Of a DNA stretch of 64,000 nt, positions 1 through 64,000 are shown in pieces. Both the position numbers and the translations under genes were made by a program. The notes under the pieces are model-generated. The model made no database searches. It was given only the letters and a program-made list of their open reading frames with translations, and had not been told where the DNA came from. The stretch comes from Bdellovibrionota bacterium (lineage in GTDB: Bacteria; Bdellovibrionota_C; UBA2361; JAAYZI01), in assembly GCA_050950765.1 (NCBI GenBank), contig JBMNIF010000003.1:256001-320000 (forward strand), given 5' to 3'. Within the stretch, counting starts at the first letter, position 1; every line of letters starts with the position of its first letter.

Positions 1-275
1 CTTAGGGCTAACTTATCGGATTTAAATGATAATCTACTATTATCTTGGACTGCCACAGCCTCTCGAAAACGGTGGGAGAAGTTCGCATTTGCTCCACAGT
101 TAAATTATGTGTTTAATCAAGCTCTGAGCGAAGCGATGGATAAGTTACTTATTCCCCTGCGCAGTATTGGAAAATCTCCTTTGCGCAGGTAGTATATTAG
201 GTAGTTGTTTTATCTATTTAAAAAGTTTTGAAACTATCAGGTTGTTTCCCTACAATTAGGGTTTGGACAGAGATT

Positions 276-2702
276 ATGAATACATTTATTTGTTCTGTTA
301 AAAACTTACTCTGCAGGCTTTTATCACGTTATTTTCTCCTACTCGAAGTTCCAGAGTCTTTTCAAAAAGTTGCAAGTAATTGCAATAAAACCATCGTTAT
401 TACACAAAGCGATTCGTTAATTATCAAAGCTCTCTTACTTTCTTTTGCTAAAAGACGTGAAATTTACACCATTACCCGTCTAAAAGATTTTTTTGCAGAG
501 GAAGAGAAAACCAATTCTGAATCTTATACATTGTATTGGGAATCTCTGCATAATGAAGAAGAGATCGATAAAATTCAGAAAGAGATGCCTGATGCTTTTA
601 TCAGTACCTTCAATATCTTTGAAGGACGCGGTCCGATCTATGACAATCCGAGCTATAAGATAAAAAAAAGAACTCTCTTTTCTGTTTTAATAACTCCTCT
701 ACTCGGCTTACAGAGGCGACACTTCTTTTTATTCTCTTTTGGAGAGCCCTTCCCCGTATCATCAGAAAAAGTTTCGCCGAAAACAAAACTCTCACGCCGA
801 ATCAAGGTTGATATCTTTCAAAACACAAAACTCGTACGTGGTGTTTCGTTTCAGACTCGCGAAGTTCAAGAACGTTATATTCTAGCGGGTCAAGAAGCTC
901 AACGTATGGTTCATCTCTTAACTAAAAAGCTCAACAAATCAGAAGAAGAGATAAAAGAGGAGATGCGTAAAGAGTTTCACCTTATGGCGGCAGATCCTCG
1001 TAGCTGGTGCCTCGCCTTAGGAGGAGTTGCTACAAAACATATCATCAAACGTTTCCCTGAGGTTTCCATTGTCGGACTGGATAATTTCAAACAAGCTATA
1101 AAGGGCAATCCTGTTGTCTTAATTCCTATGCACAGAAGTCATTTTGACTATATCCTTATAAGCGGCATGCTTTACGATCTTAATTTAAGAACCCCACTCG
1201 TCGCTTCCGGTATGAATCTCAGGTTTTGGCCAATAGGTCCCATTTTAGCTAAGACAGGAGCTTTCTATATTAGAAGAGAGAGTAGACAAAATCACATCCA
1301 CAATTTTTTGTTACAACGCTACATCACTTATCTGATTAAACGTGGACATCTACAGGAATTTTTCATCGAAGGTGGACGCAGCCGCAGCGGTAGGATGTTA
1401 TCACCGAAGCTAGGCTTACTGGGGATTATGATCAACGCCTTTTTAAAAGGCGTTCGTAAAGAAATCCTCTTTTTACCAGTATCAATCAGTTATGAATATG
1501 TTGCTGAAGTCTCTGATTACGCTCGCCAAAATACAGGGTTACCTAAAAAAAGTGAGAACTTCTTGGGATTCCTCAAAGCTGCTAAACAATTTATTTATTG
1601 CAAGCGCCACGGTGAGGTAATTATTAATTTTGGAGAACCTCTTTCACTGGCGCAGTTTCATGAAAACGCCCTAGAAGAAGCGGGCGGAGAAACTGTAAAA
1701 AAGAAACTCGTCGGCGGTATAGGTACAATCGTTCTGGATAGAGTAGCAGAACAGATTAGCCCATGCTTAAGTGACTTGACCTATACAGCATTAATGATGG
1801 CACCAGGCTATGGCATGCGTCGTACAAAACTTGTAAAAACGGTTCAAAATCTCGCGCATCTCTGTACCTTGATGAAGTCATGCAATCCACATTTAGGTGA
1901 CTTTAGCCCTGCTTTAAAGCGGTTTTTAAACGACCCTGAACATAGCTTTAGCAACTTGACTCATGATGGTAGTATTTCAATTGACAAAACAACAGGTACT
2001 GATGAGATCTACTATATAAAAGGAGACAAACGCTATACGGGGGATTTCTATAAAAACAGTTCGCTCCACCTTCTTTACACCATCAGTTTAATGTCTCTTC
2101 TCGCTTTAGAGAAAACATCCATTACACCAGAAAATGTAAGCGCTCTTTATAACCTACTAGGGCAACGCAATATTATTTTACGTAAGAAAGATATCACGGA
2201 AGAGGCAGAAACAATTATTGCATGTTTACAAAAAGACGGTATCTTAAACACTTCAACCGATAAAACAGAGATCATAACTTTTATAAATCGTGAAAGTGGG
2301 ATCTTTATTCCAGCTCTATTACTTAATTACTATGAAAGTCTATCATGGGTATATTCAAATTATATTGAAAAAGAAAAAGAGCATCGAGCAACTACCATCT
2401 CAGATCAGGATCATCACCAAGAAGAGCCCTCTTGTACCCTTAATTACAATGAGTTCTTAAAAGAGATACAAACTAAACTCATTCGTTCAAAGTATATCGC
2501 ACCCTATTATCGGACTGAATCAGGATCTAAATCCACGCTAGCATTAGCCATAGAATCAAGTAAACAAAACGGTTTTATTTCTATGGACAGCTTCAGCCAA
2601 AGCACTATCACAATTCTAAAAGCTCCCACAGCAGAACTAGCTAAGTTGCACGATATTATCCATACAATTCGTGTATACCTGCAAAGTGAGATTTATGAAT
2701 AA
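276..2702 (+). CDS. plsB: Glycerol-3-phosphate O-acyltransferase (PlsB/GPAT family)
   Basis: Acyltransferase motifs HRSHFD (HxxxxD), GAFYIRR, FFIEGGRSRSG and PVSISYE; ATG at 276 preferred over TTG at 228. Confidence 0.85.
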   Translation: MNTFICSVKNLLCRLLSRYFLLLEVPESFQKVASNCNKTIVITQSDSLIIKALLLSFAKRREIYTITRLKDFFAEEEKTNSESYTLYWESLHNEEEIDKIQKEMPDAFISTFNIFEGRGPIYDNPSYKIKKRTLFSVLITPLLGLQRRHFFLFSFGEPFPVSSEKVSPKTKLSRRIKVDIFQNTKLVRGVSFQTREVQERYILAGQEAQRMVHLLTKKLNKSEEEIKEEMRKEFHLMAADPRSWCLALGGVATKHIIKRFPEVSIVGLDNFKQAIKGNPVVLIPMHRSHFDYILISGMLYDLNLRTPLVASGMNLRFWPIGPILAKTGAFYIRRESRQNHIHNFLLQRYITYLIKRGHLQEFFIEGGRSRSGRMLSPKLGLLGIMINAFLKGVRKEILFLPVSISYEYVAEVSDYARQNTGLPKKSENFLGFLKAAKQFIYCKRHGEVIINFGEPLSLAQFHENALEEAGGETVKKKLVGGIGTIVLDRVAEQISPCLSDLTYTALMMAPGYGMRRTKLVKTVQNLAHLCTLMKSCNPHLGDFSPALKRFLNDPEHSFSNLTHDGSISIDKTTGTDEIYYIKGDKRYTGDFYKNSSLHLLYTISLMSLLALEKTSITPENVSALYNLLGQRNIILRKKDITEEAETIIACLQKDGILNTSTDKTEIITFINRESGIFIPALLLNYYESLSWVYSNYIEKEKEHRATTISDQDHHQEEPSCTLNYNEFLKEIQTKLIRSKYIAPYYRTESGSKSTLALAIESSKQNGFISMDSFSQSTITILKAPTAELAKLHDIIHTIRVYLQSEIYE

Positions 2703-2728
2703 CGTTTACCTTAAATAAGAAAGGAGCT

Positions 2729-3199
2729 TTAGAAACTCCTCTTTTTACTCACACAAGTGACATTTAAAGCTCTTACTGGGTTCATTCCAAATCGGCTTCC
2801 CCTTTGACATTGTTGTGAATGTTCCTTGTACTTAATTAAACGCTCCCGTACTAACGGAGGAATGATATGCTCCATATCACAAGCTGCAAACTCAGCATCA
2901 GCTTTTTTAATCTGTAAAATATTTTCCAGAAAGAGACATAAAAGATCGTAAAGCTTTAAGATCTCGCGTGCTTTTTTCTGACCGAGTTCTGTTAATGTAA
3001 TACTGGAATACTTCTCATATTTAACCAACCCTTTCTCCGTCAGTTGTTGCAAAGCCCCCGTTACTGAAGGTTTAGTGACTTTTAAGACCTCTGCAATATC
3101 TTTAGCTAAAACGGTATTCTTTTCGTTTTCAAGAAGTATTATCGCCTTTAGATACATCTCTTGGCTAGGCGTTATTTTTAACTCTTCTTTAATACTCAT
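2729..3199 (-). CDS. DtxR/MntR-family metal-dependent transcriptional repressor
   Basis: EMYLKAI...AKDIAEVLKVTKPSVTGALQQL winged HTH and ACDMEH metal site; last gene of the feo operon; ATG at 3199. Confidence 0.9.
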   Translation of the reverse strand: MSIKEELKITPSQEMYLKAIILLENEKNTVLAKDIAEVLKVTKPSVTGALQQLTEKGLVKYEKYSSITLTELGQKKAREILKLYDLLCLFLENILQIKKADAEFAACDMEHIIPPLVRERLIKYKEHSQQCQRGSRFGMNPVRALNVTCVSKKRSF

Positions 3200-3353
3200 C
3201 TTCAGACTCTTCTGTGTTTTTCTCACACTTGGCGAAATTACGTTGCGAACAAGCGCTACAATTAGAACAAGAGTGTCGATCCTGCTTTAAGGTATGCTTA
3301 GCAAGTAAGAAGAGTGCAAACGATACAATAATGCCAATGATAAAAAGCTCCAT
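3189..3353 (-). CDS. FeoB-associated Cys-rich small membrane protein (54 aa; absent from ORF track)
   Basis: Manual translation MELFIIGIIVSFALFLLAKHTLKQDRHSCSNCSACSQRNFAKCEKNTEESEDEY*; AGGAG RBS; one TM helix plus CxxCxxC; lies between feoB and the regulator. Confidence 0.85.
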   Translation of the reverse strand: MELFIIGIIVSFALFLLAKHTLKQDRHSCSNCSACSQRNFAKCEKNTEESEDEY

Positions 3354-3431
3354 AGCTATACTCCTTAATTATTGTTAGATACCGTCATGATACCCTTTCT
3401 TACTTTGCGATAATTCCTTTTTAGGCTTAAG

Positions 3432-5675
3432 TTACAATAAACTTCCCACCTGATATACCACTACTGCTGCACTCCACGCCAAAACCGTCATAAAAACAAA
3501 TGACCCTAAAGCTGCCTTTAAATTAACCTCCTGTATTAAAGTTACTATCGTAGCAACACACTGCAACGATAACGCCATAAATATCAGGAGCGAAGCAGCT
3601 ACTAACGGGGTATATAAAGGTGTCCCATCACTATTTTTAGCTCCTCGTAGTGCAGCTGTTAATCCACTATCTTTTTCAGAAACACCGTCCCCCAAATTGT
3701 ATAAAATACCCAGCGTAGTAACGACCAACTCTCTTGCTGGGAAGCTTGAAATAACTGCTACCGTTAAACGCCAATCAAAACCAGCCGGTGCAAAAAGAGG
3801 CTGCATAAACTTTCCGATCCTTCCGAGATAGCTATTTTCCAACTGAGCAGCTGCAACCCTTTTCTTAAATATCGGATCGTCCTCTATCGAGGAAAGATCT
3901 GGATCAGATAAAAGTGTTAATGTTTCATCAGGAGAAACTTTCTTTGTCGATATAGTAGCAGCACTTTTTATATCTTCTTCAGGAGTAGCATTCTTTTTAA
4001 GCTCTTGTGCATATTCAATTTTCACCTGTTCACGAATAGCACTAGAGTGTGGGAAATAACTAAGAGCCCAGATTATAATCGAAACAGCCAAGATGACACT
4101 GCCAGCTCGCACCAAAAAACTCCCTCCTTTATCGTATAATAAAAGCAAAACATCCCTTTTACGTGGAATACGGTATGGTGGCATCTCCAAAATAAATGGA
4201 ACCTCTTCGATATTATGAAATTCACGTTGCAAAAGGAGCGCCGCAGGAATCCCCACAATTAATCCGATAATGTGTAAAGAAAATAAAGTGACAGCAGCCC
4301 AAAAAGATCCGTAATACGGTTCAATAAAAGCACCGATAAAAAGTACATACACAGGTAGTCGTGCAGAACAACTCACAAAAGGAGCAGCTAAGGCAGTAAT
4401 AACTCTAGCTCTAGGATTAGCAATCGTGCGTGTTGCCATAATACCCGGTACAGCACAAGCAAAACTTGATAAAAGTGATACAAAGCTGGTTCCTGCCAAT
4501 CCACACCAACTAAAAAGTTTATCCATTAAAAAAGCAGCTCTCGCCATATAGCCGCTATCTTCTAAGATAGCGATAAAGAAAAACAAGATTAAGATCTGCG
4601 GTAGAAAAACTAAGATACTACCGACACCTGCGAAGATGCCGTCCACTACCAAACTACGCAAAACTTCTCTTCCTGTAAGTTGTGCACCAACCCACTCTCC
4701 AAGTGCTGCAATTGCTTCCCCTAAGTAATCTGCAATCGGTGCAGCAAAGGTATACATACTTTGGAAGAGAAGAAATAAACAAAGTATAAAAATTAAAAGC
4801 CCCCAGATACGATGTGTTAAAACGTCATCAATTTTTTCCGTAACTGTTTTCGACTCAAACGGTGCCGTTTTTTTTAAAATAACACCCCGCAATTTGTCGT
4901 AAATCCAAGCGTAACGTTGTGCGGCTTCACTCTGTAAATAAAAAGCATCTCCGCAAGCACCTGCTAAAGCAAACGATTGGGCATCTAGCAAATCAGCTAA
5001 ATTAATTCCGTACGCACCTGCCAAAAGCCCTTTCCTATCAAAAAACAACCTTAAAACTTCACCAAATGAATATCTTTCAAGTCCTAGTTTAACTTTAAAC
5101 TTTTCAAGCACATCTAAAAAAGAATCCGACCAACTCATCTTTACCAGTTTTGTTTTCTTTTCCGCAGCCACGAAAACAGCGTCCATCAAACGCTCAATTC
5201 CGATTCCTCGAATGGCTGTCATCTCTACGACTGGTACATTCCATCTTTTTTCTAATTCCTGACAATCTATCGAAATACCACTGGCATTAGCCTCATCCAT
5301 CATATTAAGTGCCAAGACTAACGGAATATTTAAATCAGCTATTTGAGAGGCTAAATACAAACTCCTTGAAATATTCTTAGCATCAGCTATACAAATAACG
5401 ACATCAGGCACTTCTACATCTGTTAAACGCCCCATTAAAAAATCCATCACGACAGCTTCATCAACAGAAGAAGCCGCTAAGCTATAAGTACCAGGTAGAT
5501 CAACAAGCTTAACCTTTCGTCCTCGCCACTCAAAGTATCCCTCTTTTTTATCAACAGTAACTCCTGGATAATTGCCAACGTGTTGTCTATGTCCAGTCAA
5601 ACGATTGAAGGTTGTCGTCTTACCACTATTAGGATTTCCAACCAGAGCAACATTTAATATTTTTTTGAAATCCAC
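3432..5675 (-). CDS. feoB: Ferrous iron transport protein B
   Basis: GNPNSGKT G1, VGNYPGVTV G2, DLPG G3, NMMD G4, then gate/membrane domains (LEDSGYMARAAF, CSARLP). Confidence 0.97.
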   Translation of the reverse strand: MDFKKILNVALVGNPNSGKTTTFNRLTGHRQHVGNYPGVTVDKKEGYFEWRGRKVKLVDLPGTYSLAASSVDEAVVMDFLMGRLTDVEVPDVVICIADAKNISRSLYLASQIADLNIPLVLALNMMDEANASGISIDCQELEKRWNVPVVEMTAIRGIGIERLMDAVFVAAEKKTKLVKMSWSDSFLDVLEKFKVKLGLERYSFGEVLRLFFDRKGLLAGAYGINLADLLDAQSFALAGACGDAFYLQSEAAQRYAWIYDKLRGVILKKTAPFESKTVTEKIDDVLTHRIWGLLIFILCLFLLFQSMYTFAAPIADYLGEAIAALGEWVGAQLTGREVLRSLVVDGIFAGVGSILVFLPQILILFFFIAILEDSGYMARAAFLMDKLFSWCGLAGTSFVSLLSSFACAVPGIMATRTIANPRARVITALAAPFVSCSARLPVYVLFIGAFIEPYYGSFWAAVTLFSLHIIGLIVGIPAALLLQREFHNIEEVPFILEMPPYRIPRKRDVLLLLYDKGGSFLVRAGSVILAVSIIIWALSYFPHSSAIREQVKIEYAQELKKNATPEEDIKSAATISTKKVSPDETLTLLSDPDLSSIEDDPIFKKRVAAAQLENSYLGRIGKFMQPLFAPAGFDWRLTVAVISSFPARELVVTTLGILYNLGDGVSEKDSGLTAALRGAKNSDGTPLYTPLVAASLLIFMALSLQCVATIVTLIQEVNLKAALGSFVFMTVLAWSAAVVVYQVGSLL

Positions 5676-5683
5676 TACATATC

Positions 5684-5926
5684 CTATTCAACAGAGCGTA
5701 CGAATACCCTTGCAGCATCTTTACGACGTATCGCCACAGACGATGTACTTAGTTTCAACATTATCGGATCCCCCCACGGGGCAGTTCTTAAAACAGTCAC
5801 ACGCTCCCCCGGTAAAAGAGACATCTCCATCAAACGTCTAGAGACTGCAGAATCTCCATCTAACTTAACGATCTCTGCGCTCTCGCCACACGCCAATTCA
5901 CTTAATAATTTTTCAGCACCAGCCAT
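5684..5926 (-). CDS. feoA: Ferrous iron transport protein A
   Basis: RRLMEMSLLPGE...APWGDPI...AIRR FeoA signature; directly upstream of feoB. Confidence 0.95.
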   Translation of the reverse strand: MAGAEKLLSELACGESAEIVKLDGDSAVSRRLMEMSLLPGERVTVLRTAPWGDPIMLKLSTSSVAIRRKDAARVFVRSVE

Positions 5927-5953
5927 ATCATGAGCCTAAATTGCACCCGCCTT

Positions 5954-5979
5954 ATAAAGTTAGGCAAACCTAACTTTAT
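5954..5979. promoter_or_regulatory. DtxR/SirR/MntR-type operator overlapping the feoA promoter -10
   Basis: Perfect 11-bp inverted repeat ATAAAGTTAGG-CAAA-CCTAACTTTAT with core TTAGG-N4-CCTAA; minus-strand TTGACA at 5996-5991. Confidence 0.85.
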
Positions 5980-6180
5980 TTTTAATAACGTGTCAATTCT
6001 ACTCTTCACATTATATTACACCATACCAACAATACAGATATCCTCTTTATGATAAGATTAGAATTGATAAAAACAGAGCACTGTTTTACTAAATTGGAGT
6101 TGTGCCAAACATTAAATTTTCGGTCTCTATTTTTGAGCTTGAAAGGTGCTTAAGTAGGGAGGTTTTCTTTAATTATGCGC

Positions 6181-6228
6181 AAAAAAATCCGGTTCACCGA
6201 AGGTCGCGACTCCTCCGATGAACCGGAA
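6181..6228 (-). terminator. Rho-independent terminator downstream of flagellin
   Basis: Minus strand TCCGGTTCATCGGAGG-loop-CCTTCGGTGAACCGGA followed by T7. Confidence 0.75.
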
Positions 6229-6401
6229 CAGAAAATAGCGAGATACTAAATTTAGCACCTGAGCCAATTTTTTTTATAGGCAATCGACTCAATAAGTTGA
6301 GTGATCTGTATTATCAGATCATTCTTAAACACTCCCCCACGCCACACTTTAAGTTGTGGCGTGGTAAGGAAAAGTACTTCCTAGCAAGGAGTTTACTTAC
6401 C

Positions 6402-7262
6402 TTAACTAAGGAGAGCGAGAGCCATTTGCGGCTGTTGATTGGCCTGTGCCAACACTGCAGTACCAGCCTGCTGCAAGATGTTCAACCTAGTAAGCTCTGC
6501 AGCTTCAGAGGCGACATCAGTATCTCTAATCTGGCTTTCAGCAGAAGCAAAATTCTCTTTAGCAACCGACAAGTTGTTAATTGCTACATTAAGACGTGAC
6601 TCTACGGCACCTAAATTACCACGTGTAGAAGCTAGGGACTGAATCGCGCTATTAACAGCATCAAGTGCTAAACGTGATGCTGATTGTCCAGCTTCGATAG
6701 TTGCTCCGTTCAAAGAATACGTCAAAGCTGAGGAACCTGTAGCTGCTAAACCAAGGTTAGCGAGAGTACCACTAACACCGGTGAAGGATATTTGAGATGT
6801 TGATGCAGAATCAAACCCCACCTGTAATGTCATGGTGTTACCGCCTTTAAGTAACTTCACACCATTAAACTGAGTGGTTTCTGCAATACGCTCAATTTCC
6901 GATCCGAGAGCAACGAACTCAGCTGCAACTGCCGAACGTTGGATTGTTGTGTACACACCATTAGCAGATTGCTCTGATAATTCAGCCAAACGTGTTAATA
7001 CATTACTTATTTCGCTTAATGCACCATCAGCAATTGCAATTGTAGAAATACCGTCATTAGCATTTCTAATAGCAACAGTTGCTACACTTTGTTGGGCTTT
7101 TAATGAGTCCGCAATCGCCAATCCTGCAGCATCATCGCACGCTTTATTGATACGTCTTCCTGAACTTAATTTTTGGAAAACACCCGAAAGTCTATTTGTA
7201 CTCGCAGATAAACTACGTTGAGCACGAAAAGATGTTACATTACTACCAATAGTAATAGCCAT
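6402..7262 (-). CDS. fliC: Flagellin (short form, minimal variable region)
   Basis: LSSGRRINKACDDAAGLAI N-terminus and RGNLGAVESRL...SQIRDTDVASE...AQANQQPQMALALL C-terminus. Confidence 0.97.
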   Translation of the reverse strand: MAITIGSNVTSFRAQRSLSASTNRLSGVFQKLSSGRRINKACDDAAGLAIADSLKAQQSVATVAIRNANDGISTIAIADGALSEISNVLTRLAELSEQSANGVYTTIQRSAVAAEFVALGSEIERIAETTQFNGVKLLKGGNTMTLQVGFDSASTSQISFTGVSGTLANLGLAATGSSALTYSLNGATIEAGQSASRLALDAVNSAIQSLASTRGNLGAVESRLNVAINNLSVAKENFASAESQIRDTDVASEAAELTRLNILQQAGTAVLAQANQQPQMALALLS

Positions 7263-7437
7263 TTTATATTCCTCCTTGAATATATAGTTTTAGACCGCAG
7301 AACAATCCTTTGATCTGTGTTTTTAGCTCGCATCTCACAGCATGTGATAACGCGAACCAGTCTGTATAAAAATTTTGAGTGTAACTTTAGAAAAGTGAGA
7401 ACCTTTCCTCGCTACGCCTAACTAACCTTATTTTTGT

Positions 7438-7465
7438 ATTACGGATGAATAGGCTCGAACCTTTA
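7438..7465 (-). promoter_or_regulatory. Putative sigma-28 (FliA/SigD) promoter of flagellin
   Basis: Minus strand TAAA-N16-TCCGTAAT about 175 nt upstream of the ATG; consensus TAAA-N15/16-GCCGATAA. Confidence 0.5.
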
Positions 7466-7645
7466 GCAAAAAGTTAATCTCTTCAAAAAAAATCGCCGCC
7501 GTTTTGCAAAGATCGCTAACATCTTGATTTATTAAAATAAAAATTCCCCTTCTTTTAAGTGCCTTTCCCACTTGTCCATAACGCCCTTTAAATTTAATAT
7601 GACACGAATAGCGATATATTTTTTATATTCAAGGGATATTGAAGT

Positions 7646-8050
7646 ATGAAGATTAACCAACGTATTATTGTATTATCAGTGCTAACAATCTTTGTTACAG
7701 CTTGTGGTAGCGAGTCCCTTTCAGGGCGAGAAGCAGGTGCTCTAACAGGTACCGCACTTGGTGCTGGACTTGGTGCAATCATAGGACATGAAACAGGACA
7801 TACTGGCGCTGGTGTTGCGATTGGCGCAGGATCTGGTTTATTGGCAGGCGGACTAATCGGAAACGAAAGTGATAAAACAAGGCGTCGTGCTGATGAACAG
7901 GACGAACGCATGCGTCGTCAAGATGAAGAGCTCCGTAGACAAAATCGTGAGATTCAAGAGCTCAGACGTCGCGAAGGAGTTACAGATGATAGGTATTATG
8001 ATAATACATATCGAAATGATCCATACCGAAATGATTCTTACAGGTATTAA
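7646..8050 (+). CDS. Glycine-zipper lipoprotein
   Basis: Lipobox VTAC; GALTGTALGAGLGAIIG...GAGVAIGAGSGLLAGGLIG; coiled coil and Tyr/Arg-rich tail. Confidence 0.85.
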   Translation: MKINQRIIVLSVLTIFVTACGSESLSGREAGALTGTALGAGLGAIIGHETGHTGAGVAIGAGSGLLAGGLIGNESDKTRRRADEQDERMRRQDEELRRQNREIQELRRREGVTDDRYYDNTYRNDPYRNDSYRY

Positions 8051-8173
8051 GGCTTAAACAACGTTCACGTTGCATATTATGCGAAAAGGGCTATGTGTAT
8101 GTGAACGTAGTTTAGTATCGTCTGTATTCAGTTTATTATTTTTTATTGTATAAATTATTTTTGAGGGCTTTGT

Positions 8174-8500
8174 ATGTCTAGTAAGTTAAAACACATTACT
8201 GATGCCAATTTTGAAGAAGAGGTTCTTAAATCAGACCTTCCGATTGTTGTTGATTTTTGGGCACCGTGGTGTGCACCATGCAAGAGCTTGGCTCCTGTTT
8301 TAGAAGAATTAGCAGAAGAGTTTGCTGGCAAGGTCTATATTGGTAAAGTCAATATTGATGAAAACAGTGTTACTCCAACTAAATACAACGTTAGAAGCAT
8401 CCCCAATTTAGTTTTTTTCAAATCAGGACAAGTTGTAGATCAGTCTATCGGCAACGTACCGAAAGAGCAGCTAAGCACAGCTATAAAAAAGCTTTTATAA
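8174..8500 (+). CDS. trxA: Thioredoxin
   Basis: VDFWAPWCAPCK active site; SIP cis-Pro motif. Confidence 0.97.
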   Translation: MSSKLKHITDANFEEEVLKSDLPIVVDFWAPWCAPCKSLAPVLEELAEEFAGKVYIGKVNIDENSVTPTKYNVRSIPNLVFFKSGQVVDQSIGNVPKEQLSTAIKKLL

Positions 8501-8532
8501 AAATAAAATAAAAGCGAGATCTCAGTGCGTTA

Positions 8533-8570
8533 ACCTTGTCCCTGATAAGGGCAAGGTCTGCCTTTATTTA
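8533..8570 (+). terminator. Probable terminator after trxA
   Basis: ACCTTGTCCCT-GATA-AGGGCAAGGT hairpin followed by T-rich sequence. Confidence 0.55.
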
Positions 8571-8676
8571 CTTATTATCATATAAGGTTTACATTTGCAG
8601 AAATTCGGTGGACTTCACCATATGATGTCGTACGTACTTTTACACCTACAAAAACAGTTCAAAACGTTATCACACC

Positions 8677-9966
8677 TTGCAAGTCAATACCGTTATAAAC
8701 CAACAAGAAGAGATGCAAAACGAATATAATCTTTTATCAGAGCAGGAGAAACATAACCTTTCCAGAATTCTTGCCGATGCTATTATCTATTATATCGAAT
8801 CAGATATTGCTGTTTACATAGATAACTTCGGGTTACTACTTCCGCAACGCAAGACAGAAGATGTCGTTAGGTACTACAACGAACACGCTCTTATCAGGTC
8901 AGAAACAACTTATAATATTATCTTTGAAAAATGCACAGACCTGACAAGCTATCACCGAAAGCGTTTCGGTAAGATAGTAGATATAAGAGAGCTTTCAAAA
9001 AGAGTGCATCCACGCCTCCCCCTCGCTTTATCAATCAAGTGGGACGAAAGCACTTTGCGTTTAGTTCTCTCTGAATTATTAAAACAGATCAAAGAAGAAA
9101 CAGTTTATTTCGGTTCATCAAACCGTTTACAAACGATAGGAACATTTTATGGGCTTCACAATAGACAGGGCGACAATTTAAAAGACTGGATCGCAGGTTC
9201 AGACTTTTTTCTTGAACCGACCTACAAACAACTTTTAAAAGCAGGTCCAGCAAAGATGTTTCAACCTCCAACATTTGAAGATGCTTGGGAGCCTCTGATC
9301 TGTGCTTATGGCGATCCACTTGCAACATTTTCAATAAGGGTTCGTGAAGAGCTCAATAAACTTGGCTATTCCCTCCCAACAGAGCAGGAACCTACCATTC
9401 AAGTTGCTGCCTTTGAAAGGACTCTTACGGATGGCGACACTGCCACACTTTATTGCACCAACGGATTAAGAAACTCCATTTTTAAAGGGAACATCCCTAG
9501 CGGAGTTGAATTTGTCTTTCAGATAAGGGGAAAACAGGACTTAGATATCGCAACACAACCTTCAAGAGCTTTCGCTTTAGGATGGATTCTTTTAAACGGC
9601 TCTCGCACTGGCATGATCGTTCCAGGTGTCGGACTTAATTGTCAAAGCGCCTTATCTGAACAATTCGGTTGTAAACTAACTGCTATCTTCACTACCGATT
9701 TCGCCCAGATAAGACACCCTGCGAATTCACCTCAAGGTACATTTACTTATATAAACTTAGTTGGAATAACTGATACTGAAGCTGCATTACTAGAAAAAAG
9801 CAACGCCTCCCACCTCTTAGCGATCTTAAAATACAAAAACTCTGATCAGATAACACGGCTAGACAGATCCTGTCTCATTGGAAGAAGTAAGTTCTCACCT
9901 TCATCAGAAGCGTACAACCGTTTTTTTCATCCGTCTCAACACTCTGAGATTGTCTTGAATTCATAA
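8677..9966 (+). CDS. Suppressor-of-fused (SUFU) domain protein with possible tandem HU-like N-terminal domains
   Basis: C-terminal LYCTNGL...GVEFVF...GTFTYINLVGITDTE...ITRLDR matches the bacterial SUFU pattern; N-terminal VYIDNFGLL and RLQTIGTF resemble HU-type strands; alternative ATG at 8713. Confidence 0.65.
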   Translation: MQVNTVINQQEEMQNEYNLLSEQEKHNLSRILADAIIYYIESDIAVYIDNFGLLLPQRKTEDVVRYYNEHALIRSETTYNIIFEKCTDLTSYHRKRFGKIVDIRELSKRVHPRLPLALSIKWDESTLRLVLSELLKQIKEETVYFGSSNRLQTIGTFYGLHNRQGDNLKDWIAGSDFFLEPTYKQLLKAGPAKMFQPPTFEDAWEPLICAYGDPLATFSIRVREELNKLGYSLPTEQEPTIQVAAFERTLTDGDTATLYCTNGLRNSIFKGNIPSGVEFVFQIRGKQDLDIATQPSRAFALGWILLNGSRTGMIVPGVGLNCQSALSEQFGCKLTAIFTTDFAQIRHPANSPQGTFTYINLVGITDTEAALLEKSNASHLLAILKYKNSDQITRLDRSCLIGRSKFSPSSEAYNRFFHPSQHSEIVLNS

Positions 9967-9979
9967 GCGAGAAGCAGCT

Positions 9980-11020
9980 CTACTTCAGGTCATTCAGTTT
10001 TATGCCATATTTAATAAGAACAATGACTCCAAAACCAACAACAATAATATATTGTAAAAGGTGGCTTACAATAGCATAACTTGTAGCGAGCTCTTTGTTC
10101 TCACCTACTATTGCAAAGGCTATAATACAAGCTACTTCAAAAACACCAAGAAAACCTGGAGCACTAGGAGCAGCCACGCCCAAAGCAAGTACAGTTGTTA
10201 AAACCAAAGCTGCCCAAAAGCTGCCAGCCATGCCATCAAAAGCAAAGAACGTCAATTGATATGTGTAAATCGTTAAGATCCAGATACCAGCAGATAGAAT
10301 AAGCACCATAAAGAGATTGCGAGGTTTGCGCAGCACCTCAGTACCTGTTAAAAAATCAGCAACTAACTTCAGGAGAACCTCTTTTACCCGTTGTGGAAAG
10401 ATAAAAAGGGTTTTTGAAATAATTTTCAAGAGGAACTTAGGACAGAGAGAGCCCATAACGATAAAAGCAAATAAAGCAGCGGCAACCCCTGATAATAAGC
10501 AAGCTCCAACAGATAAACCGTGCCGGATATCAGCAAAGCTTTTTCCTACTCCATCCACCATCCCAGCAGGCAACTCTCCTAAAGAAGCCACCATAACAGC
10601 AAAAAGGATCAGCACCATTGAGAGGTCGAAAAAACGCTCCGTCACAACAGAGGTTAAACTGATAGGATATCTAACCTTACTGTATTTTGTCAGCATTAAC
10701 GGACGAATAAATTCTCCAGCACGTAAAGGTAAGACAAAGTTACCGAAGTTACCTAACATCAAACTATCAAAAAGAAGACTTAACGGCAGCTTCCCGACAT
10801 CTTTCTGATCTGGCAACAAGAAGCGCCAACGCACAGCACGTATAATGCTTTGTATTATAGTCAGGATAAAAACAAGAAATATTATGGGAAGCTTAACGCT
10901 TTTCAGCACTTTTAGCACTTCTGGCACATCAACGTTTAATACTATCCACCAAATTAAAGCAACACTGATAGCAATGCTGAAAAATATTTTAAAATACCTA
11001 AAAAAGGTGGAACGTTGCAT
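9980..11020 (-). CDS. Lysylphosphatidylglycerol-synthase TM domain / UPF0104 flippase-like protein
   Basis: RAVRWRFLL, NFVLPLRAGE, ERFFD and APSAPGFLGVFE motifs; multiple TM helices. Confidence 0.88.
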   Translation of the reverse strand: MQRSTFFRYFKIFFSIAISVALIWWIVLNVDVPEVLKVLKSVKLPIIFLVFILTIIQSIIRAVRWRFLLPDQKDVGKLPLSLLFDSLMLGNFGNFVLPLRAGEFIRPLMLTKYSKVRYPISLTSVVTERFFDLSMVLILFAVMVASLGELPAGMVDGVGKSFADIRHGLSVGACLLSGVAAALFAFIVMGSLCPKFLLKIISKTLFIFPQRVKEVLLKLVADFLTGTEVLRKPRNLFMVLILSAGIWILTIYTYQLTFFAFDGMAGSFWAALVLTTVLALGVAAPSAPGFLGVFEVACIIAFAIVGENKELATSYAIVSHLLQYIIVVGFGVIVLIKYGIKLNDLK

Positions 11021-11183
11021 CTAAAATTTGCTCCTCAATCGTTATAATAAAGTAATTTTGCTACATTAAAGATATAAAATACTAAAATCAACTCCGTGTA
11101 ATTACATTAAAAATGCAAAGGATTCTAGCATCTCTTACAATGTACTAGCAGAGCAAGCAAGAAGTGAACTTTTTAGCACTTAC

Positions 11184-12515
11184 TTACAAATTATCAACCG
11201 TATTAAGCGCCTCAGTAATTCGATCTGGAACTGCGATCCCGCCGCAATCTGCCCCAATAAAATGCAACCCTTTAAAAGCATCTTCACAGTTTCTCATTTC
11301 AGATACTAATTTAAAGTGTCCTACTTCAAACTGGGGAATAGCATAAAGATGCTTTGTTACGCACAATACCCTTGCCGTATCAATGGCAAGTTTATCTGAT
11401 AAGGCTGTTAACGCTGCCTTTTCCCAATACTCAACATCTGCTGATACAATTTCTTGTTTAGAAGCGCCTCCAAAGCAGAGCGTTAGGAGGTGTTGCCCTT
11501 GTGGCGCTTTCTGCGGAAAAAGTTCGGAATTATACATCACCCCTAAAAGGCTATCAGGCATCCCTTTAGGGAAAAGCACTCCAAAAGCATTTTTTTTCAA
11601 TGCTATATCTGAAGAAACACCACAATGAACTACCGCTAACGCTGTGTAGTTTAACTTTGAAAGAGAGTGAGAGAGGTGTGGATTTAAATTTTTTAAGAAA
11701 GGTGCAGTGGCTTTACCCGATGTTGCGATAAAAAGCTCCTTCGTTTTGTAAGTAGCACCACCTGCCAAGACAGAAAATTCTCCTTCACTATATGAAACTG
11801 TTTCAGCTTTAGCTTTTACAATATCAACCTTATCAATTTTTATTTTTAGAGCTTCAATTATTGACTGTGCACCGTGTTTCAAGACAAAGATTCCGCCTCG
11901 AGGAGAAGCTGCGCGTATTTTAAAATATCCTCGTAAATCTTTTCCATCAAGTAACGCCTGCCATAATCCAGGAAAAAGACTTCTAGCACTTAATAGATCA
12001 ACATCTCCACCGTAGATCCCTTTTAAGGCCGCATCAATTAAACGTTCGATCGTTCTTCTCCCAAAAATCTTAGAACAGAACTGCGCTACACTTTCATCAT
12101 CAACTTGCGGTCGTAGTACCTTATTAGAGAAAAGCGCTTTTAGCACTCTCAATAACATCATCTTATCAAAATCGGGGATTAACGGAGTAAGGAAAAACGA
12201 GAACGGGTCTGTCGGAACTTTACAAACCTTATCATTGCACCAAATATATTTTCCAGAACGTGGAGCGCTCGGTTCAATTATATCACCAGAAAGCCCCAGA
12301 TCATCCAAAAACGGCAGAACTCGCCCTTTTTTTACAAAAACGCTTGGTCCCAGCTCACACTGAAAGCCATCGACACGCTTCGTTTGCAAAGCTCCCCCCA
12401 GCTGATCCGGCTCTATAATTAAACTTTTTTTATTCAATTTACTAAGAGCATACACTGCTGTTAAAGCGCTAATTCCGCCACCGATAACTATTGTATCAAA
12501 TGTGTTATTTTCCAT
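11184..12515 (-). CDS. hemY: Protoporphyrinogen/coproporphyrinogen oxidase (HemY family)
   Basis: IGGGISAL FAD motif, ELGP, GIYGGD..LS, FGVL, AIPQF.VGH. Confidence 0.9.
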   Translation of the reverse strand: MENNTFDTIVIGGGISALTAVYALSKLNKKSLIIEPDQLGGALQTKRVDGFQCELGPSVFVKKGRVLPFLDDLGLSGDIIEPSAPRSGKYIWCNDKVCKVPTDPFSFFLTPLIPDFDKMMLLRVLKALFSNKVLRPQVDDESVAQFCSKIFGRRTIERLIDAALKGIYGGDVDLLSARSLFPGLWQALLDGKDLRGYFKIRAASPRGGIFVLKHGAQSIIEALKIKIDKVDIVKAKAETVSYSEGEFSVLAGGATYKTKELFIATSGKATAPFLKNLNPHLSHSLSKLNYTALAVVHCGVSSDIALKKNAFGVLFPKGMPDSLLGVMYNSELFPQKAPQGQHLLTLCFGGASKQEIVSADVEYWEKAALTALSDKLAIDTARVLCVTKHLYAIPQFEVGHFKLVSEMRNCEDAFKGLHFIGADCGGIAVPDRITEALNTVDNL

Positions 12516-12670
12516 GTAATTATTAATATCTCTACTTTTTACTATCTACAAGATCCGCCACTAAGAGATCAGCCATTGTCAGAATCATAGTGCTATTATA
12601 TTATTTAGCAGTTTTGCAGCAACTTTCTTGTACTCAAAGAACGGCAAGCGTATTTATTTAGGAGTTCGTT

Positions 12671-13069
12671 GTGCGTTTTTTATACGGTTTTTTTCTCACA
12701 ATTTTATTTATTACAACCTGCTCGGCACCCTCTTTAGCAGATACAACTAAACGAGCTATGCCGCAGCTGCTTTCCACGATGAAACGTCCTCGAGCTCCTA
12801 AACGGAGACCTCACCGCCCGTATGTTAAGATCTTATACCTTTCATTCCAAAGAACTGCTTCCAATAGAGGGATCTGGAAAGGCGCCATTAAAGGACACGG
12901 AGATGTCTCTCTACATTTAAACATTCTAAATAACGGAGTCTTGCACTCTAGCCGTTATATGGGAAACGTTCGTCAACATTATGATGAACGCCCTACATCT
13001 TTTAAATTTATAGGCTCAACTCCGAAAGAACGGAACTGGACTTGGAAGATCGTTGCTAAAGCCAGTTAA
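12671..13069 (+). CDS. Hypothetical secreted basic protein
   Basis: GGAG RBS, signal peptide ending SLA-D, Arg/Lys-rich; no family recognised. Confidence 0.65.
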   Translation: MRFLYGFFLTILFITTCSAPSLADTTKRAMPQLLSTMKRPRAPKRRPHRPYVKILYLSFQRTASNRGIWKGAIKGHGDVSLHLNILNNGVLHSSRYMGNVRQHYDERPTSFKFIGSTPKERNWTWKIVAKAS

Positions 13070-13080
13070 GATCTCGGCTC

Positions 13081-14220
13081 TTACATCATCTTTTTAACTT
13101 CTTCTATTATTTTATTTAAGGCTTCATCAAACGAAAAAGTACCGATTAGATCAGATTTTAACTTAATATTGACGTGATCTGCAGCGCACCAAGCCCCGAT
13201 ATCAGCATCATCAGCTTCACCAGGACCATTTACCCTACACCCCATAACGGCTACTGTTATGGGAGTATCTTTAGCGAATTCAAGGGCAGCACGTACTCGC
13301 GCTGCAAACTCGACAAAGTTTTCATTTTCAACTCGAGAACAGGACGGACAAGATACGATATTTAATCCTTGTTGATTATAAGTGTGACGACTTGCTCTCC
13401 CTGCTAAAACATCTTCAATAATCTTCTTACCGATCTGCACCTCTTTATATTTTTCAGAAAACGGCAATGTTAATGAAACTCTCAAGGTATCTCCGATACC
13501 ATCCAATAATAATGTCTCAAAAGCAGCTCGTGTTTTTATCTCAGCGACAGGCAACATTCCTGCCTCCGTTACACCAAGATGTAAAGGGATGTATGGGAAC
13601 TCTTCCGAAAAACAGTGATTAATCTTTATCACCTCGTTAGGATCTGAACTTTTTAAAGAAACAACATAATTTTCAAAAGAGAACTTCTCCATTAACCTAA
13701 TATGATTACGCACAGAATTCAGTGCAACCTCGTAGGAATCACCTTCCCTTTCTTTTTGATGTGGATCAAGAGAGCCAAAGTTCACTCCAATACGTAACGC
13801 TAATCCGTATTTTTTAGCTGCTTTAACGATCCACTCCACCTTCTCTGCTTCTGTCAGATCGTTATAAGTGTGATAAAGATGCCCAGGGTTATACCGAATT
13901 TTCTGCACGTACGGCGCAACCTCAGGAACAAGTCGAAACGCTTCTTGAATATCAACCACTAAGGCAGCATCTGTCATCTCTCGAATCTTTACTAATGCTT
14001 CAACATCTGCCTTACTATCAACAGCAACTCTGACTAAACCAGCACCGTGATATTTTAACGTATTAATCTGATTAACGGTGGCTGTCACATCTTTAGTCTG
14101 CGTTGCACACATTGATTGCACCAACACTGGTCGTCCAGCACCGATCTCCTGATCTCCTGCTCTAACCAACCATGTGTTTTTTCGAGGTTTTAAAGTGTTG
14201 TTTGCGGCACCGTCTTGCAT
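13081..14220 (-). CDS. ispG: 4-hydroxy-3-methylbut-2-en-1-yl diphosphate synthase
   Basis: VQSM, RYNPG, RIGVNFGSL, HLGVTEAG, GIGDTLRVSL, SCPSCSR, AVMGCRVNGPGE. Confidence 0.96.
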   Translation of the reverse strand: MQDGAANNTLKPRKNTWLVRAGDQEIGAGRPVLVQSMCATQTKDVTATVNQINTLKYHGAGLVRVAVDSKADVEALVKIREMTDAALVVDIQEAFRLVPEVAPYVQKIRYNPGHLYHTYNDLTEAEKVEWIVKAAKKYGLALRIGVNFGSLDPHQKEREGDSYEVALNSVRNHIRLMEKFSFENYVVSLKSSDPNEVIKINHCFSEEFPYIPLHLGVTEAGMLPVAEIKTRAAFETLLLDGIGDTLRVSLTLPFSEKYKEVQIGKKIIEDVLAGRASRHTYNQQGLNIVSCPSCSRVENENFVEFAARVRAALEFAKDTPITVAVMGCRVNGPGEADDADIGAWCAADHVNIKLKSDLIGTFSFDEALNKIIEEVKKMM

Positions 14221-14284
14221 TGATTATCATTCCAAATTATAAAGTTGCTTTTCAGGGTACTATATTCAGATCAGGAAGAAAAAT

Positions 14285-14671
14285 ATGTCAAAAATTTTTT
14301 ATATCTTTACAACTATAATCTTTACACTTTGTACAACGGTTCCAACTTTTGCGGAAGAATCAACAAAAGATGACTCCCCCTTTCTGCCAGCATGGAGGCT
14401 ACTGAATAATAACGATAAACAACAATTTGTTAGTGGATATCAACAAGGTTGGAAAGATGCTGTAAAAATAATTGATATCGTGATCGGTTATTTAAAAACG
14501 AATCCAGCTGAAGGAGCTAAGGCACTTGAGCAGATTCGAAACATCTATAACCTTTCAACGATAAAAACACATACTCTAGTACACGAAATCGATCTTTTCT
14601 ACGCCAACCCTCAAAATAATACGGCACCACTTTCAAAAGCGGTTACAGCGGCAAAAACAAAACTTCAGTAA
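14285..14671 (+). CDS. Hypothetical secreted protein
   Basis: Signal peptide ending TFA-EE; helical body. Confidence 0.7.
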   Translation: MSKIFYIFTTIIFTLCTTVPTFAEESTKDDSPFLPAWRLLNNNDKQQFVSGYQQGWKDAVKIIDIVIGYLKTNPAEGAKALEQIRNIYNLSTIKTHTLVHEIDLFYANPQNNTAPLSKAVTAAKTKLQ

Positions 14672-14966
14672 CAATTTTTATTTATAGCGCATAATCTTCT
14701 AACATCTTGATTTAACAGAGAATAGAGGCAGTGTTGCCTCTTTTTGCTTGCATAAAATGCCTTTCTGTATTTTTAGTTATTCACCATTAAAACATTTCTA
14801 TGCTATACTTCCGAGCTTAAAGATTTAGTTGTTGACAAATACTAGAACGATTCTGCTTTAATCATCTTGATTATATCTATCCAAAAGTAGAACTTAAGGT
14901 GAAGTGTCCTATGTATAATAATACGTAGCGAAGGCACCTTAAAAAGAATGACAAAAAAAGGAATAT

Positions 14967-15503
14967 ATGGTTTCAGTTGAAGAAGTAAATAGCATTATCG
15001 AACGCATTACAGAGCATTATGATCAACCCGTTCCTATTGGAGGGCGGTGCGAAAGCAATATTTTTTACCGTATCGAGGACCTAACAGAGGAAGATCTTAA
15101 CGCCTGCGCTGAATATGTGGCGTATCGCATTGATAACATCATCGCTCCACAAGAACCACAACTTTTTCTGAAGATGCCAGGAGGATATAGTTTTTTTGCA
15201 GAACGTCTCTGTGCAATTTATTCGGAGATCATTTCAAATAAAGATATTCCGTTAGAGCAATACTTAGAAAGCAAAATAGAAAACGGACAAGGGAAACAGT
15301 ATAAAGGTCTCAACTCTATACTTGTGACAGACGTTATCACCACCGCCAGATCCAGCTTAGAAGCTCACACCAAAGCCACTTTAAAGGGCATCTCCGTTGT
15401 GTGTTGGGCTACCTTAATAGATAGGACTTTTGGTCCAGGACCTGTCTCTGTGGTCTCTGCTTTTACAGGAGCTCCAGTTAGGGTATTAACACAGCTATCA
15501 TAA
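14967..15503 (+). CDS. Degenerate type I phosphoribosyltransferase (PyrE-like fold)
   Basis: ILVTDVITTARS PRPP-loop variant, LIDR motif and hood-like PIGGRCESNIFY. Confidence 0.65.
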   Translation: MVSVEEVNSIIERITEHYDQPVPIGGRCESNIFYRIEDLTEEDLNACAEYVAYRIDNIIAPQEPQLFLKMPGGYSFFAERLCAIYSEIISNKDIPLEQYLESKIENGQGKQYKGLNSILVTDVITTARSSLEAHTKATLKGISVVCWATLIDRTFGPGPVSVVSAFTGAPVRVLTQLS

Positions 15504-15589
15504 CTTGATTAAGCTCTAGATAATCTACACCCTCTAAATATCATTCTATAATACACAATAGCGAGCTAAGGAGCGCTATCTAATGTTTT

Positions 15590-17617
15590 TTAAATTCTCG
15601 TGGTATTGAAGAATATCAAAAAGTTCCCGACCAGCGCCATTCCAGCCACCACAATGGGTGATGCTAGACCAAGCACTGCCAAAGTAAGTAAAATTACGCC
15701 AAACACAGCAGCGCAACTGTAATTAAAGAAGATTATTTTTTGCCACCGTTTTGCTGCACAAATCACAAAAGTTATGAGAGAAAGGTCTCGTGAAAAAAAC
15801 GCAATATCCGTCACTGAGAGATCCCAATTCAGTTCATTTAAAACACTTCCAATGATACTATTTCTTTTACGCCACGGCGTTAAATCAGTTATCGATCTGA
15901 GATAACTAAGCTCCCTTTCAGCCGAAGCTTCACCAGGCAATCCATGCGGAGCGACCATCATCCCAGTACGCTCAACCAATGAAGCCTCAACCTCTTTACC
16001 GTACAACTCTACTTCGACTTTCTGTTTTGCTAAATCATCATGAAGCTTTCTACCATCTTCAAAAAGAGGGGGTGCGATCTCGATTTTAGCAACAAGCTCC
16101 TTTTCCAATGCGATATAAACCATCTCGGAGCTACTATATTTAGCACCAGTGACATCAGAGGTCTGCATATGAACGCCCCTCTCCACCAGAAAGACTTCAT
16201 TGCCGACACTAAACTCGCTACCTTCAACTTTAGCGCTGAAGCCGCGATCATTATAATCATGAAAATCTGAAACAGTATAAAAAGTTTCTAAGGGGTATTT
16301 TTTATACATATAGGATGCGATAGCACCATTAAGATCTCCTTCGGCACGACCAAAAAAACTAAACAGTATCGCCGCTAAAACTTCTTCATCAATCCTTGTA
16401 TCAATTAACTGAAAATCAACAACTTGTGGTAAGCCAACCGGATCGGAAGCATCATAGTCCATAACTACTTTATTAACTTTCTTTAATCTTTCAAAAACAG
16501 AGAATGTTTTTAAAAATATTCCCCTTATAAAGTTTGATCCGAACACGGCAGAACGATAAAGCGGGTACATCGTTATGGCACGCCCAAGTGTAGCAACAAA
16601 TAAAACAGCCGCTGCGATATTAGCGATCGTCGAAATATCTTCCCCCCTCCCCTGCCAATAAACCACAGCCATACAGGTAATAAAAAGCACAACTGCCACA
16701 ACCGTCACACCATGAGTCGAGACCTGCTTCTGATCAAGATCTTGAACCTTATGTAATTCATCAAGAAATTGCTGATATTCTGAATCTTCCGCTGTTTGCA
16801 GCACTTCACACAGAGCTTCACCGTACTTCACTTCAGAACCAGCAAAGATCTTAACTCCTGCAACATAAGCTCCAGGTCTCCCCCAAAAGCCGATCTTTCG
16901 TTCTAGTAGTTTACAAAAACCACTCCGAATCACGGCATCGCACGGAACGATATCGCCCTTACTTAGCCTAAAAAAATCTCCAACTTTTAGATCCCTAGGA
17001 TCTACTTCCAAAACGGTCTCTGAACCACCACTAAGATTTAATTCTAATTGTGTTTTATCCGAAACATTCTCTGCGGCTGAAAAAACGATTTTTTTTACAC
17101 CTTTTTTAAAAAAACGGAGATCAGCAGAAGCAAAACGCTCCATCTCCCTCTTAAAAGAGAGACTCATCTGTCGATCAAAAGCGACGATAAAAAGAATACT
17201 TAAAAACGCATCAACCTCAACATCTGCACTAAAGGTAGCGATAGCAATCGGAATAATTGCGAAGGCAAGAGCTAGAGCCGTACAAAGCTCAACAGGAACA
17301 ATTTTACGTTGCAAACGTGACCAGATAGAAATAATAAGATCGAAGAACAGAAGTACAGAAAGCACTATACCGAAAAGGAGGAAGATAATTGTAGCGATCC
17401 CTTGAGCTTCATCTTTAATTGGTTGCAGTAAAGGGAGTTCAACTAAAAACTTAGATAAAATCAGCGCCAAGACACCTATAAGCGCCAATTTTAAATTGCG
17501 CCGAACCCTAGCAATCCCCTTGGCGCTGTCTATTACCTGCTCACTTATCTGTTGCATAAGATGCGGTTTTGATGATTTTCTTAAAAGCTTAAGTGCTGTC
17601 ATTCCCATACACGCCAC
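15590..17617 (-). CDS. Degenerate P1B-type (heavy-metal) ATPase homolog
   Basis: A-domain DLKVGD..GDIVPCDAVI, GIFLK..FERLKKVNKVVMD and C-terminal TM pattern present; TGE, CPC, DKTGT, HP and GDGxND all missing; start uncertain (ATG at 17557 possible). Confidence 0.8.
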   Translation of the reverse strand: MACMGMTALKLLRKSSKPHLMQQISEQVIDSAKGIARVRRNLKLALIGVLALILSKFLVELPLLQPIKDEAQGIATIIFLLFGIVLSVLLFFDLIISIWSRLQRKIVPVELCTALALAFAIIPIAIATFSADVEVDAFLSILFIVAFDRQMSLSFKREMERFASADLRFFKKGVKKIVFSAAENVSDKTQLELNLSGGSETVLEVDPRDLKVGDFFRLSKGDIVPCDAVIRSGFCKLLERKIGFWGRPGAYVAGVKIFAGSEVKYGEALCEVLQTAEDSEYQQFLDELHKVQDLDQKQVSTHGVTVVAVVLFITCMAVVYWQGRGEDISTIANIAAAVLFVATLGRAITMYPLYRSAVFGSNFIRGIFLKTFSVFERLKKVNKVVMDYDASDPVGLPQVVDFQLIDTRIDEEVLAAILFSFFGRAEGDLNGAIASYMYKKYPLETFYTVSDFHDYNDRGFSAKVEGSEFSVGNEVFLVERGVHMQTSDVTGAKYSSSEMVYIALEKELVAKIEIAPPLFEDGRKLHDDLAKQKVEVELYGKEVEASLVERTGMMVAPHGLPGEASAERELSYLRSITDLTPWRKRNSIIGSVLNELNWDLSVTDIAFFSRDLSLITFVICAAKRWQKIIFFNYSCAAVFGVILLTLAVLGLASPIVVAGMALVGNFLIFFNTTRI

Positions 17618-17931
17618 CTACTTATTATAAACACCTTGTTTAGGATCAGATGCCGATTTTTACATTCAAAAATCAAGATAAAAAAACGAGCACCTCCACC
17701 CCATTATTTATCTAATTTAAGAAGGACAAATTTGCGAGTAAAAAACACTTCACAAAGCAAAAATGAAACAAGGTTCTTATAGCATTGAACTTAGCGTATT
17801 TATGATGATAGTAACAGTTAAAAAACGTTAGGCTTTTTATCCACTAACACCGTAGGCAAACAACTCCCAGCAATGCCAAGCACCTAACAAGAAAAACACC
17901 CGCAAACATTTAATCTAAAATTAAATAAGGA

Positions 17932-18168
17932 CTATTCAGCAGCTTGCTCTTTAACTTCTTTGTTAACTTCTTTGACAAATTTCTTTTTAAGCTTTGAGAG
18001 CTTTTTCTCTTCAAAGAGAACGTGCTTCTGCGCAATAGGATCATACTTACGTACAGACAACTTAGAAGCAGCCCCTTTACTACGTTTTTTATTACGTCTA
18101 ACTGTATAAAAGAACCCAGTTCCTGCTGAAGAAACCAAATGAACACCTTCTTTCGCGACCTTTGCCAT
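17932..18168 (-). CDS. rpmG: 50S ribosomal protein L33 (zinc-free type) with C-terminal extension
   Basis: LVSSAGTGFFYT..NK...KYDPIAQKHVLFEEKK; true start is ATG at 18168. Confidence 0.93.
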   Translation of the reverse strand: MAKVAKEGVHLVSSAGTGFFYTVRRNKKRSKGAASKLSVRKYDPIAQKHVLFEEKKLSKLKKKFVKEVNKEVKEQAAE

Positions 18169-18365
18169 GATTAACTGCCCTAATTGCAATAACACGCCGT
18201 AAAACGGGAAACTAAGCACTTCACTTAGTACCTCATGCGGCGTAAATACCATATCTTACAATAATACATTAAGATCCGACTCGGGATCTAATGAAAACTC
18301 AATAAAAAATATATATAAACGCTAAAAGCCAAACTCCGCCATACTCGGAGCTGCCCCGCAGGGGG

Positions 18366-18394
18366 AATATGCAATAAAACGTTCCAAATTTCAA
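18366..18394 (-). promoter_or_regulatory. Sigma-70 promoter for rpmG
   Basis: Minus strand TTGAAA-N17-CATATT. Confidence 0.5.
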
Positions 18395-18527
18395 GGCGTT
18401 CGTTCGGCGTTACAAATTTTCAGCGCCATTTATTTTTGAGGCAACACGGAGGTACCTTTAATTCCTTGAAAACAACGCACTTTCAAAAAAGTGTTAGGCG
18501 AGTACCCATACATTGCTCCGTATTATC

Positions 18528-18556
18528 TTGATGCGCCAACAGTTCTGATATACTAT
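18528..18556 (+). promoter_or_regulatory. Sigma-70 promoter for tyrS
   Basis: TTGATG-N17-TACTAT, 30 nt upstream of the ATG. Confidence 0.6.
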
Positions 18557-18586
18557 AACGAGAATTACCATAATCGGAGTTAACGA

Positions 18587-19846
18587 ATGAATATTATTGA
18601 TGAATTAGAATGGCGTGGATTGATACAAGATATCTCTGACAGGGATGGCATAAGACAACTTCCTGAACAGACCGTATTTTATGTTGGCTTTGATCCGACT
18701 GCACCAAGTCTTCAGTTGGGGAATTTAGTTCCGATCATGGTAGCCACACGTCTTGGACGTGCCGGTTTTAAGCCGATGATCCTCTTTGGAGGTGCTACGG
18801 GAGCGATCGGAGATCCCTCAGGAAAATCAAAAGAGCGCCCCCTACTTTCACGGGAAACCATTGATAAAAACATTGCAGCTCAAAAAAAGAAAGTTGTTGA
18901 GATCTTTTCACGGGTTGGGCTTGAAGCGGAATTTATCAACAACTTTGAGTGGACGCGAGATATGCCGATCATCGATTTTTTACGAGATGTCGGTAAATAC
19001 TTCACTATTAATTATATGCTGGCGAAAGATGTCATTAAAAGCCGCTTATCTGGAGAAGGTTTATCATATACAGAGTTTAGCTACGTCCTATTACAAGCTT
19101 TTGACTTCTTTCATCTCTATCAAACAAAGAACTGTCGTTTACAGATTGGCGGTTCCGAGCAGTGGGGAAATATCACGGCGGGACTTGAGTTGATCAGAAA
19201 GCGTGTTCAAGGTGATGCTTATGGCTTTTGCTTTCCGCTAATTACAGATAGTCAAGGACAAAAGTTCGGCAAATCTGCTGGTAATGCGCTTTGGTTAGAT
19301 GGCGAGATGACCAGCCCTTTTAAATTGCATCAATTTTTACTTAACGTCACAGATGAAGATGTTGAAAGGTTATTAAAGATCTTCACCTTCCTTTCTAAAG
19401 AAGAGATTGAGAAGCTCTGTGCTGAACACCGTACGACACCAGAAAAGCGCTTAGCACAACACGTTTTAGCGGATCATGTTTGTGAATTCATTCATGGTAA
19501 AGATGCAGTTAACGATGCAAACCGTGGTGCAGAAGTGCTCTTCGGCGGTTCATTAGATGGGCTAACCGATCAGGTTTTGGCTGATATTTTTCAGGACATC
19601 CCATCAACAACTTGCAGCAGCTCTGAGATAGCAGGGATGTCTGTTATAGATCTCTTTGTACGGACGGGGCTAGCAACTTCAAAAGGGGAAGCCCGTCGAT
19701 TAATAGCAAATGGTGGTGCTTACGTTCATGGCGAACGAATTTCGGATCCTACTATGTTGATTAGAAGTACGACTAGAGGTGTTGCAAAATTTATAGTCTT
19801 AAGATCAGGTAAAAAGAATTACCACACTGTCAAAGTTCAGGACTAA
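18587..19846 (+). CDS. tyrS: Tyrosine--tRNA ligase
   Basis: YVGFDPTAPSLQLGN (HIGH-like), QIGGSEQWGNI, KFGKS, C-terminal S4 domain. Confidence 0.98.
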   Translation: MNIIDELEWRGLIQDISDRDGIRQLPEQTVFYVGFDPTAPSLQLGNLVPIMVATRLGRAGFKPMILFGGATGAIGDPSGKSKERPLLSRETIDKNIAAQKKKVVEIFSRVGLEAEFINNFEWTRDMPIIDFLRDVGKYFTINYMLAKDVIKSRLSGEGLSYTEFSYVLLQAFDFFHLYQTKNCRLQIGGSEQWGNITAGLELIRKRVQGDAYGFCFPLITDSQGQKFGKSAGNALWLDGEMTSPFKLHQFLLNVTDEDVERLLKIFTFLSKEEIEKLCAEHRTTPEKRLAQHVLADHVCEFIHGKDAVNDANRGAEVLFGGSLDGLTDQVLADIFQDIPSTTCSSSEIAGMSVIDLFVRTGLATSKGEARRLIANGGAYVHGERISDPTMLIRSTTRGVAKFIVLRSGKKNYHTVKVQD

Positions 19847-19941
19847 CGAGTTGTCTCCTGTCGTTTTAGTTATCAACGGGGGGATAACATCAAACATGAG
19901 AGGGCGTAAGTTTTTCCCTTTTTACTGTGAGATTGTCTAAA

Positions 19942-20391
19942 ATGGCGTTTAAGTTGCACGATGAAGTTTATGTTGTTCCGGCAAAAAAGATCGGAGTAAT
20001 TATTCAAGATCTACACAACGGGAAATTCTTAGTGGCGATCAATGCTCTTAAGATTCAGTGTTTAGAGGAGCAACTATTACCGCCTGACGAATACAGAAAT
20101 AAACGTCCTGCCATTCAAAAACCAGAAAAAACTGTGGTAAAGGTTGTAAAACGGAGCTTTGTTCCGAAAAAATTAGATCTGCACGGTCTTTTTGTAGAAG
20201 ACGCTCTAAAAAAACTTGAAGAGTGTTTAAATGATTGTGTTCTTTCGGGTGTTCACGAATTAGAGATCATTCACGGAATCGGCACCGGTAAGGTTAAGAG
20301 TGCCGTACTTAAATACTTGCGAACCTCTCCCCTTATCCGTAACTTTAAAGAGGTCGAAGGCAACCCAGGGACAACCCGTGCTTTTTTTTAA
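19942..20391 (+). CDS. Smr/MutS2 C-terminal domain protein (KOW + Smr)
   Basis: LDLHGL..EDA, IIHGIGTG and GNPGTT Smr motifs. Confidence 0.9.
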   Translation: MAFKLHDEVYVVPAKKIGVIIQDLHNGKFLVAINALKIQCLEEQLLPPDEYRNKRPAIQKPEKTVVKVVKRSFVPKKLDLHGLFVEDALKKLEECLNDCVLSGVHELEIIHGIGTGKVKSAVLKYLRTSPLIRNFKEVEGNPGTTRAFF

Positions 20392-20393
20392 TA

Positions 20394-20628
20394 GTGCCAC
20401 CCACTAGGGACGGTTGAACGGGCTGCAACTGAAGACAGGACTAGCTAGATCTGGACGGGGGGAATTTACCACCACCCGCTAGGGACGTTCGAACGGGCTG
20501 CAACTGAAGACAAAACTAGCTAGATCTGGACGGGGGGAATTTACCACCACCCGCTAGGGACGTTCGAACAGGCTGCAATGGCAGAACAGATCAGCTAGAT
20601 CTAGACGGGGGTCAAAAGTGGGTGTCCT
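20394..20628 (+). repeat. Three tandem ~75-bp REP-like units, same family as 41456-42313
   Basis: CTAGGGACG at 20404/20479/20554 and AGCTAGATCT at 20443/20518/20593; ends with GGGTGTCCT; between convergent genes. Confidence 0.9.
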
Positions 20629-20655
20629 TTTTATGTTTTTAAGATCGGCAACAGG

Positions 20656-21006
20656 TTATAGGGAGCCGCTTACGCAAAATCTAATATCGGTTATCTTTTT
20701 TCCGTAATCATTAAATCGCTCCAAACGATTAAGGATAACCTGTTTTTGGAAGCTTAGTTCCTGTGCCCACGCTGAATTACAAACTCGAATAACTAAGGTC
20801 GAACCACGCAAGCACTCCGGCTTGGCACGTTTAGAGATCTCTTCACCGACGATCTCAGGCCACCTGACTACAAACTGATACCGCATAAAACCGTCTACAA
20901 GATTAAATTCCTGTAACGTACTGTGCAACGCACTATTGATTGAAATAAGGCGTTTATTGCTCCTTCTGGATTTATAGCCCTTTTTATCTTCAGAATCACT
21001 CACCAC
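20656..21006 (-). CDS. DUF721 / DciA-family protein
   Basis: WPEIVGEEISKRAKP..L...TLVIRV.NSAWAQELSF.KQVIL.RL signature; GTG start uncertain. Confidence 0.88.
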   Translation of the reverse strand: MVSDSEDKKGYKSRRSNKRLISINSALHSTLQEFNLVDGFMRYQFVVRWPEIVGEEISKRAKPECLRGSTLVIRVCNSAWAQELSFQKQVILNRLERFNDYGKKITDIRFCVSGSL

Positions 21007-21286
21007 GATCTTCTTTCTTCTCAAAAATAACTATGAACTCATCAGGTCTCGCCATACCTAGCTCATTTCTAGCAGCTTTTTCTAAAACCCGCCTATCTTC
21101 CTGCAACCCAGAAACCTTCCGTTTAAGGAGATTAACTTTATCAAGCAACTTGGCGTTCTCTTTTCTTTGCCACTCAAGACTGTGACGGAACTCTTCGACT
21201 TGGGAATAGCTATCTTTCCCACAAAATGAAAGAACCAAGATACAACATGTTAAAGCAAAAAAAATAGCAGAACCGTAGTATTTCAT
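20996..21286 (-). CDS. ftsB: Septum formation initiator (FtsB/DivIC family)
   Basis: N-terminal TM, coiled coil, LEKAARNELGMARPDE. Confidence 0.88.
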   Translation of the reverse strand: MKYYGSAIFFALTCCILVLSFCGKDSYSQVEEFRHSLEWQRKENAKLLDKVNLLKRKVSGLQEDRRVLEKAARNELGMARPDEFIVIFEKKEDRGE

Positions 21287-21564
21287 TAATCCTCTAAGAA
21301 CCAGCAGCAAGCAACAATGATATAGTGTATTATAGCAACGCTTTTCTGACAATTACATTTTACCTAATATTGAAAGAAAAATAAGAGATATACCTCTTAA
21401 ATTGTCTGACTTAAAAGTTTTCGACTTTAATTTTACCTCATTTCATTACTTACTTTTAATAACAGAACTCTAACGAGAAAAATATTTTAAACGGCGACAT
21501 CTAGACGAAGCCCCCTTTATCACGCTAATAATAAAGCTCAACTAAATCTAAAGAGGCTGCGATT

Positions 21565-23133
21565 ATGACAGATCAAATTCGTGCTTATATTTATGCCGTC
21601 CTTAGCGCCGTCTGTTTCGGTATAGGTTGGTGGTTTCCATCCACTACCCTTTGCACCATCTTTGGTTGGGCTGCACCCTTTTTCTTCATACTACTACTAT
21701 CTCATAACGATTCTCATAACGGCAAAAGTGCTATTTATCTTCCTGCCTATTGCAGCGGAATCCTTGCTAATCTTATAGGGTTTTATTGGCTGGTCGGCAC
21801 CATTAGAGACTTCGGGCAATATCCAACCCTCGCTGCCGTTTCTATTTTTTTATTGTATGCGCTGACAGCAGCTTTCCAATACCTGATCGTAATTTTTATT
21901 TATAAAAACACCCCTTCTATACTGGATAAACTTGCCCTACGTGGCACATTAGCTTGGGTAGTTACAGAGTTTATCTCCATAAGGATATTCCCTTGGTATT
22001 TAGGGCATATGCAGCTTGCCTTCAAGCCGTTAGCGCAGGTGGCAGAGCTAGGTGGTGCCATCCTCATCTCTTTCATCGTTTTCTGGTGTTGTGAAGCAGC
22101 CGTTAAGACCTCCTATAAAAGATCTTACACCCTACTACTTCCTCCTTTAACGTTAATTGCAGCGTGTATTTACGGTGAAAGCAGAATCGCCAAATTTTCA
22201 GAATATAACACACCGCAGCAAGAGGTAGCTGTTATACAAGCGAACATTACAGTAGAAGAAAAACATAACATTAGAGCTTTTGCGGAGAACACTAATATTT
22301 ATGTAGATCTGACCAAACAAGCAACAGAAGAAAAGGGGAAAGGGAATATTCTTGTCATTTGGCCTGAAACAGTGATTATGAATTTCATCTATAACCACTT
22401 AGATAATGCAAAAAAAGACATCCGCCTCCCCTACTACGAAGATGGCAACGCTATGCTTACTGGGTCACTAACCTTCGATCGAACCCCAAACGGCACAGTA
22501 CAACGTTTTAATAGCGCGTTGGCGATCTATCCTGACGGAACTATTCCACTACCGTACAATAAAAGAATTTTAATGCCTTTCGGTGAGTACATTCCATTTC
22601 TAAAAACGTTTCCTCAACTTGCTCAATTTAATCCAATGGCTGCCAACGCTTTTGATGCAGGCACAACTCCCAAAGTTTTTAACTATCCGATGGTTGATAA
22701 CAACGGGGATCCATATTCACTCAAAGTCACTCCGTTAATATGTTATGAAGAGATCTTGCCGTCCTTATCACGGGAATCAGTTCTAGCAGGAGCGGAGCTA
22801 CTAGTGACTCTTTCTAATGATGCTTGGTTTGGGAAAACATTAGCTCCCTTTCAACACCACCTGATAGCCTCTTTTAGAGCAATAGAAAATCGCAGATATC
22901 AGATACGATCTACTAATAGCGGACTTACTGCGGTAATTAATCCATTAGGTGAAACAATAGAAAAGCTTCCTATTTTTTCAAACGGCATTATTCGAACTAC
23001 CATTACCCCCCTTACAGAGATAACCGTTTATACTAAGTTAGGAGACACTCCCTACCTGATCTTGACACTATTACTCTTAAGTACCGTAGTGTGCTCTTTA
23101 TTTCGAAAACTAAGATCTCATCTTGTGCGATAG
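21565..23133 (+). CDS. lnt: Apolipoprotein N-acyltransferase
   Basis: FPW, IQANI, WPE, YNKRILMPFGEYIP, ICYE, SNDAWFG, RAIENRR. Confidence 0.96.
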   Translation: MTDQIRAYIYAVLSAVCFGIGWWFPSTTLCTIFGWAAPFFFILLLSHNDSHNGKSAIYLPAYCSGILANLIGFYWLVGTIRDFGQYPTLAAVSIFLLYALTAAFQYLIVIFIYKNTPSILDKLALRGTLAWVVTEFISIRIFPWYLGHMQLAFKPLAQVAELGGAILISFIVFWCCEAAVKTSYKRSYTLLLPPLTLIAACIYGESRIAKFSEYNTPQQEVAVIQANITVEEKHNIRAFAENTNIYVDLTKQATEEKGKGNILVIWPETVIMNFIYNHLDNAKKDIRLPYYEDGNAMLTGSLTFDRTPNGTVQRFNSALAIYPDGTIPLPYNKRILMPFGEYIPFLKTFPQLAQFNPMAANAFDAGTTPKVFNYPMVDNNGDPYSLKVTPLICYEEILPSLSRESVLAGAELLVTLSNDAWFGKTLAPFQHHLIASFRAIENRRYQIRSTNSGLTAVINPLGETIEKLPIFSNGIIRTTITPLTEITVYTKLGDTPYLILTLLLLSTVVCSLFRKLRSHLVR

Positions 23134-23258
23134 CGCTTTACTGCTGTACTCTTTTTGATGAAAAAGGGATTATTAAATCAAGGGCTGTATTTTTATTTAT
23201 TCCTTAATTTATACTTAGATTATCTCTTTTGGATTTTGGATAAAATTTTGGTAACGCG

Positions 23259-23963
23259 ATGAATACTATCAGCAAATTAAATATAGTTACACTCTGTTTT
23301 ACACTAATCGGAGCGTCCGCTTGCACTACCCCTCAAGCAGGACCGGATAAAACCGTAGGTGGCGCTGTGCTTGGCGCAGCATGGGGAGCAGGGAGTGGCG
23401 CTGTCGTCGGCAATCAGATCTCTGAGTATGCTCGTCCAGGAGAAGGCGCTGCCATCGGCGCAGGTTTTGGAATCGTAACAGGAGCTGCCGCAGGTTTAGG
23501 ATATGATCAAGTAGAAGACACTCAAATTGAACATGAGCAACAGCTAGCCGCCGTCAAGATCCAAAACATTACCAATCGACAAGAGATCGCTGATATTCAG
23601 AGGAGATTAGACATAGCGGCAAACAAAAAAACTTCTCTCGGTGTCTATCAAGTATTTTTTGATGAAGATGAAACTTCTATAAAATCTGGATCCGTAGCCA
23701 ATCTTGAGATTCTAGCGGAAGCGATTAAAGCTTCTCCTACCATGCGTGTAGTTAATGTTGTAGGGCATTCGGATGATTCTGGAGATATGGAGTATAATAA
23801 AAAAATAGCGGAAGCCAGAGCTAGATCTGTTAGCGCTTACTTAACCGCCCGTGGAGTTAGCGCCGATCAGATCCGTATTAAAAATTACGGCTCAGAACGT
23901 CCGTTAGCCTCCAACGCCACACCGGCAGGTCGCCAACTAAACCGTCGCGTTGATGTATACTAA
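23259..23963 (+). CDS. OmpA-family lipoprotein with glycine zipper
   Basis: Lipobox ASAC, Gly zipper, VGHSD...RARSV..YL...YGSERP...NRRV. Confidence 0.92.
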   Translation: MNTISKLNIVTLCFTLIGASACTTPQAGPDKTVGGAVLGAAWGAGSGAVVGNQISEYARPGEGAAIGAGFGIVTGAAAGLGYDQVEDTQIEHEQQLAAVKIQNITNRQEIADIQRRLDIAANKKTSLGVYQVFFDEDETSIKSGSVANLEILAEAIKASPTMRVVNVVGHSDDSGDMEYNKKIAEARARSVSAYLTARGVSADQIRIKNYGSERPLASNATPAGRQLNRRVDVY

Positions 23964-24114
23964 CTTTTAAAAAAGGCACTTAAGAGTAGAGAGAGCCAAT
24001 TAGACTAATCGATTTAACCCTCGCTTGATTACTTAAGAAATTTGATAAAACGAGCCTCTTATTTAAAATCAGAAGTTTAGTAAGACGTTATCAGCAGATC
24101 GGGAGGGTCTAACT

Positions 24115-26094
24115 TTGCAATATCGAAATATTTTGAACAATGCCACATATACTAAACTTATTTTGCTTATAGGTATTACTCTCTTACTGTTAACAGCAGA
24201 GCCTTTTTTATTTATTCAAGTTGCACCAGGATTAGATAACTCATGGCGATACGCCCTTAATTATGCAGTTTCCACTCTAAAGTTTGGATCTGACATTGCT
24301 TTTACATTTGGTCCACTTGGCTTTGTCTTAGAACCGCTTAATCTTAATCCAAGCATCACCACCATTCGTTTCCCTGTATATCTATCTTATATCACTCTTT
24401 TTGCATTCGCTCTATTTCGTGCCTATCGCTTAGGCGCTCGCTGGAGTCTTTTTGCCCCCACTTTTTTAATTTGGCTAGGGTTTTATGATAGTAGTTACTA
24501 CCTTGAATTTTTATTCCTACTCTTCATCACCCTCTGTCTCATTGAAAAGGGGAAGATTCGCGATTTTGAATATACGATCGCCTGCACAATTATGATTTTC
24601 TCCGGATTCGTAAAATTCAGTATGTTTGTACCTGAAACTTTCACACTACTAATTTTTCTTTTAATTATCTACTTTACAGAAAGAACCGAACTAAAGAAAT
24701 ATCTTCTTATAACTACTTTGACACCCCTTGTCTTTATTGCGTGTTATTTACTATACAATCCCTCCATTACCGACCTCGTTCAATATATTAAAGCAGCTAT
24801 TGAGATATCTGATGGATACAACACAGGGATGAGTCTTACAGCTTCGGGAGCGACTCTATTATTCCCGATAACAATGCTAACTCTCTATATCATTCTTCTA
24901 ATATCGGAATGGTTTATAGATAAAACACTCGCCTTTCAATCAATACTATTTATTCCTGCAACTTTTTTTGCATTTAAACACGGTTTTGTGCGTGCAGATA
25001 ATACACACCTAAGAAGATTTCTTGAGTATATGATAATATTTTCAAGCATCAAGCTTCTTTACGCCCCACTTATCCCTTCCATATCAAAAAATCACTCCAC
25101 CTCTAAAACACCCTCCCAAGCAAAATATAAATTATTTTCATATCTATCGATTCTGTTTTTCACTTTATGTTGCGCTTGCTACTGCACGAGACCACAACAC
25201 AGAGCATATCTGATTGATAGAATAAAGGAGATCAGGTTTGTACCAACTGCCACTCCACTCAAGCCCTTTGCAGAGAGTAGTATAGATACGTTGCCTGAAC
25301 CTTTTCTTAAAGAAATTGGGGATAATACAGTCGCAGTCTATCCTTGGGAGCAATTATTTGGCGCTTATAATGATATTAATTTAACCATAATGCCTGTAAT
25401 ACAAGCTTATAGCGCATACACACCGTACCTAGATAAACTTGACGCAGATTTCTTTACTAATGAAACAACTGCACCACAGTACATTATTTTTTCACTCAAT
25501 GCGATTGACGGAAGGATATCTTTAATGGAATGTCCTGCTACATGGTTAGCAATTTACAAAAATTATAACGCCATCATACTTGCTGAAAGGTACCTCCTTT
25601 TAAAACGAACAGAGGAATCATCAAAAGAATCTCCTGATAATACTATTATAGAGATACCGTTATATCAAAATGACGATAGACTAAATCAAATAGAAACACA
25701 TCAACACCTCTCCATTAAAGTACCACCTTATCCATCAGATAGAGAATTGTTATTTTTTGCAGATTTTAAGTTGACCACACTTGGAAAGGCTATGAAGTTC
25801 CTCTACAAGATTCCATCTGTAAATCTTACAATTTCATTTGATGATGGAACAGAACTTTCCGGCAGGGTTATTTTGGAAAACCTTCAATCAGGGCACCTTC
25901 TTTCTTCAAATTGCCAAGACAGCTCCAGATGCGCTGCTTATACCAACGGGAATAGCGGAAAGATTCCAATAAAAATGCGTTTTGAAGGTTCAGGACTGAA
26001 GTTTTACCGAAATATTTCATACTCTTTTGCATCAATGCCACGAAAGGTTGTAAACAAGGAAAACACTCTTCGATTATCTAAAATCGCAAACTAA
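24115..26094 (+). CDS. Polytopic membrane protein of unknown function (possibly GT-C-like) with soluble C-terminal domain
   Basis: GLDNSW...FG.D..FTFGPLG motif, about 11 hydrophobic segments, FKHGFVRAD, PVIQAYSAYT..LD. Confidence 0.7.
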   Translation: MQYRNILNNATYTKLILLIGITLLLLTAEPFLFIQVAPGLDNSWRYALNYAVSTLKFGSDIAFTFGPLGFVLEPLNLNPSITTIRFPVYLSYITLFAFALFRAYRLGARWSLFAPTFLIWLGFYDSSYYLEFLFLLFITLCLIEKGKIRDFEYTIACTIMIFSGFVKFSMFVPETFTLLIFLLIIYFTERTELKKYLLITTLTPLVFIACYLLYNPSITDLVQYIKAAIEISDGYNTGMSLTASGATLLFPITMLTLYIILLISEWFIDKTLAFQSILFIPATFFAFKHGFVRADNTHLRRFLEYMIIFSSIKLLYAPLIPSISKNHSTSKTPSQAKYKLFSYLSILFFTLCCACYCTRPQHRAYLIDRIKEIRFVPTATPLKPFAESSIDTLPEPFLKEIGDNTVAVYPWEQLFGAYNDINLTIMPVIQAYSAYTPYLDKLDADFFTNETTAPQYIIFSLNAIDGRISLMECPATWLAIYKNYNAIILAERYLLLKRTEESSKESPDNTIIEIPLYQNDDRLNQIETHQHLSIKVPPYPSDRELLFFADFKLTTLGKAMKFLYKIPSVNLTISFDDGTELSGRVILENLQSGHLLSSNCQDSSRCAAYTNGNSGKIPIKMRFEGSGLKFYRNISYSFASMPRKVVNKENTLRLSKIAN

Positions 26095-26167
26095 GAACGG
26101 ACACAGTACGGCACTTTAGCATAAGAATAGTGATAAAAAACATACGGCAACTTGAATATGAAAATTT

Positions 26168-26608
26168 TTAAATATTTTTTGCCTTTAAGATATCGCGAAT
26201 TTCTGTCAGCAAAAGTTCTTCTTTAGTTGGCGCTTCTGTCACGGCAGGTGTACTATCAACTGCCAGATCTGTTTTTTCCGTAAGACGCAACTTGCGGAGA
26301 GCATTCATGCCTTTTATCACTGCAAAGATCGCTGCTGCTACAATCAGGAAATCAATGGTTGTCTGTATAAAGTTCCCATAATTGATAGAAACCGCAGGAG
26401 CTGTCTCTGTCGCTTCAAGCAAAACAATTTTTAGATCCTTAAAATCCACACCACCTATAAGAATGCCAAGTGGCGGGGTAATAACATCATTAACAAGGGA
26501 GGTAACAATTTTACCAAAGGCAGCACCGATAATAATACCGATAGCCATATCAACAACGTTCCCCTTCAATGCAAATTCTCGAAATTCTTTTAATATACTC
26601 ATTTTCAT
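26168..26608 (-). CDS. mscL: Large-conductance mechanosensitive channel
   Basis: [39 protein letters not shown]. Confidence 0.98.
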
Positions 26609-26840
26609 CTGATACCTCTCTTAATAGGTATTTATTTTATAGAAACGCTTTAAAAGCACACCATAGCGCCACAGATACTACAATCTATCCTCTAACTTCA
26701 ATATTATAATTGATAGGCAACTTTTTATAACTGCCCTACTGCATAGATATATAAAAAAGGTGTTATTTTTGTCGCTCTTAAGGTAAAAGAGCATATGGCG
26801 GTTTTTAATTTTCATTTTCACTCTTAATGGAGGTGCTCTT

Positions 26841-28511
26841 ATGAAAAAAACTTGGTGGAAAGAAGGCGTTGTTTATCAGATATATCCACGTAGTTTCTTA
26901 GATACAAACGGAGACGGTATCGGAGACTTGCAGGGTATTATACAAAAACTTGACTATATTAAAGAATTAGGCGCTACCATTATCTGGATCTGCCCCGTCT
27001 TCGAATCCCCCAACTATGATAACGGTTATGATATCAGTGATTATAAAAAGATCATGCCGGAGTTTGGCACTATGCAAGATTTTGATCTACTCCTCTCGGA
27101 AGCTCATAAAAGAGGGTTAAGGCTTATCATTGATATGGTTGTAAACCATACCTCTTCACAACACCCATGGTTCTTAGAAAGTAAGAAAAGCACTGACAAT
27201 CCATATCGTGAATATTATATCTGGAGAGAAGGTAAAGACGGCTCACCACCAAATAATTGGGGCGCTTGCTTCGGAGGCAGCACTTGGGAAAAAGATGAAA
27301 CAACCGATTCTTACTATTTTCATTTCTTTTTACCACAACAACCTGATTTAAATTGGGACAACCCAGCCGTCAGAAAAGATATTTATGACATTATGAAGTG
27401 GTGGCTAGATAAAGGTGTGGACGGCTTTCGAATGGATGCTATTACGTATATCTCAAAATGTCCCACCATGCCGGATGGTGAAATAACAGAATCAGGTTAC
27501 GGCTACCCTAGACCTTTCGTGGCTAACGGTCCACATCTGCACGAATACTTAAAAGAGATGAACCGTACTGTGCTCTCGCACTATGACATCATGACCGTTG
27601 GAGAGACATCCGAATCAGGCATCGAAGATGCAAAACTCTTTGCCGGAGAAGATAGTAATGAGTTTAATATGATTTTGCACTTCGAACATATCTGTCTTGA
27701 CGGTGGAGACACATTTAAATGGACAAAACGCAAAATTGACCTGATAGAGATGAAAGATCTCTTTACTAAATGGCAAAACGGCATCGCAGGCAAAGCTTGG
27801 ATCGGATTGTATTGGAATAATCACGATCAACCACGCGCTCTAGCTAGACTTGGAGACGAAGGTACTTTTAGGGAAAAATCAGCTAAAATGATCGCCACTA
27901 ACACGCAACTTATGCAAGGCACCCCCTTTATCTATCAAGGAGAAGAGCTCGGCATGACTAACGCTACCTTTAATGACGTTAGTGAGTTGCGTGATCCGGA
28001 AAGTATTAATGCTTACCACAAGTACACACAATCAGGTCTCTATTCCACTCAAGAGATGCTTGAGATATTAAGCTTACGTGGTCGTGACAACGCTCGCACC
28101 CCGATGCAGTGGGATACTACACAGTACGCAGGTTTTTCAAACACGGAACCGTGGATTAAGGTTAATCAGAACTATAAAGAGATAAATGCTGCCGAACAGA
28201 TCTCACGAAAAGATTCTGTATTTAACTATTACAAACAACTTAATTCGCTACGTAAACACCATCAAGTTATCGTGTACGGCTCTTATGAGTTGCTGGATAG
28301 GGATAACCCCCAAGTTTATGCCTATACTAGAGAGCTTGATGGAGAAAAGATCTTGGTCGTTTGCAACTTTACGTCACGCACAGCTTTTTCTGAAATACCG
28401 TTAGAATTTAAAACAGAAAACTGCACTATCCTGATCGGTAACGACCCTGATAGTAAATACTTAGAGACGGCTGAATTATCCCCTTATGAAGCCATAGTTT
28501 TATTACGTTAA
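26841..28511 (+). CDS. malL: GH13 oligo-1,6-/alpha-glucosidase
   Basis: WWKEGVVYQIYPRSF, VVNHTS, QPDLNW, GFRMDAI, VGE, NHDQPR; strong GGAGG RBS. Confidence 0.93.
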   Translation: MKKTWWKEGVVYQIYPRSFLDTNGDGIGDLQGIIQKLDYIKELGATIIWICPVFESPNYDNGYDISDYKKIMPEFGTMQDFDLLLSEAHKRGLRLIIDMVVNHTSSQHPWFLESKKSTDNPYREYYIWREGKDGSPPNNWGACFGGSTWEKDETTDSYYFHFFLPQQPDLNWDNPAVRKDIYDIMKWWLDKGVDGFRMDAITYISKCPTMPDGEITESGYGYPRPFVANGPHLHEYLKEMNRTVLSHYDIMTVGETSESGIEDAKLFAGEDSNEFNMILHFEHICLDGGDTFKWTKRKIDLIEMKDLFTKWQNGIAGKAWIGLYWNNHDQPRALARLGDEGTFREKSAKMIATNTQLMQGTPFIYQGEELGMTNATFNDVSELRDPESINAYHKYTQSGLYSTQEMLEILSLRGRDNARTPMQWDTTQYAGFSNTEPWIKVNQNYKEINAAEQISRKDSVFNYYKQLNSLRKHHQVIVYGSYELLDRDNPQVYAYTRELDGEKILVVCNFTSRTAFSEIPLEFKTENCTILIGNDPDSKYLETAELSPYEAIVLLR

Positions 28512-28556
28512 AGGCACCTATTTTAACACTATTCAGCCTAAAGGTGGCAAATTATC

Positions 28557-28587
28557 GTGAGGAAGAGGGCAATATCTTCTTCCTCAC
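28557..28587. terminator. Hairpin after the GH13 gene
   Basis: GTGAGGAAGA...TCTTCCTCAC inverted repeat; no clear U-tract. Confidence 0.45.
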
Positions 28588-28736
28588 AACAACCCCCTCA
28601 AACCTTTACTTAATTAAATTTATAACAAAAATCGACAAGTTCTTTCCTTCATTACGATAAATCAATTCATCTTTCTTTTTTTTCTTGTTAAGTAAAATAG
28701 TAAAAGTTGCCGATAACGCAAACAACTGGAGTGTCA

Positions 28737-29936
28737 ATGGCAAAAGGATTGTTAAAAAAAAACAAACAGGAAAAAGTTATAGAGAAAGGAGATCCTTTTA
28801 TAGGGAAACTCTTTAACGATCGTTATGAGATCGTAAGAAAGGTTGGAAAAGGATCTTATGGAGCAGTTTATGCCTGTCGCGATTATTATCTTGGCAACAG
28901 TATCGTTGCCCTAAAAATCTTACATCCGAAAGTTTTACGTTATGCTAACGCCGCCAAGCGTTTAGCACAAGAAATTCAAGCTGCCAACAGAATTGATCAT
29001 GAAAACATCGTGCGTTTTTACGATTTTTTTAGATGTAACGATCTATGTGCCATTACAATGGAGTTTATTAACGGGCCTTCTTTACGTAACTACATCGAAG
29101 AAAATGCACCGTTTGATTATACCTTTATAACAGAAGTTCTACGTCAAATCTGCACAGGGCTACAAGCTATCCATAATCACGATATAATTCACCGTGATAT
29201 GAAGCCTGATAATATTCTACTGGCAGATGGTTGGAATGCTAAGATCACAGATTTCGGTATCGCATATTTAATTGATGGCAATGATGAATACTCTTCAATG
29301 AAGGCGGATAATCAAAACTCAACAGGAACGGGAACAGGAGGAACAAAAAAGAAGCAGCTAGTTGGAACTATGCGTTACATTAGCCCAGAATCAATCGAGT
29401 TTGGACAATATGATAAACGCTCAGATATCTACGCTGTCGGAGTTATTCTATATGAAATGTTGATAGGAAAATACTTTTTCACCTATAAAAACGCTTCAGA
29501 ATTGATGAATATCAAGATAAAATTTGACCCAGACTCTCCCGCTACCATCCGTCGAGACTGTCCTTTAATGATGGAAAAGATCTGCGTTAAGGCTCTACAA
29601 CGGAACCCCGAGAACCGTTATCAATCTACAGAAGAAATTTTAGAAGATATCCGCATCTTGCGCTCTGAACTATCTGGTGCTGACTTTGATCCTACTAATG
29701 CTCTCTTTGTAGTGCCGGAACAGAACCTGCTACCACCTCCCCAAAGAGATCCCTTAAAGAAATTAAAAATAGCTTTTATCTTCCTTGCTATCGCGGCTAT
29801 GGTTGGCTGCTGTTATCTGTTGTTTGTTGAATTTAAATCTCTAGAGACCCCACCCACTTCAGTTATAGAGACCTCAAATGAAGATCTCCCAAAGGACGAC
29901 TCCCCGATCAAGATAACCGTCGGTAAAAAATCTTAA
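28737..29936 (+). CDS. Hanks-type Ser/Thr protein kinase with C-terminal TM anchor
   Basis: GKGSYGAV, VALK, HRDMKPDN, DFG, GTMRYISPE, DIYAVG; TM helix near the C-terminus. Confidence 0.95.
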   Translation: MAKGLLKKNKQEKVIEKGDPFIGKLFNDRYEIVRKVGKGSYGAVYACRDYYLGNSIVALKILHPKVLRYANAAKRLAQEIQAANRIDHENIVRFYDFFRCNDLCAITMEFINGPSLRNYIEENAPFDYTFITEVLRQICTGLQAIHNHDIIHRDMKPDNILLADGWNAKITDFGIAYLIDGNDEYSSMKADNQNSTGTGTGGTKKKQLVGTMRYISPESIEFGQYDKRSDIYAVGVILYEMLIGKYFFTYKNASELMNIKIKFDPDSPATIRRDCPLMMEKICVKALQRNPENRYQSTEEILEDIRILRSELSGADFDPTNALFVVPEQNLLPPPQRDPLKKLKIAFIFLAIAAMVGCCYLLFVEFKSLETPPTSVIETSNEDLPKDDSPIKITVGKKS

Positions 29937-31324
29937 AAGAATTCATCTTCTATACGTGCAATCGAGACCCCTTCAGCGATAAGATCCGGATCAGCTCGCT
30001 GTTCTTCCAAATTGTCAAAACGGGTAATCTCTGGGCTAAAGGCTAGTCTAGCAGTTCCGATCGGTCCATTACGATGTTTCGCTATGATAATTTCAGCAAC
30101 ACCCTTATCTTCTGAAGTTTCTTTATTGTAAACCTCATCACGATAAATAAACATGATAATATCAGCATCCTGCTCAATAGCGCCTGACTCACGCAACTCT
30201 GACATCATGGGGCGTTTGTCGGTACGACTTTCAACAGAACGGTTAAGTTGCGCTAATGCTAAGATCGGAATATTCAACTCCTTTGCTAACGCCTTTAACG
30301 ATCGCGAAATATCAGCAATCTCCTGTTCTCTATTCTGTTTATAAGTAGGACTCCGCATAAGCTGCAAGTAATCAACTACTATTACGGAAAGCTTTGTATC
30401 TTTATGTAGACGCCTCGCCTTGGCTCTAAGTTCAGTTACGGTTATGGCCGGTGTATCATCAATAAAGATCGGTGCTTCTGCAATCTTACTGGCGGCATCG
30501 ACTAAACGTGGGAAATCACGTTCCCCTAAATTACCGGTACGAACTTTTGAATTATCAACTCGTGCTTCAGAACAGAGCATCCTTAAAACAAGTTGCTCTT
30601 TTGACATTTCAAGAGAAAAGAGTGCCACAGGAGCACGCTCATAAATCCCTATCCACTGTGCGATCGATAACGCTAAAGATGTTTTTCCCATAGCTGGACG
30701 CGCAGCAAGGATAATCAGATCCGAAGGTTGCAAACCTGCTAACATCTTATCCAATTCATGAAATCCCGTCGGAACGCCTGTAATAGGCTCCTTTTTGTCG
30801 TACATTTTTTCTACGACCTTGATGGAATCTTGAACTATATCACCAACGCGGTGAAATGAAGCATGAATCCTATCATCAGAAACGCCTAAAATTTTCTGTT
30901 CCGCATGGTCAAGAAAATCATCAATACCTTCATCTACTTCAAAAGCTTTATTAATGATCTCTGTTGATTCATGAATAACTCGTCGCCTAAGCGACATATC
31001 TCGCACCATCTTGGCGTAATAACCAACATTAGCTGCGTTCGGAACGGCAGCAGCTAAACGCGCAATATTATCCATCCCACCGGACTCTTCAAGGGAACCG
31101 CGCATGCGCAATTCCTGCCCTAAGGTCAAGACATCTATCGGCTCACGACGATCCGACAACGCCTCCATAGCGCTAAAGATCTCGACATTGGCTGCTCTAT
31201 AAAAATCTTCAGAACGGAGCCTTTCCTGAACTACATTTATAGCATCATTATCTAAAAGGATACCTCCGATAACAGCTTCTTCAGCCTCAATAGAATGTGG
31301 GATAACACGCCCTGTCGCCGCCAC
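29933..31324 (-). CDS. dnaB: Replicative DNA helicase
   Basis: PHSIEAE, AARPAMGKT, DYLQL, QLNR, LRESGAIEQDAD, KHRNG. Confidence 0.98.
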   Translation of the reverse strand: MAATGRVIPHSIEAEEAVIGGILLDNDAINVVQERLRSEDFYRAANVEIFSAMEALSDRREPIDVLTLGQELRMRGSLEESGGMDNIARLAAAVPNAANVGYYAKMVRDMSLRRRVIHESTEIINKAFEVDEGIDDFLDHAEQKILGVSDDRIHASFHRVGDIVQDSIKVVEKMYDKKEPITGVPTGFHELDKMLAGLQPSDLIILAARPAMGKTSLALSIAQWIGIYERAPVALFSLEMSKEQLVLRMLCSEARVDNSKVRTGNLGERDFPRLVDAASKIAEAPIFIDDTPAITVTELRAKARRLHKDTKLSVIVVDYLQLMRSPTYKQNREQEIADISRSLKALAKELNIPILALAQLNRSVESRTDKRPMMSELRESGAIEQDADIIMFIYRDEVYNKETSEDKGVAEIIIAKHRNGPIGTARLAFSPEITRFDNLEEQRADPDLIAEGVSIARIEDEFF

Positions 31325-31342
31325 TACTAAATCCTTATAAAA

Positions 31343-32056
31343 TTAATCACGCCAAATTGTCTCAGAATCGGAAAGATCGATCCACTTTGCTGCAGCTCTA
31401 AGAAGGTCACTATTAAACTGCCCAAAATCAGCGATAATAGTATCAACTCCAAACTCTTTTACAAGAGAAACAGGATATGAAAGATCACGACTCGGGCAAA
31501 CTATGGTGACAATTCTTTTCTCTTTAATACCAGAACCTTTTTCTTTAATATCAGAGCTCTGTTTAGGTGTCTGAGGCTCCGACGTTACTTTTGCAGAAGG
31601 AGAATTTACCATCCTGATACGTTCAAAACTGGTCACTCCTACCTGCGGTGTAAAACTACCTTCTCCAGCTTTGTAAACGCTGTTATCACTAAAGCTCTGC
31701 CATCCCATAGCAAAAGCTACAATATCGGCAGCCATCTCAACATCTACCGAAACTTGCCTAGTAACACCCTTAGGCGGTAAGCGCTTCACAACGACATCCA
31801 ACCCCACATTATAAATAGCATCAAGGAATGCCCGCTGACGTGAATCATCTTCATAAGGGATTAACGTATAATAACGAGCTACAACAGGTAGAGACCCAGA
31901 AGTCACCCCCTTAACAAGTTTTCCAATCTCTACTTTTTTATTTATACGCCTTGTAGCACGATCCAACCCAGTACCATCGATAAACAGCCCCACGACCCTA
32001 CGCTCATTTCTCTTTACAACGCCTTTCCCAAGTTCTAAGAATTCCACTTCTACCAT
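31343..32056 (-). CDS. NYN/LabA-DUF88 (PIN-like) domain protein with degenerate active site
   Basis: VGLFIDGTG, RYY, VDVEMAAD, L...AAKWIDL; the usual SGDxDF is replaced by CPSRDL. Confidence 0.7.
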   Translation of the reverse strand: MVEVEFLELGKGVVKRNERRVVGLFIDGTGLDRATRRINKKVEIGKLVKGVTSGSLPVVARYYTLIPYEDDSRQRAFLDAIYNVGLDVVVKRLPPKGVTRQVSVDVEMAADIVAFAMGWQSFSDNSVYKAGEGSFTPQVGVTSFERIRMVNSPSAKVTSEPQTPKQSSDIKEKGSGIKEKRIVTIVCPSRDLSYPVSLVKEFGVDTIIADFGQFNSDLLRAAAKWIDLSDSETIWRD

Positions 32057-32385
32057 CCTATTTTTCAATTAATATTTTTTCTCCGTCTACAAGACTACCC
32101 CCTATACTACCCCCAGATAATAAGTATAGTCAAAATCATTGTTTTATTTTTCACAATTTTTTAATGGCACCTAATTTTGAGGAGATCTGCCCTCCATTTT
32201 TAAATCCTTGTTCTAAAAAACCGATTTCACCTATAAAAAAGACATTCCTAGAAAAAACTTTGTGTATTTCCATTATTTTTCATTAAAAACACTAAAGAAA
32301 TTTTGTAGAAGACGCCGATTACCTCCCTGACGGTGAAGCACAAGAAGTTTTTTGCTGAAGTTCAGAACAAGGAAGGGAGGAGAAT

Positions 32386-33951
32386 ATGCCTTTACAAGTG
32401 ACAATCATCTCTATCGATATAGATGACATGATATCCAGTCCGGCTATTAAGATTTTTGATCAAGAAATTATTAATTTCGGAAGAAATCCTGCCTGTAATA
32501 ATGTGGTTTTAGATCGTCCTGAAATTTCCGGTAAGCATATGCGAATCCGTGTCGAAAAAGACGAAGATAATACACAGAAAATTTTTGTAAGCGATCTTGG
32601 AAGTTTAAATAAAACGACCATAGAGGGAGAGGAGTTAGAGCCTAATGTAGAATACGAACTACGTCCAGGGCAACGTATCAGTTTAGGATCATATATTGTT
32701 AAACCGGTTCTGATCGAAGATAACAACACCCTCTCCTCTATTAGTAGCCCTTTCGACCAAAACGGCTCTCTTACCACACAGGGTAGCGAATATAAATCTA
32801 TTGATACCAGACACCCTGAAGATGAAGGCTTTCAAAGTCTCAGCACTTTTGATGTCGAAAGTGTTTCTCAAGAAGGATCTCTAGTTCAAGCTGAAGTGAC
32901 CTCTCACCATGAAAGTGTTGATTTTTTAAGTAGCTCCTGCGATGAGTGTTCAGACAAAAATCCGTTTTTATCTTACGACGAACTATCATGTGAACCTCAA
33001 GCAGATAGCGCCATACAGGATTCCATAATACCAGAACCAACAGATTATATCCCTGACTTTGAACCTGAAGGAGAGATAACGGATCTTAATAACTTTACAC
33101 AGTTAAAAGACGACGACGAAGATGAAGAAATAGTTGCACCTGAAGAAGATAGTGAAGAAGTTATCCGTACGCCTCGCATATTTTCTAACATAGAAACAGA
33201 TGACGATGAGATAAGTGCTACTGAAGAAGTTGAATCAGTTGTCACTGAAAGTACTATTAACGAACTAAACTTTGATGCTATCCAAGTTTTTAAAATCAGC
33301 GGCAAGGTTTTGCACAAAGGCAAACCTTTAGCAGGCGTTAAGATTGAGGCTGCCGAGCTAGGCGAATGTCAGACCAATGCCAAAGGAGTTTTTTCTTTTG
33401 ATGAGGTGGACGAAGATACAACATATAAAATCATCCCTTCAAAAGCACAATTTATCTTTAGTGGTGATAATTCCGAAGGAACTTTACAAGATAATGTTCA
33501 TATTGAATTTACTGCAACTCGACTTTTTAAGATCCACGGGAAAGTCGTTGATAAAAATGGTAACGGCATTGAAGATGTTAAGGTAAATGGAGGTGACTTA
33601 GGTGTTGTTAACACCAACTCTAACGGCTCCTTTGAATTCTCAAACATTCCAGATGGAACAACTTACGATATCTCCTTTGAAAAGGAGAACTATCTCTTTT
33701 TAGAAAAGAATTTGAGCGGCACTTTAGAAAAGGATAACGAAGTGACAGTTGCTGCCACAAAGATGTTAAAAATTGAAGGTATTATCAGACATAAAGGCAC
33801 TCCTTTAAGTGATGTTCAGGTAGATGGCGGTCCCTTAGGAAAAACAACAACAGATGAAAAAGGGTATTACTGTTTTGGAAATGTTCCTGAAGGCACGGAA
33901 TACTCCATCACTCTTTCAAAAGAAGGTTACAGGTTTGGAAAAAGTAAATAA
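32386..33951 (+). CDS. FHA-domain protein with acidic linker and three CarboxypepD_reg-like beta-sandwich repeats
   Basis: FGRNP...ISGKH...DLGSLN FHA motifs; three repeats of KI.G.V...G..L..V.V.G..LG...T...G.F.F..VP.GT.Y.I...K..Y.F. Confidence 0.85.
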   Translation: MPLQVTIISIDIDDMISSPAIKIFDQEIINFGRNPACNNVVLDRPEISGKHMRIRVEKDEDNTQKIFVSDLGSLNKTTIEGEELEPNVEYELRPGQRISLGSYIVKPVLIEDNNTLSSISSPFDQNGSLTTQGSEYKSIDTRHPEDEGFQSLSTFDVESVSQEGSLVQAEVTSHHESVDFLSSSCDECSDKNPFLSYDELSCEPQADSAIQDSIIPEPTDYIPDFEPEGEITDLNNFTQLKDDDEDEEIVAPEEDSEEVIRTPRIFSNIETDDDEISATEEVESVVTESTINELNFDAIQVFKISGKVLHKGKPLAGVKIEAAELGECQTNAKGVFSFDEVDEDTTYKIIPSKAQFIFSGDNSEGTLQDNVHIEFTATRLFKIHGKVVDKNGNGIEDVKVNGGDLGVVNTNSNGSFEFSNIPDGTTYDISFEKENYLFLEKNLSGTLEKDNEVTVAATKMLKIEGIIRHKGTPLSDVQVDGGPLGKTTTDEKGYYCFGNVPEGTEYSITLSKEGYRFGKSK

Positions 33952-34036
33952 CTGACAGCCGTAAACTTTTCTTTTATTACAAATAAGCAAAACTTTTCTG
34001 CAGAGACCTTAAAAGTGGTATAAAATTTTTATATCA

Positions 34037-34597
34037 TCAAGGGGTAGCTCGCATAGTATATATAGCTGGGAGCGAACGCCATAAATCTGCGCTATCCATT
34101 CCATACCCAACGAACCAATCACTACCTTGATAACGCATCGCCACATAATCCGGCTCTAACGGTGTTTCTGTATCAGACTCTCGTTTAATACAGACAGCAG
34201 TTTTTACTTCACGAGCTCCAACCTTCTTAAACTCCGTTATTAACTTCATTAAGGTTCGTCCTGTATCACAGATATCATCAATCAAGAGAATAGCTGCACC
34301 TTGCAACTCAACATCATCACAAATAGTTACAATAGAAACCCCTTGCTCTGAAAGATGACCATCACAATCATAAGCAGTTGTACGAATAGGAACTACCTTC
34401 ACCGGATAGGAAATTTCACGTAATAGATCGGCAGCAAAGAAAAGAGCTCCCCTCAGAATCGGCATCGCGATAACTTCCTGTTTTGATTCTTCACACACTG
34501 TACCGACCCAAGAAGAGATCTGAGATCCCAATTCTTTAACACATGCAGCGATCTTTTCAGAGTCACAAAATAGTTTAAAATCGGAAGGTACTCTCAT
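34037..34597 (-). CDS. hpt: Hypoxanthine-guanine phosphoribosyltransferase
   Basis: ILRGALFFAADL, LLIDDICDTGRTL, FVGYGMD. Confidence 0.9.
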   Translation of the reverse strand: MRVPSDFKLFCDSEKIAACVKELGSQISSWVGTVCEESKQEVIAMPILRGALFFAADLLREISYPVKVVPIRTTAYDCDGHLSEQGVSIVTICDDVELQGAAILLIDDICDTGRTLMKLITEFKKVGAREVKTAVCIKRESDTETPLEPDYVAMRYQGSDWFVGYGMDSADLWRSLPAIYTMRATP

Positions 34598-34660
34598 TTT
34601 TTTCTCTGCCACACATATCTTAAGACCTCTCAACCGCAAAAAAACGGCGAAGAGCGATCT

Positions 34661-35050
34661 TTATCTTTTAAAAACTAGCTCTATCTCCAGATCTGGAATT
34701 AACGCCTTTTTAACTGGGCACCCCTTTGCCGCCGCAGTTAACTTTTGCTGATCTAGATCCGAGACCGGATTAAGAAAAGTGACCGTTAAAACTATCTTTT
34801 GAATCTGATGAGTAGCTTCATTCATAATCCGTTCTACGAACATCTCCATTCCATCGATATCAATCTGATGATTTTTTGCAAACATCCCCATCATACTGGC
34901 AGTACAAGTTGCTAAAGAGGCGGCGAGTAAATCAGTAGGAGAGATCCCTTCTTGATCTTTCATAGCATCTGTAACAAAGGTAGCTCCTGAAGGCGTGTGT
35001 GTTGCTTGGCAACGTAGATCTCCAAGATATTTAACAGAAAAATTAGCCAT
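34661..35050 (-). CDS. OsmC-family protein
   Basis: YLGDLRC.ATH.PSG...TD, SPTDLLAASLATC, CPV. Confidence 0.9.
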   Translation of the reverse strand: MANFSVKYLGDLRCQATHTPSGATFVTDAMKDQEGISPTDLLAASLATCTASMMGMFAKNHQIDIDGMEMFVERIMNEATHQIQKIVLTVTFLNPVSDLDQQKLTAAAKGCPVKKALIPDLEIELVFKR

Positions 35051-35278
35051 AAAGTTTTCCTTTTATAATTTATGATTAAAACCGTTCTAAAAAGCTCTTC
35101 CAACTACAAAAAACAGCTCTTTTCCCCTAAATGTTATATGATATGCCGTAACTCTGAACAAGTTCTCTGCATACCTACAAAATTACCAAGATAAGATCTT
35201 ATCTTCAATATCCCTCCTTAACCATCTAAAGTGCTCAAGACCCTTTCTATTTTCAGCAAAACATATTAAGATGTTGGA

Positions 35279-36190
35279 ATGATAAAGTTTTATTTAAAAA
35301 TATTAATTATCCTTACGCTGCTGTGCCCGACCTTCGCTCTGACCTGCCCAAAGATTGGACCCTTTATCGATTACAACTGCGATGAGGTCATAAAGATAGC
35401 CTTTACAGGCGATAGCATCACATACGGTCGTGGTGATTATGTTAATGGGGATCAGGGGGGATTTGTCAGGCGACTTGCTAATCAATATCCGGAAGAGACG
35501 ATCTCTTTTAGAAATATAGGTGTTCCAGGTTGGAAGTCTGGCGAACTGTTACGTGGATTTAAGAAAAATCTTAACAAAGAAGAGTTCGGTATAACCAAGA
35601 GACGTTCACGCGATGCTGATGCAATCATTATAAAAGTCGGTGTTAACGACTGGTGGTGGCAAAAAGAACGCGGAGTAACACCAGCACGTGTTGTAACTAA
35701 TATAAGACGCTTGGTTAAATTCTTACGAAAAAGAGTTCCTGAAATCAGTCAAACTCCTGTGGAGCCTTTCATAGCGGTCTCCACCTTAATTCCGGCGAAA
35801 CGTGAATCTCAAAATGCTTTTGTTAAAGAGGTTAATCGTCTCCTCCTTAAATATAGAAGTCATAAACTACCTGTCTATATCAGGGCTGACACCTTTCCCA
35901 TTTCGTTAATAGATGAGTCAACGGTCCATCCAACTCCACGTGGCTATCAAAGACTGGCTAGAACTATGAGAAAATTCCTAAGAAGAGGTATGCCAGCAAT
36001 GATAAGAAAACTAAAGCTACGCCCAGATAAAGATAAAGATGGTGTTTACGACTACTTTGAAGAAAATAAGTTTTTTACAGATCCGAACCTTGCTGACACT
36101 GATGGCGATGGCTATTCAGATATGGAGGAGATCTTTATTATGCGCACAGATCCACTGGATCCATTTGATCCTCCCGTAGTAATAGAATAG
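35279..36190 (+). CDS. Secreted SGNH/GDSL hydrolase with C-terminal Ca-binding (TSP3-like) repeats
   Basis: GDSIT, NIGVPG, GVND, VHP; DKDKDGV.D..E, DTDGDGYSD.EE. Confidence 0.88.
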   Translation: MIKFYLKILIILTLLCPTFALTCPKIGPFIDYNCDEVIKIAFTGDSITYGRGDYVNGDQGGFVRRLANQYPEETISFRNIGVPGWKSGELLRGFKKNLNKEEFGITKRRSRDADAIIIKVGVNDWWWQKERGVTPARVVTNIRRLVKFLRKRVPEISQTPVEPFIAVSTLIPAKRESQNAFVKEVNRLLLKYRSHKLPVYIRADTFPISLIDESTVHPTPRGYQRLARTMRKFLRRGMPAMIRKLKLRPDKDKDGVYDYFEENKFFTDPNLADTDGDGYSDMEEIFIMRTDPLDPFDPPVVIE

Positions 36191-36216
36191 AAAAATATTG
36201 TAAAATACTTTAACAC

Positions 36217-36256
36217 AAAGCCTGAAAATGGATTACTTATCTTTTTCAGGCTTTTT
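36217..36256. terminator. Bidirectional terminator between convergent genes
   Basis: AAAGCCTGAAAA...TTTTCAGGCTTTTT. Confidence 0.7.
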
Positions 36257-36293
36257 ATGTACGCACAATAAATAACCGCCAAAAACAAGGCAT

Positions 36294-37010
36294 CTATTTA
36301 AAGAGTGATCTAATAAAATATAAGGCATGACGTGGCTTTAATTTAGAACGACCACCAGTACGAAAAGCAAACTGATACCATACCTCCTCTATCTTTAACG
36401 GGCGAGGTAAGATTTTTAATAGTTCAAAGAAAACTTTATACCCACAAGGTTCAAAAGAATTTAAATGCTCTTTAATAGTCTGCTGCACTAGCGTAGTTCT
36501 TCCGCAGAAAAAACCTGACATCGGATCTGAAATTACTATCCCCTTACTCCGTAAAACCATCTTTGCAATTTTTGTAGAAATTTTCGTCATAATAACACGG
36601 TGCAACCCTTGATTCTCTTTATATGGAATTCTAGCACCTGCTACGATATCAACTCCGCTAAGAATTTTCTGCGCCATTTGAGCAAGCACCTGCGGAGGAT
36701 GTTGTAGATCTCCATCCATTACTACAAAAAACTTCGTAGTAACCATCATTACTGCATCTAGCACACTCGCTGTAAGCCCGTGTACAACTCCCGTCTTATC
36801 ACGTTCAAGCAACTGCACATCTTCAGGATAAACAGCTGCGAACTCCTTAACACACCTCTGCGTACCATCAGTAGAAGCATCATCAGCAACTATAATTTTA
36901 ATGGCAGGATATAAATTTTTAAGAGCTGTCAGCAGCATTGAGATCACAGAAGCTTCATTTAAGGTTGGAATTACAACAGTAAATTCGGAATAATTGGGAG
37001 CTTCTGTCAT
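36294..37010 (-). CDS. GT2 polyprenol-phosphate mannose synthase-like glycosyltransferase
   Basis: VIPTLNE, DDASTDGT, MDGDLQHPP, SDPMSGFF, GYK, R..G.SKL. Confidence 0.9.
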   Translation of the reverse strand: MTEAPNYSEFTVVIPTLNEASVISMLLTALKNLYPAIKIIVADDASTDGTQRCVKEFAAVYPEDVQLLERDKTGVVHGLTASVLDAVMMVTTKFFVVMDGDLQHPPQVLAQMAQKILSGVDIVAGARIPYKENQGLHRVIMTKISTKIAKMVLRSKGIVISDPMSGFFCGRTTLVQQTIKEHLNSFEPCGYKVFFELLKILPRPLKIEEVWYQFAFRTGGRSKLKPRHALYFIRSLFK

Positions 37011-37034
37011 TAAACTATCCTAAAAAAATAAAAT

Positions 37035-37994
37035 TTATCTGTATTGAGCTAAATTTCTAAGAACTCTTTCAGCCACATTTTCTACCTTTGCAGTAAAAAC
37101 CTCTCCTGTAATCTTCTCAAATGATGAAACATAATGCTCTGCCAGCTCCACTCTGTAATCATCACTAAAAGCGGGCGGTGTGCCGTTCCCTTTATACCCT
37201 TGTGTTAATAGCCACTGCCTGACAGGCTCTTTATCGAGCATCTTTGGAGAAACACCATTTTCAAAACACTCTTGATAAGTATCTGACAACCAAAAACGTG
37301 AAGAATCAAGGGTATGAATTTCATCTGCAAGAATCAATTTACCATCAAGAATACCGAATTCATACTTAGTATCAGCCAAAATTAGCCCCTGTTTTGCAGC
37401 TTCAGACTGTCCGAAACTGAAGAGTGCTAAAGCAGTTTCACGCACCTCCTGCCACAATTTTTTATCAACCAAGCCACTGGAAACTATTTCACCTTCAGAG
37501 ATCGGCATATCATGATCACCTTGTGCTGCTTTTGTTGAAGGGGTAATGATATTTTCCGACAACTTCTGCCAACAACGAATCCCCGCTGGTAACTGCACTC
37601 CACTAACTGGATTACCTGCTTCATAATCTCTCCATGCACTACCACTCAAATAACCACGTACTATCACCTCCACAGGAAGTATTTCGACATTTTTAACAAC
37701 TATTACATTCGGATCTGGTACTGAAATAATATGGTTTTCAACGATATCTGCTGTTTTTTTAAACCAATAAAGAGCTAAAGCATTTAAAACTTCTCCTTTA
37801 AAGGGGAGTGTTGTAACAACCGCATCAAAGCAGCTAAGTCTATCCGTTGTAATTAAGATTCGCTCTTTCCCTCTAAGATAACAGTCTCGAACCTTTCCGC
37901 CGTAACGTTCTCCAAGAAAATCAATATCCGTAGTATCTAACACATTTTTAAGTTGTGCATAAAAGATATCTTTTGATAGTTGCTTTACTTCCAT
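37035..37994 (-). CDS. purC: SAICAR synthetase
   Basis: GKVRD, TDRLSCFD, EVIVRGYLSGS, TPSTK, DTKYEFG, DEIHTLDSSRFW. Confidence 0.97.
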   Translation of the reverse strand: MEVKQLSKDIFYAQLKNVLDTTDIDFLGERYGGKVRDCYLRGKERILITTDRLSCFDAVVTTLPFKGEVLNALALYWFKKTADIVENHIISVPDPNVIVVKNVEILPVEVIVRGYLSGSAWRDYEAGNPVSGVQLPAGIRCWQKLSENIITPSTKAAQGDHDMPISEGEIVSSGLVDKKLWQEVRETALALFSFGQSEAAKQGLILADTKYEFGILDGKLILADEIHTLDSSRFWLSDTYQECFENGVSPKMLDKEPVRQWLLTQGYKGNGTPPAFSDDYRVELAEHYVSSFEKITGEVFTAKVENVAERVLRNLAQYR

Positions 37995-38004
37995 TCTTTC
38001 TCCT

Positions 38005-39150
38005 TTAAATATTGGATCTTTCCTTTAACGTTTTACTTTTCTTTAAATTCCTTTTTTTCTTCTTAAAAAGCTTACCTTTCTTTTTTAATTCTTTCCTTTT
38101 AGATGTCGCAATAGCTAAATTTTTTCTTGCAACCTTAATAGCTGCTTTTTTTGCGGCGCACATTTTTTGCACTTTCCGTAAGTTGATCGCCGAACCCCAA
38201 GTCTTTTGCGCAAGTTGACGAAAGTTCTTGCTGCCTCGGGCGATCCCTTTAAGATGTAACGCTACGGCTAAGTTATTATAGAGCGCTATCGAGAGTTCAG
38301 GATCTGTTTTCTTATTAGAATACAACAAAGCACGACTATAAACAGAAATGGCACACTCTAAATAAGCTGCTTGAAAATTACCATCTTTAAACGCTTTTTG
38401 TAGATAACCGTTCCCTAATAAAAGTAACGGTAAAGCCTTATGTTCTCCCGATATCCACAAGGTATTTCTACTTGCAGCATAGTGCAACTCCTGCTCGGCA
38501 TAGCCAGAGAAGGAACCATCTGCATTAATCTCTTTTAATCCACTTAAAAAAGCAGCAAGAAACTTTGCTGTATCAATCCGTGGTTGATACGGGATCTTCT
38601 GACGTGAGACTCCTCCGATTAAAGTAAACCCAAGAATTTGATGGTGTGGTACTTCAACAAAAGAGAGGTTTATCCATTTCTGATCTCCCCAAATAATAGT
38701 TCTTTGAGAAGAGAGTGCTTCTTGATGATTTTTATAAACTCGATAGAAGCGCTTAGAGCTTACAACGCCTCGATACTTTAAGAGTTTATTCAACTCACTC
38801 CAAAACTCACGAGATTCATTTTCTATATCATCCCCAACTAAGGTTGCAACAAAAACAGCTTCACGATTAAAGGATAGATAAGGAATTAAAAAAACAGCTA
38901 CGGCAAAAAGAGCGCTAACTAATATTAATTTTAACGGAAAAAGTTTTCCTTTAATTCCGATATAAAACAACCAACACAGAAGAAAAGGGAAGATAGAGAT
39001 CTGTGCATATTGAATTTGAAATCCAAAAACAGTACGCAAAAGATAAAAGACCAAAAGAATAGGTAGAAAGGCGAGCACGGCCCACAACATCTTTTTCTTA
39101 CAACACGGAATTTCCGCCATAAAGCCCATCTTACAAAATATATCCATCAA
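38005..39150 (-). CDS. Hypothetical membrane protein (three N-terminal TMs, TPR-like helices, Lys-rich tail)
   Basis: Long ORF co-oriented and abutting purC; LGNGYL and YNNLAVAL TPR-like segments. Confidence 0.7.
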   Translation of the reverse strand: MMDIFCKMGFMAEIPCCKKKMLWAVLAFLPILLVFYLLRTVFGFQIQYAQISIFPFLLCWLFYIGIKGKLFPLKLILVSALFAVAVFLIPYLSFNREAVFVATLVGDDIENESREFWSELNKLLKYRGVVSSKRFYRVYKNHQEALSSQRTIIWGDQKWINLSFVEVPHHQILGFTLIGGVSRQKIPYQPRIDTAKFLAAFLSGLKEINADGSFSGYAEQELHYAASRNTLWISGEHKALPLLLLGNGYLQKAFKDGNFQAAYLECAISVYSRALLYSNKKTDPELSIALYNNLAVALHLKGIARGSKNFRQLAQKTWGSAINLRKVQKMCAAKKAAIKVARKNLAIATSKRKELKKKGKLFKKKKRNLKKSKTLKERSNI

Positions 39151-39266
39151 TCGCCGAAAGGTGGGGTCGATCTTAGTCTTATGAAAGAAAATATATCAAG
39201 TCCCCATAGTATTTTCCGTATCTTACGGCTCTTCCTAGCTTTATTTTCTTATGATATTCTCAAAAT

Positions 39267-39791
39267 ATGGACAAGTTAAAGATTTTGACATACCCGAACC
39301 CGTTACTTGCACAAAAAGCTGAGCAGGTTACACACTTTGATGATGAGCTAAAAGATCTAGTCAAAAAGATGTTTGAACTGATGTACACAGAGGAAGGTGT
39401 GGGCTTGGCAGCTTCTCAAGTCGGGATCCTTAAACGTTTCGCCGTAATTGATATCTCTCCTACTCGCACGGAACCACTTGTCCTGATCAATCCCGAAATT
39501 ACAGAGAGAAGCGGAAGCGTTACTTGTAATGAAGGGTGTTTAAGCATCCCTGATTATAGAGAGACGGTTAAGCGAGATAAAGAGATCACAGTTGTTGCCC
39601 AAGACCTTGAGGGTGCACAATTTGAACTTAAAGCAGATGATTTACTTTCTCGTTGCATTCAACACGAAATGGATCACATGGATGGAGTGCTTTTCGTAGA
39701 TCGAGTTAGTGCATTAAAAAAACAGATTTTTAGGAAGTGGCGTAAAAAGCACGTTTTTGTTGAAGCCGATGTAGAGGAGAGTGATGAGTGA
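39267..39791 (+). CDS. def: Peptide deformylase
   Basis: GVGLAASQ, EGCLS, QHEMDH. Confidence 0.98.
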   Translation: MDKLKILTYPNPLLAQKAEQVTHFDDELKDLVKKMFELMYTEEGVGLAASQVGILKRFAVIDISPTRTEPLVLINPEITERSGSVTCNEGCLSIPDYRETVKRDKEITVVAQDLEGAQFELKADDLLSRCIQHEMDHMDGVLFVDRVSALKKQIFRKWRKKHVFVEADVEESDE

Positions 39792-40770
39792 TTCTAAATT
39801 ACGCATCGCTTTTTTCGGTACTCCTGATTTTGCTGCAACGGCACTCTCTGCTCTGTGCGAAACAGAAAATACCACACCGATCTTAGTTGTTACGCAACCA
39901 GATCGCCCAGCAGGACGAGGTGGACACCTAAAAGGAAGTCCTGTTAAAGACGTTGCGCTATCTTACGATATACCACTTTTACAACCTGAAAGTATTAGAA
40001 AAGACCGAACATTCCTTGAAACTTTACACACCTTTGCCCCTATCGATATCGCAGTTATTGTAGCTTTCGGGCAGATTATCCCAGAGCCTATCCTCTCTCT
40101 TCCAAAAGCGGGCTTTGTTAATGTACACGCCTCACTACTACCACGTTGGCGTGGCGCTGCTCCGATACAACGCGCCATTCTCGCTTCAGATGAAGTGAGT
40201 GGCATCTCCTTAATGAAACTAGAAGCTGGACTTGATACAGGGCCGGTCTACTGCAAAGCTGAACTTCCCCTTGCGATTACAGATGACTTCGGTACTGTTC
40301 ATGACAAGTTGGCGCTACTGGGGGCTGATCTCTTGCGCAATAATCTTTATGACATTGCACGAGGTGATCTTTTAGCAATACCACAACCGATAGAGGGCAT
40401 CACTTATGCTAAAAAGATAGAAAATCATGAAGCTGAGATTGATTGGTCAAAAAGTGTACAAGATATTTATGCACAAATTAAAGCATTCTCTCCGTCTCCA
40501 GGGGCATTTTCATCATTTATGGGGAAACGCTTAAAAATCCTTAAAGCGCTACCGAAGCAGAACACTCTGCAAGCGGCACACTTTGCACCTGGTCAAATAT
40601 CTTTTTGTGACAAAAAAAATATTTTAGAGATAGAATGTTCAAACGGCTCATTGGCGCTACAAGAGATCCAGCTTGAAGGGAGAAAGCGAATGTCCGTTGC
40701 GGACTTCTTACGCGGAAATCGTGTTAGTGTCGGAACATTTTTAGGTACAAAAAAAACGGCTAACGATTAA
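39784..40770 (+). CDS. fmt: Methionyl-tRNA formyltransferase
   Basis: FFGTPDFA, TQPDRP.GRG, NVHASLLPRWRGAAPI, LDTGPV. Confidence 0.98.
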   Translation: MSDSKLRIAFFGTPDFAATALSALCETENTTPILVVTQPDRPAGRGGHLKGSPVKDVALSYDIPLLQPESIRKDRTFLETLHTFAPIDIAVIVAFGQIIPEPILSLPKAGFVNVHASLLPRWRGAAPIQRAILASDEVSGISLMKLEAGLDTGPVYCKAELPLAITDDFGTVHDKLALLGADLLRNNLYDIARGDLLAIPQPIEGITYAKKIENHEAEIDWSKSVQDIYAQIKAFSPSPGAFSSFMGKRLKILKALPKQNTLQAAHFAPGQISFCDKKNILEIECSNGSLALQEIQLEGRKRMSVADFLRGNRVSVGTFLGTKKTAND

Positions 40771-40787
40771 TTTTACGGAGTTGAGTT

Positions 40788-41446
40788 ATGGGCAGCATAG
40801 GGACAGAGGTTATTATCGCACCGTCGTTACTTTCGGCAGATCTCGGAAGTTTAACAACCGAGATTCAAGATATAGAAGCGGTCGGTGCCAAGTGGTTACA
40901 TCTTGATGTAATGGACGGTGCTTTTGTGCCACCTATTACTTTTGGAGATAACGTTGTAAAGTTGGCGAGATCTGTTTCAAAGCTTCACCTTGATGTTCAT
41001 TTAATGATTGAAAAACCGGAAAAACATCTTGATGCTTTTATCAAAGCAGGTAGCAACACCATCACCTTTCATCAAGAAGCAACGCCGCACGCTCATAGGT
41101 TATTACATCAGATTAAATCTGCCGGTGTTTTAGCAGGTATTTCAATCAATCCTGCCACCCCCGTTTCAATGGTCTTTGATGTGTTAGACGTTTGCGATCT
41201 AGTTTTAGTAATGAGTGTTAACCCAGGTTGGGGCGGACAGAAGTTATTCAAAACTCATTGCAAAGAATAGCAGCTTTAAAAGAAGAGATTACGCGCCGAA
41301 ACTTAAATACCCGCATTGAGGTAGATGGCGGAATAAATAGCGTAACAGCTAAGGAGGTTAAGGCTGCAGGCGCTACCATCTTAGTGGCAGGTAACGCCAT
41401 CTTTGGAGAAAAAGATAGAAGAAGCGCTTTTAACGCTCTTAAATAA
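40788..41446 (+). pseudogene. rpe: Ribulose-phosphate 3-epimerase with a 1-nt frameshift at about 41244 (probably a sequencing error)
   Basis: IAPSLLSAD, HLDVMDG, DVHLM, MSVNPGWGGQK in one frame; IEVDGGIN...LVAGNAIF in another; restoring one T in AAG-TT-ATT gives GGQKFIQ. Confidence 0.9.
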
Positions 41447-41455
41447 TGGAAAAAC

Positions 41456-42313
41456 TGGTGCCACCCTTCAGGGACGGTTGGGCGGGCTGATACTACAAAA
41501 CAAGTCAGCTAGATCTGAACGGAGGTTAAAAAACTGGTGCCACCCTTCAGGGACGGTTGGGCGGGCTGTAACTGCAGAACGAGTCAGCTAGATCTGAACG
41601 GAGGTTAAAAAACTGGTGCCACCCTTCAAGAAACTGGTGCCACCCTTCAGGAAACTGGTGCCACCCACCAGTGCTACTAATAATATCAGGGCGTTAGCAA
41701 AAGTTAGAATTCGGCAGTTTTGGTGCCACCCACCAAGGACAGCAGAGCCCACTAGGACGATTAAGCGGGCTGATACTACAAAACAAGTCAGCTAGATCTG
41801 GACGGGGGTAAAAAGTGGGTGTCCTAATTGAAAAAAGAAAACTGGTGCCACCCTTCTTTGTTGCAGGCTGTCGCTGGTGCCACCCACCAGTGCTACTAAT
41901 AATATCAGGGCGTTAGCAAAAGTTAGGGCTTGGCGAATTTGGTGCCACCCACCAGTGCTACTAATAATATCAGGGCGTTAGCAAAAACCTCGAGCTTGGC
42001 GAATTTGGTGCCACCCACCATGCTGCTAGGACGGGCTGCAACTTGCAGATCGAATCGGCTAGATCTCTACGGGGGTTAAAAATTTGGTGCCACCCTTTAG
42101 GGCTGCAGACGCTTTGCAAATAGGACATCCAAAATCTAAAATTACAACATCAATAATATCAGGGCGTTAGCAAAAGTTAGAATTCGGCAGTTTTGGTGCC
42201 ACCCACCAAGGACGGCAGAGCCCACTAGGACGATTAAGCGGGCTGATACTAAAAAACGAAGTGGCTAGATCTGGACGGGGGTAAAAAGTGGGTGTCCTAA
42301 TTGAAAAAAGAAA
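41456..42313 (+). repeat. Mosaic REP/BIME-like repeat cluster
   Basis: 12 copies of TGGTGCCACCC, repeated GCTAGATCT..ACGG.GGT modules, four AATAATATCAGGGCGTTAGCAAAA modules, and a ~160-bp direct duplication (41679-41840 vs 42152-42313). Confidence 0.92.
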
Positions 42314-42344
42314 GCACTTTAGGGCTGATCGCGGGGGTATCCTC

Positions 42345-42675
42345 TAAAGAACGACGGGGGTTAAAGCTTCGCTTTTTTACCCCCTCGCCTCGTATCCTTT
42401 AAACTTCGTCTCTCTTTAAAGAACGACGGGGGTAAAAAAAGCTACCGCTTTTTTACCCCCTCGCCTAAACATCTCTTTTAAAAAGCGACGGGGGTAAAAA
42501 AAGCTTCGCTTTTTTACCCCCTCGCTTCCTCTTCCAACAATCTCACATACCTCTAAAGAACGACGGGGGTAAAAAAAGCTTCGCTTTTTTACCCCCTCGC
42601 TTCCTCTTCCAACAATCTCACATACCTCTAAAGAACGACGGGGGTAAAAAAAGCTTCGCTTTTTTACCCCCTCGC
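42345..42675. repeat. Five tandem palindromic hairpin repeats downstream of rpsA
   Basis: CGACGGGGGTAAAAAAAGC-TTC-GCTTTTTTACCCCCTCG (small variants in copies 1-2) starting at 42352, 42424, 42486, 42561, 42636. Confidence 0.92.
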
Positions 42676-42690
42676 TTCGTAAATAAGATA

Positions 42691-44400
42691 TTACTTATTT
42701 TCCATCTTCTCTCTAAGTAAATCGCCAAATGTAATCGGCGCGCTTTTATCTTCGATAAACTCGCTACCTGCATCGACCTCGTCTCTTTGGTCTCCGGACC
42801 TCAAGCTTAGGCTGATGCGTCTTTCATCTCGATCAACATTTGTTACATCAGGCTCAACCACATCACCAACATGGAAGACATCACTTACACTTTGGTCTTT
42901 CTCAAGTCCGAGTTGTGAAGTATGGATCAAACCTTCAACCCCCTCCTCTACTTCAACGAAAACGCCGAAGTCAGCGATAGAGGTGATTGTTCCCTTAACT
43001 TTAGAGCCAACAGGATAACGTTGTGAAATAGTATCCCACGGATCCGCTTCAAGTTGCTTAATGCCAAGGCTTAAACGCTCATTTTCAACATCGATATCGA
43101 GCACAATGGCATCAACCTCATCACCCTTCTTAAAGAGCTCCTGAATCTCTTTAGGATCTTTAATCTTCTTCGTCCAAGAGAAATCAGAAACATGAACAAG
43201 TCCATCAATTCCATCTTCAACCCCGATAAAGATACCGAAATCAACGATCGAACGAACTTTGCCGTGAACCTTAGAGCCCACAGGATGACGCTCATGTAAT
43301 GAATCCCACGGATTCGGTGTAAGTTGTTTAAGTCCAAGATTGATGCGCTGCTGTTCGGTATCAATACCAAGAACAACCGCTTCAAGCTCTGTACCTTCAC
43401 TATATACTTTGCTCGGATTACGAACTTTTTTGGTCCAGCTCATATCGGAAACATGCACGAGACCTTCAATCCCTTCTTCAAGCTCAACAAACACACCATA
43501 ATCAGTAGTGTTAACAACTTTACCTTGAACTTTATTACCGATCAGATACTTCTCATCAACAGACAACCAAGGATCTTCAGATAACTGCTTCATGCCAAGG
43601 CTGACACGCTCTTTTTCAGGATCATACTTAAGAACAACGACAGGAACGACCTGACCAACTGAAAGCTTTTCAGCAGGATGATTAACACGTCCCCAAGAGA
43701 TGTCCGTGATGTGCAACAAGCCGTCAATACCACCAAGATCAATAAACGCACCGTAATCCGTAATATTCTTAACGGTACCTTCCATGACCACGCCTTCACT
43801 TAAGACCTTCAAAGTCTCGCCACGCAACTGGTCACGCTCCGACATCAAAACGGCACGTCGTGATAATACGATATTGCCCTTCTCTTTCGTAATTTTCAGA
43901 ACCTTAAAATCAAACTCCTCACCAAGGAATTTATCAAGGTTACGATGCGGACGAATATCTATCTGAGAACCTGGTAAAAACGCAGGTATTCCGATATCAA
44001 CTTGCAAACCACCTTTAACTTTCTGCACGATACGACCGTGTAAGATCTCATCGTTTTTAAAGGCATTCTCAACAGCATCCCAAATCTTCTTCTGATATGC
44101 TTTTTCACGTGAAAGAACGATCTGATTTGATTCGTTCTCCAAAGTAACGATCATGACATCAACTTTATCACCGCACTTGACCGAAACCTTGCCATTAATA
44201 TCTGCAAATTCCGCAATTCTAATGACACCGCTTGATTTAAATCCGATATCAACAGAAACAGTCTCTTTATTAACCGCTACAACTGTACCTTCAACAATAT
44301 TGCCAACCTTAAGTTCATCAAGGTGACCACTGTTTAAATACTTCTCAAATTCACTAGCGAAAGACCCACTACAAGGCTCGCTTACATTATTTTCATTCAT
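42691..44400 (-). CDS. rpsA: 30S ribosomal protein S1
   Basis: Six S1 repeats (TDYGAFIDLGGIDGLLH, GVFVELEEGIEGLVH, etc.). Confidence 0.98.
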   Translation of the reverse strand: MNENNVSEPCSGSFASEFEKYLNSGHLDELKVGNIVEGTVVAVNKETVSVDIGFKSSGVIRIAEFADINGKVSVKCGDKVDVMIVTLENESNQIVLSREKAYQKKIWDAVENAFKNDEILHGRIVQKVKGGLQVDIGIPAFLPGSQIDIRPHRNLDKFLGEEFDFKVLKITKEKGNIVLSRRAVLMSERDQLRGETLKVLSEGVVMEGTVKNITDYGAFIDLGGIDGLLHITDISWGRVNHPAEKLSVGQVVPVVVLKYDPEKERVSLGMKQLSEDPWLSVDEKYLIGNKVQGKVVNTTDYGVFVELEEGIEGLVHVSDMSWTKKVRNPSKVYSEGTELEAVVLGIDTEQQRINLGLKQLTPNPWDSLHERHPVGSKVHGKVRSIVDFGIFIGVEDGIDGLVHVSDFSWTKKIKDPKEIQELFKKGDEVDAIVLDIDVENERLSLGIKQLEADPWDTISQRYPVGSKVKGTITSIADFGVFVEVEEGVEGLIHTSQLGLEKDQSVSDVFHVGDVVEPDVTNVDRDERRISLSLRSGDQRDEVDAGSEFIEDKSAPITFGDLLREKMENK

Positions 44401-44447
44401 ATAAAAAAAAAGCTCCTTAAATTAATACTCAAAAGGAGCTTGCGGTT

Positions 44448-45137
44448 CTAAGCCGTCACCCCCCTTTTGGCGACGGCATCATACATATATTGTACGACAT
44501 CGGTCAACGTTTTTGCTGAATTATCTACTAAAATCGCACCTTCTGCCGCTACTGTTGGTGCCACCTTGCGAGTACTATCGCGCGCATCACGCTCTAAAAT
44601 TTCAATTTCAATATTACGTTTAATTTCATCAATAGATTCAGTGTGTTGATTATCTGAAAGCCCCAATTGCTGTAAGCGTCTGGCAACACGTACTGCACAA
44701 TCTGCTTGAATAAAGAACTTCAAATCGGCATCAGGAAAAATCACCGTTCCCATATCACGTCCCTCTGCTACAAGCCCTTTTCCTGCAAAAACATTGCGCT
44801 GCACATCAACTAACTTTTGGCGCACCTCCGGTAGAACCGATATAGTGGAGGTCGCTTCTGAAATTTTTGGCTGATGCAGAAAATCAGCAGTAATCTTTTT
44901 ATCATCAATAGTGACATCTCCATCCGTGCTTAAATCTATCTTATGTCGTTCCATCAACTGTACAATTCGTTCAGAATCATCAAACGCCACCCCATTTTCA
45001 AGCACAAGGTACCCGATAGCACGATACAACAACCCAGAACTGAAATGCATAAAGCCAAGTTTCTCAGCTAATAAACGTGATATCGCACTTTTCCCTGAAC
45101 CTGCCAAACCATCAACTGTAATAACTTTTCTTTTCAT
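44448..45137 (-). CDS. cmk: Cytidylate kinase
   Basis: ITVDGLAGSGKS, SSGLLYRA, EGRDMGTVIFPDA, RDARD; canonical cmk-rpsA order. Confidence 0.96.
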   Translation of the reverse strand: MKRKVITVDGLAGSGKSAISRLLAEKLGFMHFSSGLLYRAIGYLVLENGVAFDDSERIVQLMERHKIDLSTDGDVTIDDKKITADFLHQPKISEATSTISVLPEVRQKLVDVQRNVFAGKGLVAEGRDMGTVIFPDADLKFFIQADCAVRVARRLQQLGLSDNQHTESIDEIKRNIEIEILERDARDSTRKVAPTVAAEGAILVDNSAKTLTDVVQYMYDAVAKRGVTA

Positions 45138-45349
45138 GTTGAAGATAGTGACAGGATTTAATACTTCCCGCAAGAATATCTCCACTTCAAAAATATTATC
45201 TAACACCTGATAAATTAATATTTTTAATGTATTGACTCATACTGATTAATCCACACCAAATCTTTGCAATTATCAGAAGATAGTGCTATCTAGCTCCTAT
45301 CAATTGCCGTTCAGCCGTTTTCATAAAATAAAATATAGAGATAGTTATA

Positions 45350-46582
45350 ATGGACACTAAAAACTTAAAAAGAAAAACTCGCATTCCTTTGAGTCGTACC
45401 CTTTTAATCATCTCTTCTCTCTTTATACACTCCTATGCTGTTGCTCAAACCGCAAAACCTGAACAAGCAGTTCTTATTACTATGGACGATATGCGTCCTG
45501 ATGATATGCAATATATGAAGAACCTTGCCAAGTTTACAGAGCAGTACGGTGTTGATGTAGATAGAGCTTTTGTTTCGTGTCCCCTTTGTTGCCCCAGTAG
45601 AGCAACTATGATGACTGGACTATACGCTTCTAATCACGGAGTTATTGGGAACTCCATTCCACTTAATAAACAAACGATCTTTCAAACTTTCAAGCAAGAA
45701 AAGCCTGAAATAAAAACAGGAATCATCGGCAAATATTTAAATTCTCACGATGGTGAATATAAACCTGAGTTTGACAAATGGAGCGTCTACCCCCGTGGAA
45801 TGATCTACAACTGGTTTAATTTCCCCCTTAACCAAAATGGAGAATGGTCCTACGTTAAAGAATATGTTTCTGATTATTTCCTTGCTCAAGCAAATGAATT
45901 TGTAGATACCTACATTGATGATCCGTATTTACTCTATTTAAATTTTACAGCTCCGCACTTTCCAGCGCAATCACCGAAATCTTTTAAATTCAGTTGCGCC
46001 AACGTTAAACTCCCCCCAACGTTCAACAAGATTGATAAGAAAGCTCCTCTAAAATACAAACGCTTAACAGAGCTAGATCGTCGTCATATGCAGAAATACG
46101 CTTGCAGACGTGCCCGATCGATGGCTTACATAGACAGTATTATTGTGCCATTTATCGAAAAATTAATGAATAGAGGTGTGAAGGTTATCTTCGTATCGGA
46201 CAACGGATTGATGATCGGTGACTATCGCCAAAAAGAGAAGAGCTTGCCTTATGAATCTGTTATTCGCACACCTTTTTTAGCTTTTAATATTGATATAGAT
46301 CCGAAACGCTTAACTAGCCTAACAGACTTAGCAGTTAATTTTTATCAAGACTATGAGGTTACACCACCATACGACTTGGATGGACTGCCGTACAACTTAG
46401 ATCGCGAATCTTTATTAGTAGAGAGCTTTGCAAATCACAACAATCGCAAGATTCCGTTTACTGCCATAGTAACAAGAACAGATATTAATGTGTTTTACCA
46501 GAATCCACGAAACACAAAGGTGCTGCTAAAGCTAAAACGAAATAAAAATAAAGGCTCTAAAAATAAAGGTTCTAAGAAATAA
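45350..46582 (+). CDS. Exported formylglycine-dependent sulfatase
   Basis: ITMDD, CCPSRATMMTG (CxPxR), GKYLN, APH, SDNG, K..PYE; signal peptide. Confidence 0.9.
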   Translation: MDTKNLKRKTRIPLSRTLLIISSLFIHSYAVAQTAKPEQAVLITMDDMRPDDMQYMKNLAKFTEQYGVDVDRAFVSCPLCCPSRATMMTGLYASNHGVIGNSIPLNKQTIFQTFKQEKPEIKTGIIGKYLNSHDGEYKPEFDKWSVYPRGMIYNWFNFPLNQNGEWSYVKEYVSDYFLAQANEFVDTYIDDPYLLYLNFTAPHFPAQSPKSFKFSCANVKLPPTFNKIDKKAPLKYKRLTELDRRHMQKYACRRARSMAYIDSIIVPFIEKLMNRGVKVIFVSDNGLMIGDYRQKEKSLPYESVIRTPFLAFNIDIDPKRLTSLTDLAVNFYQDYEVTPPYDLDGLPYNLDRESLLVESFANHNNRKIPFTAIVTRTDINVFYQNPRNTKVLLKLKRNKNKGSKNKGSKK

Positions 46583-46796
46583 TTTTTTTAAGAACTTAAA
46601 GAATATCGAACTCTAAAAACAATTTAGCACGCCGCTTTACCTGCTACTTGTTAAGGCGTAGGATCTCTGCTAATTTTCCTCGCCCCTTATATAGGAAGAT
46701 CTCTTGCTTGGTGCATCTTCAATTAAGCAGGCTTATTTTATCGAGAGATTTTTTAGTAACGACTATAACGGATAAAAACGGTTGTAATTAAATAAG

Positions 46797-47480
46797 ATGA
46801 GCGATCTAATCCCCCTTTGTATTTCAGCATTTATAGTTGGTATTTTTCATGCCTTAGAACCAGGTCACTGTAAAGCTGCTATGGTAGGAGCGCTGCTAAC
46901 CAGTAAGCACCCCTATCTAGATCCGATTCGTTTAGGACTAGCTTCAGCGTTCGGTCATATGCTGGGGATAGTTTGTTTTGCCTACCTCTCATTCATATTT
47001 GCCCATGAAATTTTAGAAGAGGGCGTCTTACCGAAAGTGGAAAATATTATAGGGATCGTTATCATCAGCATAGGGCTCTATATGTTTTATCTGATTACTA
47101 AGAAACGCCACGATTCCAAGTGTTCATGTTGCTGCCAACACCACCATCATGAACATAGTAATGATTATTTTTTACCGGGAGTTGGTTTTTTAATCGGGCT
47201 AGTACCCTGCCCTACTGTCTTAGCTCTTTCACTTTCAGCGGTAAATGTAAAAACGCATCTCGGAGTTGCTGCTTTATCGGCATCTTTCGGAATAGGCGTG
47301 GCGATCTCTTTAATTGTACTCGGTGTTATCGTAGTTCAATCTAGTAAGGCACTGGCAGAGCTTCCAATTTTTCAACGAGTTTCTAAGTTTAGTGCCTATA
47401 TTCCACCAATAATCTTTATCCTAATCGGTATCGTTATGCTTTCTCACTTTACGTCTGAACATATCCACCACGTGCATTAA
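46797..47480 (+). CDS. RcnA/NiCoT-like nickel/cobalt transporter
   Basis: HALEPGH motif, central Cys/His-rich loop (CSCCCQHHHHEH), GLVPCP. Confidence 0.82.
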   Translation: MSDLIPLCISAFIVGIFHALEPGHCKAAMVGALLTSKHPYLDPIRLGLASAFGHMLGIVCFAYLSFIFAHEILEEGVLPKVENIIGIVIISIGLYMFYLITKKRHDSKCSCCCQHHHHEHSNDYFLPGVGFLIGLVPCPTVLALSLSAVNVKTHLGVAALSASFGIGVAISLIVLGVIVVQSSKALAELPIFQRVSKFSAYIPPIIFILIGIVMLSHFTSEHIHHVH

Positions 47481-47509
47481 ATTTTTATGGACATTTAAAA
47501 AGGTATTTT

Positions 47510-48091
47510 TTAGTTTCCCCCCAATCCGGTGAACCCCATAAATGACATTGAAAGGATACTTGCCACTAGCAGAGTTAACCCTGCGCCCTTTAATAATGAA
47601 GGGACATCCGCCAATTCAAGATCTTCTCTAAGCCCTGCCATAATTACAAGAGCTAATGTAAATCCAACACCACCGCCCAATGCAAATACTAAACACTCAA
47701 TAAAAGAATATCCTTTACTAGTCTGCAAGAGCGCAACCGCCAACACTGCACAGTTAGTTGTGATTAGTGGTAAGAATATCCCTAAGGCACGGAACAGAGC
47801 AGGGCTATATCTCCTTATAACCATCTCAAGGAGTTGCACAACTGAAGCGATAACAATAATAAGGGTTATTATCCCCAGATAGTTAGCGTCAAAATAAGAT
47901 AAAATCTTATGAATTCCGAAGGCACAAACTGAACTGACCAGCATCACAAAGGTAACGGCTACACCCATTCGAAAAGCCGTATCCAATTTTCCAGAGACCC
48001 CTAAAAACGGACAACATCCCAGAAAAGACACCAAGACAAAATTATTAATCAAACACGCACTGATAAAGATAAAAATTAATGAGTTATCCAT
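47510..48091 (-). CDS. rnfA: Rnf complex subunit A
   Basis: NNFVLVSFLGCCPFLGVS, GIFLPLITTNCAVL. Confidence 0.95.
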   Translation of the reverse strand: MDNSLIFIFISACLINNFVLVSFLGCCPFLGVSGKLDTAFRMGVAVTFVMLVSSVCAFGIHKILSYFDANYLGIITLIIVIASVVQLLEMVIRRYSPALFRALGIFLPLITTNCAVLAVALLQTSKGYSFIECLVFALGGGVGFTLALVIMAGLREDLELADVPSLLKGAGLTLLVASILSMSFMGFTGLGGN

Positions 48092-48703
48092 TTACGCCTC
48101 TTTGCTTTTTAGATTTTTTGTAATCCAAGCAACACATATTAGAAGACACCCCAATACGATGAAGCCACCTGCCGGTAAGATAAAAATTCCTATCGGTTGA
48201 AAAGATTCCCCAAAGAGCTTAATACCAGCAAAACTTCCGGCACCGAGAACCTCTCTGATACTACTCATCAAGAATAGACTAAAGGTAAAGCCGAGCCCCA
48301 TCCCCAAACCATCCAAGATAGAAAGCCACACACTATTTTTTGAAGCAAAAGCTTCTGCACGTCCCAGAATAATACAATTTACCGTTATCAGAGCGATAAA
48401 CGGCCCTAACGCTTGATGCACCTCCAAAGTGGTTGCTTGCAAGATATAGTCAACGATCGTGACAAACGTTGCTATAATTAAGATGTAACAAGCTATCCTC
48501 ACCTCTTTAGGGATAAAAGACTTAAGCAACGACACTAAGATATTTGAACAGACTAGAACAAAAGTTGTTGAAAGCCCCATACAGATACCGTTTATAACGG
48601 ATGTCGTTACAGCCAACGTTGGGCAGATCCCTAGCATCTGCCGTAAGACGGGATTTTCATTCCACAAGCCTCGTATAAAAACACCTTTACTACTTTGTGA
48701 CAT
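48092..48703 (-). CDS. rnfE: Rnf complex subunit E
   Basis: GLWNENPV...LGICPTLAVT, VNCIILGRAEAFA. Confidence 0.95.
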   Translation of the reverse strand: MSQSSKGVFIRGLWNENPVLRQMLGICPTLAVTTSVINGICMGLSTTFVLVCSNILVSLLKSFIPKEVRIACYILIIATFVTIVDYILQATTLEVHQALGPFIALITVNCIILGRAEAFASKNSVWLSILDGLGMGLGFTFSLFLMSSIREVLGAGSFAGIKLFGESFQPIGIFILPAGGFIVLGCLLICVAWITKNLKSKEA

Positions 48704-49391
48704 TAGAGCCCTCCCCTCTTTTTAAGATATCTAAATTCTTTTTGATTAACGGAAGTGCCTGATCAGCACTGTTACTTAAGATAGTACCAACAGCACGAGA
48801 AGAGATCGTTGCTCCTGCAATAGCAGAGACCTGCCACGCTTCTTTTTTACTCCCCTTAACAACCTCTATTTTATGCAACAGTCCATTATCATCACTAGCA
48901 AGTGGCATATCTTTAAAGTTTGCAAGGAACTCTGGATCGTACGCTATCTTATCCCCCAATCCAGGAGTCTCTTTACTCTCAATAACATTAATCCCAAGTA
49001 AACTTTCATCATTATGATTATACCCAAAAAGGATCTTCACCTTACCGCCATACCCCTCACCGACCCCTCTAAAAGCTACTCCTTGCAACTCTCCCGCTTC
49101 GTTGTAAGCAGCGTAATACTTTCTAGTATTAGATTTAGCATCAGCTATTTGTAGGGTACCGTTTGCCCCCTCTTCAAAGACAAGCATCTTATCAGCAGTC
49201 GGGATAACCTCAAGCACAGCACGACGTAAACCTTCTTCCTGATTTTTTCTGATCGGCTCTTTTGAAACCTGCACAGCTACTGCGATTAATAAACCGCAGA
49301 TAGTAGCAAGTCCCGTCAGAGCAGAGACGATCTTTAATGTCGAATTCGGTAAATTTTTAGGCGTAATCTGCACTAAATCACTATCTGTCAT
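48690..49391 (-). CDS. rnfG: Rnf complex subunit G (FMN-binding)
   Basis: GYGG, ETPGLG, AIAGATISS flavinylation motif. Confidence 0.93.
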   Translation of the reverse strand: MTDSDLVQITPKNLPNSTLKIVSALTGLATICGLLIAVAVQVSKEPIRKNQEEGLRRAVLEVIPTADKMLVFEEGANGTLQIADAKSNTRKYYAAYNEAGELQGVAFRGVGEGYGGKVKILFGYNHNDESLLGINVIESKETPGLGDKIAYDPEFLANFKDMPLASDDNGLLHKIEVVKGSKKEAWQVSAIAGATISSRAVGTILSNSADQALPLIKKNLDILKRGEGSNVTK

Positions 49392-49455
49392 AACACATCC
49401 TCGCTATCTGACACTGCAAAATATCAGCAATACAACCTTGCATCTTTCTACAAAA

Positions 49456-50559
49456 TTACTCTTTCTTAACACCATCACGATCCGTTGACTTTACGGCACC
49501 AAAGATCTTCGGCTGTGTCACTCTATTTAAAAGTGGAGTAACTGCATTTCCAATTAATATTGCATACATTACCCCTTCCGGCAGAGCACCGAAGGAACGG
49601 ATCACTACCACTAAAACACCGATTAACACGGCATAGATCCAAGTCCCAAGAGTAGTAACAGGGCTAGTCACCATATCAGTCGCCATAAAGACACCACCAA
49701 AAACTAAACCTCCCGAAAACAACATAAAGAATGGAGGAGGACACTTCTCCGTAACAAACCCCAAACAGAAGCTAAGCAATAGTGCGGTGCCGAAAATTCC
49801 TACTGGAATTCGCCAGTCCACAATCCTTTTAATTATTAAAAACAATCCGCAAAGTAAGATCACAAGCGCCGAAGTCTCTCCAACGGCTCCCGAAACTTGC
49901 CCCAAAAAGAGATCAAGCGTCTCCGCCACCTGCCCTCCACTAAATTTAAAAGCAGCAAGGGGCGTTGCTCCGGCAACAGCATCAACCGTTCCCTTCAAAG
50001 CAGAAGTAGCGCCAGCTACGGCATCTGTTTTCTGATAAAAGTTCGGTACGATATTAGTAAAAGGGATAGTTAATGAAGATGAGATAAAATGAAAAAAACG
50101 GTCTTTAGCTAACGGTTCCGACCACGTTGTAATAGCGACAGGGAAAGCAGCTTGCAAAAAAGCCCTCCCCACCAGAGCAGGATTAAAGGGATTAAAGCCG
50201 AGTCCACCAAAGATTAATTTACCTAACAAGATCGCTACAACACCGCCAAGAGAAGCGATCCAGAGCGGAAATCCAGGGGGTAACGTTAAAGCCAACATTA
50301 TTCCTGTAATAACAGCAGAGCAATCATTAATAGTTGAAGGTTTTTTGGTGCATTTGCAAAAAAGATATTCTGTAAAAACGCAACTCAACGTTGTAACAAC
50401 AACCAACGCTAAAGCGCTTAATCCGAAATAATAGATAGAGGCTGCCACAACCGGTAATAACGACCACACCACTGTGCGCATCACACCTTTGATACTAACA
50501 CCACGCCAAATGTGTGGAGAACTTCTGAGCGCCACCCCTCCCAAATAATTTTCCTTCAC
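49456..50559 (-). CDS. rnfD: Rnf complex subunit D
   Basis: SSPH, FGGLGFNPFNPALVGR, AGATPL, GETS, FMATD. Confidence 0.96.
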   Translation of the reverse strand: MKENYLGGVALRSSPHIWRGVSIKGVMRTVVWSLLPVVAASIYYFGLSALALVVVTTLSCVFTEYLFCKCTKKPSTINDCSAVITGIMLALTLPPGFPLWIASLGGVVAILLGKLIFGGLGFNPFNPALVGRAFLQAAFPVAITTWSEPLAKDRFFHFISSSLTIPFTNIVPNFYQKTDAVAGATSALKGTVDAVAGATPLAAFKFSGGQVAETLDLFLGQVSGAVGETSALVILLCGLFLIIKRIVDWRIPVGIFGTALLLSFCLGFVTEKCPPPFFMLFSGGLVFGGVFMATDMVTSPVTTLGTWIYAVLIGVLVVVIRSFGALPEGVMYAILIGNAVTPLLNRVTQPKIFGAVKSTDRDGVKKE

Positions 50560-51887
50560 TATCTCCTCCTTTCACGTAATACCTGTTTTGCAATTCTAAA
50601 CTGCTGAACAAGTGGAATCTGAGCAGTACAGGTAAACGAACAGCAACCACATTCAAAACAATCGTTAAGATGGTACTTATCCGCCATCTCTTCGTACCTA
50701 TTTTTTCTACCAAGTCGTCCGAGTTGCGATGGATTTAATTTCATCGGACACGCCCTTAAACAATCACCACACCTGATACATGGATGAATTTCATTGTAAA
50801 CAATCTTTCCGCCAAGTTTAGGTCTCGTTAAAACAACGATCCCCGAAGTGCCTTTAGTAGTCGGCGTTCCTAAGTATGAAACAGTTTTCCCCATCATAGG
50901 ACCGCCAAAAATTACTTCGTAGGTATCAGCTGTTAGACCAACGTGTTCCAAGATAAAACTTAGCGGTGTTCCAACTGGAATAATATAATTTCCAGGACTT
51001 TCAACGCCTCCACCAGTTACAGTTACCACCCTTTCAAAAAGACCTCTTTTAGCAGGCACCAGACTGGCTATCTCAGCTAACGTTGTAACGTTTGCACAAA
51101 CCACTCCGACATCAGCAGGAAGTCCACCTGACGGCACTTCACGTCCTAAAAGGGCTTTAATCAACATCTTTTCTGCCCCTTGCGGATATTTCGTCTTACA
51201 AACTTCAACACTAATTCCGTCTACTCCAGCCACTGCTTTTCTCAACGCTGCTATGGCTTCAGGCTTATTATCTTCAATCCCGATAATAGCGCGAGCAACC
51301 CCCAACGCCTTCATTGAATAGCGCACACCAAGAATCACATCCTCAGGACGCTCCAACATAATTCGATAATCCGAAGTTAAGTACGGCTCACACTCGCAAC
51401 CGTTAGCGATAAAGGTATCGACCTTTTTCCCTTCAGGAATGGTGTATTTCACATGCGTTGGGAAAGCTGCACCACCCAAACCAACAAGACCCGCCTCTCT
51501 TATCCGTTTTATAATCTCATCTACTGAAAGATCATCGAGGGCATCGAGTTTAAAATCATCAAATTTTTTTGCAGGCTCTGCGCTCGGCTCAATAAAAATA
51601 GCGGGTGCTAACTTGCCATCCTGATCTAAAGCGTTAGCAAGCGCCTTAACAACACCATTAACAGGAGAAAAAATAGGCGCAGAAACAATCCCATCCGCTT
51701 CCGCTACCATCATCCCTTGCGTAACTTCATCACCGACATTAACAACTGCCTTTGCAGGTTTGCCGATATGTTGTGATAAAAATAAGATAATACGTGGCGG
51801 ATAAGGGAGCCTCTCTATCGCCTTATCAGCCGTTATCTCTTTTTTATCTTCCGGATGAATCCCGTGTGAAAATGTCTTTGTAGTCAT
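50559..51887 (-). CDS. rnfC: Rnf complex subunit C
   Basis: GIHP, QHIG, GLGGAAFPT, NGCECEPYLTSD, KYPQGAEK, two ferredoxin motifs. Confidence 0.96.
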   Translation of the reverse strand: MTTKTFSHGIHPEDKKEITADKAIERLPYPPRIILFLSQHIGKPAKAVVNVGDEVTQGMMVAEADGIVSAPIFSPVNGVVKALANALDQDGKLAPAIFIEPSAEPAKKFDDFKLDALDDLSVDEIIKRIREAGLVGLGGAAFPTHVKYTIPEGKKVDTFIANGCECEPYLTSDYRIMLERPEDVILGVRYSMKALGVARAIIGIEDNKPEAIAALRKAVAGVDGISVEVCKTKYPQGAEKMLIKALLGREVPSGGLPADVGVVCANVTTLAEIASLVPAKRGLFERVVTVTGGGVESPGNYIIPVGTPLSFILEHVGLTADTYEVIFGGPMMGKTVSYLGTPTTKGTSGIVVLTRPKLGGKIVYNEIHPCIRCGDCLRACPMKLNPSQLGRLGRKNRYEEMADKYHLNDCFECGCCSFTCTAQIPLVQQFRIAKQVLRERRR

Positions 51888-51933
51888 AAGCACAATCTTC
51901 TTTTTCTAAAAGAATAATATTTAGATAGTGGAG

Positions 51934-52815
51934 CTACGCTTTCTCACCACCTAACGGAAGTGGTGTTTCACGCTCTATCTTCTTCGCCTTAGCGCCTTTT
52001 TTAAACTCGCCATCTTCCGTATACCAACCGATAGCACCTGTCGGACACCTTTGAATCGCCTCTTCAGATGCCTCTGCCCTCATAGCCACATTCACCACAG
52101 CTAAATTATCTTCAATAGAGATCAAACCTGCCGGTGCATCTTTAACACAGATTCCACACCCTAAACAGGCAACAGCGCACTCCTTCATAGCGTCTGGACC
52201 TTTCGCCTTGTTATTGCACGCAACCCACAATTTATTACTAATAGGTTGTAATGAGATTAATTGTTTAGGACACGCTCTCACACAGGCACCACACCCGACG
52301 CATAACGCTTCATTAACAACAGGCAGGGCGTGGTCATTAATATTGATAGCATCAAATGGACAAGCTTCCACACAATCACCGAAACCGAGACACCCCCACG
52401 GACATCCTTTAGAAGCACCTGCTATTTTAGCAGCTCTGCAACCGTGCAACCCTTCATATTCGGCGTATCTAACAGCTACATTATTTCCACCAGCACAAGC
52501 AACTCGAGCTACCTGTCGTTCAGTTTCTTCAATTTCAATACCAACAATTTTTCCTATCTCAACTAATGCAGCACCTTTTGTAGCAGGACACAGTGTAGGT
52601 TTTTTATCCCCTCTTACAATAGCATCCGCCAAAGCGTGGCAACCGGCTTCGCCGCAACCTCCGCAATTTGCACCAGGTAGGAGAGCCTCAATTTCACCAA
52701 CTCTATGATCTTCTGCTACGAAAAACTTTTTACTCGCGTACGCCAATCCTATGGCGAGAAAAGCTCCTAGAATTAACATCAGCCCCCCCGAGAGGAGCAC
52801 GACATTCCAGTCCAT
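51934..52815 (-). CDS. rnfB: Rnf complex subunit B
   Basis: LPGANCGGCG..GC, CPWGCLGFGDC...CPFDAI, further 4Fe-4S motifs. Confidence 0.95.
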   Translation of the reverse strand: MDWNVVLLSGGLMLILGAFLAIGLAYASKKFFVAEDHRVGEIEALLPGANCGGCGEAGCHALADAIVRGDKKPTLCPATKGAALVEIGKIVGIEIEETERQVARVACAGGNNVAVRYAEYEGLHGCRAAKIAGASKGCPWGCLGFGDCVEACPFDAININDHALPVVNEALCVGCGACVRACPKQLISLQPISNKLWVACNNKAKGPDAMKECAVACLGCGICVKDAPAGLISIEDNLAVVNVAMRAEASEEAIQRCPTGAIGWYTEDGEFKKGAKAKKIERETPLPLGGEKA

Positions 52816-53328
52816 AAAAAGCACCTACATTAAAACAAAAAAAAATCGTTAAAGATAAGATTGTGTTTGATTTTTCAATCTTTTCTCCAACAAGATCCCT
52901 AAAAATACTAAGTCGCAAATTAGTATTACAATAGAAGCATTTACACCCTGCCGCAATATCTCTACCTCTCCTCCGCGCATCCAAAAAACCACACTGTTCA
53001 GGTATAAAACACCTTTTCCTAAAATCGTTTCCCCCCGCCTTCCCCCGTCGTTTTTTCACCTTTTTCAGAATCATTTTCGATGACAAGCGTATCGTAATGA
53101 CGTAATATCTCCCCTTCATCAAAGGTTTGGTTGTTGTATAAGCCCCACGCTGATGGGTTACGCGGTTTAAACGTATATATTGTATAACGTGCCATCACGG
53201 TAAAAGGATTCATAAATATTTTTATTACAAACAATGTTTAAAATTCTAAAGATCAATTCAAACACCTATCACACTAAGCAACCTGTAATACATGACCATT
53301 TTGCAGCTAACATTTGGAAGATACTCCT

Positions 53329-54708
53329 ATGAAACAGATTGCTCTACGTATCATTTTACAAATCCTTATTCTTATCGTTCTACCTGCCTGTTCTACCAAA
53401 ACCTCCGTTGTTCCAACAGGAATGCAAGATGATATCTTTCGACCGGATAAAAAGCAGATCGCTAGAGAGGTCGCTAAAGGGTATGAAGCACCACCAATTT
53501 TACACGCTAAAAATATTTTAAGTAGGAACCTTATAAAAAGCTCTTTATATGAGGTACAAGACACTGTCTATAACGACGGTTTTTTAAATCACTACACCAT
53601 CAAAACGGAATGGGGTGATTTTTATGCGGGTGGCACCCAGAAATTAAAGGTTAGACTGAATGAAATTATTGCGATTGATGCGCTAAAGAAGATTTCAACT
53701 CGTGAAGCTGTTGTTACGAGTGCTAAGCAGAGCGGGAAAGCTATCATTATGGCACCGATCAAAACTGTTAAAACGGTGGGGACAGCTATTTTAAATCCTG
53801 CCGCTACGGCTAAAACCGTTATTAGCATCCCTCTTGGGATTGTAGATTTTTTTAAGGGAGCATCAACAAAAGTTTCCAGCAAAATTGATGATGCTAAAGA
53901 AGAATTAGACGAACTAGATGAGAAAGATACTTCAGACTCTAACATTCGGGAGAAGATAATTGATGCGGGGACGAGTTATGCTAAAGATTTTACCGGTTAT
54001 AACAAGCAAGTAAACGAGATTGAAAAACATTTTGGTTTAGATCCTGATTCAGACAATGAGGTCTTGCGCGATGAGATCGAACGGGTGGCAGGTATAAAAA
54101 CCAGCGTAAGCTTTTCAACGATCCTAATTCCGAAGATCCCCATGATATCTGCCATCAGTCAAACTAGCAGCATTATAAAACGTGTTAATAAAATTTCAGT
54201 TTATCAAAACAAGATAATTCAAGCTCAAAAAGTTCATAAAAAGCTATTAGAGATCGGGATAGATGAAGAGACGATTAGAAGGTTTCAGCGATCATCTAAA
54301 TTAACCTCTTCAATGAAAACCAAGATCACGAACAACGTCCTCTTTCTTGATCACGTAGAAAACAGGATTGAAATTATTAGAACGGCGACTTCATTACAGG
54401 ACTATGAAAGCGCTTGGGTTTATTTACAGATAATTGAAGCTTTACCGGCGCTGCATGAACAGAACCGTTTTGTCAGAGTCCTCTCAGGCTTTCCGACTTT
54501 CGTTACTGCCTCTGGCAAAGCTATTATTCCTTTTCCGACAGATTATCTTTTCTGGACGGAGACGTTAGCAACCATCATTAATAATATTGAAAAGCGTATA
54601 AAGAAAGACCGCACTATTACTTCAGTTGAGGTAAGAGTAAGTGGGAAAATTTCTTCACGAGTCTCAAAAGAGCTAAAAAAGAGGGGGATAATCATCAGAT
54701 CGCTTTAA
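53329..54708 (+). CDS. Hypothetical lipoprotein
   Basis: Lipobox LPAC; long intact ORF; no function recognised. Confidence 0.75.
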   Translation: MKQIALRIILQILILIVLPACSTKTSVVPTGMQDDIFRPDKKQIAREVAKGYEAPPILHAKNILSRNLIKSSLYEVQDTVYNDGFLNHYTIKTEWGDFYAGGTQKLKVRLNEIIAIDALKKISTREAVVTSAKQSGKAIIMAPIKTVKTVGTAILNPAATAKTVISIPLGIVDFFKGASTKVSSKIDDAKEELDELDEKDTSDSNIREKIIDAGTSYAKDFTGYNKQVNEIEKHFGLDPDSDNEVLRDEIERVAGIKTSVSFSTILIPKIPMISAISQTSSIIKRVNKISVYQNKIIQAQKVHKKLLEIGIDEETIRRFQRSSKLTSSMKTKITNNVLFLDHVENRIEIIRTATSLQDYESAWVYLQIIEALPALHEQNRFVRVLSGFPTFVTASGKAIIPFPTDYLFWTETLATIINNIEKRIKKDRTITSVEVRVSGKISSRVSKELKKRGIIIRSL

Positions 54709-54877
54709 TACCTCTCCCACTCCAAGCCTTTTAGTTTTTGATAAATATATCAAGTAAATATGTTATCATTATAAAGACGTTAATTTTTCCCGTTAAACGG
54801 TTTCATATTTAATTATTTTCTGCTATCCTCTCCCGCGCGCTTTGCACCTATCAGGTGCAAGTTGTGACTTTCTTTAT

Positions 54878-54954
54878 GGTGGCTGTAGTTCAATTGGTAG
54901 AGCACTGGATTGTGGTTCCAGGCGTTGTGGGTTCGAGCCCCATCAGCCACCCCA
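54878..54954 (+). tRNA. tRNA-His (GUG)
   Basis: Acceptor stem GTGGCTG/CAGCCAC, G-1 at 54878, C73 discriminator, anticodon arm CTGGA-TTGTGGT-TCCAG, TTCGA T-loop, encoded CCA. Confidence 0.97.
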
Positions 54955-55187
54955 TTCATCACCCCGCAGGATGCACTGGATGCAGGTTTGTGATTCTCTC
55001 TTAAAAATCCCCGCAAAAAGCAGGTAATTCGTTAGTCCTGTTTGTGTTTTTGGGTGTCGGCTGTGCATCCACCGAATTCTTGAATCCTCATTAAATTTCA
55101 GGAAATTTCAGAAATTGGATGCAAAATGGCTGCATGTGCATCAGGGGTGTTTTCTAAAAGTGGGTGCAGAGGATGCAAGCGGGGGGA

Positions 55188-55736
55188 TTAACCCTTTCCA
55201 CCCAGTTTTTGCGGTAGATTCTCTCTTAGCAGCTCAAACTCTTCAGGGGTGAAGGTAAGCTCGATTTCAACCCCTTCTTGTTTACCAGCGTCAGCTTCAA
55301 GAATCTTAGCTTTGAGACTGCTCTCAATCTCTTTCTGTTTTACTGACGGTTTCTCGCGCTCAGGCGCTTTAAGGCGAGTATAAACCGACCAGATCGCATC
55401 AAGCGGTATAGAGTCTGGGTTATTGCGAATTTCAGGGGGTAAAACAGACCAGAATTCTTCATTGTCGGGGTAGACCGTTATGAAGTTGGTAATGACCTTC
55501 TTAATGCGGTTTTTATCAAGGTGCGGTCGCTCTTCGTCTCTGGTCAGCTCAAAAAAGAAGTATTGAACAAGCTGATCTATGACCCTGGCAGAGGGTACTA
55601 CATCAGGGTGGTTCACTAGCCTCGATAGAGCGTTCTTATCGCACCCGCTACCCGCTGAAACCTCTTTCAGGGTGTATTTTCGACCCTTCTGAGCATGTAA
55701 ATCATCTAATAATTTCAATATGTTAAGGCGAATCAT
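55188..55736 (-). CDS. XRE/Cro-C1-type HTH repressor
   Basis: YTLKEVSAGSGCDKNALSRLVN...PSARVIDQL N-terminal HTH; divergent from xis-int. Confidence 0.8.
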   Translation of the reverse strand: MIRLNILKLLDDLHAQKGRKYTLKEVSAGSGCDKNALSRLVNHPDVVPSARVIDQLVQYFFFELTRDEERPHLDKNRIKKVITNFITVYPDNEEFWSVLPPEIRNNPDSIPLDAIWSVYTRLKAPEREKPSVKQKEIESSLKAKILEADAGKQEGVEIELTFTPEEFELLRENLPQKLGGKG

Positions 55737-55765
55737 AGTATTTCAAGAAATTTTAAAACAATGTC

Positions 55766-55870
55766 TTGACAACAACCTATAAATGAGATATTATAATAAT
55801 AGAGGTTAAAACAAAGCAAATGAGAATAACCTCTAATATAATGATAATATCATAGAACATGATTTGTCAA
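55766..55870. promoter_or_regulatory. Face-to-face promoter pair with central inverted repeat
   Basis: Plus strand TTGACA-N17-TATTAT (55766-55794); minus strand TTGACA-N18-TATCAT (55870-55841); TAGAGGTTA/TAACCTCTA at 55800-55808 and 55827-55835. Confidence 0.7.
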
Positions 55871-55895
55871 GGGTTAAAAACTGAGGTTGTTGAAG

Positions 55896-56072
55896 ATGGA
55901 AACAAAAGAACTGCTGACCGCACAAGAAGCCGCAGACATGCTCTCAATGAGCGTCAATGCGTTTCGCATCTTTGTTCACCGCTACGGTAACAAGATTAAG
56001 CGGGTCAAGCTCGGTAAGCGAAAGACCTACTACCTGCGAGACAGCATTCTCGCTCTTCTCGAAGTGGTCTGA
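55896..56072 (+). CDS. xis: Excisionase-like HTH_17 protein
   Basis: LLTAQEAADMLSMS...KLGKRKTYY; GAGG RBS; directly upstream of the integrase. Confidence 0.8.
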   Translation: METKELLTAQEAADMLSMSVNAFRIFVHRYGNKIKRVKLGKRKTYYLRDSILALLEVV

Positions 56073-56119
56073 TCTTTCGCTGGTTTTTGTTCTGGTTTTT
56101 TTGAAGTGAGGTTTTGATT

Positions 56120-57196
56120 ATGGCAATTCGAGCGATTAAAAAAGATGGAAAGACAGTCGGGTATGATGTTCAGGTTTCAGCGCGTCATCCGCTGACCAAA
56201 GACCGCAAATTCTTACGACGAAGAGCAAAGAACAAATGGGAAGCAAGTCAGCTTGAGACTGCTCTGAAGCAAGAGCTTCACGACAAAATCAACGGCATTG
56301 AAATGCCGACCTGGAGTGAGCTGGTAGCTGCTTACGAAGCACACTGTCTCATTAATAAAGCAGCGTCAACCAGACACAACGAGCTTTCAATTCTCGGTCA
56401 TCATGCAAACCCGCATCTGCATCTGAAGTTCGTTGATAAGATCACCGAAGCAGATGTCCGCGAGATTCTCAGTCGGGTGGATTCTGACAAGTCTCTTAGT
56501 CTGAAGCACAACATCAGAAAGTGTTTAGCGAATGTTTTCAGCTACGCAATTGATTGCCGATACATTACTGACAACCCATGCCGAAGAGTAAAGCTACAGA
56601 AGATACCAGAACCAACGCTTAATATTCTTACCGACGAACAGATCAAGATCTTTCTGAAAAAAGCTGAAAGCTCTGGTGCTGAGTGGTTTCCAATTTGGGC
56701 GATTGCAATTTACACAGGTTTAAGAAGCGGCGAGCTGATTGCTCTTCGCTACCGACACATTGACCACAATGCTGGAAAACCAGTTATCAAAGTTCAAGAG
56801 AGCTGGACAAAGCAGGGTGGTTATAAACCCTATACCAAAAACAAGAGAGTAAGAACTGTACCAATCAATAAAGAGGTTCAGAGAATCATCGATCAGCTAA
56901 AAGCTGCTAATCCGAACGACTGCGGTCCTGATGACTTTGTCCTGCCGCAGATACCGACCTGGAAACAGGGTGATGCTGCTAAAGACCTGAGAGCATTTCT
57001 TCAGGGCTGCGGTCTGCCAGCAATAAGATTTCATGACCTTCGTGCTTGTTTCATTTCTCAGTGCTTGCTGCACGGCATTCAGCCGTCAGTGGTAATGAAA
57101 ATGGTCGGACATGGGGACATGAAAACCATGATGAGATATTGCCGACACACTGGTTCTGATGTGATTGGTCAGACTGATGTGTTGGATTTTTCGTGA
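56120..57196 (+). CDS. int: Tyrosine recombinase / phage-type integrase
   Basis: N-terminal arm-binding-like region, TGLRSGE (R), TK (K), FHDLR (HxxR), VGH, RY catalytic residues. Confidence 0.96.
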   Translation: MAIRAIKKDGKTVGYDVQVSARHPLTKDRKFLRRRAKNKWEASQLETALKQELHDKINGIEMPTWSELVAAYEAHCLINKAASTRHNELSILGHHANPHLHLKFVDKITEADVREILSRVDSDKSLSLKHNIRKCLANVFSYAIDCRYITDNPCRRVKLQKIPEPTLNILTDEQIKIFLKKAESSGAEWFPIWAIAIYTGLRSGELIALRYRHIDHNAGKPVIKVQESWTKQGGYKPYTKNKRVRTVPINKEVQRIIDQLKAANPNDCGPDDFVLPQIPTWKQGDAAKDLRAFLQGCGLPAIRFHDLRACFISQCLLHGIQPSVVMKMVGHGDMKTMMRYCRHTGSDVIGQTDVLDFS

Positions 57197-57214
57197 TAAA
57201 CTTTTGGAGTTAAA

Positions 57215-57526
57215 ATGATGAATACTAAATCTGATTTGAAATCATTTATTGAGCACATTGATTCCCAAGCTGACTGTGTTGTTGACGCTGTTTCTGTCGT
57301 TATAAATCTGTGCATTAAGGCGACCAAGGAAATCTATGCGATGAGCGACATAGAGATTGATGATAAGCAGTGTCTATTAATACTTCGAGCATCTGGTAGC
57401 GATGCTCATGGAATCATATATGCTTACAATCGTTTCAGTAATTATCTGTTGGCTTGTAGTAAAGAAGAGCTTTTGGCTCTCAAAGAGAAAGTTGAAAGCC
57501 TCTTTCCAACAATCGCTGAAGGCTAA
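57215..57526 (+). CDS. Hypothetical protein, possibly the 5' part of an interrupted longer gene
   Basis: GGAG RBS; the same frame stays open for about 57 codons after the TAA. Confidence 0.55.
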   Translation: MMNTKSDLKSFIEHIDSQADCVVDAVSVVINLCIKATKEIYAMSDIEIDDKQCLLILRASGSDAHGIIYAYNRFSNYLLACSKEELLALKEKVESLFPTIAEG

Positions 57527-57889
57527 TTCAAACAGATACGAACAGATTATTTTCGCAGATATCTTATGAAGATAGATGCACAAGAAGAAGTAATGTTCTT
57601 TTTGAGGGCACAAAGGAAAGAATGGGAAAAGACATTGAAGTTCTCTTTGTTTGCCTATCAAGAAGCGATTGGCTATGACGACGGTCGCTTTTTATGCTGA
57701 CTGTGATTGCGAGTGTGAATCTGGGGAGCTTTGTGATGAATGCGGCTTATACCATGACTGAGAAGAGTGCATTTCTTGAAAAATATTACTTATGTTTTGA
57801 ATGAAACAGGGGGAAATGACTGAGATCTCATGTCCCGTTTGTATAAATAATGTATAAAAACAAATTCATAAAAAAGGGGTATCCGTTCC

Positions 57890-58504
57890 ATGTCTGATGC
57901 ATATTCCGATCTGCCGGTTCGTGATTTCCTCGTTGAAGCCAAGAGACTTGATCCAAACGACACGCGGCTTGAAATATACGATGCTATTCAAGCCGCCGTG
58001 TCGAAAATGGTTCCATGGATCCATTTGACGATTACAACATCCACAGGCTCGGCGGATGAAGTCCTGATGGAAAGTCTTTGCCGCCGTTTTGCTCATCAGC
58101 TCCAACGGACAGTTCTCGGCATGAGAAAAAAAAGTAAGATTCCAATACTTACAGTTCTGGAAAAAAATCCAAACGGTGCATGGCATGCCCATTTCCTGAT
58201 TGGAAAAATTGAAGGCAGCCAGCGATTGCGAAATGCCACAACTTTTAAACATTACATTCAGAAACAACCATTGTCCGCCGTGGTCAAAATTTTAAATCGC
58301 CTGACTTATTATGACAGCAGCAGAAAAAAGCCGGGAAGAATTGGTAAATCTTATATTAATCCAGTGTATTTTAAGGAGGGCTTAGTTGATTACTTACTAA
58401 AGAAAAGCAAGCTCAATCTTCTTAATGTAGCATGGATGGCTTGCAATATCCGATTTCAAGTGTACGAGGTTTCCGTTTATCCGATATGCGAGAAACTTCC
58501 GTGA
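57890..58504 (+). CDS. HUH-superfamily endonuclease / rolling-circle Rep-like protein
   Basis: Motif I-like IHLTIT, motif II E.....WHAHFLI (HUH), motif III LVDYLLK (YxxK). Confidence 0.75.
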   Translation: MSDAYSDLPVRDFLVEAKRLDPNDTRLEIYDAIQAAVSKMVPWIHLTITTSTGSADEVLMESLCRRFAHQLQRTVLGMRKKSKIPILTVLEKNPNGAWHAHFLIGKIEGSQRLRNATTFKHYIQKQPLSAVVKILNRLTYYDSSRKKPGRIGKSYINPVYFKEGLVDYLLKKSKLNLLNVAWMACNIRFQVYEVSVYPICEKLP

Positions 58505-58724
58505 TCTTGCTGGTGTAACCGTCATATCCAACATTTAGCACGGCTCATTATTCCATAGAACTTGAGTGAGAGGGTTGGAGAATGGATTTTTTTAAAGGTG
58601 ACGAGTCCCTTGTTGGACTCGTTTTTTTTGCGTCTGGGTATTTGGGTAGATAAGAAGATAAACAGTATAGCCAACAGAATGATCCGCTAAATACAGATGA
58701 GATACATAGTGCCAACAAAGGTAA

Positions 58725-58970
58725 ATGACGATGCAAAAAGCCAAATCAAATTACACACAGATCAGATTATTACTTCCAGAGGAATGGGTGCCAGAGCTTG
58801 ATAATCTTGCAGCCTCCAGATTCTTAAGCCGTTTGGGTCTCATACGCTTTTATCTCAGAGCCGGACTGGATGAAGATCTATCACAATTTGCCGAGCACCT
58901 GCGACTTAAAGACGAGCAAAAGCGGATTCATGCACATATCGCCGAACAATTGGAAGATCGGGAGTGGTAA
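58725..58970 (+). CDS. Ribbon-helix-helix (CopG-like) DNA-binding protein
   Basis: TQIRLLLPEEWVPELDNLA...SRLGLIR..L pattern. Confidence 0.7.
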   Translation: MTMQKAKSNYTQIRLLLPEEWVPELDNLAASRFLSRLGLIRFYLRAGLDEDLSQFAEHLRLKDEQKRIHAHIAEQLEDREW

Positions 58971-58972
58971 AG

Positions 58973-59170
58973 ATGTCCAAAAGAATTTCCAAATCAGATG
59001 CACTTAGAATACTCAATGCCGCAGATGCTCTTGAGGTAATTCAAGAGACAGTAGATCGGAAGGAAACTTCAGCAGCTAAAAAATCCAAACTCAACCGTTT
59101 TGCCGCCGATGTCCAAAAACAAATTAATGAAGAGAGAGATGTGATCCTGATATCCATAAAGGTAAAGTAG
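58973..59170 (+). CDS. Hypothetical small protein
   Basis: GGAG RBS; tightly packed between the RHH gene and the next ORF. Confidence 0.6.
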   Translation: MSKRISKSDALRILNAADALEVIQETVDRKETSAAKKSKLNRFAADVQKQINEERDVILISIKVK

Positions 59171-59171
59171 T

Positions 59172-59531
59172 ATGAAAAGCCTCCAGCAGTATATCACAGA
59201 TTTAGAAAATAACGGCGCCGGCGTCATTCAAGAAAGCATTGTCGGCAAGGGGTATGCGATTTCACAGAACCGGGCGCATGGTGCTAGCAAAAATAAACTA
59301 CAGAGTATCGCTTCCAAAATTCAGTCCGAAGCCAGAAAAGGAATATCAGAAGATGATCCTGAAAAGCGCCAGCAGATTGTCTTCACTCTCTTTATTGAAC
59401 TCGGAAACGCGCTTAAAGTTTTGGCAGAGATGTCCCGTAATACAATAAATGTCAGCACTGCCGGAGTGCTTGACCAGGAGAGCATTAAGAAAGCCCTTGA
59501 GCCCATCACCCGGAAAGCCACACGCCGCTAA
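59172..59531 (+). CDS. Hypothetical protein with a T4 internal-protein-like N-terminus
   Basis: Begins MKSLQQYITDLE; helical body; 1 nt after the upstream stop. Confidence 0.7.
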   Translation: MKSLQQYITDLENNGAGVIQESIVGKGYAISQNRAHGASKNKLQSIASKIQSEARKGISEDDPEKRQQIVFTLFIELGNALKVLAEMSRNTINVSTAGVLDQESIKKALEPITRKATRR

Positions 59532-59715
59532 GCCTTCAAAGAATCAAAAACCGCATTATTTCGGCATATTACATCTTCAAAGCGCCGGTAGTCCGAGGCT
59601 TATGCTGCTATAACCCACTAAATCCATTGACTTTTCCATAGTACGATGCTTCAATTAAGCCCAATTCAGTTCTACTAAGATCAATTAGACAGAACCAACA
59701 AAGATAAGGGCATTA

Positions 59716-59922
59716 ATGAAAGCCAAAGACACAGCCGAGCAGTGGGTGTCGGTCGAGCAGATTGCAGAGCATTTGGGCGTTAAGTCTTTCACCATCTACA
59801 AGTGGCTTGAGCGCAAGAATATGCCGGCGCATAAAGTCGGAAGACTCTGGCGCTTTAAGATTTCTGAGGTTGATCAGTGGGTTCGGGATGGTGGAGCTGC
59901 TGAAGATAAGGAAAGGGATTAA
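59716..59922 (+). CDS. HTH_17 (excisionase-family) DNA-binding protein heading the R-M operon
   Basis: WVSVEQIAEHLGV...TIYKW.....MPAHKVGRLWRFK.SEVDQWV. Confidence 0.9.
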   Translation: MKAKDTAEQWVSVEQIAEHLGVKSFTIYKWLERKNMPAHKVGRLWRFKISEVDQWVRDGGAAEDKERD

Positions 59923-59924
59923 GT

Positions 59925-62072
59925 ATGGATTATGGGCAACACTCTTCAATTGTAAGTTTCATCTGGAACATAGCGGATGATGTTTTGCGGGATGTTTATG
60001 TCCGAGGCAAATATAGAGATGTCATTTTGCCGATGACGGTTCTAAGGCGTCTGGATGCGGTGCTTGAGCCCACCAAGCAAGCTGTCCTTGACATGAAAAA
60101 AAAGCTCGATGATGCCAAAATTGCAAATCAAGAAGCCGCATTGCAGGAAGCTGCTGGTCAGGCATTTTATAATACTTCACAGTTTTCCCTTCGTGACCTG
60201 AAGGCGAGAGCAACACAGCAGAAACTTAAATCAGATTTTGAAGATTACCTGGACGGTTTCTCCTCTAATGTCCAAGACATTGTTGAAAACTTTGAATTCA
60301 GAGCACAGCTAACAAAACTTTCCAAAGCTGATGCACTTGGATCGCTGGTTGAAAAGTTCACTGATTCCTCTATTAATCTCAGTCCGAATCCAGTCTTAAA
60401 TTCTGACGGAACTGTTCGCCTGCCAGGGCTTGATAATCATGCCATGGGGACGGTTTTTGAAGAGTTAATTCGAAAATTCAATGAAGAGAACAACGAAGAA
60501 GCCGGAGAGCACTTTACGCCGCGAGATGTTGTAAAGCTTATGGCTGATATGATCTTTTTGCCGGTTGCAAAGGAAATTCGATCTGGAACTTATCTTGTGT
60601 ATGACGGTGCCTGCGGAACTGGCGGAATGCTGACAGTTGCCGAAGAGCGGCTAAAAGAACTGGCAAAAGAGCATAAGAAGGATGTCTCGATTCACCTCTT
60701 TGGACAGGAGATCAACGCTGAAACCTATGCCATCTGTAAAGCCGATCTGCTCCTAAAAGGTGAAGGTGTGGCTGCTGATAACATTATCGGCGGCAGTGAT
60801 AAGTCAACTCTTTCCAACGATGCCTTTCCTTCAAAAGAATTTGACTTCATGCTTTCAAATCCACCTTATGGGAAAAGCTGGAAAACTGACCTTGAACGAA
60901 TGGGCGGCAAAAAAGATATCCGTGATGCACGCTTTGTTATTGAGCATAACGGTGATCCCGAATTCAATATGCTGACCCGCTCAAGCGATGGGCAGTTGAT
61001 GTTTCTGGTAAACATGCTTTCTAAGATGAAGCACAAGACGCCGCTTGGAAGTAGAATCGCGGAAGTCCATAACGGTTCATCCCTGTTTACAGGGGATGCC
61101 GGTCAGGGTGAAAGTAATATCCGCCGCTGGATTCTTGAAAATGACTGGCTTGAGGCTATTGTGGCTCTGCCGCTTAATATCTTTTATAACACCGGCATTG
61201 CCACCTACATCTGGATCTTAAGCAATAAGAAAGCCCCGGAGCGTAAAGGCAAAGTCCAGCTAATTGACGCCACAAACTGGTTTAAGGCGCTTAGAAAGAA
61301 TCTTGGAAAGAAAAACTGCGAACTCGGTGCGGAGGACATTCAGCGAATTAACGATGTATTCTTAGGCTTTAAAGAAACGGAAGAATCGAAGATCTTTAGA
61401 AACGAGGATTTTGGCTACTGGAAAGTTACAGTCGAAAGACCTCTTCGGCTTAGTGTATCGCTTGATGAGGAAGCTCTTTCTGCTTTCGAAAAAGCCTGCG
61501 CCGATGCAAAAGAGAAGAAACTATATGAACTGATTGCCGGGGTTGCTAAGAATCTTGGCGCAGGTCCGCATAAGAATTACAATCTCTTTCTTGACGAAGT
61601 TCAGGAAGCCGCGAAAGCGGCAGACATTAAACTTTCCGCTAAAGCAATAAAGCTCATTCAAACTTCTCTTGCCGTAAAAGACGAGACAGCCGAGCCGGTA
61701 ATCAAGAAGATTCACAAAGCAGGCAAAGCAGAGCCAAATCCGCTGGAGGGTCGCTTCGGGATAAAGATCGCTGGAAAGGATACGGTTGTTGAGTATGAGC
61801 CTGACAGTGATCTGCGTGATACAGAGCAGGTGCCTTTACTTGAAGAGGGTGGAATTGAAGCATTTATCAAACGAGAAGTGCTGCCGCATGTTCCCGACGC
61901 CTGGGTTGATATTGACGGTAAAAAGATCGGTTATGAGATCAATTTCAATCGGTATTTTTATAAGCCACAGAAGTTGAGGACACTGGAGGAGATTAAGGCG
62001 GATATTTTTGCTCTTGAGCGGGAGACGGAAGGTTTGTTGCAGCAAATTGTAGGGGAGGCATCAGCGTCATGA
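59925..62072 (+). CDS. hsdM: Type I R-M methyltransferase subunit
   Basis: FIWNIAD, GEHFTPRDVV, YDGACGTGGML, GQEIN, NPPYG, FYNTGI. Confidence 0.96.
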   Translation: MDYGQHSSIVSFIWNIADDVLRDVYVRGKYRDVILPMTVLRRLDAVLEPTKQAVLDMKKKLDDAKIANQEAALQEAAGQAFYNTSQFSLRDLKARATQQKLKSDFEDYLDGFSSNVQDIVENFEFRAQLTKLSKADALGSLVEKFTDSSINLSPNPVLNSDGTVRLPGLDNHAMGTVFEELIRKFNEENNEEAGEHFTPRDVVKLMADMIFLPVAKEIRSGTYLVYDGACGTGGMLTVAEERLKELAKEHKKDVSIHLFGQEINAETYAICKADLLLKGEGVAADNIIGGSDKSTLSNDAFPSKEFDFMLSNPPYGKSWKTDLERMGGKKDIRDARFVIEHNGDPEFNMLTRSSDGQLMFLVNMLSKMKHKTPLGSRIAEVHNGSSLFTGDAGQGESNIRRWILENDWLEAIVALPLNIFYNTGIATYIWILSNKKAPERKGKVQLIDATNWFKALRKNLGKKNCELGAEDIQRINDVFLGFKETEESKIFRNEDFGYWKVTVERPLRLSVSLDEEALSAFEKACADAKEKKLYELIAGVAKNLGAGPHKNYNLFLDEVQEAAKAADIKLSAKAIKLIQTSLAVKDETAEPVIKKIHKAGKAEPNPLEGRFGIKIAGKDTVVEYEPDSDLRDTEQVPLLEEGGIEAFIKREVLPHVPDAWVDIDGKKIGYEINFNRYFYKPQKLRTLEEIKADIFALERETEGLLQQIVGEASAS

Positions 62073-63445
62073 AACTAGCGCCTTATTCCCGTTATTCGCA
62101 GGTTGGTCTTCCGTGGCTGAAGCAGCTTCCAGAAGGATGGGAGCTTCGGCGAGCCAAGTTTGTTTTTGATGCAATCGATATTCGTTCAGAGACAGGAGAA
62201 GAGGAAATCTTAACTGTATCTTCAAGCGATGGAGTGGTCCCGCGTAGTCAGAAAAATGTTACAATGTTTATGGCAGAGTCATATGTGGGGCACAAGCTAT
62301 GCTGGGCGGGTGATTTGGTGATTAACAGCCTTTGGGCTTGGGCTAAGGGTTTAGGCTTTGCTCGACAACACGGGCTTGTAAGCTCAGCATATGGCGTCTA
62401 TCGCTTGAAAAAGCCGTATCAGGCATATGAAAACTTCCTTCATTATGCTTTGCGTTCTATGGCATATGACTGGGAGTTCCGTGTGCGTTCTAAAGGGATT
62501 TGGACATCGCGTCTCCAATTAACGGACGATTCTTTCTTTAATATTCCAATTATTCTCCCCCCTCCCGACGAACAACAAAAAATCGTCAACTTCATCCAGC
62601 AGCAAGACCGCCGCATTCGGTGGTTTATTCGGAATAAGCGGAGGTTGATTGAGTTGTTGCGGGAAAGAAGGAGAGGTGTTTGCAGCAAGGCGACTGGTAA
62701 AGGGGTAAATTCGGAAGCCCCCATGATACAGAGCGATTTTCCGTGGATTGGAGAGGTGCCAGCCCACTGGAAGATTACACGAGTAAAGAATGAGTTTTTG
62801 TGTTTGAACAATAAGAGAGTGCCGTTAAGTGCAACCGTTCGAGGCGAAATGACATCCCGTAATTACGACTATTACGGAGCCTCCGGCGTTATTGATAAAG
62901 TTGATGATTATCTCTTTGACGATGAACTGTTACTTGTCGCAGAAGATGGCGCCAATCTTGTTCTGAGAAATTTGCCTTTGGCAATAATTGCCAAGGGGAA
63001 ATTTTGGGTTAACAATCATGCTCATATTCTAAAACCCAAGGATGGGAACCTTGAATACCTAGCACTTGTATTGGAGCGATTGAACTATCTGCCATGGATT
63101 ACAGGTGCTGCCCAGCCAAAGCTAACCAAAGATCGACTACTTGCTATTCCTATCGCCCTTCCTGATTCGAGAGAGCAAATGTTGATAATGGATAGCATCA
63201 AAGGAGAACTAGAACCGTTAGATGCCAGCATAAGTCAAGCCAACTCCGAGTTAAAGCTAATGGGTGAATACCGCTCCCGCCTCATCGCCGATTCCGTTAC
63301 CGGCAAAATAGATCTTAGAAGTGTATCCCTCGAAGCTGCGGCAGACGAAATCGAAGAAGACCTGACCGAGATCTCAGAAAACGGCTTTGAGGATATGCCG
63401 GAAGACGAGGCGGAGCTTGAAGAGGAGACTGCTTATGCCAACTGA
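62069..63445 (+). CDS. hsdS: Type I R-M specificity subunit
   Basis: Two TRDs with conserved LPEGW / VPAHW and PPPDEQQKI / PDSREQ spacers; acidic tail; ATGA overlap with hsdM. Confidence 0.94.
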   Translation: MKLAPYSRYSQVGLPWLKQLPEGWELRRAKFVFDAIDIRSETGEEEILTVSSSDGVVPRSQKNVTMFMAESYVGHKLCWAGDLVINSLWAWAKGLGFARQHGLVSSAYGVYRLKKPYQAYENFLHYALRSMAYDWEFRVRSKGIWTSRLQLTDDSFFNIPIILPPPDEQQKIVNFIQQQDRRIRWFIRNKRRLIELLRERRRGVCSKATGKGVNSEAPMIQSDFPWIGEVPAHWKITRVKNEFLCLNNKRVPLSATVRGEMTSRNYDYYGASGVIDKVDDYLFDDELLLVAEDGANLVLRNLPLAIIAKGKFWVNNHAHILKPKDGNLEYLALVLERLNYLPWITGAAQPKLTKDRLLAIPIALPDSREQMLIMDSIKGELEPLDASISQANSELKLMGEYRSRLIADSVTGKIDLRSVSLEAAADEIEEDLTEISENGFEDMPEDEAELEEETAYAN

Positions 63446-64000
63446 TACCACCGAAAAAGGTCTTGAATCAATGATAGTAGCCTCACTGGTATCAGAGGCT
63501 GGCTATATCCAGGGTTCGCCAGAGGATTATGACCGTGACCATGCTGTAGACCTGAAGCAGCTTTTAGCTTTCATCGAAGACACCCAGCCGGAAAAGTTTG
63601 CTCAACTTTCTATCTCAACCGATTCACCTGAACGCCAGAAATTCTTAAATCGTTTGCAAGGGGAAGTTGCTAAGCGCGGAGTTATTGATCTCCTGCGAAA
63701 CGGAATCAAGCACGGTCCGATTTCTCTTGATCTTTATTATGGATTACCAACTCCGGGTAATGCAAAGGCTGAAGAGCGGTTCAGGGCGAACCGTTTCAGT
63801 GTTACCCGCCAGCTCTGTTACAGTAAAGACGAATCCAGACTAGCTCTGGACATGGCAATTTTTATCAATGGCTTGCCGTTTGCCACCTTTGAGCTAAAAA
63901 ACAGCCTTACCAAGCAAACCGTCGAAGATGCTGTGCAGCAGTATAGAAGAGACCGCGACCCGAAAGAGCTTATCTTTCAGTTTGGGCGCTGTGCTGTGCA
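63435..64000 (+). CDS. hsdR: Type I R-M restriction subunit (5' part; truncated by window end, absent from ORF track)
   Basis: Manual translation MPTDTTEKGLE...VTRQL.YS...LDMAIFINGLPFATFELKN...AVQQY; PD-(D/E)xK nuclease motif; frame open to the end. Confidence 0.93.
   Translation, partial: MPTDTTEKGLESMIVASLVSEAGYIQGSPEDYDRDHAVDLKQLLAFIEDTQPEKFAQLSISTDSPERQKFLNRLQGEVAKRGVIDLLRNGIKHGPISLDLYYGLPTPGNAKAEERFRANRFSVTRQLCYSKDESRLALDMAIFINGLPFATFELKNSLTKQTVEDAVQQYRRDRDPKELIFQFGRCAV

Follow-up and report, generated by a model that had tools for sequence, protein, structure and literature searches.

We analyzed a 64,000-nucleotide stretch of bacterial DNA (hereafter the window) and found that its 57.8- to 59.5-kb region forms the core conserved across a family of small integrative islands, related members of which sit in MAGs labeled Bdellovibrionota or Bdellovibrionales. 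With a probability of about 0.4, we read this core as the HUH replication or interference module of a defense island, triggered by the late sigma factor of an infecting phage. Its two units stand behind short boxes, P1 and P2, that resemble the late promoters of T4-like phages, and the island may therefore switch on only upon infection by such a phage.

The copy in the window is ~13.7 kb long, lies beside a tRNA-His gene and carries as cargo a type I restriction–modification system and a PrrC-related ATPase; past the end of the window, the cargo runs on with a 770-aa AAA_13/PDC-S06 protein (Table 1). It has an integrase and its own replication gene and is without capsid genes, in agreement with an earlier reading of the DNA (the sequence-only reading) that had described a capsid-less integrative element. 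The partner of the left repeat is a putative copy at L003 14754–14795, corresponding to window coordinate 68754–68795 and beyond the window, and we infer that the pair may flank the island. As no exact repeat of at least 15 nt of the tRNA 3′ end was found within 120 kb downstream, the tRNA probably does not itself serve as the att core. The 182-aa regulator candidate is kept in eight islands having the same integrase as the window, and the 103-aa and 44-aa ORFs gave no match in family profile searches. Across the family, the core accompanies four recombinase types: the tRNA-His integrase, a DUF6538 integrase, a ~197-aa tyrosine recombinase and a serine resolvase. Contigs from four runs over 20 kb contain the island in its integrated form (one spans L003 1–14927) and give no sign of excision, although contigs drop rare forms. 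Among RNA runs, none was found to contain the locus.

Table 1. Features of the island and its left flank, in window coordinates
Feature	Position	Strand	Details
tRNA-His	54879..54954	+	ARAGORN; ~140 nt left of island
Putative left flanking direct repeat	55093..55134	+	42 nt, 79% identical, spacing 13,661 (repeat search, family D4)
182-aa regulator candidate, divergent from xis-int	55188..55736	-	Weak HTH, Pfam HTH_3 E 0.11
Two face-to-face sigma-70-type promoters	55766..55870	.	+ TTGACA-17-TATTAT; - TTGACA-18-TATCAT
61-aa excisionase-like HTH_17 protein	55887..56072	+	Pfam HTH_17 25.8 bits (cut-off 27); PHROG excisionase E 2e-4
Tyrosine integrase	56114..57196	+	Pfam Phage_integrase 61.6 bits; phrog_1 E 1.7e-52
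Two small ORFs, 103 aa and 44 aa	57215..57700	+	Vary between islands
P1 box TATAAATA	57842..57849	+	40 nt before HUH ATG 57890; no -35
HUH endonuclease (Rep or relaxase-like), 204 aa	57890..58504	+	Motifs LTITT, HAHFLIG, DYLLK (alignment A2)
Intrinsic terminator after HUH gene	58600..58633	+	9-bp stem, then T-run
P2 box GCTAAATA, then ...GATACAT	58686..58693	+	Precedes three-gene operon; no -35
RHH-like protein, 79 aa (81 aa from ATG 58725)	58731..58970	+	Alignment A4
65-aa protein	58973..59170	+	Conserved C-terminus ERDVxLIAIKVK (alignment A5)
119-aa protein	59172..59531	+	N-terminal helix (residues 4-13), linker, IQE, long helical hairpin (alignment A3)
MAD1-like excisionase-family HTH, head of cargo	59716..59922	+	NCBIfam MADS1 69.1 bits (cut-off 80); PADLOC mad1
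Type I restriction-modification cargo: hsdM, hsdS, hsdR start	59925..64000	+	

Both boxes stand where the sequence-only reading had placed them, TATAAATA at P1 and CTAAATA (58687–58693) upstream of two possible starts, ATG 58725 at 31 nt and ATG 58731 at 37 nt. The window contains five copies of TATAAATA against 4.55 ± 1.93 expected, a number reached in 51 of 100 shuffles, and the 2.64-Mb genome contains 252, fewer than the median 8-mer of equal composition (353). As there is no excess at either scale, the motif in the window alone amounts to no more than chance, just as that reading had cautioned. Only four copies genome-wide are intergenic and 20–60 nt before an ORF, and the three besides P1 have ordinary-looking genes downstream; judging from these counts and positions, the host makes no general use of the box.

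The comparison of related islands, in contrast, revealed positional conservation. An xxTAAATA box was found 30–48 nt before the RHH-like gene in 21 of 23 orientable loci, a set leaving out L049 (a duplicate of L048) and the fragment L037; 15 of these boxes read TATAAATA, three CTAAATA and one each AATAAATA, CATAAATA and GATAAATA. In L036, CTATATAC takes the place of the box, and L035 lacks the box and has its RHH gene truncated; these two are the most divergent variants. In 10 loci, the box also precedes a small HUH gene belonging to one of two subfamilies; L001, L033, L045 and L053 have the P1-type box 39–40 nt upstream of the HUH start, and the box persists in some islands in which the P1 slot is a noncoding stretch without a Rep gene. 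The TAAATA core does not vary among the 31 boxes (2.0 bits per position, flanks near 0), and position 2 is A in 24 and C in seven, never G or T; every box fits either NATAAATA (24) or NCTAAATA (7). The proteins of the same islands are only 40–60% identical. The lack of enrichment would suit coincidence, with an AT-rich 8-mer meeting a commonplace MK... N-terminus and no function shared between them, but the conserved position and invariant core already contradict such an explanation, and we regard it as barely credible.

The boxes are unlike the promoters found elsewhere in the islands that bear them, where the integrase switch and the defense cargo have ordinary TTGAC-17-TAxxxT-type promoters. 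The intergenic region between the regulator and xis-int contains TTGACA-16..18-TAxxxT with 10–11 of 12 matches on at least one strand in all eight loci; on the rightward xis-int strand, the match is 10–11/12 in six of the eight, 9 in L045 and none in L027. The −35 of the cargo promoter is TTGAC in four of five loci (the window, where it stands before the MAD1-like HTH gene, L031, L032 and L033) and TTGAT in L028. Upstream of the boxes, the best TTGACA matches are 2–4 of 6, the same distribution as at random positions. The box has no TG element, and no sigma-70 register of it has both A−11 and T−7 across all variants, a judgment that applies established knowledge of the −10 element to the box alignment. 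Conservation of the upstream motif was a point on which the sequence-only reading had allowed itself to fall, and it is borne out by the invariant core, the missing −35 and the recurrence in 21 of 23 plus 10 loci.

In PMC1524935, the T4 late promoter is given as TATAAATA at −13 to −6, with −13 poorly conserved, and CTAAATA is given as the late-promoter variant of phage Aeh1. The island boxes share the 8-mer, the free first base and the Aeh1 variant; they also lack a −35 and lie a few tens of nucleotides before start codons. They differ in being located in islands of bacterial chromosomes instead of phages and in their spacing: box-to-ATG distances are mostly 37–40 nt, about 10 nt farther than the 26–28 nt at which TATAAATA precedes seven late genes in our T4 control, and this speaks against a late-sigma reading. 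T4 late transcription depends on gp55, gp33 and the sliding clamp (gp45) and begins ~6 nt downstream of the box. A further difference from T4 is the A(T/A)ACA element, common to P1 and P2 and 9–13 nt after the box, which suggests, again at odds with the late-sigma reading, that the box could have as its key reader a regulator encoded in the module. We rejected the idea that an island's boxes co-vary in the manner expected of tuning to one phage, since mixed pairs of TATAAATA and CTAAATA are common (the window, L025, L031 and L052); such pairs are at odds with boxes tuned to one phage sigma factor. In favor of the late-sigma reading, genomes of the phylum encode no gp55-type sigma factor, the gp55 profile phrog_234 giving one weak match among 124, within a 564-aa ORF.

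The sequence-only call of an HUH protein behind P1 is upheld by both motifs and fold. H99-A-H101, followed by hydrophobic residues, and Y168-L-L-K171 are invariant in all 11 aligned HUH proteins, and the small HUH subfamily has HYH and YxxK. The sole Pfam match is REP_ORF2-G2P (PF23343) at 21.9 bits, under the gathering cut-off of 27.8, and the homologue P0007 carries a precomputed domain of this family. The structure model (pLDDT 78) aligned with the SIRV1 Rep ORF119 (2x3g) in VIA-align at Z 9.0 and an rmsd of 2.4 Å over 105 of 116 residues, and 2x3g was the only one of 48,161 chains at Z of at least 8. Foldseek returned nothing at E ≤ 0.001, with four distinct HUH Reps among the best 30 matches, and a PDB sequence-profile search with the HUH family gave nothing usable. 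Taken with the predicted structure, the assignment of the 204-aa protein as an HUH endonuclease is supported.

HUH enzymes cut short conserved sequences, often just upstream of their own gene, and here the HUH gene lies between two boxes that point the same way. The TATAAATA/CTAAATA boxes could thus be nick sites of the HUH protein (an origin or oriT and a termination site) and not promoters. Such a role is very unlikely, however, given that in both units the box keeps its 30–48 nt from a start codon preceded by a ribosome-binding site, is retained in islands without an HUH gene in the P1 slot and is the same ahead of two HUH subfamilies without a BLASTP cross-match (window HUH as query). By eye, we saw no conserved hairpin presenting the box.

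For the first protein of the operon behind P2, an RHH fold is weakly indicated: the RHH_1 profile matched one of 12 members (E 0.0012), the phrog_4738 repressor gave E 0.008, and the PDB profile search of the family offered nothing usable, with a MazE-type antitoxin at E 0.36. The 65-aa protein had no match in family profile searches. The 119-aa ORF starts MKSLQQYITDLE, and its structure model (pLDDT 83.8) matched only generic helical hairpins in Foldseek against BFVD and PDB, none at E ≤ 0.001; the ESM Atlas contained nothing at ≥ 0.9, and a PDB sequence-profile search with the family gave nothing usable. Complex prediction for the 65-aa and 119-aa proteins scored 0.01. PADLOC has no model for the HUH protein or any of the three operon proteins, and three proteins of the module are without family assignment.

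The 119-aa protein belongs to a family of 53 members in which an N-terminal helix of the form [KR]x[FL]x[EQ][FY] is followed by a variable linker and [LI]xE, the last inside the first 35 residues in 49 of them. A loose N-terminal pattern is present in 18 of the 53 members versus four of 2,504 host ORFs, and a strict T4-like pattern in six versus none. The window N-terminus, MKSLQQY, lacks the strict pattern; three of its first seven residues match IPII/IPIII, and BLASTP against IPII gave E 0.29. The I/L-x-E sites reported earlier are indeed present, IQE in both the 65-aa and 119-aa ORFs and INE in the 65-aa ORF. The N-terminus of the homologues was another point at which the sequence-only reading could have given way, and the family does show an MK-x-F/L-x-E/Q-F/Y-type start followed by [LI]xE. 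A second family, of 62–77 aa, occupies the same slot and has, according to hhalign, only an 11-residue N-terminus in common with the first.

The internal proteins IPI, IPII and IPIII of T4 start with MKTFKEF... and MKTYQEFIAE, and PMC3012670 describes T4 internal proteins as diverse, with only the CTS conserved. The third-slot proteins resemble them in having unrelated bodies behind a short MK-x-F/Y-x-E-F-type N-terminal tag and then [LI]xE, and IPI similarly has a linker before its ITE. Unlike the T4 proteins, the third-slot family is not phage encoded, its bodies have no sequence homology to theirs, and in many members the tag is shifted by 2–5 basic residues. Entry of the third protein into phage heads by its N-terminal tag, with cutting at [LI]xE, would be the most speculative step of the model, and we think it unlikely; docking onto a partner from the module could be all that the conserved N-terminal helix does.

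Homologues of the HUH, RHH-like and 119-aa proteins were found in none of 50,697 phage records or IMG/VR contigs, and the search for relatives of the 119-aa protein in T4-like phage genomes, proposed by the sequence-only reading, came back empty; the link to phages is consequently carried by short motifs only. Relatives in similar integrase islands, which the same reading had thought worth seeking, do exist, and all members of the 119-aa family with readable context lie in chromosomal islands. The gp23 family was detected on short contigs in two of 124 MAGs and the prohead protease in one of 124, and the T4-like capsid genes on the two short contigs may be binning noise. From the earlier idea of a T4-like satellite, the conserved boxes without −35 and the N-terminus are retained, whereas the phage homologues are missing and the protein body is unrelated to T4 internal proteins.

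With phage satellites and phage-inducible islands (P4, PICI/SaPI, PLE and PICMI) the island shares its small size, an integrase, the lack of capsid genes, a repressor-type switch for xis-int and defense cargo. In P4, Psid is wired to Ogr of phage P2, and by analogy the separate operon here could be wired to the late transcription of a helper. In contrast to phage satellites, replication would depend on a small HUH endonuclease and not a primase-helicase, no packaging or capsid-remodeling gene is recognizable, and the helper would signal through a sigma factor to which the promoter responds directly.

Rolling-circle plasmids classically combine an HUH protein with an RHH regulator (pMV158 CopG-RepB), and the RS1 and TLC satellites of filamentous phages also bear HUH genes; the island resembles this group in its small HUH Rep and small RHH-like protein, and the weak Pfam match is to the G2P-type Rep family of inoviruses and plectroviruses. 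This layout favors an ordinary replication or mobilization module, an integrative mobilizable element or integrated rolling-circle replicon with no phage involved, which we hold to be a serious possibility while betting against it. Host RNA polymerase would read P1 and P2 through an unusual −10, possibly with a host- or module-encoded activator, the RHH-like protein would be a copy-number regulator or autorepressor on the A(T/A)ACA repeats, and the 65-aa and third-slot proteins would be Rep or relaxosome accessories with the N-terminal helix as a docking peptide. A self-contained replicon would also travel with several recombinase types, as this module does, and the conserved element at a fixed distance from the box at P1 and P2 alike, the lack of phage homologues and the often differing boxes of an island all point the same way. 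Less easily accommodated are the invariant TAAATA with no suitable sigma-70 register, −35 or TG, the canonical promoters elsewhere in the same islands and the absence of the HUH and RHH-like genes from all PLSDB plasmids. The P1 slot is noncoding in some islands, and the module is therefore not always a replicon. From rolling-circle replicons and the RS1/TLC-type satellites, the island further differs in gene order, with rep followed by the RHH-like gene, in promoters unlike those of sigma-70 and in its lack of plasmid homologues and of inovirus morphogenesis genes.

Under the late-sigma reading, P1 would drive the HUH endonuclease and P2 the RHH-like, 65-aa and tagged third proteins. The host housekeeping sigma factor would ignore both promoters and the gp55-type late sigma factor of an infecting large virulent (T4-like) phage would read them, so that the module would stay silent until late infection. 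The HUH protein would then nick the island and replicate or mobilize its DNA, the RHH-like protein would act at the A(T/A)ACA repeats adjoining the boxes to limit both promoters, and the 65-aa and third-slot proteins would act on the phage. In its fullest form, the model has capsid-less defense islands wired to a T4-like late sigma factor, the HUH protein amplifying or mobilizing them and leader-tagged proteins being loaded and cut in proheads for sabotage or a ride; we find this version improbable.

Were a phage late sigma factor to read the boxes, a chromosomal element would sense infection via the invader's own promoter code, and for the first time an island or satellite would be tied to T4-like virulent phages through the late-promoter route; a search of the full-text literature for TATAAATA or late promoters with phage satellites found no such T4-like case. 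The comparative result holds under the ordinary reading too: defense islands of Bdellovibrionota-labeled bacteria have in common a new conserved module, made up of two −35-less TAAATA promoters, a small HUH protein, the RHH-like and 65-aa proteins and a tagged third one, and this module uses a promoter class unlike that of its host.

Searching 1.84 billion representative sequences with the 119-aa protein, the third product of a closely packed three-gene operon in the window, we found 36 relatives at E ≤ 0.001; within the phylum of the window, the protein was found in 18 of 124 genomes. Loci were fetched from 13 matches to this protein in phylum genomes, one by way of the HUH protein and 10 from metagenomes by way of the RHH-like protein that opens the operon. 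Box counts are based on 23 orientable loci, leaving out a duplicate (L049, of L048) and a fragment (L037). The operon is kept as a unit across related loci, accompanied by four kinds of recombinase (tRNA-His integrase, DUF6538 integrase, a tyrosine recombinase of ~197 aa and a serine resolvase) and by cargo that differs between islands. DNA of the window is also present in anaerobic-digester and bioreactor metagenomes. A literature search, covering sources other than subscription journals, found no published description of such islands.

The surroundings of the HUH gene and the operon are an integrative island (see table). An imperfect 42-nt direct repeat, with copies 79% identical and a spacing of 13,661 nt, probably bounds it at window coordinates 55093 and 68795. 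No capsid or packaging genes were recognized among the island ORFs scanned. The 770-aa cargo protein contains a CxxC pair, and its C-terminal part is PrrC-like (anticodon nuclease; E = 1.3e-15); PrrC-type proteins adjoining type I restriction-modification systems are a known anti-T4 defence. Just right of the island, in the fetched locus L003 that runs past the window end, the 3' end of a LOG-family gene lies within a tandem duplication of 196 bp (L003:14848-15200), which is single copy in one metagenome contig (run X7). Past this gene, a 98-aa methyltransferase fragment and another type I hsdM, of 836 aa (L003:16165-19074), suggest a second defence locus adjoining the island.

Features of the island and of the T4-like contigs, in window coordinates unless a locus or contig is named
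Feature	Coordinates	Remarks
tRNA-His	54879-54954	leftmost listed feature
182-aa weak-HTH protein		divergent; between tRNA-His and excisionase-like gene
61-aa excisionase-like protein, then tyrosine integrase		right of the divergent 182-aa protein
Two small variable ORFs		between integrase and HUH/operon segment
204-aa HUH ORF	57890-58504	ATG 40 nt past TATAAATA box
Intrinsic terminator	58600-58633	between HUH unit and three-gene operon
First operon ORF (RHH-like)	58725 or 58731 to 58970	
Second operon ORF (65 aa)	58973-59170	
Third operon ORF (119 aa)	59172-59531	N-terminus MKSLQQYITDLE
Cargo: MAD1-like HTH, type I hsdM, hsdS, hsdR		right of three-gene operon
770-aa AAA_13 / PADLOC PDC-S06 protein	L003:12409-14721 (66409-68721)	past window end; directly 3' of hsdR
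T4-like short contigs	L041 (G115:C43:1-3691), L042/L043 (G073:C285)	Gp23, prohead protease, scaffold-like ORF

The sequence-only reading had placed TATAAATA at 57842-57849, CTAAATA at 58687-58693 and MKSLQQYITDLE at the start of the third ORF, all of which are exact, and its caution about chance was justified, as TATAAATA occurs five times in the window against 4.55 expected. The genome (2.64 Mb, 40% G+C) contains 252 copies, below the 353 found at the median among 8-mers of equal base composition. Only four of them genome-wide are intergenic and 20-60 nt before an ORF, and the other three have ordinary-looking genes downstream. The proposed upstream motif proved to be conserved: of the 23 orientable loci, 21 have xxTAAATA 30-48 nt ahead of the RHH-like start, as TATAAATA (15 loci), CTAAATA (three) and, once each, AATAAATA, CATAAATA and GATAAATA. 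The two further variants are linked to the serine recombinase: L036 (7990-8250, minus strand) has no TAAATA core and reads CTATATAC at the homologous place, while L035 (8480-8900) has neither box nor core and its RHH-like gene is truncated to the C-terminal half. Some 25-45 nt upstream of the operon box, a hairpin-like TCCACATCGGC(G/A)(G/A)TGGA followed by a T-run is conserved in L026, L027, L029, L031 and L044; since its loop is also conserved, it may have a role beyond termination.

In ten loci a second box stands ahead of the gene that precedes the operon. This is a HUH gene of 204-258 aa in five of them, with the box 39-40 nt before its start; in the other five its product, of 155-176 aa, belongs to a second HUH subfamily and has HYH and YxxK motifs. 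No HUH gene follows the first TATAAATA box in L032 (2767-3445), L046 (7373-7965) and L047 (482-1135), where the slot is non-coding and conserved over 0.55-0.65 kb (72% mean column identity) and has no match in Rfam. That the boxes, standing before HUH genes and before the operon alike, are nick sites is in our judgment very unlikely.

Across 31 boxes, the information content is 2.0 bits at each of the six bases of TAAATA, 0.7 at position 1, 1.3 at position 2 and close to zero in the flanks. At 9-13 nt downstream of the box is an A(T/A)ACA element, and the best matches to a -35 hexamer 16-18 nt from the box are no better than those at random positions. In contrast, the regulator/xis-int intergenic region of the window contains TTGACA-17-TATTAT and TTGACA-18-TATCAT, with sigma-70-type matches of 10-11 of 12 in all eight loci with this integrase, and the cargo promoter has a TTGAC -35 element at 17-nt spacing in four of five loci (TTGAT in L028). 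Given the established -10 element of sigma-70, no register of the box would keep both its -11 A and its -7 T across all variants. The boxes are a putative promoter class unlike the rest of the island.

PMC1524935 gives the T4 late consensus as TATAAATA, at -13 to -6, and describes the T at -13 as poorly conserved in several T4-like phages and CTAAATA as the late promoter form in phage Aeh1. Of the 31 boxes, 24 read NATAAATA and seven NCTAAATA, position 2 taking no other base. Given that the match spans 8 nt, that a -35 element is absent, that neighbouring promoters are by contrast of sigma-70 type and that the same variants are tolerated, we favour, tentatively and with a probability of about 0.4, a phage late sigma as the factor that would read the boxes. 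The spacing differs, as the T4 box stands 26-28 nt before seven late genes, ~10 nt closer than in the islands. The 124 phylum genomes encode no gp55-type sigma, the one weak match lying inside a 564-aa ORF. T4-like capsid genes are confined to two short contigs from the bins of 2 of the 124 MAGs, which is weak evidence for T4-like phages in these hosts; on one of them (L041), TATAAATA lies ~40 nt before the scaffold-like ORF. The main rival is a replication and mobilisation module whose boxes would be read by the host polymerase together with a hypothetical helper and which would be under the control of the RHH-like protein; this protein shows an RHH-like pattern with weak profile support. We consider this rival a serious possibility.

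The HUH assignment of the sequence-only reading is supported by LTITT, H-A-H with hydrophobic residues, and Y-L-L-K, invariant in 11 of 11 homologues. The protein scores 21.9 bits against Pfam REP_ORF2-G2P, below the 27.8 cut-off. Among 48,161 chains compared with its AlphaFold model (pLDDT 78), SIRV1 Rep ORF119 (2x3g) alone reaches Z ≥ 8, at Z 9.0 and rmsd 2.4 Å for 105 aligned residues. With the same model Foldseek returned no match at E ≤ 0.001, but its top 30 rows include four different HUH Rep proteins.

No relatives of known function were found for the 65-aa protein. In the model of the 119-aa protein (pLDDT 83.8), residues 4-13 form a short N-terminal helix that a linker joins to a long helical hairpin, and fold searches found no specific match. 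The N-termini of 53 distinct family members follow M(K/R)..[FL]x[EQD][FYVI].., often as MKRFSEF, MKSFKEF or MKTFNEY; after a variable linker comes [LI]xE, immediately ahead of the conserved core. A strict T4-like pattern occurs in 6 of 53 members against 0 of 2504 host ORFs, and the window's own protein lacks it. A loose pattern occurs in 18 of 53 against 4 of 2504, one of these four being the 119-aa protein itself, and [LI]xE lies within the first 35 residues in 49 of 53. The T4 internal proteins are presumably cut before A, after MKTYQEFIAE (IPII, IPIII) and MKTFKEFTSTTTPVSTITE (IPI). Their N-termini in AF158101 are MKTYQEFIAE then A for IPII and IPIII, and MKTFKEFTSTTTPVSTITE then A for IPI.

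Another protein, of 62-77 aa, occupies the third slot in four loci (L001, L051, L052 and L053), and its profile aligns with that of the 119-aa family over 11 N-terminal residues only; unrelated bodies therefore share one N-terminal tag. The third-slot proteins resemble in this the T4 internal proteins, for which the T4 head review (PMC3012670) describes a common N-terminal tag on unrelated bodies. The 103-aa ORF 3' of the integrase (window 57215-57526) starts MMNTKSDLKSFIEHI, and its KSFIEHI piece resembles the tag. Capsid targeting of the third-slot protein, suggested by the short N-terminal motif alone, is unlikely; the tag may just as well be a helix that docks onto a partner within the module, on which complex prediction gave no verdict. 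The comparative facts are solid and describe a conserved module in which a small HUH endonuclease and a third protein with an N-terminal tag go together with a putative promoter class of the module's own.
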